From a virus, in the IMG/VR virus record IMGVR_UViG_3300048583_000155, positions 6,415 to 70,414 of that record: DNA of 64,000 nt. The stretch is one strand, 5' to 3'. Under the pieces are notes generated by a model, which made no database searches, was not told the DNA's origin, and saw only the letters and a program-made list of their open reading frames with translations. A program made the position numbers and the translations under genes. The first letter of the stretch is position 1. Each line of letters begins with the position of its first letter. This document shows positions 1-64,000 of the stretch, in pieces.

Positions 1-82
1 GGAATTGAGGTTCTTTGATGAGTAATACACTAAAACCACCCAAGCAAATTAATCTCTCGCAAGCTAAAAATTGCTCACCCGG

Positions 83-110
83 AATCCCGTCTAATCAACG
101 GGATTTTTTA
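83..110 (+). terminator. Rho-independent terminator-like hairpin
   Basis: AATCCCGT / ACGGGATT stem followed by a T run on +; lies at the end of the minus-strand lysis cassette. Confidence 0.55.
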
Positions 111-593
111 TTTCAACAATTTGAAAGCTACGATTCCGACAATAGCCAATCCAAGCAAAATCAAAGTGTTTCTGACATACTTCCAAATCTGTTTCAGTAT
201 ATTTTCTCTTTGCTCTACCACGATTCTTTCAACTTCAAATCGGTAAGTGTCTTTTTCCTGCAATAGAAATTTAATCATTTCTTCCTGTTTACCGCAGTAA
301 GCCGTCAGGTTTCCAAGTTCGTCAATAAGTATCCCGACTCTGGCTTTTGTTTCAGGGTCTTCTTTTATAAGAGTTCTCTGAATCGTTTCCCGACTTACTC
401 CTGACTTCAATAGCTTCTGAAGGCTGTCTATGTTAATTGAATTGGATTGTGCCTCAAACGCGGGAATAAGCACGTCTTTTTCGACTTCCCTGATTACAAC
501 CGAGTCTCTTACGGTTTTACTCTCGGTGATTACTTTTTGGCTATTGCAAGAAGCGAATAGCAATAATGCGATAATGATTATCCGGTTATCCAT
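108..593 (-). CDS. Probable unimolecular spanin (lipoprotein with C-terminal TM helix)
   Basis: Signal peptide with lipobox LFASC, C-terminal hydrophobic TLILLGLAIVGIVAF + KLLK, directly downstream of endolysin. Confidence 0.7.
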   Translation of the reverse strand: MDNRIIIIALLLFASCNSQKVITESKTVRDSVVIREVEKDVLIPAFEAQSNSINIDSLQKLLKSGVSRETIQRTLIKEDPETKARVGILIDELGNLTAYCGKQEEMIKFLLQEKDTYRFEVERIVVEQRENILKQIWKYVRNTLILLGLAIVGIVAFKLLK

Positions 594-1183
594 TGATAGT
601 ATTTTTTGGTTAATTCTTCACGTTCTTTTAATCCGTTCAATCCTCCGTTTACAGCCTGACTTACTCTTTGGATTGACGTATTGTCGATTCCTATGCAATG
701 TCTCCAAACATTATTCTTGTCGAAGTAGAATTTAGCACTCTCTAGCGCGTATTGATCTTCCGCTAAGTCAGGATTGGTCACTATTTCGGGATTACTAATA
801 TACTGACTGAAAGCTATGTAATTTGATTTTCCTGTTAATTGGATTGCTCCACGACCTCTGTATTTCCATCCGTCGTTTGGGTCGGTATTTCCCATCCGGT
901 TCCCGTAAACAATATTAGCGATTTCCTGCGGTTTTTTCTGAAATTTCTCAGCAGATTCTTCATCGAAATACTTACCAAATACACGTAACAAGGCTTCTTT
1001 TGAGTAGTTTAGATTTTCTTCAAACATCCTCCAATGACCTGTCTCATGGCCGCATTGGGCTAAAAAATGTGCTGCATGGATTGGACCCAATCCGAAATGT
1101 TTTTGGATTGCTTTTGCGGTATTTACCCCGAATATTCCGTCAGGATTTAAACCGACTTTACTTTGGATCGTTTTTAGGCTCAT
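578..1183 (-). CDS. Endolysin, glycoside hydrolase family 19, with short N-terminal peptidoglycan-binding segment
   Basis: AHFLAQCGHET, EENLNYS, DGWKYRGRGAIQLTGKSNY, VNGGLNGL motifs; N-terminal IQSKVGLNPDGIFG. Confidence 0.92.
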   Translation of the reverse strand: MSLKTIQSKVGLNPDGIFGVNTAKAIQKHFGLGPIHAAHFLAQCGHETGHWRMFEENLNYSKEALLRVFGKYFDEESAEKFQKKPQEIANIVYGNRMGNTDPNDGWKYRGRGAIQLTGKSNYIAFSQYISNPEIVTNPDLAEDQYALESAKFYFDKNNVWRHCIGIDNTSIQRVSQAVNGGLNGLKEREELTKKYYQWITG

Positions 1184-1352
1184 AAAATCTAGGTTTTGAA
1201 GGCTTGTTATTGGATTTGCGTATTAACATTTCACCCAACGCTTTATAATATTCTGAATCTAAATGAATTGGATCATAAATACTCCTAAAAGCAGTTTTTG
1301 AATTTTTTAATTTAGCTTTTATTTTCATCATTTTTCTTTTCTTTAGTCTCAC
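1158..1352 (-). CDS. Small basic hypothetical protein in lysis cassette (start uncertain)
   Basis: Fills the gap between holin and endolysin, overlapping both. Confidence 0.4.
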   Translation of the reverse strand: MRLKKRKMMKIKAKLKNSKTAFRSIYDPIHLDSEYYKALGEMLIRKSNNKPSKPRFYEPKNDPK

Positions 1353-1959
1353 AGATATCCGAATCAGCTATTTTCTTTATGAATTTATCCTCCACAACAT
1401 CTATAATCTTCCCGGCTAAGATAAATATGTATGGTTTCTTACCAAACGTGATTTCGATATTCTCTCCGATGCTGATAAATTCCCTGAATACAAGGATTAT
1501 AAAAATGAAATTACGGATAAAAGCGTTAATTAGCAACCCGTTTTCGTATGCCCAACCCGATTGATCGTCAAGCAGTTTGTTTACTTCAGCAAGCATCCAA
1601 AAAAAGAATACCGCCGAGAAGAATTTGTAAATCGTGTATGAGAATCCTTTGCTTGTACGTTTTTCACCTCTTGTTTTGGCAGCCATTACGCCCGTCAAAA
1701 AATCAGTGGTCATGAGTATTACCAAAAGAAAAATAAATGTGATCGAAATACCTAGAAAACTGCTGTTTACAGCCATTTCTACCATCAAAGAAATCGGAAA
1801 CCCGAGAATCATCAATGCGCCATGCTTATACGCAAAAGCGTTGTAAACCCATACAGATGAATACTTTAAAGATTCATAAATTCCATGTCCGAAACCGTAA
1901 ACAAATAAGCAGATATTAATTATTGCTTTGATGAATTTTGTGGTGAATGAGTTTAACAT
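1312..1959 (-). CDS. Holin (phage holin family 4-like)
   Basis: Several TM helices, LMTTDFLTGVMAA and REFISIGENI motifs, charged C-tail, upstream of endolysin. Confidence 0.75.
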   Translation of the reverse strand: MLNSFTTKFIKAIINICLFVYGFGHGIYESLKYSSVWVYNAFAYKHGALMILGFPISLMVEMAVNSSFLGISITFIFLLVILMTTDFLTGVMAAKTRGEKRTSKGFSYTIYKFFSAVFFFWMLAEVNKLLDDQSGWAYENGLLINAFIRNFIFIILVFREFISIGENIEITFGKKPYIFILAGKIIDVVEDKFIKKIADSDICETKEKKNDENKS

Positions 1960-2284
1960 ACCTGATAAATCCGAATATTAGCCCTGTTGTTATGATAATC
2001 CAAGCATACGTGTGATAGTAGTCTAAAGATATAAAATAATATGTTAGGTTAAAAATATTCATTGCACCCAATGAGATTATACAGACCTTGGAATACAAGC
2101 AAAATCTGTGAACAAAAGCATAAAAAAGCATATAAACAGTAGTTAGAATAGTACTTCCTGAAATTTGGCTTATCAAAAAATAATATTCAGAATACCACTC
2201 TGATTCATGATAAAAAAGGCAAATCCCGTTCACCAACAAAATGATAAACGGGATATCCCTTACAAGCACACTAAACTTTCTCAT
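1916..2284 (-). CDS. Four-TM membrane protein, unknown function
   Basis: About four hydrophobic segments; ATGA overlap with upstream peptide ORF; overlaps holin start. Confidence 0.75.
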   Translation of the reverse strand: MRKFSVLVRDIPFIILLVNGICLFYHESEWYSEYYFLISQISGSTILTTVYMLFYAFVHRFCLYSKVCIISLGAMNIFNLTYYFISLDYYHTYAWIIITTGLIFGFIRYVKLIHHKIHQSNN

Positions 2285-2379
2285 TTCTTAGGTTTTGGAA
2301 GTCCTCCGCCACCTCCGACGGGAGGAGGTGTTTCAGTGGTAGTGGTACTCACTTTCGGTTTTGTCTTTGGCTTTTTCAT
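2281..2379 (-). CDS. 32-aa peptide MKKPKTKPKVSTTTTETPPPVGGGGGLPKPKK (not in ORF track)
   Basis: Translated by hand; A-rich start context AAAAAATCATG; TGA stop overlaps ATG of next gene (ATGA). Confidence 0.7.
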   Translation of the reverse strand: MKKPKTKPKVSTTTTETPPPVGGGGGLPKPKK

Positions 2380-2441
2380 GATTTTTTCTTCTAATATAAT
2401 TATTTTTGAAGTGCTTCGCGCAATTTTTCCGCTTCTGACTT

Positions 2442-5400
2442 TTATTTTTTAGGCTTCTTATTTGACAAATACATTGCTTGCTTTAAAGTGTTATTCACAT
2501 CACGATAAAAAGGGATAGCACCCAAGTTACCAACAAACTGTAAGCCGTTAAGTTTCATTCTGTTTAAATACTCCCTCTCTTTCTTCTCTGTATCTACCAT
2601 AGTGTACATTTTTGTGTTCATTAGGATATCATGTGTAGCCTTCATTAAAGGAGAATATGGCCCTGCGGTTCGTGTAGCTATATTCACCCACCAATTATCG
2701 GAGAACGTTGGTTCTCTTGTTGGAATAATCGGAAAAGTCACCCCGTCTTTATAATTGTTATAAGTTCCTGTGTATGTGATATCTTCCCCGTATTTCATGT
2801 TCAAAAATTCAACCCCTAAATCAGTCGGAATTTTGGCCCAACTTCCTAGGTTTCTCTGAATTGCCAATGTAACCAAGATACTTACTAATGAATTTCCGAT
2901 ACTTGTTGATAAATCAATCTTCTTTTCTTCATCGTCATCTTCTAACCCAAACATGGACAATACTGCTGAATAGACTAATGGAGGTATGGTTTTGATAAGA
3001 AAACTATACACAGCCAATCTAGCCGACTGAGCTAACAATAATTTAGCGCCTTGTCCTCTAGTGAGTTTACCATTTCCGATAAGCGCATTTACAGCCGTCA
3101 AAGCCGTGACGTATTCGCCTACAGTAAACTTGTTCATGAATCCGGTAAACGTCTTATAGTAGGTGTCCCAAGTTGATTTGGAAGCATTCCTTTGGTTTCT
3201 AGGTATTCCCAAGAACTCATTTGATGAAGAAAACGATTCCTGAATCTGTTCGTCAGCCTCAAAACCTGCTTTTTCAAGGTTATTGAAATTTTCTTCCATA
3301 TAATCTTGGTCAGCGTCGGCTATTTTCTGAAAGTCAATATCTTTTCCCGACAGCCTCTTAAATTCGGTTGCAAGCACTCCGAAATAAATAGACTGAGATA
3401 CAATTTGGTCGGGAGAAGAAAGCGTAACGTCAGCAAGTTTATCCATTACTTGATAAACGTCCTTTAATTTTGAAATTTTGGTTTTTTCAAGTATTTCTGA
3501 AAGGTAGCTTTGATCTCCACGAAGCGGCGAGTATCCCGTGTTTCCTTTAGCGTCTCCAAACCTACTCGCAACGCCGGAAACATCAAACATACGGGTAAGT
3601 TCTACCGACTTCATATTTTTAGCCACAGAAGCGAGTAAATCTTTATTTTTCATGTGTTTAAGCATGATATTCATACCCAAAACAGACTCTTCCCATTTAT
3701 TAAGTCCTGCGTAAGTCACGTTTGACGCAAAATCAACGATTGGTCTTGTTATACCGCCTAGCAATCCTTGATAAGCCTTCTTCTCTATAAATGCAGATAA
3801 TGAAGATGATTGATTTGCAAACGAATTGCCCAACACGTTTTCCATTACGTTGTTGTAAATATTCGTAATCGCGCCGACGGTCTGTTTTTCAGAGTCATTG
3901 GTAGCCATTTTTGCTAAATGCTTAATGGTATGATTCACTTCTCGTACCGTAGAACTCATGTGGTAGTCAAGTAAAGTCTCTCTTGTGGACCATAAAAGAT
4001 TTTCAACCGAGTCAAATGTGATCGGGTGAGCCTGTTTTGTTTTGGCAATAAATGAACCTCCTTTTGTTGATGGGGAAGAATATCTGTTAATCAGGTCAAG
4101 CGCTTCTTTTTGAGCCTTGGATGAACCTTGCTTGTACTTTGATGGTGTAGGGAAATATTCGGGAGTTACCAGAACCCTGTTTCCGCGAACATTTGTTGTT
4201 CCCCAATCTACTTTTGGGCCAAGTTCGTTTCTGAAAGTATCAGTCATGTAATCAATCAGCGCGCGTCCTTCATTCGAAAGATTTGCGGTTGCTTTTTTTA
4301 CATCCAGTTCACCGTCAGTAGAATTGGCATCGAATATCTTTTTGAGTCCGTTCAGTGCATCTTGGTCATAAACACTCTCTGTCACACCTGCTTCAATAGT
4401 GGCTTCGAGATAGTCTTTGGCGCTTGGTTGGGAATTGTCGGCTTCATGTTGTCTTTGAAGTTTAATCATCGTAATCAAAGATGACTGCCTCCATTGATCG
4501 CTTGCCGAGATTTTGTCAAGAAGTCTTGTTGCTGCCCGTTCAATGCTGTTGAATTCAATATTTCTTTGCTCAATAGCCTGCCCGAGTTTCCAAAAGATTC
4601 CTTTTACAAGCTGTGAATCCTCGAAGTTACCCAACATTTTATCCATAGCGTAAAGCCCGGACCGTCTGATCTTTTCCTGAATTGTGGAGGTTTTTTTAAA
4701 TTTAGCTTTAATGGCGCTTATCCATTCAATCCAACTTCCCTTATACTTTGGAATAATCCAAAAAGAGTCCTTGGCCGACCTTGTGCCGTTGATTTCCTCG
4801 GTAAGTTTTACATGAAGATGCCCGATTATTCCGTTGGTCATATTCTGCATCAATCCGGCAACCTGTTTTACTTTTTTGAGCGAAAGTGATTGTAAATCTC
4901 CTTCGGTAATAGAATTGAAAGTTCGTACTACTTTGTTTTCATCTGCCGAAAATTGCGATCCGCTTTTTGGAAGAAACTGTTTTAAATCCATTGCATCAGC
5001 AATAGCGTCTTGTTTCATTTCTTCAATCTCAGCTTCGGTCAATCCTTCGTACTCGGTAGCGGTATTCAGTATCTCGGAACGCCTGTCTTTCATTAATTGG
5101 GCATCCTCGGACGTAATCATTCCATCCTGTAAAAGTTTCTCTACAGTCTTGGAATAACTCTCTCTAGTTGCGGGTTTTCCGTTTTCGTCTTTGTATTTTA
5201 CAATTACTTTCGGGGTATTTGCATATAATTCTGAAAGCTCAGAGACTTTTGTAGCGTCAGCCTCCACTTCTATCATTAAATCAGTAGCGTCCTGAATCAA
5301 AGCTGTTTTGGCTTTTGTTGACAATACGGTTTTTCTTTCCCCTATCTGCTTCAATAGAGAAATGTATTTCTCATACACCCTGACAGGAATTATCCTTGGA

Positions 5401-6740
5401 TTTACGCGCAAAAGTTGGTCAAGACTGCCGTTATGGTCAAGCAATCCGATTTTACCCTCTTTGATGTTGGTTTTAGCCTGAGCGACAAGACCTTTTGCAA
5501 TCTTAACCCTGTTTCTGCTTGCTGCCTTTCCAAGAATATCAAATATTTTGTCAATGGCGGTGTTTACAGTGTATTCGGTTTTGGCGTTTTTGATCTGAGA
5601 AAGGATTTTGTTTATCTCGGTTTTGGTGAACTCGTTTACCGGAAGGTCTTTTATGTCCATTTGGATAAATGAAATCATATTATCCTTTAGGTTCCTGAAC
5701 GCTTCTTTTTCTGCTTTTGCCTTATCCTTCAGTCCTTTGATTGCTTTCGACGCCTCTGTTTTGAGAGAATTTAGTTTCTTTTTGGCTTCCCGGCTTTTGG
5801 CTTCGATTATTTCTTCCAATCCCTGCTTAACCTGCTCATCCTTGGTCATGGATTTGTTTTCAGACATCACATTCTTTTTAGGAATGGATTTTCTTACTTC
5901 CTTGCCGATTTCTTTCAGGTATTCAGTATTGGCTTTTCCGAGTGGTTTTCCAAGGTTTGTCTCAATCTGTTTGATGGCCTCGGAAATCTGTAATCCTTTC
6001 AACTGGACATAATTACTCACCAAATCCACCAAGGTCTCATAGAATTTGATATCAGCTTCAGCTTTTGCCCGAAAATCGAACATGATTCCTGACTTATCTT
6101 CCTTTAGCTGTGATTTAATGCTTGCAATCAGTTCTTTTTGCCTCTTCTTTTTGGCTTCAATTGGAGTCGCGTCTTTAATACTTGAAGCCCGATATTTTGT
6201 GCCATCGTCAGTTATGATAAATTCACCCTGTTTTGTACCGGTAATCTGTTCTCCGAATACTGAGAATATTACTTTTTCTCCTTTAACTCCTTTATTTCCT
6301 TCTCCTGTTTTTCCACTGTCTGTTTCAGTATCTGAAGGTCGTTGAACATCTGTCTCAACAATAGTTTTTGATGCGGGTTTAGTATCGTTTGTTGGTTCAT
6401 TCACTAAAGTTTCTTCTTGAATTTCTGTGACAGGACTTATTTTTTCGGCTTTGGCTTCGGTTTTTGGCAACCGCACTTCTTTGGTTTCATTTTTCTTTGG
6501 CTCTAAGATTGTTTCTTTTTTAACTTTAACCGATTCGATTATAGGCTTCGGGTCAAACTTTGTCTTTTTGTAAGACTTGCCCAAGACTTCTCTTTTCAGA
6601 GATTCCATTTCTGAATGTATAGCTTGAAATTCAGTCAACGCAAGTTCCAAAGCAGCCGTTCTGTCCTGTTTTTCTGACTTACTGAACTTTTCCGCTAAAT
6701 GTGGTGCGTGTAACCTGATACAATCAATGGGGTTTTTCAT
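2442..6740 (-). CDS. Large (1432 aa) probable internal virion / ejection protein
   Basis: Size, helical Lys/Glu-rich N-half, hydrophobic C-terminal helices, position at end of podovirus-like morphogenesis operon. Confidence 0.6.
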   Translation of the reverse strand: MKNPIDCIRLHAPHLAEKFSKSEKQDRTAALELALTEFQAIHSEMESLKREVLGKSYKKTKFDPKPIIESVKVKKETILEPKKNETKEVRLPKTEAKAEKISPVTEIQEETLVNEPTNDTKPASKTIVETDVQRPSDTETDSGKTGEGNKGVKGEKVIFSVFGEQITGTKQGEFIITDDGTKYRASSIKDATPIEAKKKRQKELIASIKSQLKEDKSGIMFDFRAKAEADIKFYETLVDLVSNYVQLKGLQISEAIKQIETNLGKPLGKANTEYLKEIGKEVRKSIPKKNVMSENKSMTKDEQVKQGLEEIIEAKSREAKKKLNSLKTEASKAIKGLKDKAKAEKEAFRNLKDNMISFIQMDIKDLPVNEFTKTEINKILSQIKNAKTEYTVNTAIDKIFDILGKAASRNRVKIAKGLVAQAKTNIKEGKIGLLDHNGSLDQLLRVNPRIIPVRVYEKYISLLKQIGERKTVLSTKAKTALIQDATDLMIEVEADATKVSELSELYANTPKVIVKYKDENGKPATRESYSKTVEKLLQDGMITSEDAQLMKDRRSEILNTATEYEGLTEAEIEEMKQDAIADAMDLKQFLPKSGSQFSADENKVVRTFNSITEGDLQSLSLKKVKQVAGLMQNMTNGIIGHLHVKLTEEINGTRSAKDSFWIIPKYKGSWIEWISAIKAKFKKTSTIQEKIRRSGLYAMDKMLGNFEDSQLVKGIFWKLGQAIEQRNIEFNSIERAATRLLDKISASDQWRQSSLITMIKLQRQHEADNSQPSAKDYLEATIEAGVTESVYDQDALNGLKKIFDANSTDGELDVKKATANLSNEGRALIDYMTDTFRNELGPKVDWGTTNVRGNRVLVTPEYFPTPSKYKQGSSKAQKEALDLINRYSSPSTKGGSFIAKTKQAHPITFDSVENLLWSTRETLLDYHMSSTVREVNHTIKHLAKMATNDSEKQTVGAITNIYNNVMENVLGNSFANQSSSLSAFIEKKAYQGLLGGITRPIVDFASNVTYAGLNKWEESVLGMNIMLKHMKNKDLLASVAKNMKSVELTRMFDVSGVASRFGDAKGNTGYSPLRGDQSYLSEILEKTKISKLKDVYQVMDKLADVTLSSPDQIVSQSIYFGVLATEFKRLSGKDIDFQKIADADQDYMEENFNNLEKAGFEADEQIQESFSSSNEFLGIPRNQRNASKSTWDTYYKTFTGFMNKFTVGEYVTALTAVNALIGNGKLTRGQGAKLLLAQSARLAVYSFLIKTIPPLVYSAVLSMFGLEDDDEEKKIDLSTSIGNSLVSILVTLAIQRNLGSWAKIPTDLGVEFLNMKYGEDITYTGTYNNYKDGVTFPIIPTREPTFSDNWWVNIATRTAGPYSPLMKATHDILMNTKMYTMVDTEKKEREYLNRMKLNGLQFVGNLGAIPFYRDVNNTLKQAMYLSNKKPKK

Positions 6741-6741
6741 C

Positions 6742-6975
6742 TTAGAATAATTCTTTTGCCCAAAATTTAAGGATTTCTGTCAAGATTAACTCATTATCGC
6801 TACGTGTTTTTTTAATCTCAGGCTTTTGGTTATAAGTTCTGCCTGTTCCGTAGTCCTGAGTAGGTATTAAAATAGTCGTAGGATAAAACAGATGTCCCGA
6901 CGTTGCCATAGTCAGAGACGGTTTTGATCCTCTTTTTAAAAGTCCATCAGTAGCGAGTGTGATGGGTTTTATCAT
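6742..6975 (-). CDS. Hypothetical protein
   Basis: 77 aa, tightly packed between neighbours (ATGA overlap); internal repeat ITLATDG / LTMATSG. Confidence 0.65.
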   Translation of the reverse strand: MIKPITLATDGLLKRGSKPSLTMATSGHLFYPTTILIPTQDYGTGRTYNQKPEIKKTRSDNELILTEILKFWAKELF

Positions 6976-7844
6976 TGCCTAGTAGCGGTAGTTGATGCTT
7001 CTCCGTCGCCCGTGTATTGTATTTCTACCGAACCTGATACTCTTGAAGTAGGGGTTACGGTCATTGGATTAGCTATGTCAAGTCCCTGTATCTTGTGAAG
7101 TTCATCCACCAATATCCTGATCTGTTCCAATAAATTCCCTGCCTGCGTGCCGGTATAAGCAGCAGGAAGATTTGTACTCCAAGGATCGCCCGCCGAACCT
7201 GCACTCAATAGTTTTGCTGCGGCACTGTCAGGATTGGAAGCAAACTGAGAAATCAAAGATTCCCAAACGGCCTGACCGACATTTGCAGTACTTAGTCCTG
7301 TGCCTGTCACCACAATATCAATGGACATATCACCGAATGCAGCAATAGTAGCATCCAAACTTCCCGTCCCTTCAAGATCAATAAGCATGTTTGCAATCCC
7401 GAAAAGATTGGCTTCAAGGTCGCCAGATCCTTCAAAATCAATAGACATATCAAGCAACCCTACAATGTTTGCGGTCAAATCCCCACTGCCCGACATTGCG
7501 CAAATCATGGAGATAACAAGCGCTGCATCTGCTGAAAAGTCGCCCTGACCTGTGAAGTCAATCGAACCAGATATGGTAGGGATAAGATTTGAGGTCATTT
7601 GCCCGGAACTGAATGACCTTATTGACATTCCCCCTCCCGTTCTTGGAAGCATCCATCCATAAGGATGAAGGTTTCCGTTCGGAAAAGCCGTCTGTCTCTC
7701 GAAATGAAAACTTGCATTATGGATTTTGCCCGGCAAATATCCGTTCCTGAATGCGTGTCCTCCGTTCTGAATAGACAACAAAGCGCCGTTCCCCCATTTG
7801 AAAGGGGAAAAGGCGTTTCTGTGTCCATTAGATATCAACCCCAT
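6972..7844 (-). CDS. Probable virion fibre/needle-like protein with Gly-Ser-Gly repeats
   Basis: Start reassigned to MGLISNG, overlapping upstream stop; ~19-residue repeats (IDFTGQGDF, IDFEGSGDL, IDLEGTGSL). Confidence 0.6.
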   Translation of the reverse strand: MGLISNGHRNAFSPFKWGNGALLSIQNGGHAFRNGYLPGKIHNASFHFERQTAFPNGNLHPYGWMLPRTGGGMSIRSFSSGQMTSNLIPTISGSIDFTGQGDFSADAALVISMICAMSGSGDLTANIVGLLDMSIDFEGSGDLEANLFGIANMLIDLEGTGSLDATIAAFGDMSIDIVVTGTGLSTANVGQAVWESLISQFASNPDSAAAKLLSAGSAGDPWSTNLPAAYTGTQAGNLLEQIRILVDELHKIQGLDIANPMTVTPTSRVSGSVEIQYTGDGEASTTATRQ

Positions 7845-8740
7845 CCGTGTGCAGATTCTACAAGTAAAGGTGCGTTGGCTGTTGTTGCACCTGTATTCAT
7901 CAATAACCATTGGATACATGCCCCGTCCCGAAGTCTAGCCATATTCGGAAGCATGTTCATAAATTCTGCGACATTGTGAATCCCTGAAGCGGGCAAAGGA
8001 ATACCCCAAAGAGGCTTGACAAGGTGTAAAACCAATTGTCCTGAACCTGTGTAAGCTGTACCGCCTGTAAGGGTAAAGTTTGTAAGGTCGTTGATACCTG
8101 TTGAACCTGCTCTCATAGGAATAAAAGGAGCATATCTTGTGGCCGCTGCTCCTGAGTGTGGAACAGCGCCTATCACCGGGGTTGCTGCAAATCCCACAGT
8201 AACAGGGCATGTTGATGCACCTAGAACAGGATCGTTGTATCCGAATACCGTTAAGTTTGGACCGCCCGCCGTTGGTGCTACTTCTGTGGAGAAATAAGCC
8301 CTAAGCCCTACACCGTTTGGATATCTGTCAACCTTGGCTGCTGTTGCTGCAATAGGTGTCATAGTGATAGTTCTTGAACCCGTTCCTGTAACGTCTGCGC
8401 CTGTGATCGGAACATAGCCCACCTGATCGACTGCCATCAAAAACCAAGGTGCACCTGCTGCGGCCACAATGTTTGCGCCTGCATAGAGGTAATGTTTTGT
8501 GTCGGGTGATACGTCTCCGCCATGTTGCCAAGCTCCGTCCGCCCAAGTATCATCCGTTGGGACAAATGTCAATGAAGTACCCGGATAAGCACTTGCAGGC
8601 TCACTCCCTGCGAAAACCCCCAAGTTTGTCCAAAATCCCGCTACCTGTGCGGTGGATATGGTCTTGAATCTGACATCGTACTGAAATTTTCCGTTATTTG
8701 TAACCTCGTTTATGAGGTCGTCTTGACTTGTGAATCCCAT
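7835..8740 (-). CDS. Putative structural protein, paralog of 8751-9650
   Basis: Gly/Ala/Thr-rich, beta-type composition; shares motifs with neighbour. Confidence 0.65.
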   Translation of the reverse strand: MGFTSQDDLINEVTNNGKFQYDVRFKTISTAQVAGFWTNLGVFAGSEPASAYPGTSLTFVPTDDTWADGAWQHGGDVSPDTKHYLYAGANIVAAAGAPWFLMAVDQVGYVPITGADVTGTGSRTITMTPIAATAAKVDRYPNGVGLRAYFSTEVAPTAGGPNLTVFGYNDPVLGASTCPVTVGFAATPVIGAVPHSGAAATRYAPFIPMRAGSTGINDLTNFTLTGGTAYTGSGQLVLHLVKPLWGIPLPASGIHNVAEFMNMLPNMARLRDGACIQWLLMNTGATTANAPLLVESAHGWG

Positions 8741-8750
8741 ATCTTTTTAT

Positions 8751-9650
8751 TTATTCTGTCCAAACTGTTTCAATCATTCCTACCAATGGCGCTGAGGCCA
8801 AAGAACCTGCCACACCTTTTCCAATCCATCCAAGGAAAGCATCAGGCTTTATTTCGTCTGCTCCTGCCCTCATTCTTATCTGTTCAATCTCGGAAGCATC
8901 ACCAAAACTTTCCGTTGGGGATGATGTTGGCCGTCTTGATTCTTCCCTGACATAAGTCATTTGGAACGGCTTAACCAATACAAATGCCGCAAGTCCACCG
9001 TTTGCACCGACAACCGTTACACTTATGATTCTCTTTACTCCACGTACACCTGTATTCAATGGCACAAAAGGGCTTATCCCTGCTACGTTTGCAACGGAAG
9101 TAACCAATGCTCCCGAAGGCTGTGCCGCAGGGCAAAACGCAAGTTCTGTGGTTCTTTCTACCTCGTTTGTGTCGATATACTTTACAGTGAATGAACCGCC
9201 TCCGACAGTCGGAGCTTGTGCTACAACCATAATGTTTACCCCTACACCGTTTTCGTACCTGTCAAGTGAAACTGTGTTTTCAAATACCTGTTCTTCACCT
9301 GCCGCATCCAAATCCACAAAGGGATAGTAAAGCAGGTAATCAAGTAGCATTAATGACTGATTTTGGTTTGTCGTGCCTGTCACTGAAGCTGCCGCAGACA
9401 TTATCACTGACTTTTTGATGTGCCTTTTAGTCAGTTGTTCCGGGACATAGATTCCGTTGGCAGGATCAAGTTTTGCCGAAATCAAAGGAGAAGATGCATA
9501 GTAATTCGGTACAGGAATACCCGAAGCGGTAGAATAATCAAACCACTGTCCCGTTACCGTAGCGGTACTTGCAGGAACCTTACGGAAGAAACTTAGCCAA
9601 GCCCTTCCATCATCCTCGCTTTGCGCCCATGCTCTTACTGTTTTGAACAT
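8751..9650 (-). CDS. Putative structural protein, paralog of 7835-8740
   Basis: DRYENGVG vs DRYPNGVG, PFVPLNTG vs PFIPMRAG, VLVKP vs HLVKP. Confidence 0.65.
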   Translation of the reverse strand: MFKTVRAWAQSEDDGRAWLSFFRKVPASTATVTGQWFDYSTASGIPVPNYYASSPLISAKLDPANGIYVPEQLTKRHIKKSVIMSAAASVTGTTNQNQSLMLLDYLLYYPFVDLDAAGEEQVFENTVSLDRYENGVGVNIMVVAQAPTVGGGSFTVKYIDTNEVERTTELAFCPAAQPSGALVTSVANVAGISPFVPLNTGVRGVKRIISVTVVGANGGLAAFVLVKPFQMTYVREESRRPTSSPTESFGDASEIEQIRMRAGADEIKPDAFLGWIGKGVAGSLASAPLVGMIETVWTE

Positions 9651-9901
9651 TATATGCTTCGGTTGGTTAGGTAAGACAAGAACTGCCTTACAGTAAGTTT
9701 TAATTTAATTGCACCCCTTTCTAATGGATTCATGTTTTCTAAGGCTCCTTTACCCCGCAATGTGACTTTTCTGTTTGCCCATATTGTAGCATCAGTATGG
9801 TCGCATGAGAATTTTTTGATAGGTTCTTGACCTTCTTCCCTGACAATCACTTTTACAGGTTTACCACAAACGGAACATTCGTATAATGGAGGAAAACTCA
9901 T
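9650..9901 (-). CDS. Small putative metal-binding protein
   Basis: CSVC ... CDH ligands; coupled to both neighbours. Confidence 0.6.
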   Translation of the reverse strand: MSFPPLYECSVCGKPVKVIVREEGQEPIKKFSCDHTDATIWANRKVTLRGKGALENMNPLERGAIKLKLTVRQFLSYLTNRSI

Positions 9902-10329
9902 TGCTCTGTGATTGTGATACTTCCAATAGGAAATCTAGGCTGAATCTGGTTGCTTACAGCTATCGGGCTGTTGAGATCACCAAAATGGAATATCTCACTT
10001 GCCCCGACTGCTTTACCTGTTGCGGCACTTGTGATTGTAGCGCCCGTTACCCCACACTGAGGATATTCAACCGCAACAACATTTGAAGTCGATCCACCTG
10101 AAGGAGCTGTCCATCCTCCTGTGGTCCTAGCCACCGATTGACGCACATAGTTCGTGTAAACCGTCTCGTTGCTACCCATATTCGAGGCCGCTGAATAACT
10201 CGCTGTCGCAAGAGCCATGAAGATATTAGCAATCGGAGAAGATGCTGCGTTGTCGGCTATGTTTGCCCAAGGCGTAGCGTTGTAGATTAATGCAAGGATG
10301 TTATTGCATGTTGATGTTCCTTTTGGCAT
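9898..10329 (-). CDS. Putative minor tail/fibre-associated structural protein
   Basis: NETVYTNYVRQSVAR ... VEYPQC ... PRFPIGSITITE pattern typical of small phage tail beta-sandwich proteins. Confidence 0.6.
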   Translation of the reverse strand: MPKGTSTCNNILALIYNATPWANIADNAASSPIANIFMALATASYSAASNMGSNETVYTNYVRQSVARTTGGWTAPSGGSTSNVVAVEYPQCGVTGATITSAATGKAVGASEIFHFGDLNSPIAVSNQIQPRFPIGSITITEQ

Positions 10330-10335
10330 GATTTT

Positions 10336-10704
10336 CTAATTTAAATCTGTGTTTTTATAGATTATGTTCACTGCTGTCATGTTACCGAATCTGTTTTGTT
10401 CTATCTCAAATTTAACAGGAATTGGTCGCTTATTAAACTTTTCGAGTTCTTTTAACAGGTTTTTACTCATTTCCATCACCGATTTTACAACTTCTTGCTG
10501 ATTTACCTCTACTTTTACCTCCGGTTTTTGAAGTTCTTTCAGCATATTCTCAAAAGAAGCTACTTTTCCTTCAAGTGATTTGTGCTGTGTGTCCGGCGAA
10601 GAAAGTATGTTTTTTATCTCCTGAAATACAGAAATAAGTTCTTTATGCCTCTTGTCGGCAATCAGTAAATTAAACTCTTTATCTTCTTTTTCCTGCTTTG
10701 TCAT
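10336..10704 (-). CDS. Hypothetical coiled-coil protein
   Basis: 122 aa ORF in operon, ATGA overlap with upstream gene. Confidence 0.7.
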   Translation of the reverse strand: MTKQEKEDKEFNLLIADKRHKELISVFQEIKNILSSPDTQHKSLEGKVASFENMLKELQKPEVKVEVNQQEVVKSVMEMSKNLLKELEKFNKRPIPVKFEIEQNRFGNMTAVNIIYKNTDLN

Positions 10705-12983
10705 GAATTCAGGCAGTCAATGAGTTGGAGTATTTTTTTGTGGCGCTGCTTAATGCTCTCCTGTTTGCTCTTAGAATCAATAGGATCATTTGCGCCAACA
10801 AGTTCCTTGGCTGAAAGATACTGAATTTTTACCGCCGATTTAACTGTTTTCACCACTTCTTCACTCAGCTTTTCTTCGACTGCTTCTGATTGATTTTCAA
10901 TATCAATCTGTGGCAATTTTACTTCATTGACTTCGGTTTTCTTAGGTTTTTTAAAGTTTGTCACATCAGATTTATCAATAGACAAATCTATTAACTCCAC
11001 ATCATTATTCCCGTATCCACCATAAGCAGTTTCGATGATTACTTTTTTCGGGTTTATTTTTTTAACAAATCCTACAGTACGGTCTTTTGACATCACAATA
11101 TCACCTACTTCAAGATAATTAGTATCTGTAAAGTTTTTATCTGCATCTATTTGTAGTGTTCTTTCTTCCCAAGAATCTAATACGGGCTTATTCCTTTCTT
11201 CTTTAGAGTACTCTCTTAACGGAACCTCAGTATCAGTTCCTTCAACAGTTGGTTCTTCTGATACATTTTCAACAACAGTTGGTTTCTCTCCTCTAGGTTC
11301 TTCGATGGTTGGTTGTTCTTGGATACTAGCATTTTCTACTGTTTCAGGTACAATCTCAGGCTCAACAACAGGCGTTTCTTCCGCTTTTACTTCTTCAACC
11401 GGTTTACTCAATTGCTTCACTTTGTTCTGCAAAGCACTTTGTAATTCAGAGTCATTTGTAATTGAAATCTCTTTGAGTTCGTCTAGGTTTTCGGCAGCAT
11501 CTATTTTAACAGAAGCCATTTCTTTAGGAACCTCATTTCCTCCTATTCTATACTCGGAAACAGGCGCGTTTTTAGGCTTTCCTACGACTTTGAAATCGGC
11601 TAGAGCATAAGTGTCTTCAGGAGTGTTATCAACCAACGAGAACTCAATATTCGGGTATTTTGTGGCTAATTTATTGATAATACCATTTGCCGATTTTTCG
11701 TCAAGCCCGTCCTCAGTATATTCCAACCCATCTTCTGTTTCAATAAAGTCAAGATTTGAATCACCGTCGTTCAAAGTCCTGTATTTTGTCTTTTCGAGTT
11801 TTTCAACAGTCTCTTTTACAACCTCATTGTTCTTTTCGATTACTTCGATTTTATCCTCGGTTTCTTTGATTGCTTTGTCTAAAATCTCCTGCTCTTCAGG
11901 TATATTGGTTTTTGCTCTTTTACCGGTCAAAGCAGAAACAAGTACGTTCATAGCAAAACCCAAAGTGCCGCCGACTGCCGCCGCTTCACCTACGCCATCC
12001 AATATCGACCTGTTGGCTTCATATATCCGATTTGCAGACATATTCTCATAAGCCGTCTGAACACTTTCTGTAATGGCTTCCTGACCAAATCCGATTGCTC
12101 CGTTCTTAGCCATTTCAAGAACTTTGGCATCTGGAGTGAATTTTGCAAGCCTAGCAAACATTGATTGGATAGGCAACTGTTCAAAAATAGACCCGACAAC
12201 CGTATTTTCTACACCCGCTTGTTGTGCCTGCCATTCGGTAGCCCCTGATCTTATTGCTTCTTCATAATTTGAAGCACCCATCATAGACCCGCCTATCACC
12301 CCCTGTCTTGAGCCCATTCCTTTTAGAAGGTCTTTACCCGCCTGAACAATCATTTCGGCTGTCTTAGCATTCTTAGCCATCTTAGGGATAGTGGACGGCG
12401 CACTACCTCCACCACTCATCAACATTCCTATAATTTGACCTGCGCCTGCTGACAACTGTCCTGCAAACGAGCCTTCAAAATCTTCGTCAATAGGAGTTAG
12501 TTCTTTTACTTTCTCTTTGTATTCCTGAGCAATTTTAAAAGGACTGACTCTAGCAGCGCCAATCGGCAAAACAATATCCTCTGCTTTTACGTCTTTTCCA
12601 CCGGTTACTTTATTTGCAAGATTGGAATACCAAGCGGTTCCAACAGCAAGCATTTCAGTAAGGTCGGCAGGGATATTTAAAAGCGTTCTATTTACAGTAG
12701 CCAAAGAATTTGTAAAGCCACCTTGCGAATCTTTTTTTTTTGGCTGTTCTACTTCTTGCGGAACTTGCTCGGTAGGTTGTTCGATTGGTTGTTTTGGATT
12801 TTTACCAATCAATCCTGAAAAATCATCAATGGTTTTTTTATACCCTTTAGATTGAACGTATGAGTACATATCATTCAAAACCTCTTGATCCGAATGCAAG
12901 AGGTTTACGAATTGATCTCTGTCTTTCCTGTATCCTTTTGATACGGCACGACTATACAGGTCATTGATTACTTCCTCATCCAT
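10701..12983 (-). CDS. Probable ejection (DNA-transfer) protein
   Basis: Gly/Ala-rich amphipathic core (AGQLSAGAGQIIG, GFGQEAITESVQ, GVGEAAAVGG), acidic low-complexity C-half. Confidence 0.65.
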   Translation of the reverse strand: MDEEVINDLYSRAVSKGYRKDRDQFVNLLHSDQEVLNDMYSYVQSKGYKKTIDDFSGLIGKNPKQPIEQPTEQVPQEVEQPKKKDSQGGFTNSLATVNRTLLNIPADLTEMLAVGTAWYSNLANKVTGGKDVKAEDIVLPIGAARVSPFKIAQEYKEKVKELTPIDEDFEGSFAGQLSAGAGQIIGMLMSGGGSAPSTIPKMAKNAKTAEMIVQAGKDLLKGMGSRQGVIGGSMMGASNYEEAIRSGATEWQAQQAGVENTVVGSIFEQLPIQSMFARLAKFTPDAKVLEMAKNGAIGFGQEAITESVQTAYENMSANRIYEANRSILDGVGEAAAVGGTLGFAMNVLVSALTGKRAKTNIPEEQEILDKAIKETEDKIEVIEKNNEVVKETVEKLEKTKYRTLNDGDSNLDFIETEDGLEYTEDGLDEKSANGIINKLATKYPNIEFSLVDNTPEDTYALADFKVVGKPKNAPVSEYRIGGNEVPKEMASVKIDAAENLDELKEISITNDSELQSALQNKVKQLSKPVEEVKAEETPVVEPEIVPETVENASIQEQPTIEEPRGEKPTVVENVSEEPTVEGTDTEVPLREYSKEERNKPVLDSWEERTLQIDADKNFTDTNYLEVGDIVMSKDRTVGFVKKINPKKVIIETAYGGYGNNDVELIDLSIDKSDVTNFKKPKKTEVNEVKLPQIDIENQSEAVEEKLSEEVVKTVKSAVKIQYLSAKELVGANDPIDSKSKQESIKQRHKKILQLIDCLNS

Positions 12984-14503
12984 TATTTTTCACTGTAGTT
13001 TAGTCCTCCTTGAGTATTAACAGTAGGTATTTTTTGCTTTGGTTTCGCGCCTGACATATTTAATTTCTCTAAATTTACAAAAGCCGTTTCCATATCTACG
13101 CCGTCAGCAAGAGAGAACTCTCTATCAGACCAATTATACATTCCGTCGGAAGTAGTTTCTCTTTCCTTGAACTTTACTACAGGTCTTGCCGCTGTTTTAG
13201 ACATAGCTTCTTTTACCTTATCGTACCCTTCTTTGGTTAAAGGTTTTCCTACACCGAAATCGCGACTAAATTCAACACCTAAAAGATCACCTATCTCCCT
13301 CCTTCTTTCAGGAGTCAATTTTTCCCACATCCATTTAGATGAAATGTCGTTTTGTATTTTTTCAAACTTTTTCTCATCTATTTCTTTATCGCCAACCTTA
13401 AAAGCATAATCCAAATCTTTAATTTTTTCCCCTGAATATTGGGCTAAGAATGACTTGTCTCTTTTGGTTACAGAATCAACAAATTGATTGAAATAAGTCT
13501 GATACTCCTGTTCCTCATTACCCGTTGCTTTTGAACTCAATAAATCTGCATTTTTTAAAGCAATACTTAATCTTGTGTTTTGCCTGTCAAGTTTCTGATT
13601 TTCTTCTTCGTCGGCTAATTGCTGAGCGGTTTTTACAACAGAAACTTTTGCGTTACCGGTCATAGTGTTTTTCAAACCTTCCTGAATAGCCATACCCATA
13701 CCGACATCGGCAGGAAAATTGGAATAATTTTGCTTTCTCAATTTCTCGTATATCTCCAAAACTTCAGGTCTTAATTCACCGTTTAGCGCCTTTTGTAGAT
13801 ATTCAGGCGGCACGGTTACATTAATCCTACCGTCTTCTCCCCTTGGATTGTTAGGGTCTGTAAAATCATTCAAAAGTACACTCGTTCTTATCTGATTGCC
13901 GTTTTTGTCAAGACCGACAGTTTCGTAAGTTCCGTTTGTCTTGAACGAGTCGGCTTCGGTTTTTAGTATCAACTCAGGTCTTTCGTATTTCTTACCGATT
14001 GACATAAAATCAACAGGGTTTCGGCTGATAAGATAATCAGGATTGGTAGCGAGAGTCATAACTTCCGCCAATACTTTCGGCTTATCTGCTTCCGGGATGT
14101 ATGGGCTTGCTTTCAACATTTCAGCAAACGGCTTCAACTGTTTGAGATTATTGTCAGCCTGAGCCATCCCACCGCGTAATCTACCTGTCATTTCACCAAG
14201 TTTCATTCTGAATTCGGGATCGGTAGCTTTTCCTCCGTTTTTGTAATGTTCAGCCATGAAATTTTTGGTAGAATCGACCATTTGCTGATTGATTCCCGCG
14301 TATTGTTGCTGTAATACACCTTCAATTTCTCCGATATTAGAGTAAAGAGACATGAACTGCTGCTGCTGTTCCATGTCCCTGTCGTACTGCTCGCGAATAC
14401 CCTTTTCTAGTATGTTGCCGGTTCTTGCCAACGATCTTTCAATCCTGTCGGCAGGCTTATAAACATCCCCTGTTGGCGTGTTAAAAATTTGGGTTTGTAT
14501 CAT
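12983..14503 (-). CDS. Probable ejection/internal virion protein
   Basis: Helical Gln-rich protein between pilot-like and large ejection genes. Confidence 0.55.
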   Translation of the reverse strand: MIQTQIFNTPTGDVYKPADRIERSLARTGNILEKGIREQYDRDMEQQQQFMSLYSNIGEIEGVLQQQYAGINQQMVDSTKNFMAEHYKNGGKATDPEFRMKLGEMTGRLRGGMAQADNNLKQLKPFAEMLKASPYIPEADKPKVLAEVMTLATNPDYLISRNPVDFMSIGKKYERPELILKTEADSFKTNGTYETVGLDKNGNQIRTSVLLNDFTDPNNPRGEDGRINVTVPPEYLQKALNGELRPEVLEIYEKLRKQNYSNFPADVGMGMAIQEGLKNTMTGNAKVSVVKTAQQLADEEENQKLDRQNTRLSIALKNADLLSSKATGNEEQEYQTYFNQFVDSVTKRDKSFLAQYSGEKIKDLDYAFKVGDKEIDEKKFEKIQNDISSKWMWEKLTPERRREIGDLLGVEFSRDFGVGKPLTKEGYDKVKEAMSKTAARPVVKFKERETTSDGMYNWSDREFSLADGVDMETAFVNLEKLNMSGAKPKQKIPTVNTQGGLNYSEK

Positions 14504-15177
14504 TTCTTCTTGAACATGTTACTGAACAAACTTCCTCCACCTGTCATTGGAGCCATACCGAGAGACAACCCTGTATTCACAATACCATCACCAAACGCAC
14601 TCCAAGAATCTCTTGTAGCGTTTCTTTGGTTGATAGCCGCCTCTTGGAAGTTTCTCTTATCAAATTCCTGCTGTTGCCAAGGCTGATACTCATTCAGGTT
14701 GAACTGTTGATCTTTCAATCCTGACATTTCCATCAAAGCCCTGTTGAAATTATTCATTTGACCGACTTTAAAACCCTGATTCTGAACATTGATGTCGTTC
14801 ATGTTGTTTCTCTCTCCCTCTGTGATAATTCCAAGGCTACTAAGCAACGAAGAACCTGAATCAGCAAATTGTTGAGCCTGACCCAATGAATTAGCGGTAG
14901 TTCCCTGAGCCTGATTGACCATTCTCCCGTAGCCGGGCATGTCTCCCTGAGCCATATTTTCAGTGTTGGCTAGATAATCTTTTGACTCTTGGGTGATTTG
15001 ATAGTCAGGTCTTACAGGGTTGATTGCGTCGGCTTTTGCCTGCAACTTCTTCGCTTCCTTACCTGAACCGATTGCTGAAATGAACGATCCAAAGAACGCG
15101 ACTTCTGTCTGTCCGTCGGAATAGTACCATGCAAGCAAGCAAAGTACACTAAATATGGCCTGAACTGCGATTTTCAT
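14500..15177 (-). CDS. Probable small ejection/pilot protein
   Basis: Gln/Asn/Gly-rich with hydrophobic N-terminus and Gly-rich C-terminal helix; follows nozzle gene. Confidence 0.55.
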   Translation of the reverse strand: MKIAVQAIFSVLCLLAWYYSDGQTEVAFFGSFISAIGSGKEAKKLQAKADAINPVRPDYQITQESKDYLANTENMAQGDMPGYGRMVNQAQGTTANSLGQAQQFADSGSSLLSSLGIITEGERNNMNDINVQNQGFKVGQMNNFNRALMEMSGLKDQQFNLNEYQPWQQQEFDKRNFQEAAINQRNATRDSWSAFGDGIVNTGLSLGMAPMTGGGSLFSNMFKKK

Positions 15178-18100
15178 TGAATATGATGGTTTCTATGCCT
15201 ATGTCTTCTTTTAAAGTAATCTCAACCGTGAATATATCATCTCTCATTTCATCACCCTGTAACAAACCTCCTGTTGAATTTTCGTCTCTTAAAATATGAG
15301 CATAAGCCACATCTTCATTGACTTCAAAATCGGAATTTATGAGGTTTGTTGACTGTCCTCTGTCGTTGGTAATGACTATTTCAATACAATCTTCAAGTAC
15401 CTGAACATTCTCTTCGTAGCAAAACGCATTGTCAGTCAGGTATAATCCGATGTTTTCTAGTATCTGTGGCGACGGAAACACCAACTTGAAGGTAAATATA
15501 CCATTATTTTGCGTTCCAAAGTAGTTCGCATAGTTGGAATTATTTGACCTGTAAGGGATTCCGTTCTTAAAAGCTACAAGAAATTCATTGATTTTCCCAA
15601 ACCAATCGGGAACAAATTGATAAAAACTTCTCCACACGTTTTCATTTTCATCAAATGACACTACTGAGTCGAATTTTACGAACAATAATTTATGAAAAGG
15701 ATCATATCCAAGTATCGGTTCCGCCGTTCTTCCGTAGAAAAATGACTTCATTCCCAAATCAGAGATAGACCTTACTCCGTTTGAATCATACCGGACAACC
15801 TGATAAGCGTAAACATCCCACCACCATACCCTTCCTTCGTGAGATACGACTGAATTTGTATGCTTGGTTCCGTATCCGCCTGATAAAACATTGATGGTTC
15901 CAATTACTTTTGCGCTGCTTCCGACTATACTCTGCCCTTGATTATCTACAAACTGAGTTTCGCCTAAATAAACGGAAAGCGCCTCTTGTTCACATATCGC
16001 AAGCATTACGGTTCCGAACTGCTGTGATTTACTTGCAAGCACAAGTCTGTTTATCTGACCGTTTTCTACACCGACAACTTCTTCATCAAACGGATCAAAA
16101 TTCGATATGCCGTTCACTTTTGTTCCTTGGACAAATTTATTCGAGAATCTTATTGCTCCTTCTTTTGTGACTTGATCGAAATCAACGACTGCATTTGCCC
16201 GGCCAAGGTCTTTGATCCATCCTACATTTGGATTTAAATCGGGATTTCTAGCTTCTACCACGATGTCAACAGGAAGAACTTCTAGATCATTTGATGTAAA
16301 CGCACCTGAAGACACTGTTCTTGCGTCAGGATATTCAAATGTTTCAGTATCAACGACAGTCACATCACCTTTCAAGAACCCACTTAATACTGAGAATGCC
16401 CTGTCAACCGTTCTTTTATTGATAACCTCAAACACTCTTGACACCTCATAGAAAACAAGATTTTCCGCAACTGATCTTGGGGTGTATATTTCGTAGTAAA
16501 GTCTAATCGGGAACGGAGAAGCAATTGTTTCAAAATTCGAATTACTTACAGGATTGATTCTGAGTTTCGACCCTACAAATCCTGTGATAGCATAAGTGAA
16601 GAAACTGCCTGCCGCTTCTATTTCGATCAAGTCGCCTTGGGTGAAATTATAGGCATTACCTGATTTTAAAGAACCAGACAAATCAATCTCCACATACTCA
16701 GCGTCGGTTCTGAAAGCTCTACTGTATTTTGTTACACCCGCTTCAATGTAAACCCAATAGATATCAGTTGTCAATCCCTGTTGAAAAGTAACCCTTGACA
16801 GATTGTCTGTACGGACTATCTGATAAGCATCAGCCCAAATAGGAATATTTGTATCGTCTGTCTCGGAAATATCCCATCTGATAGCAGAAACAGCACCACT
16901 CCTGAAATCGTCATTGATTGTAGCAATGCAATTCGAGTTTGTGTAAACACCTTGGTTCCTAAGATACCGATCATAGAAAACTATCCCTATTCTGTATTGG
17001 CTTCGGTTCTTGAACTTTGAAGCGCCAACCGTGTCCGGTGATTGAAGATTTGTAGTAACAAGATGTTCGGGCAGCACTTTGGTAAGCGTTTGTGCCTCTG
17101 TTCTCCATAAAGGAGCAACGTCTTCAGTTCCTGTTTCTATTGAAAATACAAGCTGCGCTTCGGTTGAAAACACATTGATATCAATCGTAGCGGTAGTTTC
17201 AAGCCCTGTGTAGTCAGTCGGTCTGTTAAATGGAGAACTTGTTGTAAGATCGCCCGCCTTGAAGAAATAGAATCTATCACCGAACTTCAGATAGTAATTA
17301 GATTCAGTCTCAGTGTAGAAATAAGTATCAGGTGCAAATATCGTGTACTCTTCTTCATTCAAAGTTCTTTCAGCAACCCATACTTCCATTTCGGTAGGTT
17401 GTAAATCCTGAGTCTCAGTAGTCACTGTAGCGGAAAGAGTGGATATTTCGTACCTGTCGTACCCTTCGGTATTGTTGGCAAGAAATACCCTGTCTCTTGC
17501 GACCTCTAAGGTCTTGGAGATATATGGAACGCTTTCAAATGGTTTTACTGTTTCGTTTCTTGGTAATGCTCTACCTAGATTATCGCCCTTGTACGGAGTA
17601 CCTAAGAACGGCGCTGCAAATGGATTTACCAAAGGAACACCATCATCTACCGAGTAAGTGTAAGACTGATAGTAATTGCCGGGTTCTGCTGTAAAGAAAA
17701 TACTTATTGTTTCATCCTCGGTCACGACATCCACGACCCTTCTTTCCCACAATACTCCATTCCGGTAAAGGTCAATGTATAATTGAGGGTCTGTCGGACC
17801 TCCTGAAAGCGGTTCGATAATCCAATTTCTGATCTGAACCTGAGTGCCTGCCTCAAATGTAAACGGAACCGTTGATTCTGATTCTACAAACTCATAAACC
17901 AACACAGTATCATTGGCGACTATCAAAGTATTTGCGTCCACATACGGAGTACCGATTTGTGTAGCTATGTAATCCAAGAAAATATTACCAAGAAATTCCT
18001 GAACAGTAAGAGTTTCCCATACCTGCCAAAAATCCCAATCATTTCTTCTTACCAATAACTCAACAGCGCGAACATACTTTGGTAATTCTTCTCTGCCGTC

Positions 18101-18724
18101 TTTGCTTAGATAGATCGCTTCAATAAAATTACCAGTAGTGTCTCCGTAAATACTCTCGGTGAACGGCGCGATTACACTGTTTTGATTGTCCTCGTAAACA
18201 TACCTGTAAGAAAATTGATATGAATATCCGTTAAAAGGACTATAATCAGCCACACTTGTTTTCACTTTGTAAACCAAAGGAAATATCGGGGCGGGCCGAA
18301 TAATAGTAATGTCGTCCTCAATTATGTTAGCGTACTCTCTAGTTACATTTATATACCTAGGCTGTTTTAGATCATCAGTCCACAACAGGTAATCAGCAAT
18401 AATCGAACCGTGTTTTTTAGCGGTTCCGAGTCCTGCCCATTCAAATATTTTGGTTCTTGTGCCTGCAATCTGATCGTAAACCCAAATAGAGTCTGCTAAA
18501 AAGTAATAAACCTTGGAATTTGCTTTGTCTTCAATATGTCCGTAAGTCTGCCCTAGGTTTGTATCAGTACCGATTCGTAAAAACCCCGGATACATTCTCA
18601 AGAGACCGCCCTTACCGTCCTTGCCTGTCTGAAATATGATATTCTGGGCATCAGTATAGTTTTCACCAAGAAACTTCGGGGTGATATCCCTGTTGATGCC
18701 CCCTTGGAAGAAAACCTGCTTCAT
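15149..18724 (-). CDS. Tail nozzle/stabilisation protein (P22 gp10 / crAss muzzle-like)
   Basis: FQGGINRD, YTDAQNI, LLWTDDLKQPRYINV, QFSYRYVYEDNQNS, YRIGIVFYD, SISDLGMKSFF motifs; 1191 aa. Confidence 0.75.
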   Translation of the reverse strand: MKQVFFQGGINRDITPKFLGENYTDAQNIIFQTGKDGKGGLLRMYPGFLRIGTDTNLGQTYGHIEDKANSKVYYFLADSIWVYDQIAGTRTKIFEWAGLGTAKKHGSIIADYLLWTDDLKQPRYINVTREYANIIEDDITIIRPAPIFPLVYKVKTSVADYSPFNGYSYQFSYRYVYEDNQNSVIAPFTESIYGDTTGNFIEAIYLSKDGREELPKYVRAVELLVRRNDWDFWQVWETLTVQEFLGNIFLDYIATQIGTPYVDANTLIVANDTVLVYEFVESESTVPFTFEAGTQVQIRNWIIEPLSGGPTDPQLYIDLYRNGVLWERRVVDVVTEDETISIFFTAEPGNYYQSYTYSVDDGVPLVNPFAAPFLGTPYKGDNLGRALPRNETVKPFESVPYISKTLEVARDRVFLANNTEGYDRYEISTLSATVTTETQDLQPTEMEVWVAERTLNEEEYTIFAPDTYFYTETESNYYLKFGDRFYFFKAGDLTTSSPFNRPTDYTGLETTATIDINVFSTEAQLVFSIETGTEDVAPLWRTEAQTLTKVLPEHLVTTNLQSPDTVGASKFKNRSQYRIGIVFYDRYLRNQGVYTNSNCIATINDDFRSGAVSAIRWDISETDDTNIPIWADAYQIVRTDNLSRVTFQQGLTTDIYWVYIEAGVTKYSRAFRTDAEYVEIDLSGSLKSGNAYNFTQGDLIEIEAAGSFFTYAITGFVGSKLRINPVSNSNFETIASPFPIRLYYEIYTPRSVAENLVFYEVSRVFEVINKRTVDRAFSVLSGFLKGDVTVVDTETFEYPDARTVSSGAFTSNDLEVLPVDIVVEARNPDLNPNVGWIKDLGRANAVVDFDQVTKEGAIRFSNKFVQGTKVNGISNFDPFDEEVVGVENGQINRLVLASKSQQFGTVMLAICEQEALSVYLGETQFVDNQGQSIVGSSAKVIGTINVLSGGYGTKHTNSVVSHEGRVWWWDVYAYQVVRYDSNGVRSISDLGMKSFFYGRTAEPILGYDPFHKLLFVKFDSVVSFDENENVWRSFYQFVPDWFGKINEFLVAFKNGIPYRSNNSNYANYFGTQNNGIFTFKLVFPSPQILENIGLYLTDNAFCYEENVQVLEDCIEIVITNDRGQSTNLINSDFEVNEDVAYAHILRDENSTGGLLQGDEMRDDIFTVEITLKEDIGIETIIFNENRSSGHI

Positions 18725-19473
18725 ATTTTGACGGTCATTGTTTGGTGATCCCTTACTGTTTTGATATAATCTTCGTAACCGAATCCGTTTATCACAGAGT
18801 TCAGGTTCCTTTTTGAAACGTAATAAGCGCTTTTTTCATTCTGCTTTTCCCAAATACCTTTTTGTGTTCTCGCTTCTTTCCATTTCCAATCCATCCAAAG
18901 TTTCAAAGTTTCTTCGGCGTGCGGGTGAATCAAATTAACATCAGAAGTGACCCCTGAAGATGAATAAACCACAAGAATGCAGGTAGGTCTAGCACTTACG
19001 TCCAATTGGATTCTGTCTCCGATTCTCTTGTAGCCAAAAGGTTGTGCCGGCGGGTCGCCAAAAGCTCTCCCGACGTGTTCAAATTTGTCATTGAGTCTTG
19101 AAGTGAACAAGTACCCAATATCCAAGAAAGTAGTATTCTCCCAAGCCGAAACAGGAATATCTCTGATAATCGCGTTACCCTGATCGTCTCTCAACTGAAT
19201 AGGGTTAATCCCGTCATTCTGAGGTATAGGTAGAATTTTATCTCCATTTGGTACACAGACTTTAATCAAGTCAATCGCGCCTGTCGGAAGTATTGCTGAA
19301 TTTGTGTCGTCAACCGAAATCTCCTGAGCCTTTACGTTTTGATTGATGTCCAAATCTTTCGCCAAGTCTTTTAGTCCAGACAAAGCAATAGTAAGCAACC
19401 TGAAATAATCATGCAGCACCAATCCTCTTTCGTGGATATAAGTTCTTACAACGGAGTCAACGGTTATCAGCAT
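18721..19473 (-). CDS. Tail ring/adaptor protein
   Basis: Position in trio upstream of nozzle; LIHPHAEETLKLWM-type C-terminal helix. Confidence 0.55.
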   Translation of the reverse strand: MLITVDSVVRTYIHERGLVLHDYFRLLTIALSGLKDLAKDLDINQNVKAQEISVDDTNSAILPTGAIDLIKVCVPNGDKILPIPQNDGINPIQLRDDQGNAIIRDIPVSAWENTTFLDIGYLFTSRLNDKFEHVGRAFGDPPAQPFGYKRIGDRIQLDVSARPTCILVVYSSSGVTSDVNLIHPHAEETLKLWMDWKWKEARTQKGIWEKQNEKSAYYVSKRNLNSVINGFGYEDYIKTVRDHQTMTVKI

Positions 19474-20087
19474 CAGTCAAGTTGTCTTTCGTTTGTTTTT
19501 CTTTCATTCTTTGCACTGGCGGCATTTGCCGACATTTGAGCTAAACCAAACTGCTTCAACACAAATTCGATTACCTGAGCTTCCATTTCAGGCGGAATAG
19601 GTAGAATATCAGTATCGTTTACAGGATCGTAAACTACAAGTTTTACCGTTACCGTAGTGGCAACTGTTTTTGTGAATGAGATTCTGTGTCCTTCATAAAA
19701 GTACCCAACCTGACCTTCGATATACATGGAAGGAGTGCCTTGGACTATCTGAAAATCGTTTGTCTGAATCGGTATGTAAGCCTGTGTAGAACATCCCTGT
19801 GGGTGTACTCTATGGATTCCCTGTTCTTTTGGAAGTGACACCGGCACAACAGGAAGAATAATGTAATCACATCCGCCTGAAGTTTGCTTTACAATATCAT
19901 AAGAAGCAAGAATACACCCCGAAATATCTCCTCTTTGGAAAATCTCAGGTTTAATCAGAAAGTTGACCGCTTGGGTAATCAGTAATTTAATCTCGCGCAC
20001 ATCCAACCTAGAAACATCTTCTCTGTCGATATTTCTCGAATAAATTCTCTGAATCTGTTCTGCGAGTAAGTTTCTATTGGTTGCCAA
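19473..20087 (-). CDS. Tail ring/adaptor protein
   Basis: LPIPPEMEAQVIE C-terminal motif, synteny. Confidence 0.55.
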   Translation of the reverse strand: MATNRNLLAEQIQRIYSRNIDREDVSRLDVREIKLLITQAVNFLIKPEIFQRGDISGCILASYDIVKQTSGGCDYIILPVVPVSLPKEQGIHRVHPQGCSTQAYIPIQTNDFQIVQGTPSMYIEGQVGYFYEGHRISFTKTVATTVTVKLVVYDPVNDTDILPIPPEMEAQVIEFVLKQFGLAQMSANAASAKNERKTNERQLD

Positions 20088-20676
20088 CTTGCTTTTCCAT
20101 TAATAGTGATTCTTCGTTTAAAGCAATCCCGAGATAAGGCATTGTATTTATCAAAACCCTATTTAAAGCAGACGCATCTACATCTAGGTCAACCGATCCT
20201 ACTTCTTTGAATACAATATCCCTTACTACCACATCATAAGCGAAAACAGGCTTAATTACTTCTCGGTAGTAAGATAGGATAAAATTCCCGTCAGTAGGTA
20301 AATATGTAATCTGACTTCCCCTGATTCTAGCAATCGGTCTTTCGTAATCCGGTGCAAGAATAAAGGAATTTCTTCTATCAGAAAATTCTTGCTCCGTCAA
20401 CAGATCACCTTCATACTCTTTTCCTGCGTACAGCGCGAATATCTGAACTTCTCTCTGAAAATCCGCGGGTAAAGTAAAGGTTCCTGTTGTGTTGTGAGCG
20501 ACTGTTTTGAGATACCTGTTCAGTTTTTGGACGTTATCAGTGGTTTTGAACAGAGAAGTGTAATAATCTAGCAATCCACGATATAAAGCGCGATCAATCT
20601 GCTGAGGAGTCTGATAGGCTCCTTTGAATTTACGAATTTGATCCCGAACTATGCTGTGCGCCTCTTCGATTAACAT
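20074..20676 (-). CDS. Tail ring / head-tail connector protein (P22 gp4-like)
   Basis: YQTPQQID, FTLPADF, ILSYYREVIKP motifs. Confidence 0.6.
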   Translation of the reverse strand: MLIEEAHSIVRDQIRKFKGAYQTPQQIDRALYRGLLDYYTSLFKTTDNVQKLNRYLKTVAHNTTGTFTLPADFQREVQIFALYAGKEYEGDLLTEQEFSDRRNSFILAPDYERPIARIRGSQITYLPTDGNFILSYYREVIKPVFAYDVVVRDIVFKEVGSVDLDVDASALNRVLINTMPYLGIALNEESLLMEKQVGNQ

Positions 20677-20719
20677 ATCTGCAAATTATAGCTTATTTAT
20701 AGAATTTCAAAGTTAAATG

Positions 20720-22963
20720 TTAATTCACTCTTCTCCATTTGGTGTTGGTGTATTTGGTTTTTAGCATTTCCCCTGCAAGCAAGGTATAAGTGAACGCTGT
20801 CCTATTCGCGGCATCGGAAGAACCGCTATCTGCTGTAAATGCGATAGATACCGTATTTCTATTTTCTATAATCAATTCCCTTCCTTCAAATCCTGAGATT
20901 ATCCCGGTTAAAGAAGTTGCTAAAGTCAAAATCAAATGGTCTGTGGTAGCTCCGACAGCAAGGTTATTGAGCGCTCCGGCAGTGGTAACAGTCTGTGTCT
21001 CTCCAATAGTTTTTTGCGCTCTGTGCCAAATATTGTCCGAACCTGTGGTAAGAGTTCTATACCAAAGTGTTCCTGTGGTATTGGCAAAATATTCTAATAT
21101 CCTTGAATTGTCAGATTTTATGACAAATGAAATACCTGTATTTTCAGGATAATTATTGGCTAATCCTGCTGAAATGGTAGTATAATGGATACCATTTTTA
21201 AATGCGTTTCCTGAATTTGCCGTTCCATCGACATTTAAAGTAACTCCACTTGGTTGCAAAGTAGCTGTTGATCCTGCAATTCTTAATATCCCACCCGCAA
21301 TATCAATTGTCTTGGCGTTAAATCCAACCCATTCAAATTGACCGCTTCTTGGAGCAAAGTAAACCGTTGTGTTTGCCCTACCAACTAACCAAAAAGATAC
21401 CGGGTCAGAAACATTTTGACCACCCGCATTGTCGGCATAAAAAGAGAATCCCTCGTTAAAAAGGATTTGCTGATTAGATGAGGATGAGGTTTTATTGATC
21501 CGTAAAGTGGCATTATGGTAGTTATCCTGAATAATGTTTACACTCAAAGGAATATTGGTATTTAAAACAAAATTATTGGGGTTATTCCTGATAATAAGAG
21601 TATTGTTATTTGCGGTAGCTACATTAATCCCTCTGTCTGCAACTTTTGTATTCAGTGCCGGATTTCTTCTATACATCACGTTACCCATTATGGTTCCTGT
21701 ATTGTATTGGGAAGAAACTTGAATCCCGATAGCGTTTAATCCTGCATTTGAGGTATTTGGGTCCTCAATAGCATTGTTTGTTACTGAGAAATTGTAATTG
21801 GTATTTTGAATGAGAATAGCGTTCAAAATAGCCTTATCAATAGTATTTCCTGAAATTACTGTATTGATCGTATTTCTAAACCTTATCGCTCCTTCATTGG
21901 CATTGTTTTCCATGCCATACCCAATCAGGGTATTGCCTATTACGGTGTTATTGTAAGCAAAGTCAACGGAAGTAGAAAGGTCAGCATCAACAACCCCTGC
22001 AATAGCTATACCGTAAGCCCCTCCTGTATAAACAATGGTTCCTCTTGTGGTCACAAGAGTATTGTTTATTACTTTACAGTTCCTAGATGCAAAATTACCG
22101 GAAGCGACTAAACCAATCCCCTGACGGCAGTTTACAGCCCTATTGTTAATGAAATTGATATTGTCTCCACCGTGAGTATCGTATGCTTTCCATTGGAGAA
22201 TATTTTCAACCAAACAATTTTCAACAGTACAATTTACCGACCTTGGATTTGCTTCTAAAGTATCTACAATGGTTTCCCTTGTAAATGAAATACCATAACC
22301 ACCCTCTACATAATCAATATCTTTGATATGGCATTCTTGGACATATTGATTGGTCACTGAAAGACCAAAGATTCCCCCGTACCCAACACCAAAAACTTTG
22401 GATCTTTTTATTGAAATATCACTTGCGAATTGGGTGTAAATACCATAAAATCCAATATCATGAATATAGCAATCTTCAATTTTTAGCCCTGACTTGTAGG
22501 TTCCTACATTTCCAACAAAACTGATTGCCCTTGCGCTTGAACCAGCATCCGCCCCAAATCCTTCCAATTCAACACCTTTAATGATATTATCGTCATTGGC
22601 ATTGATTAAGGTAATATGAGAAACAGTATTAAAAATTCTTGCCCCATAACCATTTATTTTTGTGCCTACAGGAAGGTTTAATGAAGCGGTAATCCGGTAA
22701 TTACCAAAAGGGAAAAAAAGCCATTTACCTGCGGCGGCGGCGGCATTTGCGGCGTTTTGGATAAAAACCGTGTCGTCTTGAATTCCATCCCCTAAAGCCT
22801 GATAGTTTTTTACATTGATATAATCATTTGAAGGAGCAGTTATTCCACTCATATAGGATGACAACAAAAGCTGTTTTATAGGCACGGGATTAACCTCAAC
22901 AATACCATTGTCTCCGCCTCCTATAATCAGACTTGGTGATTGCGATTCAGATGATAAAATCAC
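20720..22963 (-). CDS. Tailspike with right-handed beta-helix (pectate lyase-like depolymerase)
   Basis: INVKNYQALGDGIQDDTVFIQNA ... LFFPFGNYRIT helix cap, followed by Asn/Ile-rich parallel beta-helix repeats. Confidence 0.85.
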   Translation of the reverse strand: MILSSESQSPSLIIGGGDNGIVEVNPVPIKQLLLSSYMSGITAPSNDYINVKNYQALGDGIQDDTVFIQNAANAAAAAGKWLFFPFGNYRITASLNLPVGTKINGYGARIFNTVSHITLINANDDNIIKGVELEGFGADAGSSARAISFVGNVGTYKSGLKIEDCYIHDIGFYGIYTQFASDISIKRSKVFGVGYGGIFGLSVTNQYVQECHIKDIDYVEGGYGISFTRETIVDTLEANPRSVNCTVENCLVENILQWKAYDTHGGDNINFINNRAVNCRQGIGLVASGNFASRNCKVINNTLVTTRGTIVYTGGAYGIAIAGVVDADLSTSVDFAYNNTVIGNTLIGYGMENNANEGAIRFRNTINTVISGNTIDKAILNAILIQNTNYNFSVTNNAIEDPNTSNAGLNAIGIQVSSQYNTGTIMGNVMYRRNPALNTKVADRGINVATANNNTLIIRNNPNNFVLNTNIPLSVNIIQDNYHNATLRINKTSSSSNQQILFNEGFSFYADNAGGQNVSDPVSFWLVGRANTTVYFAPRSGQFEWVGFNAKTIDIAGGILRIAGSTATLQPSGVTLNVDGTANSGNAFKNGIHYTTISAGLANNYPENTGISFVIKSDNSRILEYFANTTGTLWYRTLTTGSDNIWHRAQKTIGETQTVTTAGALNNLAVGATTDHLILTLATSLTGIISGFEGRELIIENRNTVSIAFTADSGSSDAANRTAFTYTLLAGEMLKTKYTNTKWRRVN

Positions 22964-23277
22964 GATATTGTCAGGTTTAAAGCAATATTTACCGCATCTC
23001 CAAATACTTTACTCACAGTATCAATCAACCCGGTCACTTTATTTCCAACAGGATCAACTTCGCCTAGATTCCAAAATACTTTAAACCCGGTAATAGTAAG
23101 TCCCGACCCTACCGTAAATACAGTCGTAGGGTCTAAGGTCCAATTATTCAGAGTAATCCGAATATCGGCAGGAGGAGTTACATCAACGAAATCAAGAAAC
23201 AAATCCGAGTAGATTATACCTCTCGTAAGTCGTATTTCAGCAACTTCATTTAATCTAAGGTCAAGTACATTGCTCAT
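22960..23277 (-). CDS. Small beta-rich adaptor protein for receptor-binding proteins
   Basis: 105 aa, FTVGSGLTIT motif, coupled to tailspike gene. Confidence 0.5.
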   Translation of the reverse strand: MSNVLDLRLNEVAEIRLTRGIIYSDLFLDFVDVTPPADIRITLNNWTLDPTTVFTVGSGLTITGFKVFWNLGEVDPVGNKVTGLIDTVSKVFGDAVNIALNLTIS

Positions 23278-23315
23278 GGTATAAATTAACGGAATTATTG
23301 GTGTTTTACAAAATG

Positions 23316-24734
23316 TTAGACGATTGGTTCACTTTCAAATCTTGCAAAGAATCTATCTCCTGTTGCTATTACAGGAGGAATTGGTTCTTCGTCTTCTATA
23401 AATACCGCTACCAATGTGACTGCACTCGCTCCTGTGGTGTAAGTAAAACTCTGACTTGAACCGGGGACTATTGCGCCTCCTACTGTTCCAATTCTCCATG
23501 ACCCAAAGATATAACCAGTTGAAGGTGTTGCTACCAAAGAGACAGATGTTCCGTTTGGAAAATTCCCACCTGCTGTATTTACTGTTCCCCCTGTCGCTGC
23601 TGTAACTGTCAATGGGTATGTTGTCACTACGGGAGGGGTGTCTGTCCCAAAGTAATCCGGAGCATCTATTGGGCTATCTCCATTATTCAATAATCTGAAA
23701 ATATCAAAATATGTTTCTCCCTCATCGAATGTAGCTACTTCAATATGCGAATACATGGTCAATTGCCTTAATCCCGGAGCCAAATAATCAGGTCCCGCAG
23801 GATTGGAAGGATTTATTAATACAGCATCTTCAGCAGTGTCACCATCCTCAAAATTCGCTATTGAAACCGCAGCGCTATTTACAAAATCAGCATAAGTCCA
23901 TTTATACCACCCCCATTTTAAACTTAAATCAGCTAAAACAGAAAGAGGATCAGTGGTCAACGTCCATCCTCTAAAGTCTAATTTTGCTACTGTTGTTCCT
24001 TCTATTACCGTTGTGTTCGGTAATGTTCCCTGTGTGGCATTTACTGTTCTCAATCCCCTCGAATAAGTATAAGAACCCACACTGCCTGACCGTAAATAAG
24101 AAGTTGCTAATGAATTACCATAATACATCGCACAAAGTCCCGATAGACTTTTTGACCAAGTAATAAAAAAAGTAAGGTGATGCCATGTATTTCTTGTTGC
24201 TGCTGCAAAGTTGAATGGAACGCTTTCAGAACCTGACTTATATAGTCTTAAAGTCAAGAACCCTCCTGCACTTAGATATAAAGATATTGAAGGCGTACCA
24301 TAGCTATGACACTGCATCAATATTGCAGGGTTGACCTGATCTGTATCAAAGGTATCAGGCAAATAAAAACTGTATTTGATTGCAATCCTATTTTCACGAA
24401 CCCAAGGACTTCTTGTGTAATCCTCTACCCTTCCCAATCCACCAAGTGGATATTTGGCATATAGATTATATTCATTTGAGTAATCATAACCCGAAAGTTT
24501 GGTGACTGTATTTTCTTTATAAAATGTTGGAACTTGTGCAGGATAGAAATCCCTTGACCCAAACCATTCTCCTGACCTTGAAGGAGGTATAGACCATCCT
24601 TCACCTACTCCCACCCCTGAATCTACTCCTTGGACTACATTGTCCTGAAAAGTCCCCACAGGATTAAAGTCCTGAGAATTACTTCTTAGGATTGATCCTG
24701 TTCCTGTTCTTCCGTATCTAAGTCTTATCGGCAT
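23316..24734 (-). CDS. Polysaccharide lyase-like (jelly-roll) protein with C-terminal InlB B-repeat-like domain
   Basis: YSFYLP..., ILMQCH, RNTWHHLTFFITWS, LKWGWYK lyase pattern; YPLTVTAATGGTV...VSLVATPSTGYIFGSW repeat; start reassigned to MPIRLRYG. Confidence 0.7.
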   Translation of the reverse strand: MPIRLRYGRTGTGSILRSNSQDFNPVGTFQDNVVQGVDSGVGVGEGWSIPPSRSGEWFGSRDFYPAQVPTFYKENTVTKLSGYDYSNEYNLYAKYPLGGLGRVEDYTRSPWVRENRIAIKYSFYLPDTFDTDQVNPAILMQCHSYGTPSISLYLSAGGFLTLRLYKSGSESVPFNFAAATRNTWHHLTFFITWSKSLSGLCAMYYGNSLATSYLRSGSVGSYTYSRGLRTVNATQGTLPNTTVIEGTTVAKLDFRGWTLTTDPLSVLADLSLKWGWYKWTYADFVNSAAVSIANFEDGDTAEDAVLINPSNPAGPDYLAPGLRQLTMYSHIEVATFDEGETYFDIFRLLNNGDSPIDAPDYFGTDTPPVVTTYPLTVTAATGGTVNTAGGNFPNGTSVSLVATPSTGYIFGSWRIGTVGGAIVPGSSQSFTYTTGASAVTLVAVFIEDEEPIPPVIATGDRFFARFESEPIV

Positions 24735-24735
24735 A

Positions 24736-26211
24736 TTACACGTATCTAGCCGCCACTTGTGCAGGTGACATTGCAAAATCCAAAACCTGTAAATTGATTA
24801 ATTCCCATCCGGGATTTGAACCAAGTGTAGCGGAATCTCTTGTCTTTCCTATACTGAAATCAAGCCCTGAACCTCTATTGAGTAACCTACCTGCAAATTT
24901 TGTTTTTGAAGAACTTGTCACATCAACACCCTCTTTATAAATAATAGTCTCATCACTTGAATCGAATGTTACTATAAATTCCGCAATAGTTCCGTCCAAT
25001 CTCCCCCCTGAACTCCCCCGTATTTCATTATTGACAGCTAAACCATCTGCTATTTGGGTTGCGCTATTACTTTCAATCAGTGCAAATCGGAAATCTCCTG
25101 AGCTTGAAAAATAAACTCCCCATCCTCCCTGTACTCCTGACCCTGTTAAATTTATGTTGGATATAGCCGTTACTGCCCAAGCAGTAGAATTATACCTTGC
25201 TTTTAAAATGATGGTCAATTTATCCCTCAAAACAGGCATAGAACCAATTCTTAAAATACCATAAGACCTACCACCAGTTGTCGCTCCGATGCCTAACCTA
25301 TATCCTGGTGAAAGTTTTACGGTATCAGCAGTTACCTGAAGTATTTCGGCACTATTGAGAAGTGGGTTATCTATCTCAAATTTTGAGGCCAAATATCCTG
25401 TGTTTGTTAATTGCTGTACGGGCATTTGAAGTGCTTCCACTTCATCACAAGCAAGCCCAATGACAGTGCTTAGGTTTGTTGGAATCGTCAAATCAGCATT
25501 ACCTCCTGTTCGTTGGGTAATGACAAGCTCTACAAAGTCAAAATCAGTAGTATTTGATGGCTTTGATTTGTAGTAAGTAAAATCCAGATAATTGATATTA
25601 GCAGAACCGACAAGATAAGTTCCTGTAATTTTTAGCCATGTAGGAACAAAGTCATTATGTGGCATAGTACCCCATTCCTTCCATCCCGACACCTCTAACC
25701 TTTCGGTGTAATTTCCTATAACACCGCCTGACATTCCATTCCATTTCCAAGCACTTGTACTTCCTGTATAAAAATAATACTTATCAATTACTTGACCTGC
25801 TTGTCCTGCTAACATTGCAGCTTGATCTGTATAAGGTAAAGCTATTGGACTGACAGGTTTAGCAGGTATAAGAATACTTGGTATAATTGGGCTTGAATGG
25901 ATAGCTAACACGTTGTTTTTATGGTTAGCTTCATCTTTTGTAACAGTCAAAAGATTATAAATAGGATCGGTTTCCTCTCCATGAATATTTGACAAAATGA
26001 AATCGATATTAGGATTTGTTTTATAATCGTAAACAGTTTTAATGTCTGCCTTTCCTAATTCATTAAGTAAGACTTGGCTTGTGTTGATGCCTGGAACCTG
26101 ATCTGTTTTCAAAACCTTATTCCCCGGTGTTTCAGCGCCTAAATAAATGTCATCAAAATCCCATGACATATTTTTTAAAGCATCCGATATTCTTTTAAAT
26201 AATATTCCCAT
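24736..26211 (-). CDS. Virion protein with C-terminal LamG/concanavalin-like lectin domain
   Basis: GWGVYF, EFIVTFDS, IIYKEG, FSIG, NLQVLDFAMSPAQVAARY resemble the LamG-like consensus. Confidence 0.65.
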   Translation of the reverse strand: MGILFKRISDALKNMSWDFDDIYLGAETPGNKVLKTDQVPGINTSQVLLNELGKADIKTVYDYKTNPNIDFILSNIHGEETDPIYNLLTVTKDEANHKNNVLAIHSSPIIPSILIPAKPVSPIALPYTDQAAMLAGQAGQVIDKYYFYTGSTSAWKWNGMSGGVIGNYTERLEVSGWKEWGTMPHNDFVPTWLKITGTYLVGSANINYLDFTYYKSKPSNTTDFDFVELVITQRTGGNADLTIPTNLSTVIGLACDEVEALQMPVQQLTNTGYLASKFEIDNPLLNSAEILQVTADTVKLSPGYRLGIGATTGGRSYGILRIGSMPVLRDKLTIILKARYNSTAWAVTAISNINLTGSGVQGGWGVYFSSSGDFRFALIESNSATQIADGLAVNNEIRGSSGGRLDGTIAEFIVTFDSSDETIIYKEGVDVTSSSKTKFAGRLLNRGSGLDFSIGKTRDSATLGSNPGWELINLQVLDFAMSPAQVAARYV

Positions 26212-26214
26212 GAT

Positions 26215-28515
26215 TTATACGGTTGACCAAGTTGAAGTGTCTATCGGGGTTCTCTCCCAAAGATTTGTTGCGTAGCAATAGTAAATAAAGTCAGCATCCC
26301 TAGCGAATTGCCCTACCGTTCCTGTTGCGGTTTTGTTTGCCGGTACAGTTGTCCAAGTAACCCCTGTAGGTAAAGCTATGTTTCCTGAGCCAAGAACAGA
26401 AGTTCCACCTACCGTCTTAATATTCGTTCCGCTTATAAGAACTACCTGATACAAAGTATCGAAGTAAGTCTTTAGAGTGGCTTTTATATTTAACCAAGAC
26501 AGTTTTTTGAGCAAATTAGAATCTGCCGAATCAATCAAAGCAACTGTGTCAGCATCTACCGGAGTTGTTTTTGAAGTTGCTCCATGTATTGACGCTCCTA
26601 CATTTACCCCATCGGTTACATCTGCTCCCGCTTCAATTCCTGCTAGTTTTGTTTTTTCAGTATCAGAATACTGTTTGTAAGTAGCACCATCAGGAACTTC
26701 GTCTTGGTTTAGAGTTACAACCGAACCTGTTTTACCATTTAATGTTTTAATACCAAACGATGCTCTTTTTATCCAAACAGTTCCGTTAAAAACAACTTCA
26801 TCTCCCTCTACCCAAGAAGAAATCCCATCAAGTGTTGTGGAACCCGCAACACTCACTTGATAATAATGACCCGTAGTTCCTACCGAAGATACTAAAGTAG
26901 GCGTATTTGTTGATGCGTTCCACGTTCCTCGGTAAGACTCTCCCGCGATAACATCTTCTAACGCAATAGCTATCAAAGAATTAACCTGTCCAAGCGTGGC
27001 GGATTCAGCAGGATTTACAGCGTCAGCATGTTCTACTTTACCAAACACTTTTAAAAGAACAGTGGTCAAAGGAACTGCACTTCTACCTATTTCAGTGTAT
27101 CCATCAGTCCCGATTACACCAAATACCCTTGTTCTTACCGAAGCATTGTTTTCGAGTTCTAAAATGTAATAAGAAGTAAGCGAATCACCCCTAGCGCGAA
27201 CCCTTAACGACCCTCTACGCTGTAAAAACAATCCTCCTCCGTTAGTGTTACTTATACTGACCACATTACTGGAAGCAGAGCCATCTTCAAGAGTGTTTAT
27301 AATCAAAGCGATTGCTTGATTGATAGTCATTTGCCCGTTTACGGTCAATGCTCCGTTTTGGGCAAGCGTTCCTGTATGGGTATCGGCAACATCCCTAGCT
27401 AATGCCTGAATGTTGGTTCTTGCGTTTTGTCTTTGGGTTGCGTTAAGCCCCTGTGCCGCCGTATCGTATCTGACATACAGAGTTTCAGAAATACTTCCTA
27501 TAATTATTGTTCCTGTAGCCGGGTTAAAAGTTACTGAGTTTGACCCTGTACCTTGGAATCTTAAAACATTATTCGTCTCTGAGGTGAATTGGACTACTCC
27601 ATCCGAATTTGCCACAGCAAGAAACCCATCATAATCAGATAATGGCGACGCGGTTAATGGTTGGTCTGAATATTCATAATCATCCGAATTACAGCATAAA
27701 CTTGTCTCGTAAGCGACTTGTTGCATTTCCAACACCAAATCATTGATCGGTTCTCCCGACCTGATATTGGAAAGAATATTCACATACAGAGACGAAATCT
27801 GCCAATAAAGTCTTTCGTATCTTGCTTTTGAAGCCGAAGCGTCTAATCTTTCTTTGACCAAATTAATCAAAGCACCAATTTCAGTCCAACTTGGAAATCT
27901 TCGAATATCAAAAGTTGTGGTAGTTTGGTTTTTGTAAACAAGCGTATAATCAGGGGTAGTATATTCAGTTTCAACCTGAATAAGTACCTCATAAATTCCT
28001 TCGTAATAATCTCCCGCGTCCACCATTTCTAAAGGAGCGCCGGTTGATGTCTCTGATCCCGCTACTCCGGTTGACGCAGGCCAATCGCTTTCTAGTGTGT
28101 AAGTGTGGGATACAAACGTATGGTTATCAACCAAAGTCACACTCGCGTCATCAAATTGGATTATCGGAGTGAGTGTGTTGGATTGGTTTTCTATCGCAGG
28201 GGTAAATTCTGCGAAATCAAAAGTAAATACTGATTGTTCTTGGACGTATCCGGTATTTCTGTTGGATTGCTGAATAATGGTATAAGTACCGAACATCAGC
28301 CGTCCATTACTTGTTCGTAAGGTTATTTCCGTTTCACTATCAACAATGGTAAAATCAGGATTAAGCGCATCTGTATTCTCACGGAATATTCCGTCGGGAT
28401 AAATCACTTTATAAAAACCCACAACAGAAGATACCCCCGTATAATCGGAGGTATCTGTCAGTATGAGTTTGAGCGTTCCCGCTATCCTGTCTATGGAAAA
28501 CCTTACGTCAAACAC
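26215..28515 (-). CDS. Tail fibre / fibre-hub protein
   Basis: Mosaic of common fibre modules (QRQNARTNI, YRGTWNASTNTP, EKTKLAGIEAGA, SGTNIKTVGGTSVLGSGNI, TATGTVGQFARD). Confidence 0.75.
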   Translation of the reverse strand: MFDVRFSIDRIAGTLKLILTDTSDYTGVSSVVGFYKVIYPDGIFRENTDALNPDFTIVDSETEITLRTSNGRLMFGTYTIIQQSNRNTGYVQEQSVFTFDFAEFTPAIENQSNTLTPIIQFDDASVTLVDNHTFVSHTYTLESDWPASTGVAGSETSTGAPLEMVDAGDYYEGIYEVLIQVETEYTTPDYTLVYKNQTTTTFDIRRFPSWTEIGALINLVKERLDASASKARYERLYWQISSLYVNILSNIRSGEPINDLVLEMQQVAYETSLCCNSDDYEYSDQPLTASPLSDYDGFLAVANSDGVVQFTSETNNVLRFQGTGSNSVTFNPATGTIIIGSISETLYVRYDTAAQGLNATQRQNARTNIQALARDVADTHTGTLAQNGALTVNGQMTINQAIALIINTLEDGSASSNVVSISNTNGGGLFLQRRGSLRVRARGDSLTSYYILELENNASVRTRVFGVIGTDGYTEIGRSAVPLTTVLLKVFGKVEHADAVNPAESATLGQVNSLIAIALEDVIAGESYRGTWNASTNTPTLVSSVGTTGHYYQVSVAGSTTLDGISSWVEGDEVVFNGTVWIKRASFGIKTLNGKTGSVVTLNQDEVPDGATYKQYSDTEKTKLAGIEAGADVTDGVNVGASIHGATSKTTPVDADTVALIDSADSNLLKKLSWLNIKATLKTYFDTLYQVVLISGTNIKTVGGTSVLGSGNIALPTGVTWTTVPANKTATGTVGQFARDADFIYYCYATNLWERTPIDTSTWSTV

Positions 28516-29378
28516 TATTTTTTCGGTTTAAGTCGTTCTTTTAATTCATTGTAAAACGCAACACCTTCTTCACTTTTCACAAACTCAACGAATTTCTCGT
28601 ATGGTTTTGCGTTTGCCTGTGGAGGCCAAGTAAATACCGTGTTTCCGTTTGAGATAATCTTTCTAGCCTGCATGTCAATGGTAACGAAACCCTTCTTGAC
28701 TGCCTGATCCGCGATCTCCATGATGTTAAGGTCGGTATTTTCAACCATTGCAAGGAAATCTTTTGGATTGTCTTCTGCAAACTGTTCGATCTGCATTCTC
28801 AACTCATCCTCATCCGGGCTTGCTGTTCCAAACAATCCGATGGAAATCTTTCTCAACATGGAAAGGCTTAATTCCTGAGACTGTTTAACTGCGTCAACCC
28901 GAAGGTTTCTTGACGCTCTTTCAGCAAGTCTTTCCTTCTTAAAGTCTTTTCTTTTGAATATGACCGGCTGATCCGTGTCTCTGTACTCATTAGACTCATT
29001 CCAATTACACATCTCCATGTAGAGATACTGCCTGTCATGATCCTTTCTTCCGCCTACCAATGTGATTGAACCGGCATCTTTACTGTGGAATATCACCTCT
29101 CCGAATATCGGAACCCCGCCAACCCCGTTTCCTGTAATAAAAGCAATATCAACCCATTCAGCGTCTTCTCCTTTACCCCAAGAAACCCTGTCCTGTGGAG
29201 GAATACCTAGCTGAAACGGAATCTGCAATCTCTTTTTCCTTGGGTCTTTTTCAGGGTCCGTAGGATCAGGCTGAAGATTGAATAATTCATAAGTCACCTT
29301 TTCTCCTTTTTTTAGTTTTGGCAAGGGAAACTTCTTTTGGCAAGCGTCGCTTACCTCATAGAATTTGATTTTGTTCAT
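28515..29378 (-). CDS. Conserved capsid-associated/auxiliary protein
   Basis: Immediately downstream of MCP; FAEDNPKDFL motif. Confidence 0.55.
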   Translation of the reverse strand: MNKIKFYEVSDACQKKFPLPKLKKGEKVTYELFNLQPDPTDPEKDPRKKRLQIPFQLGIPPQDRVSWGKGEDAEWVDIAFITGNGVGGVPIFGEVIFHSKDAGSITLVGGRKDHDRQYLYMEMCNWNESNEYRDTDQPVIFKRKDFKKERLAERASRNLRVDAVKQSQELSLSMLRKISIGLFGTASPDEDELRMQIEQFAEDNPKDFLAMVENTDLNIMEIADQAVKKGFVTIDMQARKIISNGNTVFTWPPQANAKPYEKFVEFVKSEEGVAFYNELKERLKPKK

Positions 29379-29390
29379 AAGTATAAATTT

Positions 29391-29414
29391 AAAAAGAGGG
29401 GGTCAGGCCCCCTC
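29391..29414 (-). terminator. Rho-independent terminator after major capsid gene
   Basis: On minus: GAGGGGG-CCTGA-CCCCCTC-TTTTT. Confidence 0.85.
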
Positions 29415-29417
29415 CGG

Positions 29418-30743
29418 TTAGAATGTGTTGATTCCGAAATGCTCAAGACCAACGAACTCAGTTCCTTGCCATGTAGTGAACGTGGTGTTCAACTCCATTA
29501 CATCAGAAGTAGGCGTTGGGGCCAAGCCACCTGTCAATACTTCATGGTATTGATCGGTTCTGTTTACAGTCAATCCTTTTGCGGCAGGAGCCTCAAAGTA
29601 CCTGATTCTGAACCTGTCTTTCTTCTCAGCGTCATACTGGGTTTTAACCTTGTCTCCGGGGATAAAGAATACAGTAGAAGGATAGGTAAATGAAGTAGCG
29701 GCAGTGATCTGTGGATTGTCAAGGGCAGCCATTTTCTTCTTGTGGAAGGTTCTGTCGTAGATTCTGAATGAATCAAAACCCAATTGGATTGCTCTTTTCT
29801 TTCCATCCATTCCGTTGAATGAATTATAAACCACACCACCTGCTTTTACACCTTCAAGCTCAGTCAACCAATCATCGAAGAAGTTGCCCATATCAGGACC
29901 GCAAAGCGCCCAATATTCCATAGGTCCCCTAGCTTGGTCAAAAGCTCTGTTGAAAGCTCTAAAATCAGTTCTAAAGTTAGCAGTAGTATCTGTTCTCAAT
30001 CCCAAAGAAGTACCTGACCCTCTAGTGGCTTTTTCAAGACCTTGAGTAGTGTAAACTGTTGCTCCGTTCGCATCGGTGAAAGAACCTTTCTCGCCCAAAA
30101 GGATCGCATAAGCAATATCCATTTTAAATCTTCCAAATACATCATTTACTCCTTTGATGTAGTAGTAAGGCTTACCTTCAAACATAACTTCCACTTTCTC
30201 GAAAGCCGCGATATCAGTTACAGAATACTTCTGCTTGATGATCTGCACGTTGTTTTCATACTGAATAGTCGGATACTTGTAGCCGATATTTGCTCCTGTT
30301 CCTTCTGCGTAAGCATTGGAGAAGAAGGTCACTTTATCAGTAGATACCAAAGCAGCGTGGGCGATACTACCTGCCGCAAGCGGTTTTACAGTAATGTTGT
30401 TTCCTGATACTGCGGTTACAACTGACCTATGTCTTCCTGCTGTCAACATCATCATTCCAACAATAGGCTTAACTGAACCTGCTGTCAATGGAATAACTGA
30501 TTGAGCGCCGGCTGCCGGTTGTGCTGCTCCTGCGGCATCAACAATAGCTGCTGAGTGCAATCTTGTGTTGGCATGGTAAACATACTCTTTTACGGCTGTT
30601 GGCACGTACCTGTCGCAAAGGTCCATGATGTCAACGATGGTTTCTTCCTCGTTGAACAAATCGACGACCTTGTTCATAATCTCGCGCTGCTTCATAAAGT
30701 TGATAGCAGACACGTATGTTGAATTCATTTGTCCGGGTGTCAT
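29418..30743 (-). CDS. Major capsid protein
   Basis: Follows portal and scaffold, strong terminator behind it; YENNVQIIKQKYSVT, TTQGL, LGFDSF motifs of HK97-fold MCPs of Bacteroidota podoviruses. Confidence 0.85.
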   Translation of the reverse strand: MTPGQMNSTYVSAINFMKQREIMNKVVDLFNEEETIVDIMDLCDRYVPTAVKEYVYHANTRLHSAAIVDAAGAAQPAAGAQSVIPLTAGSVKPIVGMMMLTAGRHRSVVTAVSGNNITVKPLAAGSIAHAALVSTDKVTFFSNAYAEGTGANIGYKYPTIQYENNVQIIKQKYSVTDIAAFEKVEVMFEGKPYYYIKGVNDVFGRFKMDIAYAILLGEKGSFTDANGATVYTTQGLEKATRGSGTSLGLRTDTTANFRTDFRAFNRAFDQARGPMEYWALCGPDMGNFFDDWLTELEGVKAGGVVYNSFNGMDGKKRAIQLGFDSFRIYDRTFHKKKMAALDNPQITAATSFTYPSTVFFIPGDKVKTQYDAEKKDRFRIRYFEAPAAKGLTVNRTDQYHEVLTGGLAPTPTSDVMELNTTFTTWQGTEFVGLEHFGINTF

Positions 30744-30746
30744 TTT

Positions 30747-31736
30747 TTATCTTTTTTGTGAGAACGCGTTCATGAGTCCTTCCTCAAATGTGGAATATCC
30801 GGGATTCTGTGGTTGCGGATTGGAATTGCTAGGATTTTTCAAGTCCTGTACCAAATCTTTTCTGCCAAGGCTCTTTCCAAAGTCGATCCATGACTGTCTC
30901 ATTTGATCGGGGTTTTGTTCATAAGCGGCCACATCAATCCATTTTTGGACATTTGGTTTACCGTTTTCAACGAATCCGTTCAGGAAACTGTTGATGTCGA
31001 CTATGGATTCTGCGATTGCGTTCACGTCGTTGACCTTGAAAGCAAACTCACCGTCCGGTGTCTGATAAACTAATTTACCCTTTTCCGTGAGGTTTTTGAT
31101 CTCAGGTAAACTGTTCACTGTTTTTCTTAATGAATCCAAATCAACAGGTTGTTCCTGTCTTTTTGGTTGCAGGTATTGTTCCCTTTCGGAAAGTTTTGCC
31201 TGTCTGTATTTAGAGGCTTCCATCTCCCTTTTTGCATTGTAAATTACAAGCTCATCCTCATCCAAATCCTCTGGGTCGAATTTTGCGACCTCTTTGTTCC
31301 ACATTTTTTCAACAATCTTCGGGTCGTACTCGGCGTTTTCCTCGAAGAATTTTTTCTTCATAATCTCATCAGTTGACATTCCTTCCCAATTGACCGCGTA
31401 TGCCTTGAAAAATGGATCAAGGTCGCCGTTTGAATTGTAAGTATCAACTACTTTTTTAATGAAATCATCCTTAAAAGCGGGTTCTGACGGTTTATTAATG
31501 AAGTCGTTTACCTCATCCCAAGATTTGAATTTCCCACCGAATTTATCAGTAGGAAAGTCGTTTACAGGCTCCTGTTCAATAGGTCCTTGTGATACGGGTT
31601 CTTGGGTTATTTCTTGCTGAATAGGTGTTTCAGCGACCACTTCCTGAACAGGTTGCTCCTGTGGAGCTTCTTGTTCCATTACTGCTCCCCCTTGGGAGAC
31701 TTTACTGAATTCTGCGGCTAATCCTGTGAAATCCAT
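30747..31736 (-). CDS. Capsid scaffolding protein
   Basis: Acidic Gln/Glu/Pro-rich N-terminus, GRKDLVQDLKNPS C-terminal motif, between portal and MCP. Confidence 0.7.
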   Translation of the reverse strand: MDFTGLAAEFSKVSQGGAVMEQEAPQEQPVQEVVAETPIQQEITQEPVSQGPIEQEPVNDFPTDKFGGKFKSWDEVNDFINKPSEPAFKDDFIKKVVDTYNSNGDLDPFFKAYAVNWEGMSTDEIMKKKFFEENAEYDPKIVEKMWNKEVAKFDPEDLDEDELVIYNAKREMEASKYRQAKLSEREQYLQPKRQEQPVDLDSLRKTVNSLPEIKNLTEKGKLVYQTPDGEFAFKVNDVNAIAESIVDINSFLNGFVENGKPNVQKWIDVAAYEQNPDQMRQSWIDFGKSLGRKDLVQDLKNPSNSNPQPQNPGYSTFEEGLMNAFSQKR

Positions 31737-31755
31737 GCCCTAATTTAAGTTTAAT

Positions 31756-33999
31756 TTATGAATTATTTGAATTTTGCTCCATTTGTTTTACTACCTGCTT
31801 ACCTTGGTTCTCAACTTGCTTGGTAATAATCCTACCCTCTTCGCGTTGGGTTCCTTCTGCGTATCTAGCCTGCAACTCCATTGCTTTGAGTTTTTGCTTC
31901 TCTTGGCTTTCAGTAAGCATGTATTGGGTTTTCAATTGATAATCCAACTGCATAGTCTGTTGTTTAGCTTGTTCCGCCATCAAAGCGCTTTGCTGTTGAA
32001 CCTTTCCGTTCTCCTGAATAAGCATTTGCTGATTCTGTTGTTCGATTTGCTTGTTCTTTTTTACGAAGTAAGCGAGTACCGCAGAACGTTCTTTGAGGTT
32101 GTCGATTGTGTCGAGATAGACTTTATCAGCAATAGTAATTTGCCCCGCTTGTAATGCGATCTGCATGTCAGCGATATAGTTCTGTTTTTCTTCATCGGAT
32201 GGCAAATCTTCTAGTTTAATCGAAAGCTCATGTACGCTTATATCGGCGAGTGTCTGCCAAAATCTCTGAGTATTTACCCCGAGAGAAGTCATATAAGGCT
32301 TCATTCCTTTTGCAAAAGCGTCCTGCATTCTGATACATAGCCCCGAAGCGACGCTTTCGTTGATGTGTTTGGCTGCCTTGGTGATATGATAAAGCGCATT
32401 TGAAGTACTTTGTAAAGCAATATTCGCTACACCGTTCAGCATTCTAGGATCAGGCGTACTTCCATCGGTAACTTCGTTGAATCCGATGTTATCCCTCAAC
32501 AACTGCATATAACCATTAATAAGCCCGACCAACTGATTCACCTCTCCCATTACCTGAGATTGGATATTTTGAATCGGTACATTGGCAAACGGCTCCCCAT
32601 CCTCAGTTCTTGACCGGTAAGGAAAATCACCTCTCTGTCTATAAAGTTCTAGGATTTTCAAAGGTTTCCATTTCTCACCGGCACTTCCGAGATTGACGTT
32701 ATCGAGCGCTGACAAATCAAATGCAATCCCCGGAGGCACTATGTTCAGTATAAGGTTTTGAAGTTTCAACCAAGCAATCTGAATTTGGTCAGCAACCGGA
32801 ATCATTGACTCCACAACTCCAAAGAATCTCATCTGATCTTGTGAGGGAGCAAAAGCATGGAATGAAGATTGGGTATCCCTGAGCGAGTTTTTAGCCCGTT
32901 TCATATCAGTCTCTAGCCCATAATCATAAATAAAATCAGTACCAATAATCCACTTTGCTTTATAAATCACCTTGTATTCGGCAGATTCATACTTTTCTCC
33001 TTTATCTTTTTTCCAAAAATCTGCTTTCCTGACATCAAGGTTTCCTGCTGAATTGACTCTTTTTTCAAAAACTTTTGTATTAATACTATCGAATTCAATA
33101 TCAACAACATTAATCTTATCGTCATCCCAAGGTCTTGACGGTCTTTGGTAAGCACTTTCTTCCCATCTTCCGCGAGTTTTTGACTTTTCTACAATTTGAG
33201 CCATCTCCTCCTCATTAAACCCACCTTCTCTTCGTACATCCTCTGCTGTTTTTGGAAGTACTTCATACCTGTACTTCGCATCTGAAAAATCATATTCTTC
33301 CGAATAAGAGCAAGCAAAAGCATAAGGTTTTACGTGCCGGACTTTGATTTTTCCGTTCTCATCGAAGTATTCTTTGACTATCGCATAACCGAAATTAAAA
33401 ATATCCTCTTTTATCCTCTCTTCAATCTGCTCGTATTTATTGTTATCAAACACAAGTTTCAAACCGTGTTCGACCTCGATTGCTGCTTGGTGCTTATAAG
33501 AAAACTCTCTTTTGATTCTTAACTCTTCCAATGACTGCGGTTCACCTTCTTCCATCCCGAGCATCTGAGCGATATTTGGAATGTCACCCAACTGATCCAT
33601 CAAATCAATTTTGGCTTTCTGTTCAGCGAAGTAACTTTCTTCCTGATCTCTCGCGAGTGAATCAATCGCTTTTGCCGTGATGTTGTATTTTACTTTATTC
33701 AGTTTCCCGAGAGCTATTTTCTTGAACTTTGGGATAAAAGGAACTATCGTGTAGTCAAGCTGAATGAATCTTTCGGTTCTGTCGTTTGCGTCCTTTGGCT
33801 CAAATCTGGTCTGATAAGGAGTGATTGACTGATTTCCATTAGAGTAATCTATGAGTTTTCTCAGGTTTTCCCTACCGTGATAAAAAAAATTCCTGCCGAC
33901 ACCTCTACTTTCCTCATACGCCGCTTTAACGTACTGAAGAATCCATTTACTATCCTTTTTTGCAGGATCAATATCGTGCCTCGGAAATATTTGTTTCAT
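31756..33999 (-). CDS. Portal protein
   Basis: Downstream of terL; LDYTIVPFIPKF, MIPVADQIQI, IGFNEVTDGSTP motifs; Gln-rich C-terminal barrel. Confidence 0.85.
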   Translation of the reverse strand: MKQIFPRHDIDPAKKDSKWILQYVKAAYEESRGVGRNFFYHGRENLRKLIDYSNGNQSITPYQTRFEPKDANDRTERFIQLDYTIVPFIPKFKKIALGKLNKVKYNITAKAIDSLARDQEESYFAEQKAKIDLMDQLGDIPNIAQMLGMEEGEPQSLEELRIKREFSYKHQAAIEVEHGLKLVFDNNKYEQIEERIKEDIFNFGYAIVKEYFDENGKIKVRHVKPYAFACSYSEEYDFSDAKYRYEVLPKTAEDVRREGGFNEEEMAQIVEKSKTRGRWEESAYQRPSRPWDDDKINVVDIEFDSINTKVFEKRVNSAGNLDVRKADFWKKDKGEKYESAEYKVIYKAKWIIGTDFIYDYGLETDMKRAKNSLRDTQSSFHAFAPSQDQMRFFGVVESMIPVADQIQIAWLKLQNLILNIVPPGIAFDLSALDNVNLGSAGEKWKPLKILELYRQRGDFPYRSRTEDGEPFANVPIQNIQSQVMGEVNQLVGLINGYMQLLRDNIGFNEVTDGSTPDPRMLNGVANIALQSTSNALYHITKAAKHINESVASGLCIRMQDAFAKGMKPYMTSLGVNTQRFWQTLADISVHELSIKLEDLPSDEEKQNYIADMQIALQAGQITIADKVYLDTIDNLKERSAVLAYFVKKNKQIEQQNQQMLIQENGKVQQQSALMAEQAKQQTMQLDYQLKTQYMLTESQEKQKLKAMELQARYAEGTQREEGRIITKQVENQGKQVVKQMEQNSNNS

Positions 34000-36023
34000 T
34001 TATAAGTATAAAATACGTCTTGGATGTCAAGATAATCCTCTTTTTTGGTTTTTTCAACTTTTGACATAAATCTATTTGCGGCAATCAGGTTATACCCCGA
34101 TGTCATGCCTAAGTCAAACTTGGTTGTTTTGTTTATGTCAAACTTAATCCACTCCTCAATAAGATCAATACTGTCCTCGTTGTCGATACAATCTTCTATA
34201 TACTGAAGGGTGTGATTGACTATCTCCAAATGGGAACCGGGTGTTCCGGGAATACCGGGTTCTTTTCTACCATCCAAATGTATTAAAAATTTTGAGAAAT
34301 TCATATCAAAACGATTTCTGCCGTCGCACCACTCAGCAAACCCCGGCTTGTTGTTTTCATAGAGTATGTCACCCCCAAAAAACCAACATGCCATTATTAT
34401 ATCTTCATAAAGAATTGAAGGTGTTTTTGGTCGGTTGGCGTAGGTCAAGACAAACTTGTCTGAGTCAAACGGAAACCTGCTGTCAAACTTTCTAAAAGCC
34501 GAAATACCGCCATTAGATTTTCTTCCGTCTTCGGTAGTTTTATGATCGAAAGGGTCAGTTGCCAAGCAGAATCTCATTTTGTTTCTCGGAATAGGCACTG
34601 TGGTTCCTCCGACTTGGTTCCATAAATTAGGGTCGCCCAAGTCAAGGCTTTTATGCAACTTGAACTTACCGTTTTTCTTTTCTACGAACACCACCCCTTT
34701 CCAAATATCATTCGGGTTTACTAATTTGAAATCTCCGGTTCGCCATTTTGATTCGATTGTCGTCAGTATGTCATATCTATCTTCCAACAACTCCAAATTG
34801 TAATGACAATCCTTAGATTGAGGTCTGAACGCATCTTTTGGGGACAACGGGTATTTTCTTTTATAATCAGAAACAGCTTTCTGATCTCCACCTAACCCTT
34901 GGATTGTGTTTAAGATAGTCTGCTCGTTTTTTAACTTATCGCACTTCCCGTATTTATCAAGACCTCTAGTTTCGGCAGCACTGATAAAATACCTGTAAAG
35001 CCCTGATTTGGTATGCCCGTTACTATCTCTTTTCTCAGGGTCAGAATCATCCCATAAATCCATGTAACACTGAAGTTTACCTTCAATTTCTTCTACAGTC
35101 GAGGTCAGAAGAGCTTTCCCTATTATTCTTTCGGTAATATTATCAACCAAGCACTCTTTTACAACCCTAAATCTTTCATATATATCTACCTCTTCAGTTT
35201 TAAACACCTCGTCATGGAGCATTGTAATCATTTTTTCGCCATCATACGCGTATAGTCCTGATGGTCGGAAATCAATAATAGATTCTAGTTCAACCTCCTG
35301 CTCCACAGACTTCCCTTTTTGAGAAGTATTAAAAAATCTTATTTCTGATTTAGGAATAGTACCGGAACTTGTGTCATAAACAGGCTTGAAAAAATGAGGC
35401 AGTTTCCTGAATTGAGATACTATCGCCTTGCCAAAAACCTTTTTACCGTCTTGGTTTGTTTTTGATTGTATTCCGGCGTTTGAATGTGGGGTACGGCTTG
35501 CGGGTTCGTATGTGAAAACACCGCCGACATACGTCTTTCCACAACGCCTAGGTCCCATCTCTACCCTTCCGTATGAGCGAGGGTCTTGCGCGCAGTATTC
35601 TAAATGGTAAAATCTTTTTCTATCATAATCAAAGTACCAAGGATATCCAACATCAATCGGCCACCAATTAAGATAAAACCAATGAAGCCCGGTAATGTAG
35701 GTCGGTTCACCATCGTTGTAAAACCAGAAGCCGTTCATTCTCTTAAACCAATGCTCCTTCCTTACTTCCTCACATTCAGATATTACATAATCCCTGTTTC
35801 CGGTTTCTTCGATTATCCTTTCTTCTTCCTTGCGCTTTTTGTCGTACCAATCCGGCAATGGTTGTCTTTCCCAAAATTGATTTTTCTTATTGGACGACCT
35901 TGAATAAACACCTGTTTTAACCCACTCACCTGAAAAATTATCATAAACCCAACCAACAGGAGGGATATTAACTATTAAACCTTGTAATTCTAACTCCGAT
36001 GAGTCTTTGTGCTTACGATACAT
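33996..36023 (-). CDS. terL: Terminase large subunit
   Basis: Walker A PRRCGKT, Walker B MLHDE, coupling TST, nuclease ATDPFD, LYENN, KFD. Confidence 0.9.
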   Translation of the reverse strand: MYRKHKDSSELELQGLIVNIPPVGWVYDNFSGEWVKTGVYSRSSNKKNQFWERQPLPDWYDKKRKEEERIIEETGNRDYVISECEEVRKEHWFKRMNGFWFYNDGEPTYITGLHWFYLNWWPIDVGYPWYFDYDRKRFYHLEYCAQDPRSYGRVEMGPRRCGKTYVGGVFTYEPASRTPHSNAGIQSKTNQDGKKVFGKAIVSQFRKLPHFFKPVYDTSSGTIPKSEIRFFNTSQKGKSVEQEVELESIIDFRPSGLYAYDGEKMITMLHDEVFKTEEVDIYERFRVVKECLVDNITERIIGKALLTSTVEEIEGKLQCYMDLWDDSDPEKRDSNGHTKSGLYRYFISAAETRGLDKYGKCDKLKNEQTILNTIQGLGGDQKAVSDYKRKYPLSPKDAFRPQSKDCHYNLELLEDRYDILTTIESKWRTGDFKLVNPNDIWKGVVFVEKKNGKFKLHKSLDLGDPNLWNQVGGTTVPIPRNKMRFCLATDPFDHKTTEDGRKSNGGISAFRKFDSRFPFDSDKFVLTYANRPKTPSILYEDIIMACWFFGGDILYENNKPGFAEWCDGRNRFDMNFSKFLIHLDGRKEPGIPGTPGSHLEIVNHTLQYIEDCIDNEDSIDLIEEWIKFDINKTTKFDLGMTSGYNLIAANRFMSKVEKTKKEDYLDIQDVFYTYK

Positions 36024-36549
36024 GAGCCCAATTCCTTCTATTTACCACTAAAGTTACGCAAGTTTGCGAAACATTAAAGTGATCTGCTATTTGTTGCCTT
36101 GTGTATTTTTCAGCCATCTTTCTAATTTCCCTGACTTTTTCTTCATTTAGCTTTGCACCGCCATGAATTTCTCCTTTATATACCTTTCTTAAACTGTTTT
36201 CAAACGCGTGTATCGCATTAAGACTAGCATTACACCATTCTAAGTTTAAGTAATGATTGTTTTGTTTATTTCCATCAATATGATTCACTTGATCCAAACC
36301 GTCAACTATATCTAAAAACTGTTCAGCTACCAACCTATGTACGGAAAAACTAACCCTATTATCATTTTTACTCAAACTCACGACCAGATATTTGTTTCCC
36401 CTATCACTCATTGCGAGAATCTTTTCCTTATGAACACTCGAAAACCCTGTTGCTCTCTTTATAACCCTATCTATCGACTTAACCCGACCAAAACTACTTA
36501 CTTGATACATTCCTTCGTACCCATTAATGTCTTTCCATATTTCTTCCAT
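36013..36549 (-). CDS. NUMOD4-HNH homing endonuclease
   Basis: MEEIWKDINGYEGMYQVSSFGRVKS (NUMOD4), VHRLVA, VNHIDGNKQNN..NLEW (HNH), C-terminal HTH; start reassigned to MEEIWK. Confidence 0.93.
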   Translation of the reverse strand: MEEIWKDINGYEGMYQVSSFGRVKSIDRVIKRATGFSSVHKEKILAMSDRGNKYLVVSLSKNDNRVSFSVHRLVAEQFLDIVDGLDQVNHIDGNKQNNHYLNLEWCNASLNAIHAFENSLRKVYKGEIHGGAKLNEEKVREIRKMAEKYTRQQIADHFNVSQTCVTLVVNRRNWAHVS

Positions 36550-36563
36550 AAAACAAACCTGCC

Positions 36564-36640
36564 CCACATCAGAAGGTCAGAGGCTTCATCCGCGAGGCAT
36601 TTGGTTTTTAAGTTCTTGTTATCGCTCTGACCCGATGTGG
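36564..36640 (-). promoter_or_regulatory. Structured 5' leader of the HNH gene
   Basis: CCACATC/GATGTGG and GGTCAGAG/CTCTGACC inverted repeats directly after a TATATTTA -7-like element. Confidence 0.55.
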
Positions 36641-36728
36641 TAAATATATAAATAATTTTCATAATCGTGTAATAAAAAAACCCCAATTCAAAGAAAAGGG
36701 GATTTTTGATTGTGTATGTCCATTAACC

Positions 36729-37358
36729 CTACTTTAATTTCTTTGCCACTGACTCCGGTGAAAACCTCACAACCTCAACCACTTTCTCTTCCAAAACTTT
36801 ATCTCCGTTGTAGAACTTTTCGTAGAGCATAGTCAAATCAGCATCTACTTTCATAATATTCTCACGGACTTTTTCTTTTAAATTAAGTGTGGTTACAAGG
36901 TCTTTATCGCCCTTTACATCAAACGTATTCTGCATTAGAATCGTGGAATATTGTAGAAATATTGATTCGTTCTGACAAATAATAAACCAAGTTCTGTCGT
37001 TTTGAAATCTAAGAAACTCGATCACCATATTGATAAAAACAGGATCGGTCATTTCAGTTACAAGCTCTCGGTTTACTCCCGATTCTTCAATGGATTTTTC
37101 CCTTCTGATTTCCAAGTCGGAGAATTTCTTTAGGAATGGGCTAGATTTATCATACATGAACAAAATATAAAGCGCTTTCGAGTTGAACACCTGAGCGTTG
37201 TTATCGTGTTTTTTCCAAGACGGCAATTCATTCATCTTTGGATTTGAAAGCCTCATATCCATTCCTGAGCCATCCAATTCAAAAGCAAACTTCGCTTCTA
37301 AAATCCAATTAGGAAATTCTAATTTTACCTTTGGGTCTTTGAATTCTTTTGTTTTCAT
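36729..37358 (-). CDS. Candidate terminase small subunit
   Basis: Helical 209 aa protein upstream of terL (HNH inserted between); positional inference. Confidence 0.45.
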   Translation of the reverse strand: MKTKEFKDPKVKLEFPNWILEAKFAFELDGSGMDMRLSNPKMNELPSWKKHDNNAQVFNSKALYILFMYDKSSPFLKKFSDLEIRREKSIEESGVNRELVTEMTDPVFINMVIEFLRFQNDRTWFIICQNESIFLQYSTILMQNTFDVKGDKDLVTTLNLKEKVRENIMKVDADLTMLYEKFYNGDKVLEEKVVEVVRFSPESVAKKLK

Positions 37359-37609
37359 TGTCCGTTCTCCATTTTTTCAATACACGCAGCATACCCACAG
37401 ATATCTACCAAGTTGTCACGCTTTGGTTTATTCATTTGCCGGGCGACCTTCAGCTGAATCATGCACAAAACAACTTCTTCAGGAGTAACATCTTTTTTCA
37501 AAACAGCACTCCACAATTTAGCGATAGTCGTAAAACTTTCGGTTACAGAACCATAATCTTCCTGCCTGTCGCCGTAAACCAATTTTTGAGCCTCTTCGGT
37601 TATTGTCAT
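37355..37609 (-). CDS. DUF6378-like protein (all-alpha NTP pyrophosphatase-like)
   Basis: EAQKLVYGDRQEDYG ... IAKLWS ... MIQLKVAR ... DNLVDICGYA. Confidence 0.85.
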   Translation of the reverse strand: MTITEEAQKLVYGDRQEDYGSVTESFTTIAKLWSAVLKKDVTPEEVVLCMIQLKVARQMNKPKRDNLVDICGYAACIEKMENGQ

Positions 37610-37634
37610 AATTTTAATTTATTTATATTTGTCC

Positions 37635-38240
37635 ATGCCTGATAATAAAGAAGAAAAAGCCAAACGAAAGAAAGCTGTTGCTTTGGTTGAATACAAACCA
37701 AACGAGCTTGGTGTCCGGGATGAAGCATTCGTCACTGAAGGAAATAACCTTAAATCTTTCTATGCCAAAAACTATCCCGACACCGATTTGGAAGTAATAC
37801 CTTTTTATGGTCAAGATGAATTCAATTCCACTAAAGAGAAAATCAAAGGCGTTGAAGATGTGTATCTCATGGGCCATATGGGTTCCCGTATCGGTAACGT
37901 CCCTCATGAAGAAATGGCTAAAACCCTCAAGGACTCCGGCGCCAAGAACTGTACGATAGGCAGTTGTTCTTTCGAAGGTTACGCTGATATATACAAGAGT
38001 CAAGGATTTCAAAACCTTAAATGGAGAGAAAAAGAACCTTGGCTTGGAGTTTGGGATAACGCCAAAGATATTGATTCCGCTTTCTTCGCTAAAAGACTCG
38101 TTCCTAATCCCGGTCCAACAGATCAACCCGCCAATGTCACCAAACCGGTTCAGGGAGTACACTTCAATCGAATCTTCAACAGACCCAAAGAAGAGGCTGT
38201 TCCGGTTCCTGCTAGACCAAACCCTGCTTTTTTCAAGTAG
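37635..38240 (+). CDS. Putative cysteine protease, clan CD (caspase/C80-like fold)
   Basis: VYLMGH ... CTIGSC His-Cys pattern; only sizeable + strand gene in a minus-strand block; TATATTTG promoter element 3 nt before ATG. Confidence 0.55.
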   Translation: MPDNKEEKAKRKKAVALVEYKPNELGVRDEAFVTEGNNLKSFYAKNYPDTDLEVIPFYGQDEFNSTKEKIKGVEDVYLMGHMGSRIGNVPHEEMAKTLKDSGAKNCTIGSCSFEGYADIYKSQGFQNLKWREKEPWLGVWDNAKDIDSAFFAKRLVPNPGPTDQPANVTKPVQGVHFNRIFNRPKEEAVPVPARPNPAFFK

Positions 38241-38463
38241 TCTCATACCTTTTCGCGTGTTTTCTACAGAAATGTTTATTAGTCGGCATTTTTTCAGCAC
38301 AACACACCACACATCCAAATCCTTTTACATCTACTTTTCTTTTCAGTTGGTGTAAAATCGCAAGTGTAATTCCCATTTGCTTTCTCACAGACTGAATCGA
38401 ATACCCTGACTGAAGAAGCTCAGTCGCATGGATTAGATTTTCAGACCTCATCGAAAATATCAT
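38233..38463 (-). CDS. Small HTH + Zn-finger protein
   Basis: GYSIQSVRKQMGI helix-turn-helix-like; CVVC ... FCRKH. Confidence 0.6.
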   Translation of the reverse strand: MIFSMRSENLIHATELLQSGYSIQSVRKQMGITLAILHQLKRKVDVKGFGCVVCCAEKMPTNKHFCRKHAKRYETT

Positions 38464-38668
38464 CTACTATTTCAACTATTTCTTCAAGTTCCTGAATCAA
38501 CGCGTCATTCGAAGCTAATCCTTTGTATTCGAATTTTGCGTTACCGAGTCTTGCTCTGAGTGAAGCCTGTAAATCTTCAACCCCGTTCCGATAACCCTTG
38601 ATTCTTTTCGACTGAAGCGCTATTGTCAGGATCAACAAACCTATTATTACGACTATGATTAATTCCAT
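38441..38668 (-). CDS. Small membrane-anchored protein
   Basis: N-terminal TM helix MELIIVVIIGLLILTIAL. Confidence 0.7.
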   Translation of the reverse strand: MELIIVVIIGLLILTIALQSKRIKGYRNGVEDLQASLRARLGNAKFEYKGLASNDALIQELEEIVEIVDDIFDEV

Positions 38669-38690
38669 CTCCTAAAGTTAATTAACATTG

Positions 38691-38891
38691 TTAATCTATC
38701 CAATACCTCTTTACTTTTTTTTGATTCGGAAGGGTTACAAATTCCGACTTAATCTGAACACCTTTAGCTTTAAGTTCAAAGCAACGCGCACCAAGCCTAA
38801 AACACCCGAATAAATTCAGCGCTTCCAACGGTGTTATGCTCTTCCCTGATTTCATGTAAGCAAGGATCATTTGGTTTTGCGATTCTTTCAT
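38691..38891 (-). CDS. Winged helix-turn-helix protein (phage HTH_39-like)
   Basis: SQNQMILAYMKSGKSITPLEALNLFGCFRLGARCFELK. Confidence 0.88.
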   Translation of the reverse strand: MKESQNQMILAYMKSGKSITPLEALNLFGCFRLGARCFELKAKGVQIKSEFVTLPNQKKVKRYWID

Positions 38892-39322
38892 GGTTCGAAT
38901 TTTATAGTCACATCATCATTCCAATTCGGATTCTTGAATCCTGCGAATTTTTCATTCCAGTAGTTCTTGATTTCTTTCAGAGTCTCTTCCGGTAACAGAC
39001 TTTTCAGCGCGGGAGGCAGACTTACTTTCTTTGGAGGCTTGTCGCCTTTGAGTTTGTCTGAGACATAATCGTGCAAAATCCATTTCTTAAACGCCGGACG
39101 TTTGAGTGAATTTTCCTGAATATCTTTGACTGCCATTTGAATATCGGCATTCACTTCTTTCGACACTACTTCGATATCACAGATCACTTCCTCCAAGAAT
39201 TCCCAATCGGTTTCCTGAGCGACTTCCCCGTTTTTTCTTTTTGCCCGGAGCATAATCTTCATCGCGTCTTTATGACTGACTGATAAAATGTAAGCAAGCT
39301 GTTTTGATGTGATTGTTTTCAT
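38888..39322 (-). CDS. Hypothetical protein, possible N-terminal HTH
   Basis: ITSKQLAYILSVSHKDA; in operon after dnaB. Confidence 0.65.
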   Translation of the reverse strand: MKTITSKQLAYILSVSHKDAMKIMLRAKRKNGEVAQETDWEFLEEVICDIEVVSKEVNADIQMAVKDIQENSLKRPAFKKWILHDYVSDKLKGDKPPKKVSLPPALKSLLPEETLKEIKNYWNEKFAGFKNPNWNDDVTIKFEP

Positions 39323-39334
39323 AGTTTTTGTTGT

Positions 39335-40780
39335 TTAAAATGGCGAAGGTTTATCGAAATTGTCTATTCCTGAGCTATGAAAGCGATCAGGATGATACAC
39401 TTTAGCAGGCTCTACTTCAGGTATGTTTGGTTTTATCCAATCAGTCATTTTTCCGAACTTACCCAAATATCTAGCGTCAACCGTCTCAACCGAACCGTTT
39501 CTGTGTTTTGCTATATCGACTTCCATCAATTGATGTGTGCTAGACCCGTCTTCCCTAGTATTAAATTCATAATATTCAGGTCTGTATGGAAAAATTACTA
39601 TATCTGCATCCTGTTCGATACTGCCTGAATCTCTAAGATCAGACAATACAGGACGTTTGTCGCCACCCCTAGTTTCAACTGCTCTTGACAACTGAGACAG
39701 TGCGATAACAGGGATATTTAACTCTTTCGCCATCAGCTTTAGACTCCTAGAAATTTCAGAAACTTTATCATTTGTTGTCTTTCCTTTCCCTAATGTTTCT
39801 ACCAATTGAAGATAATCCAAAACAATCATGTCAATTTTTTCTTTCAGCTTTAACTTCCTAGCACTGCTTCTCATGGTGATATGATTGATACCCGGATCAT
39901 CTACGACTATCGCGTTGTTGGCTACTTTTGAAGAAAACATCGAAAGACTTTCCCAATCATCCTGATTAAAATTACCCGACCTGATTTTTAACCTTTCAAT
40001 TTCCCTATCAACCGATATCATTCTGTTCACAAGTTGAATAGAACTCATTTCAAGAGTGTATAAGGCTGTTTTAAACCCTGCTTTAGCCGCATTCAAAACC
40101 AAGTTTACCGCCAAATCAGATTTACCCATTCCGCTTCTTGCTCCAATGATTATCAAATCGGAATTCTGCCATCCTCCCGTCACCTTATCCAATGCGTAAA
40201 TCCCGCTAGGTATTCCCGTTACACCACTCGGTTTTTTAGATGCTGACTCAATTGCCTTTATAGCTTCAGGCAATATATCTTTCACATACTTTGATTTTCC
40301 TGAATTAAAATATCCTGAATTGATATCAATAATGGCCTTCTCTGCTTTTTCAACCAAAATAACCCCGTCAGAAGTGTCATCGTAAGCATCTCTCAGTAAT
40401 GCTCCTGCCATTGAGATTATATCCCTCTTAATCGCCATCTCAGCTATTATCCTAGCATGAACCTGAATATTGGCTGCCGAAGATACCCTTGATGTCAATT
40501 CAGTGATTGTAAATGCCCCACCCGCTTTCTCTAGGTTCCCTGCCCTTCTAAGTCTGTTTGTTACAGTGAGCAGGTCAATCGGCTCACTATCGCAAAACAA
40601 TTGAACTATCGCCTCATAAATAACCTTGTGAGACTCTTTGTAGAAACTATCCCGGCTAAGTATTTCAGAAATTTCATTTATAGCATCTTTTTCGAGCATC
40701 AAAGCTCCCAAAACCGCTTCTTCCAATTCAGTTGCTTGTGGGGGCAATTTTCCAATACCTTCTACTTTTTTATCTCTCAT
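39335..40780 (-). CDS. dnaB: Replicative DNA helicase DnaB
   Basis: LPPQATELEEAVLGALML, GARSGMGKS, LEMS, VLDYLQL, LSQLSRAVE, SDLRDSGSIEQDAD, IAKHRNG. Confidence 0.97.
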   Translation of the reverse strand: MRDKKVEGIGKLPPQATELEEAVLGALMLEKDAINEISEILSRDSFYKESHKVIYEAIVQLFCDSEPIDLLTVTNRLRRAGNLEKAGGAFTITELTSRVSSAANIQVHARIIAEMAIKRDIISMAGALLRDAYDDTSDGVILVEKAEKAIIDINSGYFNSGKSKYVKDILPEAIKAIESASKKPSGVTGIPSGIYALDKVTGGWQNSDLIIIGARSGMGKSDLAVNLVLNAAKAGFKTALYTLEMSSIQLVNRMISVDREIERLKIRSGNFNQDDWESLSMFSSKVANNAIVVDDPGINHITMRSSARKLKLKEKIDMIVLDYLQLVETLGKGKTTNDKVSEISRSLKLMAKELNIPVIALSQLSRAVETRGGDKRPVLSDLRDSGSIEQDADIVIFPYRPEYYEFNTREDGSSTHQLMEVDIAKHRNGSVETVDARYLGKFGKMTDWIKPNIPEVEPAKVYHPDRFHSSGIDNFDKPSPF

Positions 40781-41565
40781 TGCGGGTTCCTGTTTAATCT
40801 TTTTGGCATTGAGACTACATTGCTTGCTTTAGCATCATCTTTGGACCAATCCTGTTTATTCCAAGAACCGTCCTCATAACTTTTTTCAACACTGCCAATG
40901 TAGGTTGTCCAAGAATGTTTGTACCCGTTTTTATCTTTGAATTTTTTATAAGCCAAAAATTGCTTTTTAAAATACTCAGTCTTATTTGAAATCTCCATGT
41001 ACCTGCAAAAATTGCCTATCTTGATAAAATGTGCCGGATGATACATTTCTGAAATACCGAAATACTCAGCAACCATTTTTGTTGTATTTTGAAGATCGTC
41101 AGAATCAGAAGGAAAAACGAATGTTTCTATTTCATTTTCTTTACTTTCCTTTACTTTCCTTTCCTTTATAGCATTGCCTTCGGATTGCTTTTGCAATGCG
41201 TTCGCATCACTTTCGCTTTCAATACCCTTATTCCATCTATACAAGGCACTTTCTCTTGCTTTTTTTGACTTCTGATCTCTGAAATCCATCCTCCTTAAAA
41301 GGCTTTCTGACCAAAATAAATCTGCTTCAACCACGAATAAACCAAAGTCTTGTATTACACTTTTTATAGTTTCGATATCCTCATGCAATTCAAACGCTAT
41401 GCGTTCGCATTGCAATCGCATCTTATAATTGCTTTCATCCCTAAGCATTTCTATTATAGCCCAATAGATTCCATATCCCCGCATTCCGTATTTCATTCTA
41501 AGATTGATGATTTTACTGTCATTCCTAGAGTTACTGTCATGAGAAAAATAATAGGCGTCCTTCAT
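40777..41565 (-). CDS. Replication initiator-like protein (DUF4373 / Lin1244-Lin1753 N-terminal domain)
   Basis: YYFSHDSNSRND ... KYGMRGYGIYWAIIEML ... FWSESLLRR; directly upstream of dnaB. Confidence 0.85.
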   Translation of the reverse strand: MKDAYYFSHDSNSRNDSKIINLRMKYGMRGYGIYWAIIEMLRDESNYKMRLQCERIAFELHEDIETIKSVIQDFGLFVVEADLFWSESLLRRMDFRDQKSKKARESALYRWNKGIESESDANALQKQSEGNAIKERKVKESKENEIETFVFPSDSDDLQNTTKMVAEYFGISEMYHPAHFIKIGNFCRYMEISNKTEYFKKQFLAYKKFKDKNGYKHSWTTYIGSVEKSYEDGSWNKQDWSKDDAKASNVVSMPKRLNRNPQ

Positions 41566-42176
41566 GATTTCTGAGTTTCTGGCTTTGGTAAGACATCAAA
41601 ATCAACGATCCTATTAACCATTAAAGACCTTGATTTATGGTCGAAATGATGGATTTTATGTGTAAAATACTGAGGGTTAAACAGTATGTCTTTTAAAGAT
41701 TGGGTGAATCCATAAGCTGTTTCACAATAGAATTGACTATACAATTGCTGAACTTCAGGATCGTCTTCAAAAGAATCATCAAGCTCTTCTATTTTTTCAA
41801 GAACAGCGTAATGATCTGCATTTATTTTTTTACCTGTAAGCCTGAATATTTTGTAGCCCTGATTTTTTAAAACAGTATCCCTTATTTTATCCTTTTTTAC
41901 ATCGTGAAATTTTTCCCCGTCACACTCAATGATTATTTTTGTCCTTGGATTACAAAAATCAGTCATATAATTCAACACCGGATACTGTGGGTAAAAAACC
42001 AATCCTTGAATGTATAGATTGTCCCAAACAATTTCTTCTATCGGAGACAATCCGCCATGATCTAAAATAAACTCCCGAATCACATTCTTGTAAGACCACC
42101 TAGAATCTTTTAATATCTTCGGGGATAAATCTTCGTAAAATTCTCGGTAAGCGTTTAATTTTTCTTTCCAGTCCAT
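41562..42176 (-). CDS. DUF559 / Vsr-like PD-(D/E)xK endonuclease
   Basis: SPIEEIVW, PQYPV, YMTDF, IIIECDGEKFH, DKIRD, GYKIFRLTG; start reassigned to MDWKEK. Confidence 0.85.
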   Translation of the reverse strand: MDWKEKLNAYREFYEDLSPKILKDSRWSYKNVIREFILDHGGLSPIEEIVWDNLYIQGLVFYPQYPVLNYMTDFCNPRTKIIIECDGEKFHDVKKDKIRDTVLKNQGYKIFRLTGKKINADHYAVLEKIEELDDSFEDDPEVQQLYSQFYCETAYGFTQSLKDILFNPQYFTHKIHHFDHKSRSLMVNRIVDFDVLPKPETQKS

Positions 42177-42219
42177 TCGGGTGAATTTTAAACTTTGTTT
42201 AACTTTTTGAGAAAATTTT

Positions 42220-42375
42220 TTAACCACAGTAAACTAACGTAGCTCCGTTTATCTTAACGGTAGTGAGTTCGCCTGCTTTTACTTTTTGACTTATTCTTCC
42301 TTTTGAAAGCCCGACTTTCTTAGCGTACTCTGTTTGGGTGTAGAGTTTGCTTCTGTCGATTTTAAGTGAATCCAT
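42220..42375 (-). CDS. Small excisionase/Cro-like HTH protein (51 aa, not in ORF track)
   Basis: MDSLKIDRSKLYTQTEYAKKVGLSKGRISQKVKAGELTTVKINGATLVYCG; own TTTG...TAATATTG promoter. Confidence 0.8.
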   Translation of the reverse strand: MDSLKIDRSKLYTQTEYAKKVGLSKGRISQKVKAGELTTVKINGATLVYCG

Positions 42376-42417
42376 ATTTCAATATTAAACAAAGTTTATG
42401 TAACGACAAAACATTTC

Positions 42418-42648
42418 TTAAAGATTTTCTTCATACTCATGGGTAATCTCACAAGCGTGTCCGGTGTTTCGGATTGCCTGCATTACTGCATTGAAGAAAT
42501 TCAGTCTATCGACAGGATTCGGGATATCAAAAAAGAACACGCGCCCTTTTTTATAGAGATACCCATTGGTGTCATTTAGACTTTTTTCTAGTCTTCGAAA
42601 CTGCGCTCTTTCTGCTTGAAAATTCTTTAGATTCAGGAACACCTTCAT
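42418..42648 (-). CDS. Hypothetical protein
   Basis: 76 aa ORF overlapping upstream HTH gene. Confidence 0.5.
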   Translation of the reverse strand: MKVFLNLKNFQAERAQFRRLEKSLNDTNGYLYKKGRVFFFDIPNPVDRLNFFNAVMQAIRNTGHACEITHEYEENL

Positions 42649-42781
42649 ATTCGATCATTCTCCCTCCTTTTGTTTCGACTAATTTTAGCATTCCTTTGTT
42701 GGCAAGCTGAGTAATCCAGCTTCTCGATTTTCCGATTGCACGCGCAAACTCGGCAAATGTCCATAAGTTCTCTTTTTTCAT
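42572..42781 (-). CDS. Small excisionase/Cro-like HTH protein
   Basis: LWTFAEFARAIGKSRSWITQLANKGML; promoter element TACCTTTG just upstream. Confidence 0.8.
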   Translation of the reverse strand: MKKENLWTFAEFARAIGKSRSWITQLANKGMLKLVETKGGRMIEYEGVPESKEFSSRKSAVSKTRKKSK

Positions 42782-42812
42782 CCATCAAAGGTAAACAGTG
42801 TTAATGATTAAA

Positions 42813-43064
42813 TCAACGATTTTTCTTACTTTCCTGATACTTTAAAAATCCCATAACCAAAGCGGTCATTGATTCTTCGCTCAATCCGATGTTTGTGTAA
42901 GCGACACCCCGGATATTAAATGATTTCGATGTTACAATCCCTTTTCCGACAAAGTTTTTAAACTCCATCTGAAAAGCTCCGTTTTCTTCGACTACCGTAA
43001 ACCCTTTGTTATGTGATCGGTACTTAAACCCGTTTTTATAAAGAATTGATTTTGGTTTTTTCAT
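42813..43064 (-). CDS. Hypothetical protein
   Basis: 83 aa ORF in operon. Confidence 0.65.
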   Translation of the reverse strand: MKKPKSILYKNGFKYRSHNKGFTVVEENGAFQMEFKNFVGKGIVTSKSFNIRGVAYTNIGLSEESMTALVMGFLKYQESKKNR

Positions 43065-43078
43065 AAATCAATAAATTT

Positions 43079-43171
43079 TTATGATAAGAAAAATATTGAA
43101 ATGTAACACGCTACGACCAATATTACAACCACAATAAGCATTATGTCCCAAACCCCATCTTCAGTTTCCAT
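43079..43171 (-). CDS. 30-aa single-TM peptide (not in ORF track)
   Basis: METEDGVWDIMLIVVVILVVACYISIFFLS; fills intergenic gap. Confidence 0.5.
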   Translation of the reverse strand: METEDGVWDIMLIVVVILVVACYISIFFLS

Positions 43172-43490
43172 AAACATCTCCCAATTTAAATCCATGTCCA
43201 GCCGGCAAATAGAAAGCATTCACAGCCCTTTTATCAGTCGGGACGTACTTGTAGATACCATTCTTCTTTTTCTTCTTATACGTGTCAAATTCAACTGTAA
43301 CGCTGTTTGCATCATAGTGAATTACCCTACCATGTTCCGATGTGAGGATTTCACCCGGAGAACAGGAAAACAGAAGTATTACAATCAATACCCAAGCAAT
43401 AATTCCCAAAGGAAACATTGCCTGAATACCTATTTGCTTTTTCGTGTAATTGTACCGCAAGTAGCGGTAGTAGAGGTTAAGGAGTTTCAT
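43161..43490 (-). CDS. Putative lipoprotein
   Basis: Hydrophobic stretch ending in LLFSC lipobox. Confidence 0.6.
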   Translation of the reverse strand: MKLLNLYYRYLRYNYTKKQIGIQAMFPLGIIAWVLIVILLFSCSPGEILTSEHGRVIHYDANSVTVEFDTYKKKKKNGIYKYVPTDKRAVNAFYLPAGHGFKLGDVYGN

Positions 43491-43692
43491 TTTGCATTAG
43501 TTTTTCGTGCAGTGATTCCCAATATACATGTCCCTGTTTTGTTTCTTTCCAAACAAAAGCGTCTCCAAGAGCATCAGATAAGAATTCCGCTTCTTTATTC
43601 CCTGTATAGGGAGTGTCTTTTTTACAATTCTCAATAGCCTCACTTCTATAAGGTTCATCAAGTTCTTTAAGCCATTCAATTACTTTTTTCAT
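43477..43692 (-). CDS. Hypothetical phage protein
   Basis: WLKELDEPYRSEAIEN ... AFVWKETKQGHVYW. Confidence 0.7.
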   Translation of the reverse strand: MKKVIEWLKELDEPYRSEAIENCKKDTPYTGNKEAEFLSDALGDAFVWKETKQGHVYWESLHEKLMQNETP

Positions 43693-43693
43693 C

Positions 43694-43948
43694 CTACTTC
43701 CTCTTAAATATACCCAAAAACTTTCTTTTCGGACAAGTGGAACATTGGAACCTTTTGTTGTTCGCTTTGTGATATTTCCGAACGTTGTCGTTCTTGTACT
43801 TTGGTATTTCCGTTACCGTAGTGGCTTCCAAAGTACTCGCATGAGATGGTTGGGTGTTACACATGAACACAAGCGCAAACAGGATATATACAAGCCATGT
43901 AGCGTTATCCCATGCTGATTTTTTCGATACTTCTATTTTTGTTTTCAT
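43694..43948 (-). CDS. Small membrane/secreted protein
   Basis: TM segment WLVYILFALVFMC; basic tail with CSTC. Confidence 0.6.
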   Translation of the reverse strand: MKTKIEVSKKSAWDNATWLVYILFALVFMCNTQPSHASTLEATTVTEIPKYKNDNVRKYHKANNKRFQCSTCPKRKFLGIFKRK

Positions 43949-43960
43949 AGTTTTGGTTCG

Positions 43961-44335
43961 TTAATATTTTTTACCGTGTTTGTGAGGTCTTAATTTGTTG
44001 TACCTTACCTTGGCCCGAATATGCCTTTCAAGATCAATTCCTTTGAATGCTGCCAAATCCATGACTCTAATCATGATGTCAGCGAGTTCATCTTCAAAAG
44101 TATCTTTGCATTGCTCGGTAAAGTTTTGCTTAAAATCTTCCCCGCTTACCCATCCTAGCAATACATTGAATTCAGAATCATTCAAGTTTGCGTGTTTACC
44201 ATGTCTATCTGCCTCAAGAGCTTCGCTTGCTTCCGAATGGATTAAAGCAATCATTTCGCCGATGTTTTTTGGACCATCGTAAAAACCTTTTTCTTTGTTG
44301 TTTTGATGGATTTGTTTTGCTAGTTCGTTTATCAT
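43961..44335 (-). CDS. MazG-like NTP pyrophosphohydrolase
   Basis: IALIHSEASEALEADR ... EDELADIMIRVMDL ... KVRYNKLRPHKHGK; start reassigned to MINELAKQ. Confidence 0.88.
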   Translation of the reverse strand: MINELAKQIHQNNKEKGFYDGPKNIGEMIALIHSEASEALEADRHGKHANLNDSEFNVLLGWVSGEDFKQNFTEQCKDTFEDELADIMIRVMDLAAFKGIDLERHIRAKVRYNKLRPHKHGKKY

Positions 44336-44499
44336 TTTTGAATACTTTTTAATAGTTCCTGTTTTTTGGATTCTAGTACTCGCTTTACTTCGCTTGCCGT
44401 AAATGGCAATCCATGTAAATAAGTACATATACCTAATTCCAAATCCTCAGATATCTCCTCAATTTTTTCAGGTGTTAAAACTGCGTAGTTGCCTTTCAT
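44332..44499 (-). CDS. Hypothetical 55-aa protein (not in ORF track)
   Basis: MKGNYAVLTPEKIEEISEDL...; ATGA overlap with MazG-like gene. Confidence 0.6.
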   Translation of the reverse strand: MKGNYAVLTPEKIEEISEDLELGICTYLHGLPFTASEVKRVLESKKQELLKSIQK

Positions 44500-44509
44500 A
44501 TCTGTTTTG

Positions 44510-44872
44510 TTAAATTTTCCAGTCTAAATCAACTACGCACATCCCTATTCTTGGATGATATTGAATAGCGCATTTGTATTTGTCTGCAAGTTTTAAAAAT
44601 TCATCATAAAACTCCTTATGCCTATCATTTTGCATATTGGAATTAATATTTATTCTTTGACCGTCTAAGCTGGCTATTCTTAATCCTTCCAACATTCCAA
44701 TCTCAATACCTTGAAACCAAATTTCCCTTACTGTTTTCTGATTGTATTTAGGTGTAAGTCTAAAAAAACCTTTTGTGGTAAAACTTGTGTCAACTCTTTT
44801 TAACCTTTGAATTTCATCAAATACCCTTGGATCATCTGGGTATTCACTTTTTAAGCATTTATTTCCTTTCAT
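44510..44872 (-). CDS. Hypothetical protein
   Basis: 120 aa ORF in operon. Confidence 0.7.
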   Translation of the reverse strand: MKGNKCLKSEYPDDPRVFDEIQRLKRVDTSFTTKGFFRLTPKYNQKTVREIWFQGIEIGMLEGLRIASLDGQRININSNMQNDRHKEFYDEFLKLADKYKCAIQYHPRIGMCVVDLDWKI

Positions 44873-44894
44873 ATCTTAATTATTAATGGGTTAG

Positions 44895-45130
44895 AAAAAT
44901 ACCGTCTTTCCGGCTGTCACGATTTTACCATTGTCAGACAATTGTTTTGCCTCTCATTACCTCAATGGTTTTGGGGGACGTTTACCTGATTATCCGTCAC
45001 CATTCCACTATGCAGGGGAAAATATTTTAAAACAAGACGGCTGTTCAATAAATAACGATCCTAAATTTGTTTAAGGTTAGAGATTTAAACCGTCCTGTTT
45101 TGGTGGAGGAAGTAGGCTACGACCCTACGC
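44895..45130 (-). ncRNA. Candidate structured non-coding RNA region
   Basis: ~300 nt gap in a dense operon containing a tRNA-like 3' end, a 12-bp-closed hairpin and GACAGCCGGAAAGACGG. Confidence 0.4.
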
Positions 45131-45176
45131 ACATATCCACTTACATATTGACTGTATTTATAAACCCTAATCAATA

Positions 45177-45656
45177 TTATTCTGATTTCACTTCCCTTAA
45201 AGGTTCTAATCCTTCGTCGATTTCTTCTTCCTTCTCGTAAGGAAATACCTCTACAATCGGGCTTTCAATAACAGAAGGAACCCTGAATGAGACAAGCATA
45301 TTGGAAAGACTCTTATGGATTCTTTCATAAGCCTCTTTCACATCATGCGCGGTAACAAGCATAAATTGATTCACCTTTTTTTCTCTACCTGAATCACCGT
45401 CTGCGACTATGTAAGTCACTTTGCATTTGTGCCAGATATCAATGTCTTCATAATTAAAAACATCAACCAAGTTGGACTTTATAAGTCTAGTGACCTGAAA
45501 ATCTCCCCGAATTACACTTCCTAGAATATTGTACATTCTAGCCTCTGCTTCAGTGTGCGAAACCGCGTCCACTAAATACTTTTCGCTTACGTTTCTTAAT
45601 AAGCCTTGTTCTGTTTCTTTTGCATACTTTACAGTTGCTTCAAACCAAATTCTCAT
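45177..45656 (-). CDS. DUF4494 family protein (Bacteroidota)
   Basis: WFEATVKY ... EKYLVDAVSHTEAEAR ... WHKCKV ... GREKKV ... ESPIVEVFPY. Confidence 0.88.
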   Translation of the reverse strand: MRIWFEATVKYAKETEQGLLRNVSEKYLVDAVSHTEAEARMYNILGSVIRGDFQVTRLIKSNLVDVFNYEDIDIWHKCKVTYIVADGDSGREKKVNQFMLVTAHDVKEAYERIHKSLSNMLVSFRVPSVIESPIVEVFPYEKEEEIDEGLEPLREVKSE

Positions 45657-45838
45657 GCTGATTTTTGTTTTTTAGTGATGTATTTATTTAAATTCTCAGG
45701 TATCGGAACGCCTTTTTCAATCGCTTCCGATATAAGATCGTAACTTTCTTTTACCAAGTATCTTCCGGGATAATCTTCTTTTGAAAGTTCATCTAATTTC
45801 TCGATGATTTTTTCTCTTTCTGATTTAGTTTCTTTCAT
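45653..45838 (-). CDS. Hypothetical protein
   Basis: 61 aa; preceded by TTTG...TAAGTTTG promoter. Confidence 0.7.
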   Translation of the reverse strand: MKETKSEREKIIEKLDELSKEDYPGRYLVKESYDLISEAIEKGVPIPENLNKYITKKQKSA

Positions 45839-45842
45839 ATTC

Positions 45843-45873
45843 CAAACTTAACAATGTTAAGTGATTTATCAAA
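45843..45873 (-). promoter_or_regulatory. Bacteroidota sigma-A type promoter with embedded palindromic operator
   Basis: On minus: TTTG-19 nt-TAAGTTTG, containing TTAACATTGTTAA; ATG 4 nt downstream. Confidence 0.75.
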
Positions 45874-45908
45874 ATATTTGCCGAGATATTTTAAATCCCG
45901 GCAGATGG

Positions 45909-46514
45909 TTATTTATTTAAGTATTCTTCCATTACTTTCATCAACTCCCTAATTTCGTTAGGTGTGATGTCGGGCATTTTACTGAATGTGAAAACTATTT
46001 CATTACCATGAATTGTTTTCCAATCAACCTTGATCCTTTCAGGTAGCTTTGTAGCCCATTTGCCTTGTTGGTAAAACAACACTCCCTGATAGAATAAAGA
46101 ATCTGTTTTTTTGTCGTAATCAATATAGTTGCTTTTACCGCAGTGCTGTGGGATTTCATTGATAGAATCGTTAATTGAGAATTTATCTCCTTTGTTTATT
46201 ACAGGAAACTTCTCAAAAGCAATCCTTTTCAGTTGCTCGATGTAGGCTTGTTCGTTGGATGGTTTTATGTCTTTTTTATACATAAAAACAACCGATCCGT
46301 TTTGATTGAAATATCGAACCTCATCATCTGTGATTCTGTGAACTTTGCAGATCGGCCAATTTGTACCACCTCTATCAATAAATTCAACTCCATCCCAAGT
46401 ATCCTTTTTCTTCACCGCGAATACAGTTTCATTATTAAACGAAACATTGGTAATAACCTCAAATTCGGTTCCGTCAAGCATTTTTTTAAGTGTTTCTAAG
46501 TCTGATCTTTTCAT
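45909..46514 (-). CDS. Hypothetical protein
   Basis: 201 aa ORF; FYQQGKWAT motif typical of Bacteroidota phage repeat domains. Confidence 0.7.
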   Translation of the reverse strand: MKRSDLETLKKMLDGTEFEVITNVSFNNETVFAVKKKDTWDGVEFIDRGGTNWPICKVHRITDDEVRYFNQNGSVVFMYKKDIKPSNEQAYIEQLKRIAFEKFPVINKGDKFSINDSINEIPQHCGKSNYIDYDKKTDSLFYQGVLFYQQGKWATKLPERIKVDWKTIHGNEIVFTFSKMPDITPNEIRELMKVMEEYLNK

Positions 46515-46756
46515 TTCTTTTCAAGTTTAGATTTTAACCATTCGATTCTGTATGAAATCTCGCCGGACGGCCATAAATATTCCAACGGGCTTTTATTCAT
46601 AATCCTAGCCTCTTCTTCAAGTAGGTTATCCAAGTAGTTGTACTCATCTTTGGAAATAACCCTTTGCTCACATAAATAAAAAATCCACATACAAAGTCCG
46701 TAAGGGAACGAGTCCTGTCTTTCCAATATTACCTCAAGCAGATTTTCCCGGATCAT
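46511..46756 (-). CDS. Hypothetical protein
   Basis: YGLC ... YLWP ... RIEWL; coupled to neighbours. Confidence 0.7.
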   Translation of the reverse strand: MIRENLLEVILERQDSFPYGLCMWIFYLCEQRVISKDEYNYLDNLLEEEARIMNKSPLEYLWPSGEISYRIEWLKSKLEKK

Positions 46757-47292
46757 ATTGGGTTTCCTTCTACGTTATTTTCTTCAATATTCCCGAAAGG
46801 ACCGAATGTAAAAAACGGACTTCTGTACTTTGGATTGTCGAATATTCCTTTGGATTCGTTTTTATTGGTTTTGTCCACCCATTCCTTCCAAATTTCGGCA
46901 GATGATTGTTCTTTTGGCTCCGTTGATTTTGCAATCAGATTCTTTTGTCTTTCGTGCTGATCCTGCATGAGTTTTGCATGACTTTCAGGAGTCAATCTTT
47001 CTGCATTCAAGTAAAGATCAATAGGGTGTTCGCTTTCTATATCGGTTACGAACCTATTTTCAGATTTTACTTCAGTTACAAGAGGACGTTTACCGCCCGC
47101 CATTGCTTTAAGCATAGATTCGGGAGAACCTTTTTTAACCTCTATTTTACCAGACACACTAACGCCTGTATTCAGAAGATCGTTAAATCCTCTTTCCAAT
47201 TCTTCGGATAAGCCTTGTTTGTTCAGTTCTGTCAATCGAGCGTTTTCCATTTTCAGCGCCTTGATGATTTTACGCAATTTTTTCTTTTTCAT
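46753..47292 (-). CDS. Hypothetical protein
   Basis: 179 aa ORF with ATGA overlaps. Confidence 0.7.
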   Translation of the reverse strand: MKKKKLRKIIKALKMENARLTELNKQGLSEELERGFNDLLNTGVSVSGKIEVKKGSPESMLKAMAGGKRPLVTEVKSENRFVTDIESEHPIDLYLNAERLTPESHAKLMQDQHERQKNLIAKSTEPKEQSSAEIWKEWVDKTNKNESKGIFDNPKYRSPFFTFGPFGNIEENNVEGNPI

Positions 47293-47534
47293 AATTCAAC
47301 TTCTTTAAAATTCAGTTTTCCGTTTACTTTTCTGTCACAAATCCCGACATGCAATTCAGGAGTTTCTAGGAACCTGAGCAATACAATTCCCTTTTCCCGG
47401 CATTCAGGATTCGGGTGCATGGATATCTGAGAAACTGTGAGGACCTGATTCTTTTTTGGATATGTAAATCCATAAATCTTTTTGAGTTTTTTAAACCCTG
47501 TCTGTGTAATTACTTTACTTCCGATGTGTATCAT
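47289..47534 (-). CDS. Hypothetical protein
   Basis: 81 aa ORF with ATGA overlaps. Confidence 0.65.
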   Translation of the reverse strand: MIHIGSKVITQTGFKKLKKIYGFTYPKKNQVLTVSQISMHPNPECREKGIVLLRFLETPELHVGICDRKVNGKLNFKEVEL

Positions 47535-47956
47535 TTCAATTTATCAATTATCAATCCTTCCTCGAAATAGCTTTGATCGAATACCCAAAAGTGCCATTCG
47601 AATAGTTTTTGTATGTTATCCCACGTAAAACCATTTATACCATAATTTAATGACATTTCAAGATGATCTTTTGAGGTTATTCCTAAATCTTTTTCAAAAT
47701 CAGTATCAATCGGATATAACCTTTCAGCAGGCACAAACCCCAATTCAGGAATGAACTTGTCAAGGTCGGATAAGCGGTACATGATTGGTTTGATGTAATC
47801 ATAGGATTTATTCATCGTTAAATACATGACTGTTGCTTGATCCAATGATGTAACTCCTATATCAGTTCTACCGTTTCGATAAGTATATGACTTTTCAATC
47901 TTCAACCTTGTGCCCAAATAATTCTTTAACTGTGCTAATTCTAGCTTCTTTTGCAT
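47531..47956 (-). CDS. Hypothetical Bacteroidota phage protein
   Basis: LELAQLKNYL ... IKPIMYRLSDL ... QKLFEWHF ... GLIID; start reassigned to MQKKLEL. Confidence 0.75.
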   Translation of the reverse strand: MQKKLELAQLKNYLGTRLKIEKSYTYRNGRTDIGVTSLDQATVMYLTMNKSYDYIKPIMYRLSDLDKFIPELGFVPAERLYPIDTDFEKDLGITSKDHLEMSLNYGINGFTWDNIQKLFEWHFWVFDQSYFEEGLIIDKLK

Positions 47957-48017
47957 ATTAATTAATTTACTTAACAAAGTTAAGTGATTTGAAATAGAAT
48001 GCAATAGGGGATGGGGA

Positions 48018-48221
48018 TTATTTTACAAAAGATATTCTAATCTTTTCCAATATCTCATCGAATTCTTCCTGAGATACGTGTTTGGGCTTGCTGATATAAA
48101 CCAAAGGAGAAATTGAGTTGATTTTTCTCGAATGTCCCCAAATGATCCCGGACTTAATCCCGAATATCTTATTTTTATTTCTGTCAAATTCAAAATCGCG
48201 GTATTTGTCAAAGATGGTCAT
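48018..48221 (-). CDS. Hypothetical protein
   Basis: Start reassigned to MTIFDKYR (ATGA overlap). Confidence 0.6.
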   Translation of the reverse strand: MTIFDKYRDFEFDRNKNKIFGIKSGIIWGHSRKINSISPLVYISKPKHVSQEEFDEILEKIRISFVK

Positions 48222-48484
48222 TTGTCTGTGATGAAGTTTTTTATATCCCGAAGAACAACCATAATCTCTCTTTTCCCAACGCCGTAGAAAAACATAATGA
48301 TTGATGACGCAAGCAATATATAGAAAGCTGACAGAAAGGCAAATTCTTCCCAATCATATAACGCTCTGTTCCCGACAAGAATGTAGACAAACGTCGAGTA
48401 CAGACCGAAAACAACAAAACTCAAAAACGAGGTTATAAATAAAAACCTCACACATTGCATAAAGAATTCTCCTATCTTTTTCAT
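48218..48484 (-). CDS. Two-TM membrane protein
   Basis: Two hydrophobic segments; start MKKIGEFF. Confidence 0.65.
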   Translation of the reverse strand: MKKIGEFFMQCVRFLFITSFLSFVVFGLYSTFVYILVGNRALYDWEEFAFLSAFYILLASSIIMFFYGVGKREIMVVLRDIKNFITDK

Positions 48485-48497
48485 ATTCCGGCAAGTA

Positions 48498-49040
48498 TCA
48501 TAAATCCTCACTCAAAATATAAGGCATCAACACCCCAAACTGACCATCCTCGGCGCTAGGTGTGATATGGATTCCCGCCCTTTCCTGAAACCTCATCCTC
48601 AAAGCACCTCCGTGATGAAAACATTTCGAAATCTGATTGAATTTATTCGCATCTATCCCGATTCTGTTGATGTCAGCAGATTTATACCCGATTACATTCT
48701 CATATTCAGGATAACCGTTACCTTCAATTTCATAAGCGGTTTTCAGTTTGTAATCAACCGAATACTCCTCGCTCACGCAGGTAATCATTCCTTTTGAGAT
48801 TTTTATCACAGGATGCTTTATAATCTCCCGATACTGCTTTGGATGGACTAAATAACCTTCCAAATCTTCGGAGTACTGCTCAAAACCACTCAATGACAAA
48901 GGTATTTTTACCAATATGTGTCCATCGGTGGCTACCATATTCCCTTTGTGGAAATAGATGTAATTCATAATCGGCCTCAATCTGTCCGTGCTACACGCAT
49001 AATCAGGGCGTCCCTTGAAGTTAATTTTTAATTTTCCCAT
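48498..49040 (-). CDS. Truncated DNA polymerase III beta-clamp (DnaN)-like protein
   Basis: ACSTDRLRPIM ... MVATDGHIL ... GYPEYENVI ... GVLMP match clamp domain II-III motifs. Confidence 0.7.
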   Translation of the reverse strand: MGKLKINFKGRPDYACSTDRLRPIMNYIYFHKGNMVATDGHILVKIPLSLSGFEQYSEDLEGYLVHPKQYREIIKHPVIKISKGMITCVSEEYSVDYKLKTAYEIEGNGYPEYENVIGYKSADINRIGIDANKFNQISKCFHHGGALRMRFQERAGIHITPSAEDGQFGVLMPYILSEDL

Positions 49041-49045
49041 AGTTT

Positions 49046-49846
49046 TTATATTCCGGTAAATGATAATTGTTGTCCTTCTTTTGGTTTTTGATCTTCATGC
49101 CATTTTGCTACCCGATCAAGAATAATATCGTAATACTTCTCTTCTTTTTCCATTACAATAAAACCCCTTTCTTCTTCGAGTGAAGCGATAGCCGTAGTAC
49201 CCGATCCTCCACAGTTATCAAGAACCACATCTCCTTTGTTTGTATAGGTCCTGATAAGATATCGAAAAAGATCAACGGGTTTTTGGGTAGGGTGTAAGGC
49301 TGATTTCTGTTTGTCGGATTTAAATACCTGAACACTTCTCGGGAATCTCTCTGTTGAGTCGTAATCCGGGATAGATTCCAAAATCTCCTTTCCATATAAC
49401 CTATCATCCTTCTCGTTTGATCTCTTAGCGCAGTCTCTTCTATTCTTAGCGGAAGACACTTTTCTGACGTGCCCAAATGTTTTCTGAGGGTTATATGTCG
49501 GCAAATGTTTATAGAACACCAATACGTTCTCATGGGACTTCATCGGCATCTTCTTTGAATTCAAAGCACCGGTAGCGCTAGTTTTCTCCCAAATCCACTC
49601 ATACCTGAATAATTTAGGCTCAGCCAAAACCAACATAGATGAAAAAGGCTGCTCTGCAGTCAGTACAATAGCCCCGTTTTTCTTGATTATCCTTTTGTAG
49701 TGATCCCAAAGCGGGACCATATGGATCATTTTATCCCACTTCGCCCTAGTTTTTTCATAAGGCAAATCACAAAGAATCATATCTACACTCCCATCAGGAA
49801 TATCCTTCATTAATTCCAAACAGTCACCAAGCAGGATTTTATTCAT
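49046..49846 (-). CDS. DNA methyltransferase, N4-cytosine/N6-adenine (beta class)
   Basis: GDCLELM, ILCDLPY, HPTQKPV, VLDNCGGSGTT. Confidence 0.95.
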   Translation of the reverse strand: MNKILLGDCLELMKDIPDGSVDMILCDLPYEKTRAKWDKMIHMVPLWDHYKRIIKKNGAIVLTAEQPFSSMLVLAEPKLFRYEWIWEKTSATGALNSKKMPMKSHENVLVFYKHLPTYNPQKTFGHVRKVSSAKNRRDCAKRSNEKDDRLYGKEILESIPDYDSTERFPRSVQVFKSDKQKSALHPTQKPVDLFRYLIRTYTNKGDVVLDNCGGSGTTAIASLEEERGFIVMEKEEKYYDIILDRVAKWHEDQKPKEGQQLSFTGI

Positions 49847-50025
49847 AGCCTACAGATCAGTTCTTTGAGTTTGTCAGTGATTATTTCAGCGAATACACCA
49901 TCAGTATTTCTCGAGGCTATATCAAGAACCTTTGTCAGCACAGCTATTTCATGAGCCGTTTGATTTCTTTCTCTGAGTTTATTTTCATAAAGCTCAGCTT
50001 CCGTAAATTTTGTGTTATTTTCCAT
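49843..50025 (-). CDS. Hypothetical protein
   Basis: 60 aa, coupled to methyltransferase. Confidence 0.6.
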   Translation of the reverse strand: MENNTKFTEAELYENKLRERNQTAHEIAVLTKVLDIASRNTDGVFAEIITDKLKELICRL

Positions 50026-50137
50026 AGTTGTTAAAGTTGATTAACAAAGTTAAGTAAATATGTTCTGTAAATACCAATGATTATGAAAATAAATCTGAAA
50101 AATGGTGTGGTAAATACTAGAACCGGGCAAATGAGAG

Positions 50138-50683
50138 TTAAAGAATTATATCACTCTCTACCTCATTTCCCCATACATCCCAACCATCATGTTTCTCTCG
50201 TGCAAATAGTTCAATTTTACTCCCAAAAGAAACCGCTTCTATCATTTTACGGAAATCATCAGGCTTTTTACTATGCTTCTCTACAGGTAGTTTTTTAATG
50301 TTATGCTCCAATGAACGAAATGCTTTTACCTTTCCCTTTACACCAACCAAAATATGTTCAGTATGCCCACGAAACCAATATCCCATTCCTTTACACCTTT
50401 CTTTGTGCCAAGTAATCGTCGTCTTGTATTTGAAGCCCCATTGCTTCATTGTTTCTAATGCTTCAGGCAATAGAGGATTGGTAGCCCAAAGGAAAAGCAC
50501 ACAATCTTTCTCACAAATTTCTTTTACGGGCAGACTCATAATATCAGTCATGGACATTGTTTTATAGTAATAATCAACACCTGACGAATACCCACTTCCC
50601 TTTGATCCACCCTTAGATGCGGTTGGTTCTTTAAAATTATAACTCCAAGGAGGATCAGCGTAAATCACATTATATTTTTTCAT
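50138..50683 (-). CDS. MT-A70 family adenine methyltransferase
   Basis: YNVIYADPPW, LFLWAT, WGFKYKT, GMGYWFRGHTE, HSKKPD, IELFAR, GWDVWGNE. Confidence 0.95.
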   Translation of the reverse strand: MKKYNVIYADPPWSYNFKEPTASKGGSKGSGYSSGVDYYYKTMSMTDIMSLPVKEICEKDCVLFLWATNPLLPEALETMKQWGFKYKTTITWHKERCKGMGYWFRGHTEHILVGVKGKVKAFRSLEHNIKKLPVEKHSKKPDDFRKMIEAVSFGSKIELFAREKHDGWDVWGNEVESDIIL

Positions 50684-50787
50684 TCGGTAAATATAAGAAT
50701 TACTTAACATTGTTAATTGTATTTAATTAAAATATTTATTGAAGACTGAATGTTTTGAAAAAGTGGTATATAGATAATAATGTGGGG

Positions 50788-51258
50788 CTAAGTCAATCTT
50801 TTGAATATCGTTTCTCCGGCATACCCTTTACTCATCTCCAATATACAGGTTTGGACCCGACTACCTTTAAAAGCACTTCTCGGCAAATGGGTTATCGACT
50901 TCAGCCCGAAAGCCATAATATCCCTAGTTCTTCGCTCCCCGTTTATAATGGTCAAATAAGGCATCAGAGCAATGATATTATCACTCATTCCCATACACCT
51001 GTAAAGAATATCATAACCCTGTTTCATAGGTGTAAATGGAGGATTCATTACAATCCAATCAAACCTATCGTCAGGCATAGAATTAAGGTCGTCAGGACAT
51101 ATTACCTCTCCGTGTGATTCCAATTCTTTTACGAGATTGCCCCTGCCCGGCGTAGGCTCCAATATTAATCCCGCTTTCTCAGGCAACAAAGAAGCCATAT
51201 ACCTACATATCCCTACAGGAGTCTGAAACTGATCTCCCCAATCTTTGAATTTTTCCAT
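50788..51258 (-). CDS. Minimal N6-adenine methyltransferase (gamma-type)
   Basis: DQFQTP, ILEPTPGRGNL (motif I), WIVMNPPF (motif IV). Confidence 0.88.
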   Translation of the reverse strand: MEKFKDWGDQFQTPVGICRYMASLLPEKAGLILEPTPGRGNLVKELESHGEVICPDDLNSMPDDRFDWIVMNPPFTPMKQGYDILYRCMGMSDNIIALMPYLTIINGERRTRDIMAFGLKSITHLPRSAFKGSRVQTCILEMSKGYAGETIFKRLT

Positions 51259-51586
51259 ATCCGAAAGATATCAAATTTTAATGTATTGTAATAACTACTT
51301 TTTTGGTATTTAATTGGTTTGTTTATGTCTTTTTTGTTATAAAAAATGGTATATGGATTAGGGTTTGGGGTTCTAACCACCAGCCAACCGAACCGATCCC
51401 GAAAGGAAAACGGATTTTCTTTCTCCGGTGGGTCTGGTTTTCAAACTTTGGTTTTTGTTTTCAATCCTGTTTATTATCGAAATACAGATTAACTGCCATT
51501 AAAATACATTTGTAGTCCGATTGAAATTTAATAGTGTGTTAATTATCATAATTACCAATGATAAACCGTGTTCAGTAGAAAACAAA

Positions 51587-51702
51587 TGCAACATCATTGC
51601 AGATTATAAATAAAGTACAATTTTCAGGCTATTTATGCAACACTATTGCAAATACCAAAGTGTTTTGTCGGGGATTTTCGAGACTTATGCAACATTGTTG
51701 CA
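51587..51702. promoter_or_regulatory. Three palindromic operator-like repeats TGCAACAnnRTTGCA
   Basis: Copies at 51587-51601, 51636-51650, 51688-51702 in the AT-rich divergence region. Confidence 0.7.
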
Positions 51703-51832
51703 AATAGATATTGATTGAATCTTTGATTAATCTAATTACTTTGTTAAGTACTTTGTGTTTCAAAGTTCTTTTTGTTTATATTTATGGCTTAACCCCACAT
51801 AAAAACAATCTATTTTCCAAATTCTTTAAACT

Positions 51833-52189
51833 ATGAAAAAACCCGATAATACATTTGATATCATATTTAATTGGGTTGGTACGAGTGAATTATTTAAACA
51901 ATACGGAATGAACAAAGGTAATATTATAGTGTTTATTTTGATTCTAAGCTTATTTGAACAAAATACGATAGTAAGTAAGTATGACGTAATTAAAGCTAAC
52001 AGAAGTAAAAAAATGACGTCACACGCAAATATTTATCAATTGATTAACCTTGGTCTATTATCAGCTAATAAATCAAACCAATTTTTTTCTAAATCTTACC
52101 TTTCGTTAACCCCTAAAGGACTTTTGCTTAAATCTCAGCTTAAGAAAGTTCTTAATTCCCCCATTGCGGGGAATGGTCCTAAACAATAG
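51833..52189 (+). CDS. Winged-helix (MarR-like) DNA-binding protein
   Basis: NIYQLINLGLL ... YLSLTPKGLLL wing motif; first gene of plus-strand arm. Confidence 0.7.
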   Translation: MKKPDNTFDIIFNWVGTSELFKQYGMNKGNIIVFILILSLFEQNTIVSKYDVIKANRSKKMTSHANIYQLINLGLLSANKSNQFFSKSYLSLTPKGLLLKSQLKKVLNSPIAGNGPKQ

Positions 52190-52354
52190 TCTATTTCTTT
52201 AATCTTTTCCTTTGTTCGGGTATTAATTCATTTGCCGAAATTCAATATTTACCGCTTATCAGGGATTTTTACCGCCAGTGTAAATTCTATTTGATTAAAC
52301 CTGTTTTTAAACTTATTTCAATCATTCATTCAAACAATCTAAATATTATCAACC

Positions 52355-52597
52355 ATGAAAGCAACAATCAGCGAACTTTGGGAAACAAGAAGAGAATTAA
52401 TCACTTTCAATAATAGTGATACAGACAGGCCACAAACATTTGCAGAATTGAAAAAATGTGAAAATGTACTAATAGGCGATAAGATACCCTATACAAGAAT
52501 GTACGAGGTCCTTATAGATAACAGTTTGGTAATGGTTGAAGCCGTTAAAGTTCATCACCCAATGGGGGGAATTATGAGTATTTTGGAAGTAATGTAA
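52355..52597 (+). CDS. Early hypothetical protein
   Basis: AACCATG start context, terminator downstream. Confidence 0.7.
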   Translation: MKATISELWETRRELITFNNSDTDRPQTFAELKKCENVLIGDKIPYTRMYEVLIDNSLVMVEAVKVHHPMGGIMSILEVM

Positions 52598-52617
52598 ATT
52601 ATCTTATCCCAAACTTT

Positions 52618-52642
52618 AAACCCTACTAGATAGGGTTTTTTT
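52618..52642 (+). terminator. Rho-independent terminator
   Basis: AAACCCTA-CTAGA-TAGGGTTT followed by TTTT. Confidence 0.8.
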
Positions 52643-52789
52643 GTGCATTATTGATTCTGGGATTGAAATTTTTAAAATGAGTATTTGCCGGATTTTACCG
52701 CTCATGTAATTATGCTGCCGTTCATGTAAGTTCGATAGCTATTTTTTGCGCTGACTGCGATATTCGGGTATAATTTAAATCAAATAACC

Positions 52790-52990
52790 ATGACACAGGA
52801 TCAATTTAACTCCGCATTAAATGAAGTAATAACCACAGGTAAAACAACTGTATTTATTCAATACAAAGAAATTGTTGACACTATGTATAAAGTTCCTTTT
52901 TGGACTGAAAAAGAACAGATTGAAATTTATTCAACTGAATTGCTTTTACATGTTGTTAGCCATACTTCATATTATAAAATATCTATTTAG
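52790..52990 (+). CDS. Early hypothetical protein
   Basis: AACCATG start. Confidence 0.65.
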   Translation: MTQDQFNSALNEVITTGKTTVFIQYKEIVDTMYKVPFWTEKEQIEIYSTELLLHVVSHTSYYKISI

Positions 52991-53012
52991 TCCATACTTA
53001 AACAACAAACCA

Positions 53013-53228
53013 ATGAAAACTTTAAAATGTAGCCTTGATCCAAAAAACAGCGGGATTATCTACCAAACAAACGGAATTCCAATAAATGAAAATATGGGAT
53101 TCAACGATTTTGAAAAAGTTTACCATGCAAAAAGGGTTTATCCTAAAAATTGGGGAATTGATCCTCAGGAACTTGTAATTAGACTTGTTGATATTGAAGG
53201 TGAAAGACCTTACTATTTCGAGGTTTAA
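53013..53228 (+). CDS. Early hypothetical protein
   Basis: Start reassigned to MKTLKC after A-rich leader. Confidence 0.65.
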   Translation: MKTLKCSLDPKNSGIIYQTNGIPINENMGFNDFEKVYHAKRVYPKNWGIDPQELVIRLVDIEGERPYYFEV

Positions 53229-53320
53229 CCACTCATCAACTTATTAAACCATTCACATAAAATCAATTCATTTGCCCGATTATCAAAAGTAAATTTACTC
53301 AACATTAAAATTTAGAAATT

Positions 53321-53668
53321 ATGAAAGGCATAACAGAAATTACAGTTGTTGACTATGAAAATAATGAGATTATGGTCAATGTTGATTTGGAGAAAAAGAA
53401 AGTAATACGGGTTTATTGCTATTCTGACTCAATACCTCAATTAGAATCGGGTAGATATTTGAAAAATTCACCGACAAAAAACAGTCTTTTTAGTAACCTC
53501 AATTTGTCTGATTTTAAAAAGTATGTCAAAGAGTCTCTAAAAAACAGTTACGGGATTATAGCAGTCTTAAACAGTCCTGAAGAAGAAGGTTATAGCGAAT
53601 TAGAAAACAGTATTGTAATTGAATCCTTGCAAAATTTCGGATTTGATACAGAATATCAAATAGGTTAA
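53321..53668 (+). CDS. Early hypothetical protein
   Basis: 115 aa ORF. Confidence 0.7.
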   Translation: MKGITEITVVDYENNEIMVNVDLEKKKVIRVYCYSDSIPQLESGRYLKNSPTKNSLFSNLNLSDFKKYVKESLKNSYGIIAVLNSPEEEGYSELENSIVIESLQNFGFDTEYQIG

Positions 53669-53813
53669 TCAAAACTAACTTTAAACCAATAAACTCAAAA
53701 GCAGACAGAAAAGAATTTGCAGTCCTATTGTACAACTACAGGTTAGCAATGCCACAGGCAGAAATTTATCCAAGCTCAAGACCTTGCAAAAATTGGAAAG
53801 ACTAAACATTATA

Positions 53814-53855
53814 TCCCTTATCGGCTAGACCGTTGCATTTGATTGCAGTAAGGGA
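53814..53855 (+). ncRNA. Compact three-way-junction RNA/DNA structure
   Basis: TCCCTTA/TAAGGGA closing stem enclosing CGG-CTAGA-CCG and TTGCA-TTTGAT-TGCAG hairpins. Confidence 0.45.
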
Positions 53856-53901
53856 CAAAAAAGGGCATTTGCCCAAATTTCAAATCTAAACTATAAAAAC
53901 C

Positions 53902-54036
53902 ATGAAAAATTTAGGAATTCAAATTGCATTATTAATCGGTTTAGTCTCAGGTGCGGGATTATTCGCATTAATCATTTTCACAGGCTACAAATTAGCCGTC
54001 TCTAATGTATCAATTGATTTATTTTCAGGAATTTAA
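53902..54036 (+). CDS. 44-aa membrane peptide (not in ORF track)
   Basis: MKNLGIQIALLIGLVSGAGLFALIIFTGYKLAVSNVSIDLFSGI; AAAACCATG start. Confidence 0.65.
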   Translation: MKNLGIQIALLIGLVSGAGLFALIIFTGYKLAVSNVSIDLFSGI

Positions 54037-54048
54037 AAGGGAAAAGCC

Positions 54049-54279
54049 ATGAAAAAGCAAGAAATTAAAAAATCAGAATACCGAAAATTAATGCAAAATG
54101 CAGGATTTAAGGTAAGTTTCAAAACTATTGGATTCTCAGACCTTTTGAGAAAATCCTCAGAAACTCAAATAATCAAAAACGAAAAAGGTCAGGAAATGCC
54201 ATCTATTTTTTGCGGAGAAGAGCATTTGAACCAATGGAAAAAAGCAATCGAATTAAAAAACACCTTTCAGCCAGTTTAA
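54049..54279 (+). CDS. Early hypothetical protein
   Basis: AAGCCATG start. Confidence 0.7.
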   Translation: MKKQEIKKSEYRKLMQNAGFKVSFKTIGFSDLLRKSSETQIIKNEKGQEMPSIFCGEEHLNQWKKAIELKNTFQPV

Positions 54280-54282
54280 GCC

Positions 54283-54588
54283 ATGAAAACGAGCAAAAAC
54301 ACAATCTTAGAACCTGTTTTGATGGTAGATAGCCATCACGGAACTTATTCTCCAAAGATATTTTTGGAGACTGTAAACGCAGAAATTAAAAAGCAAATTC
54401 CAGCAAATCTCAGGATTGAATTAAGGAATCCAGAAGGAGAAAATTATTGGGATGCTTGGGATAAAGTTTTGGATATTGTATTCAAGGTAGGAAGACAAAA
54501 ATTCTTTTTGGATTCTGTAGATGGCGATATATGGCTAATTCCTTTTTGCTACACTCGAACAAAGGAATACAAAGAAAACTGGCTATGA
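54283..54588 (+). CDS. Early hypothetical phage protein
   Basis: DSHHGTYSP ... YWDAWDKVLD ... DGDIWLIP pattern. Confidence 0.75.
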   Translation: MKTSKNTILEPVLMVDSHHGTYSPKIFLETVNAEIKKQIPANLRIELRNPEGENYWDAWDKVLDIVFKVGRQKFFLDSVDGDIWLIPFCYTRTKEYKENWL

Positions 54589-54749
54589 AAACCCTAAAAA
54601 GAATAATATCGGTCAATTGGAATGATTTAAAATCAATCCAGAAAGCAGAATTGAAAAAGTCACGTTTGGAAAACCTTGGGTATAATTTAGAACATACCCA
54701 AATTTCCGGAAATATCACAATTTTAACCTATTCACCGTCTATCAAATAA
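54585..54749 (+). CDS. Early hypothetical protein
   Basis: ATGA overlap; KSIQKAELKKSRLENLGY. Confidence 0.65.
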   Translation: MKTLKRIISVNWNDLKSIQKAELKKSRLENLGYNLEHTQISGNITILTYSPSIK

Positions 54750-54829
54750 TAATACCATCCATGTAAGTTCACTATTTTCTCATTTGCGGATTTACGAAAT
54801 TTACTTAAACATTAAAACACATAGAAACC

Positions 54830-55090
54830 ATGACAGCGAAAGAATTGAACCGAGATATTAAAAGACTAGGGGCAGAAATTTACAGAATGAGCTTTGAAGA
54901 CCAAACCAAGTATTTTGAATACTTGGAAAAGGTTGCAAAACCTGAATTTACAAGGCTTTATTTAGCCGATGGAAGTTTCGAATATATGAATTTATCGAGT
55001 GTTAAAATTATGCTTCGCTTGAATGTTGCACACAGGTTTTATCCTCTTCATTTGTTCGGTATCAATATCAATTATTCAAAATTAGTATAA
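54830..55090 (+). CDS. Early hypothetical protein
   Basis: AAACCATG start. Confidence 0.7.
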   Translation: MTAKELNRDIKRLGAEIYRMSFEDQTKYFEYLEKVAKPEFTRLYLADGSFEYMNLSSVKIMLRLNVAHRFYPLHLFGININYSKLV

Positions 55091-55091
55091 C

Positions 55092-55310
55092 ATGGAAAAG
55101 ATACAAATCGGCCAAAAATACAGGCTTAGAAACGGCTTAGAAACCTCAGAAATCAGACTTGCAAACAATGGCACAAATTATATTTTTGAATCTGAAGTAA
55201 TTGAACCCGAACATGAAACGCCATCAATAATGGCATGGAATAAAAACGGCAGATTTTTAGCCGATGGAATAGAAAGCAGACTTGATATAATTGAACAGAC
55301 AAAACCATGA
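55092..55310 (+). CDS. Early hypothetical protein
   Basis: IGQKYRLRNG ... WNKNGRF ... LDII pattern. Confidence 0.7.
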   Translation: MEKIQIGQKYRLRNGLETSEIRLANNGTNYIFESEVIEPEHETPSIMAWNKNGRFLADGIESRLDIIEQTKP

Positions 55311-55585
55311 AAGCTAAAATCAAAACACAAAACTATCATTTGCTAAAAGATATCGGTATTCACGGAATCGAAAGCAGAAAAGAAGTGCAAGGGGATAAGC
55401 TAAAAGCAATTTACAGGCTTATCCAAAAGAAAGGCAAACCAATACAGACAACTGAAACAGGTTTGAACGGGGTAAAAGCCTTGGAATTTGGAGATGGGGA
55501 ATTTATCGCAATGAAAAGAACGGGATATAAAACAGGCTGTTTTTATCCTTGCGCAATCAAAACAATTTTACTGACAGTTTTATGA
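55307..55585 (+). CDS. Early hypothetical protein
   Basis: ATGA overlaps at both ends. Confidence 0.65.
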   Translation: MKAKIKTQNYHLLKDIGIHGIESRKEVQGDKLKAIYRLIQKKGKPIQTTETGLNGVKALEFGDGEFIAMKRTGYKTGCFYPCAIKTILLTVL

Positions 55586-55995
55586 AACCGACAATTTCAG
55601 AAATACAAACCGAAATACTGACACAAACAGGTTTAAAAACCTCAGTAAGTAAAGGGAAAGGAAGCATGAAAGGATATTTCCGTATTATGCCAATATTCCA
55701 AAATGGCACTTACCCAAACATGCCCCACGATTTTATTGTTCAGATGCGGGATAAATTATCAGTATTCGGGACGGAGGAAAAGCCAATTTTTTGCACAATA
55801 TCAGATATTTATGTATTCGATTTTGCGGACGATAGACAGATTCACAAAAAAGAAAGTAAAGGAAAGGAAATTTCAGAAATGAAAGTAAAGGAATGGGGAA
55901 GTAAAAATTCTCAAATGAGATTGGATAAAACAGCCTTAAGATATGCCAAAAAAAGGAAAGGGAAGAACGGGGACAACATGGTTAAATACTGGTAA
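55582..55995 (+). CDS. Early hypothetical protein
   Basis: Start reassigned to MKPTISE; KTSVSKGKGSMKGY. Confidence 0.7.
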   Translation: MKPTISEIQTEILTQTGLKTSVSKGKGSMKGYFRIMPIFQNGTYPNMPHDFIVQMRDKLSVFGTEEKPIFCTISDIYVFDFADDRQIHKKESKGKEISEMKVKEWGSKNSQMRLDKTALRYAKKRKGKNGDNMVKYW

Positions 55996-56023
55996 CAAAA
56001 AACAACAATTTAAAAACAAGACT

Positions 56024-56329
56024 ATGAAAGGACTAATTGCAGATATTTATCGAAGTGGTTATGATTGTCCCATAAATGTAATGAACGGGAAAAAATGGGT
56101 GACAATTATAGACAATCAAATTGCCGAAGTATTCGAAGCAAAAGAAGATTGTCCACCTGTTCGAATTGTAAGGAGACAATTAAATGGAAGTGAATACATT
56201 CATGCTGAACCAATGGAAAAAGGTTTTTACGCATTTGGAGGGACTTATATAACATGCTCGGACAGTAGGGTAAAAGCATTAAATAAATATCCAATCCCTC
56301 TACATGACAGGGATATGAGCAGAGAATAA
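56024..56329 (+). CDS. Early hypothetical phage protein
   Basis: MKGLIADIYR ... FGGTYITCSDSR ... PIPLHDR. Confidence 0.75.
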   Translation: MKGLIADIYRSGYDCPINVMNGKKWVTIIDNQIAEVFEAKEDCPPVRIVRRQLNGSEYIHAEPMEKGFYAFGGTYITCSDSRVKALNKYPIPLHDRDMSRE

Positions 56330-56417
56330 CCTCTTATCACTCCATTCTACCACAAATGTAAAATGGAGTGCTTAAACCAAATCATTTGCCGAAATTTCAA
56401 ATATAAATCATAAAGCC

Positions 56418-56945
56418 ATGAAGACTATACAAATCAATACTTACAAATTCAACGAATTAAGCGAAGAAGCCAAACAACAAGCATTAGAAAACCTTTGGGA
56501 TATCAATGTTGATTATGATTGGTGGGAAGGAGTTTACGAGGATGCAAAAAATGTAGGTTTAAAAATACTAGGCTTCGATATTGATCGGGCAAGCTATGTA
56601 AAAGCTAAATTTCTTTGGAGTGCTGAAGAGACGGCTGAAAAAATCCTCAAAGAACATGGGGAAATGTGCGAAACGTACAAAACCGCAAAGGAATTTTTAA
56701 AAGACAGGGATTCTTTGGTTGAAAAATACTCAGACGGCATTAATAAAAATATTGTTGCAGAGGATAACGAGTACGATTTTGACAACGATATCGAAGAATT
56801 GGAAGATGAATTTTTGAAAAGTATTTGCGAAGATTATCGGATTATGCTTAGTAAAGAATATGATTGGAGGACAAGCAAAGAAGCTATTATTGAATCAATC
56901 GAAAGTAATGACTATGACTTCACTGAAAACGGAAAAATCTACTAG
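56418..56945 (+). CDS. Acidic early phage protein
   Basis: YKFNELSEEAKQQA ... YDFTENGK; very Asp/Glu-rich. Confidence 0.8.
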   Translation: MKTIQINTYKFNELSEEAKQQALENLWDINVDYDWWEGVYEDAKNVGLKILGFDIDRASYVKAKFLWSAEETAEKILKEHGEMCETYKTAKEFLKDRDSLVEKYSDGINKNIVAEDNEYDFDNDIEELEDEFLKSICEDYRIMLSKEYDWRTSKEAIIESIESNDYDFTENGKIY

Positions 56946-57066
56946 CCATGAAACGCAAATTAAATTTACTCCAGATCACCTTTGTATTAATTCCTTTTGG
57001 GATTGTCATTTGGTGGAAAATTATTCAAAACTTATTTTAAAACATAAAACCAAAAAACAGACGGTA

Positions 57067-57330
57067 ATGAGAGAGTCCGAAAAATTAACAATCGAATGGC
57101 TTATCGAAGTCGTTTTGGATTATAGAGAAAAACTTAATATGAATGGAGGAAATGTAAATTCAATCCAATCAATAGACGATTCAATAGACTTGGTTCAGGT
57201 GGCCTTTTTGGGACAAATCCCAAGCGGAGACAGACAAGAGGAAATATTCGAAGATGGAACAGAATTAACCTTCAAAGAAGCATTGAAAGAGCTATTTGTT
57301 AGACTTGAAAATTCAGATTATTTCAATTAA
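57067..57330 (+). CDS. Early hypothetical protein
   Basis: Start reassigned to MRESEK. Confidence 0.6.
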   Translation: MRESEKLTIEWLIEVVLDYREKLNMNGGNVNSIQSIDDSIDLVQVAFLGQIPSGDRQEEIFEDGTELTFKEALKELFVRLENSDYFN

Positions 57331-57343
57331 ACAAACAAACAAA

Positions 57344-57571
57344 ATGGTAACGAAAAAAGACATTAAAGATTATGACTTCAAAAACATGGATCAGTATTTC
57401 GATTATGTACTTGAAAGCATTGTAAACGGACAAAGACAACAAGCGAAGAATTTAATCTCTTGCTTTTCCCAAAGACAACGAAACCAATTTGCCATGTATT
57501 TAGAAAATGGCTGTTTCTTTCCTTTGGAGCACAAACAAGAAGCAAAACAAATGGCATTTGCCGGAAATTGA
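57344..57571 (+). CDS. Early hypothetical protein
   Basis: YFDYVLESIVNGQRQQAK; start MVTKKD. Confidence 0.7.
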   Translation: MVTKKDIKDYDFKNMDQYFDYVLESIVNGQRQQAKNLISCFSQRQRNQFAMYLENGCFFPLEHKQEAKQMAFAGN

Positions 57572-57572
57572 T

Positions 57573-57821
57573 ATGGAAAACTTCAGAAAACAGTATCGGG
57601 ATTTAGAAATGCGAGTTTTAAATGAACTCAGGAACAAGATTGAAAAATCAAAAAGAAAATCAAAGCATACAGGACAAAAAGCAATAAAGGTCAATGTTTT
57701 TGACTATACAGAATTAACGATCCGTGAAGACAATTTGGTTTTTCTTGATGAATATGGATACGAGTACTCAGTATTCAATGAAGTAAGTTTGGAGGATTTG
57801 ATCAACATTTTACAAAAATAA
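57573..57821 (+). CDS. Early hypothetical protein
   Basis: Start reassigned to MENFRK. Confidence 0.65.
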   Translation: MENFRKQYRDLEMRVLNELRNKIEKSKRKSKHTGQKAIKVNVFDYTELTIREDNLVFLDEYGYEYSVFNEVSLEDLINILQK

Positions 57822-57909
57822 CCACTCAAACAGTCAATTTACCTTTAGTGTAATTCGCCTTTACCGCGAAAAATTAATCAATTAAATTAGAATCATAAAT
57901 CATAAGACC

Positions 57910-58221
57910 ATGAAAAATCTAGCAGAATTTAAAAAACAGGCAAAAATCGGAGTGAAATTAAACTCTATTTTCCACAAAGAATTTTCCCACAGGGAAGAAT
58001 CAGGTAAAGTAGTCTATAAGGACATTTTAAAAGAACCAAGAGAAGTCTCTATTGTCCAATCCAATGCAATAGCTCTGAAGACCAAAAAATCAGACGGTAC
58101 TATTACCGATTCTTGGTTTGCTTTTCCAAAGGCAAAAGAATGTGATTTTGTGGACGGTAAAATGATCGTCTATGAAGATGAGGATAAGAAAGATAAGGTT
58201 TTGACTTATTGGTTTGATTAA
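57910..58221 (+). CDS. Early hypothetical protein
   Basis: MKNLAEFKK ... VQSNAIAL ... SWFAFPKA. Confidence 0.75.
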   Translation: MKNLAEFKKQAKIGVKLNSIFHKEFSHREESGKVVYKDILKEPREVSIVQSNAIALKTKKSDGTITDSWFAFPKAKECDFVDGKMIVYEDEDKKDKVLTYWFD

Positions 58222-58255
58222 CGGGAACCGAAAGAATATTTAAATTGGTAAGACC

Positions 58256-58555
58256 ATGAAGACCGAAAAGAAAACCGATGGCTACAGCTATGCTATCATC
58301 AAAGAAAATTATCCAGACCTTGAAAGGCTGACCGTTTTGTCCCCAGAAAAAGGAGAAACAAAATACAATCCAAAGAAAAAATACGCAATGATTGTAAAAG
58401 GAGTACACAAAGACCACAGCGAATCAATCTATTTCATTGTGTATTCAAATGACTTGGAAAACCTCCACAACAGGGCTAAAAAATATCCAAGTTGGTATAA
58501 TTACCCAATCGGATTGACAAAAAACATGCAAGGTTATATCAGAGAAATAAACTAA
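58256..58555 (+). CDS. Early hypothetical protein
   Basis: AAGACCATG start. Confidence 0.7.
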   Translation: MKTEKKTDGYSYAIIKENYPDLERLTVLSPEKGETKYNPKKKYAMIVKGVHKDHSESIYFIVYSNDLENLHNRAKKYPSWYNYPIGLTKNMQGYIREIN

Positions 58556-58561
58556 AAAACA

Positions 58562-59038
58562 ATGGGAACTAAACATCACCAAGTCGTAATCGACAAAGAA
58601 GGAAACATGAAAATCGCACAGTATGGACAATGGGACGGATACCCTAGTGGACAGGGAGTGGACATCTTGAACTACTTAAGAGGTGCAAATCTTGAAAAGT
58701 ATCAAGAGAATTTGGCTAAGATTCCTGAAATAACCAAAAAACAGGAAGCGGAAGTCTATAAAGATAAGAATTGGCCGACAAATTACCCTTACTTAAGCCG
58801 TAACTGTGGCGCAAAAATTCACCAAATGATTGAGAACGGCGGAGTGCCGTTTGTAGCGTATTGCTCAAAAGAAGAGGCTAACAAATGGTGCGAAGGGTTT
58901 TATACGATTGATTTCCAAAAGAATACTTTTACAGCTGATTATTACGACACCAAAAAGGAATACAGCCTTTCAAAATTACCGACAATCAAAAAATTCCTCA
59001 AAGATTTTACACAAAAAGAAGAAGATGACACCTTTTGA
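58562..59038 (+). CDS. Early phage protein with DGYP motif
   Basis: MGT ... AQYGQWDGYPSGQG ... YTIDF. Confidence 0.8.
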   Translation: MGTKHHQVVIDKEGNMKIAQYGQWDGYPSGQGVDILNYLRGANLEKYQENLAKIPEITKKQEAEVYKDKNWPTNYPYLSRNCGAKIHQMIENGGVPFVAYCSKEEANKWCEGFYTIDFQKNTFTADYYDTKKEYSLSKLPTIKKFLKDFTQKEEDDTF

Positions 59039-59189
59039 GATCAGTATTTGCCAAGAAGCCTTAACCAAACATTGGGGACTTAGAGATTCTTTTGAAGAAT
59101 TGCCCGATGAGGCAATAGAAACACTATCCCAAATGACAGGGATAAGAGAGAAGTATATCCGTGAAAACCTAGACGAAATTTTATCATGA
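59025..59189 (+). CDS. Early hypothetical protein
   Basis: Start reassigned to MTPFEIS. Confidence 0.55.
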   Translation: MTPFEISICQEALTKHWGLRDSFEELPDEAIETLSQMTGIREKYIRENLDEILS

Positions 59190-59395
59190 AAGTAGCACAA
59201 GAAATAAGTATCAAAGAAAGAGAGAGACAAGAGAAAGAGATTACAAGGCTTACTTACTATAATCCTAAATCTCAATCTAGGAAAAACAATCGAAAAAACA
59301 CAAAGGCAAGACGGATTCAGTTTATCACCTGTGTAAATGACAGTGTTTTTCCTCCTGTATTTTGGACAAGAACAATTAAGCATATTGCAAGATAA
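59186..59395 (+). CDS. Basic hypothetical protein
   Basis: ATGA overlap. Confidence 0.6.
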   Translation: MKVAQEISIKERERQEKEITRLTYYNPKSQSRKNNRKNTKARRIQFITCVNDSVFPPVFWTRTIKHIAR

Positions 59396-59398
59396 CCG

Positions 59399-59665
59399 AT
59401 GAAAAACCACATTACAGCACTCAAAGAGTGTAAAAATTACAGAATCACTTGGGAGAATGAAAGCCTGTTTATGGAAGATAGGGCTTTACTCGAAGCACTC
59501 AAAGCATTTTCCGGACAAACGGAATTTGCCTACATAGTTGCCTTATACGGCGATATGTCAATCGAACAGTTCATGAGTAGGGTAATAACCGAAACATGGT
59601 ACGAGATCAAAGAATTACACGAAAAATCAGGGTTTATTGTCACTACTGAAGCGATAGATCAATGA
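59399..59665 (+). CDS. Hypothetical protein
   Basis: 88 aa ORF in operon. Confidence 0.65.
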   Translation: MKNHITALKECKNYRITWENESLFMEDRALLEALKAFSGQTEFAYIVALYGDMSIEQFMSRVITETWYEIKELHEKSGFIVTTEAIDQ

Positions 59666-59739
59666 AAAAAGGAGACTTAATTTCAATCATCGTAGCCCTG
59701 ATTATAATCTTCGGGCTTGCATTTCTAAAAACACTATGA
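59662..59739 (+). CDS. 25-aa single-TM peptide (not in ORF track)
   Basis: MKKGDLISIIVALIIIFGLAFLKTL with ATGA overlaps at both ends. Confidence 0.65.
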   Translation: MKKGDLISIIVALIIIFGLAFLKTL

Positions 59740-59939
59740 AAAACACCACAAATTACATCAATCCTCGATATATCAGAGGTATAGAAATTACCGAAATCAA
59801 TGAAACGGATTTTGAAATGTGTTTCCTTGGAAAATATGATAACGGTCAAATTATTTTGGGGAGAAGGTTTTTCCAAACCCAATCTGAAGCCGAGTCATTT
59901 GCTGAAAAATTAGGTTTTATTCTAAAGAGCGTAAAATGA
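59736..59939 (+). CDS. Hypothetical protein
   Basis: Coupled ORF. Confidence 0.65.
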   Translation: MKNTTNYINPRYIRGIEITEINETDFEMCFLGKYDNGQIILGRRFFQTQSEAESFAEKLGFILKSVK

Positions 59940-60160
59940 TACAGCACATATTCAGAATCAAAGGACAGGAATTATTCTTTTACATGAATGACAACGGAGA
60001 TGTGGTATTCAGAAAAAAGGATGACGAAACCGAAATCTCGGCAAATGACGCAAAGACGGTATTCAACAAACTTCTCACTCAGATAGAAGTATTTGAAGCA
60101 GAACAACGGGACAAAAATTCATTCAGAAATCGAATCGCTAGAAAACTATTTAAAAAATGA
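59936..60160 (+). CDS. Hypothetical protein
   Basis: Coupled ORF. Confidence 0.65.
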   Translation: MIQHIFRIKGQELFFYMNDNGDVVFRKKDDETEISANDAKTVFNKLLTQIEVFEAEQRDKNSFRNRIARKLFKK

Positions 60161-60375
60161 AAAACAAAGTAGTAATCAAACTCAAAAACGGACGTGTAGA
60201 GCATGTTATGGCTTCGGGTGATACCGATGTAGCAATTATCGAAGAACACGCAACAGTAAGCGCAAAAACCATATCATTTGCCAAAATGGAGCCGGATTTC
60301 ATCTTTGAGATCGGAAAAGCATTCGAGGCATACATGGGCAAAGCAAGGAAGTGGCTTGAAAATGAGAAATTTTAG
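60157..60375 (+). CDS. Hypothetical protein
   Basis: KVVIKLKNGRVEHV pattern; coupled ORF. Confidence 0.65.
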   Translation: MKNKVVIKLKNGRVEHVMASGDTDVAIIEEHATVSAKTISFAKMEPDFIFEIGKAFEAYMGKARKWLENEKF

Positions 60376-60394
60376 TATCTTTCAAACAAAAACC

Positions 60395-60595
60395 ATGAAA
60401 ACAACACTTAATTCGACTAAGTTGACCATACAGCACTTCATGAAGTCAGGTCAGCTTTTCACCCACATTTATTCGGGTAATTTTCCCGATGCAGTAAGGG
60501 CTTTGGCTGAAATCAACGGATCAATGCCAATCGTTAGCCGTTCATCAAACGGTTCAGACTTCTTCAATTTCAATCTCATTCTAAACCTAAACTAA
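60395..60595 (+). CDS. Hypothetical protein
   Basis: AAAAACCATG start (MKTTLNS). Confidence 0.6.
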   Translation: MKTTLNSTKLTIQHFMKSGQLFTHIYSGNFPDAVRALAEINGSMPIVSRSSNGSDFFNFNLILNLN

Positions 60596-60831
60596 TGATT
60601 GCAGACCATTTATATGACACAATCGGGAAGATTGATCATTTGTCGAACTCCGTAATTCACGCATGGCACTCGGATTTCCCGATGTTCGTCAGATACATCA
60701 CCATTCACCGACAGACCAAAATTCTCGGTCAAATGGTAGGTACAATGGATAGTTTGGACATCTACGATACACTCAGGAGAGAAAAGAATCACATTTGCCG
60801 ACAGTTTGAGTCGAACTTCAAAAAGAAGTAA
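60595..60831 (+). CDS. Hypothetical protein
   Basis: TAATG overlap with upstream gene. Confidence 0.6.
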   Translation: MIADHLYDTIGKIDHLSNSVIHAWHSDFPMFVRYITIHRQTKILGQMVGTMDSLDIYDTLRREKNHICRQFESNFKKK

Positions 60832-60836
60832 AAAAA

Positions 60837-60871
60837 TTTGTTGTAATAATTAACAATGTTAAGTAAATTTG
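60837..60871 (+). promoter_or_regulatory. Bacteroidota sigma-A type promoter with embedded palindromic operator
   Basis: TTTG(TTG) ... TAAATTTG with TTAACAATGTTAA (60850-60862) in the spacer; ATG 4 nt downstream. Confidence 0.75.
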
Positions 60872-60875
60872 GATC

Positions 60876-61673
60876 ATGGATAAATTCGAAATAAGCAAAA
60901 AAATAGACAGTCAGATCACTCAGATATTCAGCAACAGTCAGTTGCAGGGATTTGAAAAGGCCGTGAAACTGGCAGACGGAGTAAATATGCTTCGTGAACT
61001 TCTTTCAGCCGACTATATGGCTTCGATTATGAAGTTGCAGGGTAGTAAGATTGGATTCAGGACTGACAAGGACAAAAAGCAGGACGGTACAAAAGGAGAA
61101 GGTTATCCTGTTGATATTGTAAAAGACTGTCTGATTGAAGCTACTTTGATCGGGCTTGAACCTGTGGGTAATCATTGGAATATTCTTGCAGGGAATATGT
61201 ACGTGACCAAAGAAGGCGCTGAATACCTTCTGAATAAAGAAGGTGTAAAACATATCCTAAGATTCGGTTCGCCTCAGATTGACCAACAACAAAAAGTGGC
61301 AAGACTTGATGTAGAGGTAGAATGGACTCACGAAGGTCAAAAGAACAAAGAAACTGTTCCTGTCAGTACAAAATGGAACGCTTACACTACCGAAGACGCT
61401 ATTCAGGGCAAGGCTACCCGAAAAGCGAGAGTATGGCTTTACAACCGAATCCATAATACTCAGATTTCCGATGGTGATATTACCGACATTCCGTATCAGG
61501 AAGTAAACGAGGTTATCACTTATGAAAACCTTGAAACTCTTTTCCATGAAAGAATCGAAGTATTGACCGAAGCCGAAATGAAACACGCTAAGGCTATCTT
61601 GGAAAACAAAAGAGAAAAGGATTACAAAAGGCTTTTCGATTTCCTTAACAGTGAAGAAGTAAAAGCAAGATAA
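60876..61673 (+). CDS. Probable single-strand annealing protein (RecT/Red-beta-like)
   Basis: Paired with lambda-type exonuclease; CLIEATLIGLEP ... YVTKEG ... GKATRKA pattern. Confidence 0.55.
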   Translation: MDKFEISKKIDSQITQIFSNSQLQGFEKAVKLADGVNMLRELLSADYMASIMKLQGSKIGFRTDKDKKQDGTKGEGYPVDIVKDCLIEATLIGLEPVGNHWNILAGNMYVTKEGAEYLLNKEGVKHILRFGSPQIDQQQKVARLDVEVEWTHEGQKNKETVPVSTKWNAYTTEDAIQGKATRKARVWLYNRIHNTQISDGDITDIPYQEVNEVITYENLETLFHERIEVLTEAEMKHAKAILENKREKDYKRLFDFLNSEEVKAR

Positions 61674-62422
61674 TGGGAATGACTACGAATATTGACCGTA
61701 TAGGAAATGCTACAAGTTCTCAGATTTACCGATTGATGGGTACGCCACAGGTATTTGAAACTTACTTGGAAGAGTGTAACATGGAAAGGGAATTGATGAG
61801 ATCGGTTGACAAAGAGGAAAATGCCCGACAACTGACTTGGGGGAAATTATGTGAAACTTACCTGTTTGGAAATTACAGTCTTTTGGGTCTTGGATACAGG
61901 GCTTCTGGAGATAAAACTAGAGTCCATAAATATTACAATTGGTGGTCCGGTTCAGAGGACGGAGAGTTTGAAGATGATGTGAAAGGAGTTTTGGAACTGA
62001 AATGCCCATACACAGTCAAGTCTTTCTATAAGTTCTCGAAAGCCATTAAAACAGGTAGCATCGAAGCGGTCAGGGATGTAAAAATCGGAACCTCAAAGGA
62101 TGGTGAAAAATACTATTGGCAGATGGTTTCAAACGCCTGTCTTTTAGATGTTGACTACGCTGAATTTTGCGTGTATATGCCGTTTGAAATAGAATTGGAT
62201 GCCATAAGAGAGGCTTCAAGTTTCATGGATAATCTTAACGACTACGCTTGGGTAAATTGGTCTAATAACGATCAGTTGCCGCATCTGAAAGTCAATGGTG
62301 TTTTACCAAACCTGAGTAAATTAAGATTCAAAGTGCCTCAAAAAGATAAAGATGCTCTTGAAATGAAAATGATTGAGTTTGGTAGTAAGTTAATTCCTTA
62401 TCATTCTGAATTTCAACCATGA
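61673..62422 (+). CDS. Lambda exonuclease / YqaJ-like recombination nuclease
   Basis: RIGNATSS, WGKLCE, SGSEDG, LELKCPY, YYWQM. Confidence 0.85.
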   Translation: MGMTTNIDRIGNATSSQIYRLMGTPQVFETYLEECNMERELMRSVDKEENARQLTWGKLCETYLFGNYSLLGLGYRASGDKTRVHKYYNWWSGSEDGEFEDDVKGVLELKCPYTVKSFYKFSKAIKTGSIEAVRDVKIGTSKDGEKYYWQMVSNACLLDVDYAEFCVYMPFEIELDAIREASSFMDNLNDYAWVNWSNNDQLPHLKVNGVLPNLSKLRFKVPQKDKDALEMKMIEFGSKLIPYHSEFQP

Positions 62423-62643
62423 AACATCTACTGATTATTGTCATGTTTTTCATTCAGGTGAATGGGAAAAACTATTGTGATGGATGGAAAGAATCTTATA
62501 TAGAAGGTTGGTGCTATCGTGATCCAAACTGCATAAAACCAATAGTCCCACCATGTCCTTTGCCTGAAGTGAATTTTAATACGTATCAGGACGGTAAGAA
62601 TGACGGATTTTTAAAAGGCAAAAAAGACAGAAAAGAATTATGA
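62419..62643 (+). CDS. Small secreted Cys-rich protein
   Basis: Signal-like N-terminus; YCDGW..GWC ... C..P..PPCP ... YQDG..DGF. Confidence 0.65.
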   Translation: MKHLLIIVMFFIQVNGKNYCDGWKESYIEGWCYRDPNCIKPIVPPCPLPEVNFNTYQDGKNDGFLKGKKDRKEL

Positions 62644-63551
62644 AATTCAGACAACTAACATCAAAAGTAATCGAAATGTTGGAAACCGACCAACTTCGGA
62701 AAAGAAACAATAACATCTACTCAGAGGCAAGCAAAAAGACATTCTTAGCTTCTTTTAGGATCATTTTAGAAGAATCAGATGATTTTGAAACTTACCCGAT
62801 TGGATGGGCTGATAATCTTCGGGCAAATCTCCAAAAAAGAGGAGTGGAAAAGACTACTGAGAATTTTTATTTGGGAATGTGCGTGTGGTTGTTCAAAACA
62901 TTTGCCGATTTGGGATATCCGGTTGTGTACAGACCAAAAGACTTTGCAAGACAAAACGAGTCAGATGCAATGGTAATTCCAGACAACGAAAAGGTAATGG
63001 AAAGGATGTCAAGATTCAAGCCGTCCAAAACACAGGTAGAGTCATTCAAATACATCATAGCCGCACTTTATACCGCAGCAAGGTATTCCGACATGGTTTC
63101 ATGGGATCAGTCGAATTTGGTCGAAAGAAGCGGTAAATTATACCTGTCTTACGTGCCAAAGAAAACTTCAAGAAGAGAAATCATTATTCCTGTTTCAAAT
63201 GAACTTGCAGAATGTTTCAGTCCTTCGGGTAAATTATTACCACGGATTGATTATCAGAAATTGAACCGTGATGTCAAGAACATTTTCAATGATGCCGGTT
63301 TTCATGACACGGTAATCAGAAAAAGAAAAGTCGGTGACAAAATCGTGTCAAAAGAGTATGAAATGTGGGAGTTAATGGGTATTCACAGACTCAGGGCTTG
63401 CGCTATTACAGGTATGCTTGAATCAGGACTTACTGAGTCCGATGTAAAAGCGTTTTCTGGGCATTCTTATTCGTCAAAATCATTCGACAGGTATGTTCAT
63501 CTTTCTACAAATCATTTGGATCAGGCTTATCAGAAATATCAGAATAGGTAA
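62640..63551 (+). CDS. Tyrosine recombinase / integrase
   Basis: TAARYSD (R), PKKT (K), IHRLRACAIT (HxxR), SGH ... FDRYV (H, Y). Confidence 0.9.
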   Translation: MKFRQLTSKVIEMLETDQLRKRNNNIYSEASKKTFLASFRIILEESDDFETYPIGWADNLRANLQKRGVEKTTENFYLGMCVWLFKTFADLGYPVVYRPKDFARQNESDAMVIPDNEKVMERMSRFKPSKTQVESFKYIIAALYTAARYSDMVSWDQSNLVERSGKLYLSYVPKKTSRREIIIPVSNELAECFSPSGKLLPRIDYQKLNRDVKNIFNDAGFHDTVIRKRKVGDKIVSKEYEMWELMGIHRLRACAITGMLESGLTESDVKAFSGHSYSSKSFDRYVHLSTNHLDQAYQKYQNR

Positions 63552-63593
63552 CGTTCGGGCAGTTGATTAGTAAAAAATTTAAATCAAAAAAAT

Positions 63594-63863
63594 ATGTACA
63601 AAGAGCCAAAAGAACAAGCAAGGGAAATGTTTAACAAAATCCGATATATGGATGGTGAAAACAAAAACTGTACTACTTGTGATTGTGTAGTAAAACCGAT
63701 TGTAAAGTATATGATTGGGTGTATATTAGAAGCTAACCCAAGCGGTTGGTTTAATAACGGATTTGAATGGGAGAAAGATTTTTTTACTACTCCTGTCAAT
63801 GAAGGTTGGGTAGATGCAAACAAGTATTGGAATGCTGTAATGTCTATTGTAGACGGATGGTAG
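63594..63863 (+). CDS. Hypothetical Bacteroidota phage protein
   Basis: PKEQAREMFNK ... ILEANP ... YWNAV pattern. Confidence 0.75.
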   Translation: MYKEPKEQAREMFNKIRYMDGENKNCTTCDCVVKPIVKYMIGCILEANPSGWFNNGFEWEKDFFTTPVNEGWVDANKYWNAVMSIVDGW

Positions 63864-63868
63864 CCATT

Positions 63869-63969
63869 GCTTATAACGTTTGGTGGCTTGGCGAAGTACC
63901 GCCTAGCACAAATGTTGAATTATAGTACAAAGGCTTATGGCGGTATTTTGCCAAACCACTGTTATAAGC
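63869..63969 (+). repeat. Long imperfect inverted repeat, attC-like
   Basis: GCTTATAAC / GTTATAAGC outer 9-bp arms; inner TTGGCGAAGTACCGCC / GGCGGTATTTTGCCAA arms. Confidence 0.75.
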
Positions 63970-64000
63970 CGTTTTTTTCTTGGTTTGGTGTAACAATTTA

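Follow-up and report, generated by a model that had tools for sequence, protein, structure and literature searches.

A 32-aa Gly-run open reading frame and a predicted four-helix membrane protein at the head of the lysis genes of a flavobacterial-phage-like virus

Described lysis-control systems and the locus

As causes of bacterial death, phages of Bacteroidota play a major part in the gut and in marine blooms. How lysis is controlled is understood for a few coliphages, and to our knowledge almost nothing is known about it in Bacteroidota phages. Phage lambda has a dual-start antiholin, in which extra positive charge at the N-terminus separates S107 from S105. The RIII protein of phage T4 is 82 aa long. 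Arbitrium systems of the AimP type combine an exported pro-peptide carrying a signal sequence with an adjacent soluble intracellular receptor. The junction between the tail and lysis modules is a common insertion site for accessory genes. In the literature, T4 RIII is classed as a cytoplasmic antiholin (PMC8385771), and LysA of phage P2 as an antiholin encoded by a separate gene and containing four transmembrane domains; P2-like Burkholderia phages carry such an antiholin gene with a tail gene on one side and the holin gene on the other (PMC3091744).

The locus described here lies in the window, that is, the whole 64-kb stretch of DNA analysed, which belongs to a 70-kb virus record with a flavobacterial-phage-like terminase. 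A small ORF is followed by the gene of a four-transmembrane-helix (4-TM) protein, a Phage_holin_4_1 holin gene, a GH19 endolysin gene and the gene of a spanin-like lipoprotein (Table 1). The original prediction, made from the DNA alone, had called the 32-aa ORF, its ATGA overlap with the 4-TM gene, the four helices of the 122-aa protein and the overlap of the 4-TM gene with the holin gene, all of which were borne out; the last overlap measures 44 nt when the first ATG is taken as the holin start. The ATGA overlap implies translational coupling. For the predicted series of holin, endolysin and spanin, the holin stands by its Pfam match and the endolysin by PHROG 181 (the Pfam Glyco_hydro_19 match of the 201-aa protein is weak and below cut-off), whereas the 161-aa protein has the predicted layout of a unimolecular spanin with no family match in Pfam, PHROGs or NCBIfam. 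The endolysin shares 49% identity with the endolysin annotated in Flavobacterium phage immuto. The 64-aa ORF had no significant match in Pfam, PHROGs, NCBIfam or PADLOC, and the 32-aa ORF had no match in the same four libraries; no description of the layout was found in the literature, in line with the earlier view of it as undescribed. Among 50,697 phage records there was no close relative at the DNA level, apart from a 114-nt endolysin piece, and in four sequencing runs the contigs of relatives were fragments, none of which spanned 2284-2365.

Table 1. Features of the locus, with coordinates given in the window
Feature	Coordinates	Strand	Remarks
1432-aa protein, last large gene upstream of the module	2442..6740	minus	PHROG 32588 (unknown function), 6e-29
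Promoter-like TTG-N22-TATATTAG	2391..2423	minus	Within the 62 nt between the 1432-aa gene and the small ORF
32-aa small ORF MKKPKTKPKVSTTTTETPPPVGGGGGLPKPKK	2281-2379	minus	Tail-only, minimal member of the Gly-run small-protein family
Motif-coding segment PPPVGGGGGLPKPKK	2284..2328	minus	Gly codons GGA GGT GGC GGA GGA
ATGA stop/start overlap (small ORF TGA, 4-TM gene ATG)	2281..2284	minus	
122-aa four-helix inner-membrane protein, predicted N-in/C-in	1916-2284	minus	Near-invariant P12 and C62
RNA hairpin, 13 bp, U-rich tail	2223..2254	minus	Within codons 11-21 of the 4-TM gene
215-aa holin, Phage_holin_4_1	1312-1959	minus	Pfam E 6e-10, above cut-off
64-aa basic soluble ORF between holin and endolysin	1158..1352	minus	
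201-aa GH19-type endolysin	578-1183	minus	PHROG 181 at 4.4e-54
161-aa spanin-like lipoprotein	108-593	minus	N-terminal lipobox-like LFASC and C-terminal hydrophobic helix, from sequence

The gene pair in relatives

Eight independent genomic contexts were compared, namely the window, L003, L004, L005, L006, L009, L010 and Polaribacter phage Freya (NC_062746). The counterparts of the 1432-aa gene in the relatives are tail or tail-fibre-like, and the upstream gene of Freya is annotated 'tail protein'. The original prediction had proposed to check whether homologues of the 4-TM protein always have a short ORF directly upstream and a holin downstream. Directly upstream of the 4-TM domain an ORF or a fused extension was present in all eight contexts, and a motif of a Gly run with Pro/Lys, which for the small-protein family reads P-[IV]-G(4-7)-x-x-P-[KR]-P-[KP], in seven: it lies in a separate ORF in six (window, L003, L004, L005, L010 and Freya gp30) and is fused to the N-terminus of the 4-TM protein in L006. 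In L009 the small ORF is kept and the Gly run is lost. Stop and start overlap in six of the seven unfused contexts, by 4 nt in L003 and L005 as well as the window, and by 8 nt in L004, L009 and L010. Freya, where a 49-aa ORF ending SIPGGGLKNPQKDKE directly abuts a 115-aa 4-TM homologue, is the sole cultured phage with this gene pair in the collection searched; gp30 and gp31 are both annotated only as hypothetical, and the equivalent of the small ORF is an annotated CDS.

Fusions are found elsewhere in the 4-TM family. Among 89 cluster representatives scored by eye, seven have a clear N-terminal motif fusion (P0010, P0021, P0023, P0026, P0040, P0090 and P0093), with three tandem copies of the motif in P0021, and three more (P0032, P0036 and P0050) have a degenerate fused motif. 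The fused motif occupies residues 3-15, the fused tails are strongly basic, and an internal Met at the ancestral start is retained in several fused members, which makes two isoforms conceivable. No fused forms of 325 or more residues were found (weak evidence).

The core P-[IV]-G-G is present in 33 of the 35 small proteins collected by family search. In alignment A5 four residues of the window peptide (P20, G22, G23 and P30) show no variation, and the other motif columns are invariant or nearly so. The Gly codons vary from locus to locus, so that the motif is conserved at the level of the protein. Judged from these comparisons of sequence, the 32-aa gene is real and not a chance ORF, and it is the shortest version of a conserved Gly-run tail that is coupled or fused to the 4-TM protein in flavobacterial phages. 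Long forms of the small protein (57-82 aa) have in addition a soluble, two-helix N-terminal domain that is confidently folded in the model (pLDDT 92-97). A ribbon-helix-helix identity, suggested for this domain by its secondary structure, is unsupported, since the model had no Foldseek match and its best VIA Z was 3.1. A hydrophobic signal sequence is absent from the 32-aa peptide, from the long forms and from all 35 small proteins. Consecutive prolines are missing in most family members, and in L003 the motif stands 15 residues ahead of the stop.

Two other roles for the junction were considered and rejected. The Gly codons do not serve as a Shine-Dalgarno sequence for the 4-TM gene, as they lie 24-47 nt upstream and, in L006, downstream of the start. 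A programmed frameshift joining the two ORFs is rejected on the frames: taking the frame of the small ORF as reference, that of the 4-TM gene is shifted by -1 in three lineages and by +1 in another three, Freya has both genes in the same frame (0), and the window has an in-frame stop just upstream.

Viral contigs gave no match when searched with the small-protein alignments, with the full motif as a DNA pattern, with sub-family 4-TM alignments or in a 4-TM single-sequence scan. The shorter DNA pattern for PIGGGGG occurred in them at no fewer than 82 sites in at least 80 loci; among the matches listed, every one was an unrelated Gly run in another protein or frame, with no 4-TM homologue nearby, and the bare pattern is therefore not specific and is uninformative on the family. 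The 4-TM protein had no match in species-representative prokaryote genomes, and hence no prophage copy was seen there. In tblastn with two distant 4-TM members, one had no match and the other matched Freya only.

The AlphaFold2 model of the 122-aa protein (mean pLDDT 90.7) has helices at residues 2-27, 31-42/46-58 (kinked), 63-84 and 90-121, and very short outer loops. Over 84 members, the mean number of K+R is 3.27 at the N-terminus, 0.56 in loop 1, 2.15 in loop 2, 0.36 in loop 3 and 2.80 at the C-terminus, a distribution that indicates an N-in/C-in topology. The protein had no match at E <= 0.1 in Pfam, PHROGs or NCBIfam and none in PADLOC, and the family had no sequence or profile similarity to the holin and antiholin families described in Pfam, PHROGs and NCBIfam; hhalign of the family against the adjacent holin gave a probability of 0.08. 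Foldseek against PDB gave no match at E <= 0.001. In BFVD the model matched uncharacterised phage proteins only (best E 1.4e-3), one of them from a crAss-like phage, and in the protein atlas unnamed clusters only. VIA-align reached at most Z 8.6, to channel helix bundles, which is within the background for helical proteins. Complex prediction for the 32-aa peptide with the 4-TM protein scored 0.02, below the mark, in a run without controls, and so weighs neither for nor against the pairing.

A lysis-type gene lies downstream of the 4-TM gene in all eight contexts, so the part of the original prediction that concerned a downstream holin held for the type of gene, but a Pfam-recognised holin is present in only three. 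In these three (the window, L004 and L006) the next gene encodes a Phage_holin_4_1 holin; in L003, L005, L009, L010 and Freya its product is a single-TM protein of 84-101 aa without a family match. The 4-TM gene overlaps this next gene in the window, L003, L004 and Freya. The holin of the window is 48% identical to that of L004 and had no match by tblastn against the phage collection. An endolysin was recognised about 0.3-2.3 kb downstream of the 4-TM gene in six contexts (five by family search, L003 by eye), and four families are represented across the contexts: GH19, Amidase_2, Peptidase_M15_3 and Phage_lysozyme. For Freya, family search recognised no endolysin nearby, and its authors list no lysis genes (Table 3, PMC8776804). 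In one 4-TM family member, P0024, the 4-TM domain is joined to the N-terminus of a holin (47% identity, E 3e-20 to the L006 holin). The P0024 fusion could be a sequencing frameshift.

At the promoter-like site, TATATTAG has one mismatch to TAnnTTTG, the Bacteroidota -7 box. The predicted sequence is thus present, but both strands of the window together contain 29 matches to the relaxed pattern TTG-N17-23-TAnnTTnG, and a sigma-70 scan found nothing at the site on the minus strand. Relatives have the small ORF overlapping or abutting the gene upstream of it (-4 nt in L005, 2 nt in L010), and a promoter is therefore not a conserved part of the module. Within the 4-TM gene, 27-60 nt from its start, lies an RNA hairpin with z = -3.66 against synonymous-codon resampling. 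In five of the eight contexts the stability of the hairpin in this gene exceeds what the encoded protein demands (z -3.6 to -5.3), and in the fused L006 it is absent (z 0.02). This hairpin within the gene shows that selection on the RNA is at work at the junction as well.

Readings of the pair

The small ORF and the 4-TM protein may form a unit of the late lysis operon that modulates the firing time of the adjacent holin, as a holin partner or in the manner of an antiholin. This reading is tentative and is put a little short of an even chance; drawn from gene position and fusions, it is the best reading of the pair, and to that extent the lysis-timing part of the original prediction is retained. 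A conserved tail coupled or fused to a 4-TM protein that heads the lysis genes suggests that the small gene probably contributes to lysis timing from within the cell, and is not an intercellular signal. The 4-TM protein would span the inner membrane, with its N- and C-termini both cytoplasmic. The small protein would be soluble and remain in the cytoplasm, and its essential part would be the disordered tail, in which Pro/Lys residues come after a Gly run. In the window this tail would be supplied in trans through translational coupling, and in other lineages in cis as an N-terminal extension. It may act at the cytoplasmic face of the 4-TM protein, or through that face, presumably by contact, and the pair may then set, by contact with the adjacent holin, when that holin fires. 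The case for a lysis role consists of gene position, gene overlaps and one holin fusion. Against the proposed explanation stand the lack of similarity of the 4-TM family to the library holin and antiholin families and to the adjacent holin, the L009 small protein without a Gly run, the Freya locus without a recognised endolysin nearby, the frequency of accessory-gene insertions at junctions between tail and lysis modules, and the selection on RNA seen in the hairpin. Because the downstream partners are of two unrelated types, a generic role fits better than specific binding to a holin.

Alternatively, the 4-TM protein may itself be a pore-forming holin or co-holin, with the Gly-run/Pro-Lys tail as a cytoplasmic gating or charge domain, similar to the additional N-terminal positive charge of lambda S107, or as a ball-and-chain plug, in cis or in trans. 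In the five contexts that have no Pfam-recognised holin, the 4-TM protein is the sole multi-helix membrane protein by the endolysin region. It is small, has four helices, a basic C-terminus and an endolysin nearby, features that fit holins in general, and it is conserved while endolysin types change; the fused tails, being strongly basic, agree with a charge domain. This alternative is nevertheless considered unlikely, as a canonical holin comes directly next in the window, L004 and L006, where a second holin is not needed, the family resembles no holin family in the three libraries, and the structure matches are to generic helical bundles only.

The pair may also serve a late membrane function apart from lysis timing, for example superinfection exclusion or that of another accessory gene at the boundary of the tail and lysis modules, which we hold to be improbable to a similar degree. 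The module always follows the last tail-type gene, its two proteins have no family annotation, and the downstream partner varies. Against such a function, several lineages have the 4-TM gene overlapping the lysis-type gene that follows it, P0024 combines the 4-TM domain with a holin, the module is kept while four endolysin families swap, and PADLOC gave no match.

A further proposal, for which we see a rather poor chance, assigns two roles to the tail: as a detachable cytoplasmic domain it would work like a ball and chain, in cis or in trans, to gate the 4-TM protein from inside, while its codons, being hard to translate, and the hairpin just downstream would sense translation. If so, one short sequence would be both a protein part and a translation-sensing attenuator, expression of the whole lysis operon would depend on the translational state of the host, and the moment of lysis would be coupled to the physiology of the flavobacterial host.

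The small ORF could instead be mainly a cis-acting leader, in which the Pro/Gly/Lys end slows ribosomes shortly ahead of the stop/start junction and, with the hairpin, sets the level of transcription or translation of the lysis operon as an attenuator or coupling device, the peptide itself being functionless. The stop/start overlap of the unfused contexts, the conservation of the 3' end of the small ORF, the over-stable hairpin with its loss in the fused L006, and the U-rich tail of the window hairpin, which a terminator scan flags as terminator-like, would all fit. Yet the motif is found inside mature fused proteins, and at residues 3-15 it is made before the nascent chain is long enough to exert an effect from the exit tunnel; the N-terminal domain of the long forms is modelled as folded with high confidence, the L003 motif is not at the end of its ORF, and consecutive prolines are absent from most members of the family. 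Of the window and the relatives scanned for terminators, only the window has its hairpin flagged, and RNAalifold on five sequences gave no net covariation support. A leader without a functional peptide is judged distinctly improbable.

Communication between infections by a secreted peptide and a membrane sensor, which the original prediction had entertained, is given very little credence. Its sole support is that a small peptide and a small membrane protein occur as a pair; the cytoplasmic N-terminus indicated by charge, to which the tail is fused in several lineages, together with the lack of a signal sequence makes a secreted peptide unlikely, and the outer loops of the 4-TM model are very short. 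That the 32-aa ORF is an untranslated chance frame, as its shortness and low complexity might suggest, is scarcely credible given a motif conserved in protein with varying codons across independent lineages and fusions, and an equivalent annotated as CDS in Freya.

Significance and comparison with known systems

Two linked, undescribed families are defined here: small proteins that share a very sharp motif, and 4-TM proteins in which one cysteine is near-invariant. Together they mark the start of the lysis cassette and can be used to find such cassettes. Natural split and fused versions, together with a culturable phage-host pair that carries the module, Freya and Polaribacter sp. HaHaR_3_91, make the function directly testable. 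In Freya, the one cultured relative found, lysis genes were previously unrecognised (Table 3, PMC8776804).

Freya gp30/gp31 are the same gene pair after a tail protein gene, but are followed by the gene of a single-TM protein and not of a Phage_holin_4_1 holin. The arbitrium AimP system differs in that the 32-aa ORF and its 35 family members have no signal sequence, and in that the neighbour is a 4-TM protein without a family match and not a soluble receptor. With lambda S107/S105 the locus shares a short positive N-terminal addition that alters, or here may alter, the behaviour of a lysis membrane protein; in lambda the addition is two residues within the same gene, whereas the addition here is about 15 residues long, forms a conserved motif and can have a gene of its own. 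T4 RI and RIII resemble the proposed arrangement in that accessory proteins set lysis timing and one is small and cytoplasmic, acting on the cytoplasmic side of the holin system. RIII, however, is a folded protein that acts with the single-TM holin T, while the tail here is a disordered Gly/Pro/Lys sequence paired with a 4-TM protein, and no homology was found. With antiholins of the P2 LysA type, the 4-TM protein has in common a small size, four transmembrane domains and a lysis-cassette gene of its own, which in P2-like Burkholderia phages, as here, comes after a tail gene and before the holin. LysA differs in having no coupled or fused Gly-run tail and in belonging to another host group; at the level of the family libraries (Pfam, PHROGs, NCBIfam) no sequence relation to the 4-TM protein was detected. 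In its logic the pair would be comparable to a separate-gene antiholin with a cytoplasmic co-factor.

Gene layout of the lysis region

The virus record is 70,414 bases long and rated 99% complete; bases 6415-70414 form the window, which has a GC content of 38.2%. The large terminase is 28-30% identical to the terminases of Flavobacterium, Cellulophaga, Tenacibaculum and Maribacter phages, and the nearest relative of the endolysin is that of a Flavobacterium phage (49%), which points to a member of the Flavobacteriia as the probable host. Every gene in the first 7 kb lies on the minus strand. When ORFs, overlaps and neighbours were re-read, the original prediction's description of a 32-aa ORF coupled through ATGA to a four-helix membrane protein (4-TM protein) ahead of the lysis genes proved right in each detail of sequence. 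The 161-aa protein has the layout of a putative unimolecular spanin, as judged by its sequence features, and the genes beyond it switch strand, so that the lysis cassette closes the late gene block. A 168-aa protein resembling it is present in L005, one of the related loci. The 64-aa ORF had no significant match in Pfam, PHROGs, NCBIfam or PADLOC. An 81-aa ORF opposite the small ORF (2207-2452, plus strand) was rejected as a gene: it is a shadow frame, its PPPPPTGGG being read through the complement of the Gly/Pro codons.

Features of the window and of related loci (L003-L010, metagenomes and viral contigs; L011, Polaribacter phage Freya, NC_062746)
Locus	Feature	Position	Strand	Remarks
Window	161-aa protein	108-593	-	Lipobox/lipoprotein signal LFASC; C-terminal TM helix
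Window	GH19-type endolysin	578-1183	-	PHROG 181, 4e-54
Window	64-aa ORF	1158-1352	-	Very basic, soluble; between holin and endolysin, overlapping both
Window	215-aa Phage_holin_4_1 holin	1312-1959	-	E 6e-10
Window	122-aa 4-TM protein	1916-2284	-	
Window	RNA hairpin	2223-2254	-	13 bp, U-rich tail; codons 11-21 of 4-TM gene
Window	32-aa ORF	2281-2379	-	Stop shares ATGA with 4-TM gene start
Window	1432-aa protein	2442-6740	-	PHROG 32588, unknown function; 62-nt gap to 32-aa ORF
L003	RNA hairpin	627-675		First ~25 codons of 4-TM gene
L005	RNA hairpin	1893-1944		As L003
L009	RNA hairpin	1169-1220		As L003
L010	RNA hairpin	757-781		As L003
L003	Single-TM/146-150-aa gene pair	922-1609		Both unannotated
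L005	Single-TM/146-150-aa gene pair	2168-2906		Both unannotated
L009	Single-TM/146-150-aa gene pair	1415-2150		Both unannotated
L010	Single-TM/146-150-aa gene pair	1063-1756		Both unannotated
L011	Single-TM/146-150-aa gene pair	4305-4992		Both unannotated
L011	gp30-gp35	3827-5854		

The 4-TM protein and its tail

Only six relatives of the 4-TM protein were found by word-indexed search; searching 1.84 billion representatives with a profile gave 89 clusters at E <= 1e-3 (42 of them at E <= 1e-10), none bearing a name, and Pfam, PHROGs, NCBIfam and PADLOC gave no match. The AlphaFold2 model, built from an 84-sequence alignment, has four membrane helices, the second kinked (pLDDT 90.7, pTM 0.79), and structure searches with it matched nothing beyond uncharacterised proteins of phages and generic helical bundles. 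Lys+Arg residues, averaged over the 84 sequences, number 3.27 ahead of helix 1 and 2.80 beyond helix 4, with 0.56, 2.15 and 0.36 in loops 1, 2 and 3; from these counts the positive-inside rule predicts that the two termini and the middle loop are cytoplasmic. Conservation is highest at P12 and C62 (81/84 each), N76 (75/84) and G43 (71/84); C62 falls in an [RK]-x-C-x-[YF]-[ST] stretch where helix 3 begins on the cytoplasmic side.

Metagenomes, viral contigs and one cultured phage (Freya) supplied DNA around relatives, which together with the window makes eight independent contexts once duplicates were merged (L002 = L003; L007 = L008 = L004). The short ORF expected upstream of 4-TM homologues, in which Pro and Lys/Arg come after a Gly run, stands as a separate ORF directly before the 4-TM gene in six of the eight: the window (32 aa), L003 (34 aa), L004 (73 aa), L005 (57 aa), L010 (62 aa) and Freya (gp30, 49 aa, annotated as a hypothetical CDS). 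In L006 MSSIGGSGGTKPPGK forms the N-terminus of the 4-TM protein itself, and L009 keeps a small ORF that ends in KPIA, the Gly run missing. Stop and start overlap by 4 nt (window, L003, L005) or 8 nt (L004, L009, L010), or abut (Freya). Gly codons vary between loci; it is therefore the amino-acid sequence that is conserved. A search with the small-protein alignment collected 35 proteins of 46-82 aa, 33 of which contain P-[IV]-G-G; the typical motif, DPKPIGGGGGGGAPKPKP, lies at or close to the C-terminus. Long forms carry an additional N-terminal domain of ~40 residues, modelled by AlphaFold2 as an extended segment and two helices (pLDDT 92-97) with a disordered tail; Foldseek and VIA-align structure searches found no recognisable relative of this domain. 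The window peptide, L003 and P0129 consist of the tail only, which argues that the tail would be the indispensable part.

Read by eye, the motif lies ahead of helix 1 in 7 of the 89 4-TM representatives (P0010, P0021, P0023, P0026, P0040, P0090, P0093), and degenerate Pro/Gly/Lys versions in three more (P0032, P0036, P0050). P0021 has three tandem GPIGGGLTEPWK copies, suggesting that the motif is a short, linear binding element able to gain valency. The over-long gene calls P0007, P0008, P0015 and P0053 start with an out-of-frame reading of a Gly run, confirmed for P0007 by the L010 DNA. A tail that certain lineages encode separately and others as a fusion is a classic sign of two products working as one unit, as the small protein and the 4-TM protein would.

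RNA hairpin in the 4-TM gene

Hairpin stability was compared with 500 synonymous redraws from local codon usage, the protein being held fixed. The z values were -3.66 (window), -3.80 (L003), -5.28 (L005), -4.71 (L009) and -3.62 (L010), and in each of these five of eight contexts no more than 3 of the 500 redraws reached the folding stability of the native sequence. Stability in excess of the protein requirement was not seen in L004 (-1.81), Freya (-1.07) or the fused L006 (0.02), the latter two lacking the hairpin. Across the L003, L005 and L009 group the base pair at one position of the stem is variously G-C, C-G and U-A; RNAalifold, with five sequences only, gave no net covariation support, and a terminator scan flags the hairpin in the window only. 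It could be an attenuator, pause site or coupling element, and may serve to adjust coupling or to attenuate the operon. It leaves room for the small ORF being a leader peptide, whether as a minority explanation or as an additional one.

Proposed link to lysis and comparison with known antiholins

The 4-TM gene overlaps the downstream gene in the window (44 nt), L004 (56 nt), and L003 and Freya (20 nt). The holin expected there is recognised in three of eight contexts (Phage_holin_4_1; window, L004, L006). The other five (L003, L005, L009, L010, Freya) have instead a protein of 84-101 aa, made up of a single N-terminal TM helix and a helical tail that is charged, then a soluble 146-150-aa protein (Cupin_2 match in Freya, 4e-7); these two may serve those cassettes as holin or regulator. 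In a single case, P0024 (183 aa), the 4-TM domain runs on into the N-terminal portion of a holin of the Phage_holin_4_1 type (47% identical to the L006 holin, E 3e-20), which could be a natural fusion or an assembly frameshift or error. The endolysins downstream belong to four different families: GH19 (window; L003 by eye), Amidase_2 (L004), Peptidase_M15_3 (L005, L010) and Phage_lysozyme (L009). Freya gp30-gp35 resemble a lysis region by synteny with the studied loci, and encode, in order, the small tail protein, the 4-TM protein, the single-TM protein, the cupin protein, a signal-peptide protein and a 144-aa protein without Pfam match; Table 3 of the phage's description gives no lysis genes for it (PMC8776804).

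Since the endolysins vary from locus to locus behind a conserved cassette head, we propose from gene position that the pair belongs to lysis control. The tail would contact the 4-TM protein, either of the two may contact the holin, and the time of lysis may change. The variable downstream partner and the five contexts with no recognised holin make it possible that the 4-TM protein is itself a pore former; alternatively, the pair may have a membrane role other than lysis where the tail and lysis modules meet. The lysis-timing part of the original prediction agrees with the conserved head and exchanged endolysins. Its other part, a ligand and sensor communicating between infections, is set aside as very unlikely: the fused tail sits on the cytoplasmic N-terminus and all small proteins of the family lack a signal sequence, both of which argue that the tail would act inside the cell.

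The layout had been put forward as undescribed, and nothing like the pair was found in the four family libraries (Pfam, PHROGs, NCBIfam, PADLOC), the protein atlas, or literature searches on holins and antiholins, lysis in Flavobacterium and Flavobacteriia phages, and glycine-rich coupled proteins; on holins and antiholins of Flavobacteriia phages, the Freya paper and its preprint were all that came up. The nearest precedent is a separate-gene antiholin such as P2 LysA, which has four TMDs; in P2-like Burkholderia phages the antiholin gene is described as flanked by a tail gene and the holin (PMC3091744). T4 RIII is described as a small cytoplasmic antiholin (PMC8385771). The likeness to P2 LysA and T4 RIII is one of layout and type, with no homology to either shown. 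We place the pair among the accessory membrane proteins of lysis cassettes, where it stands out by a tail that can be a separate product or part of a fusion.
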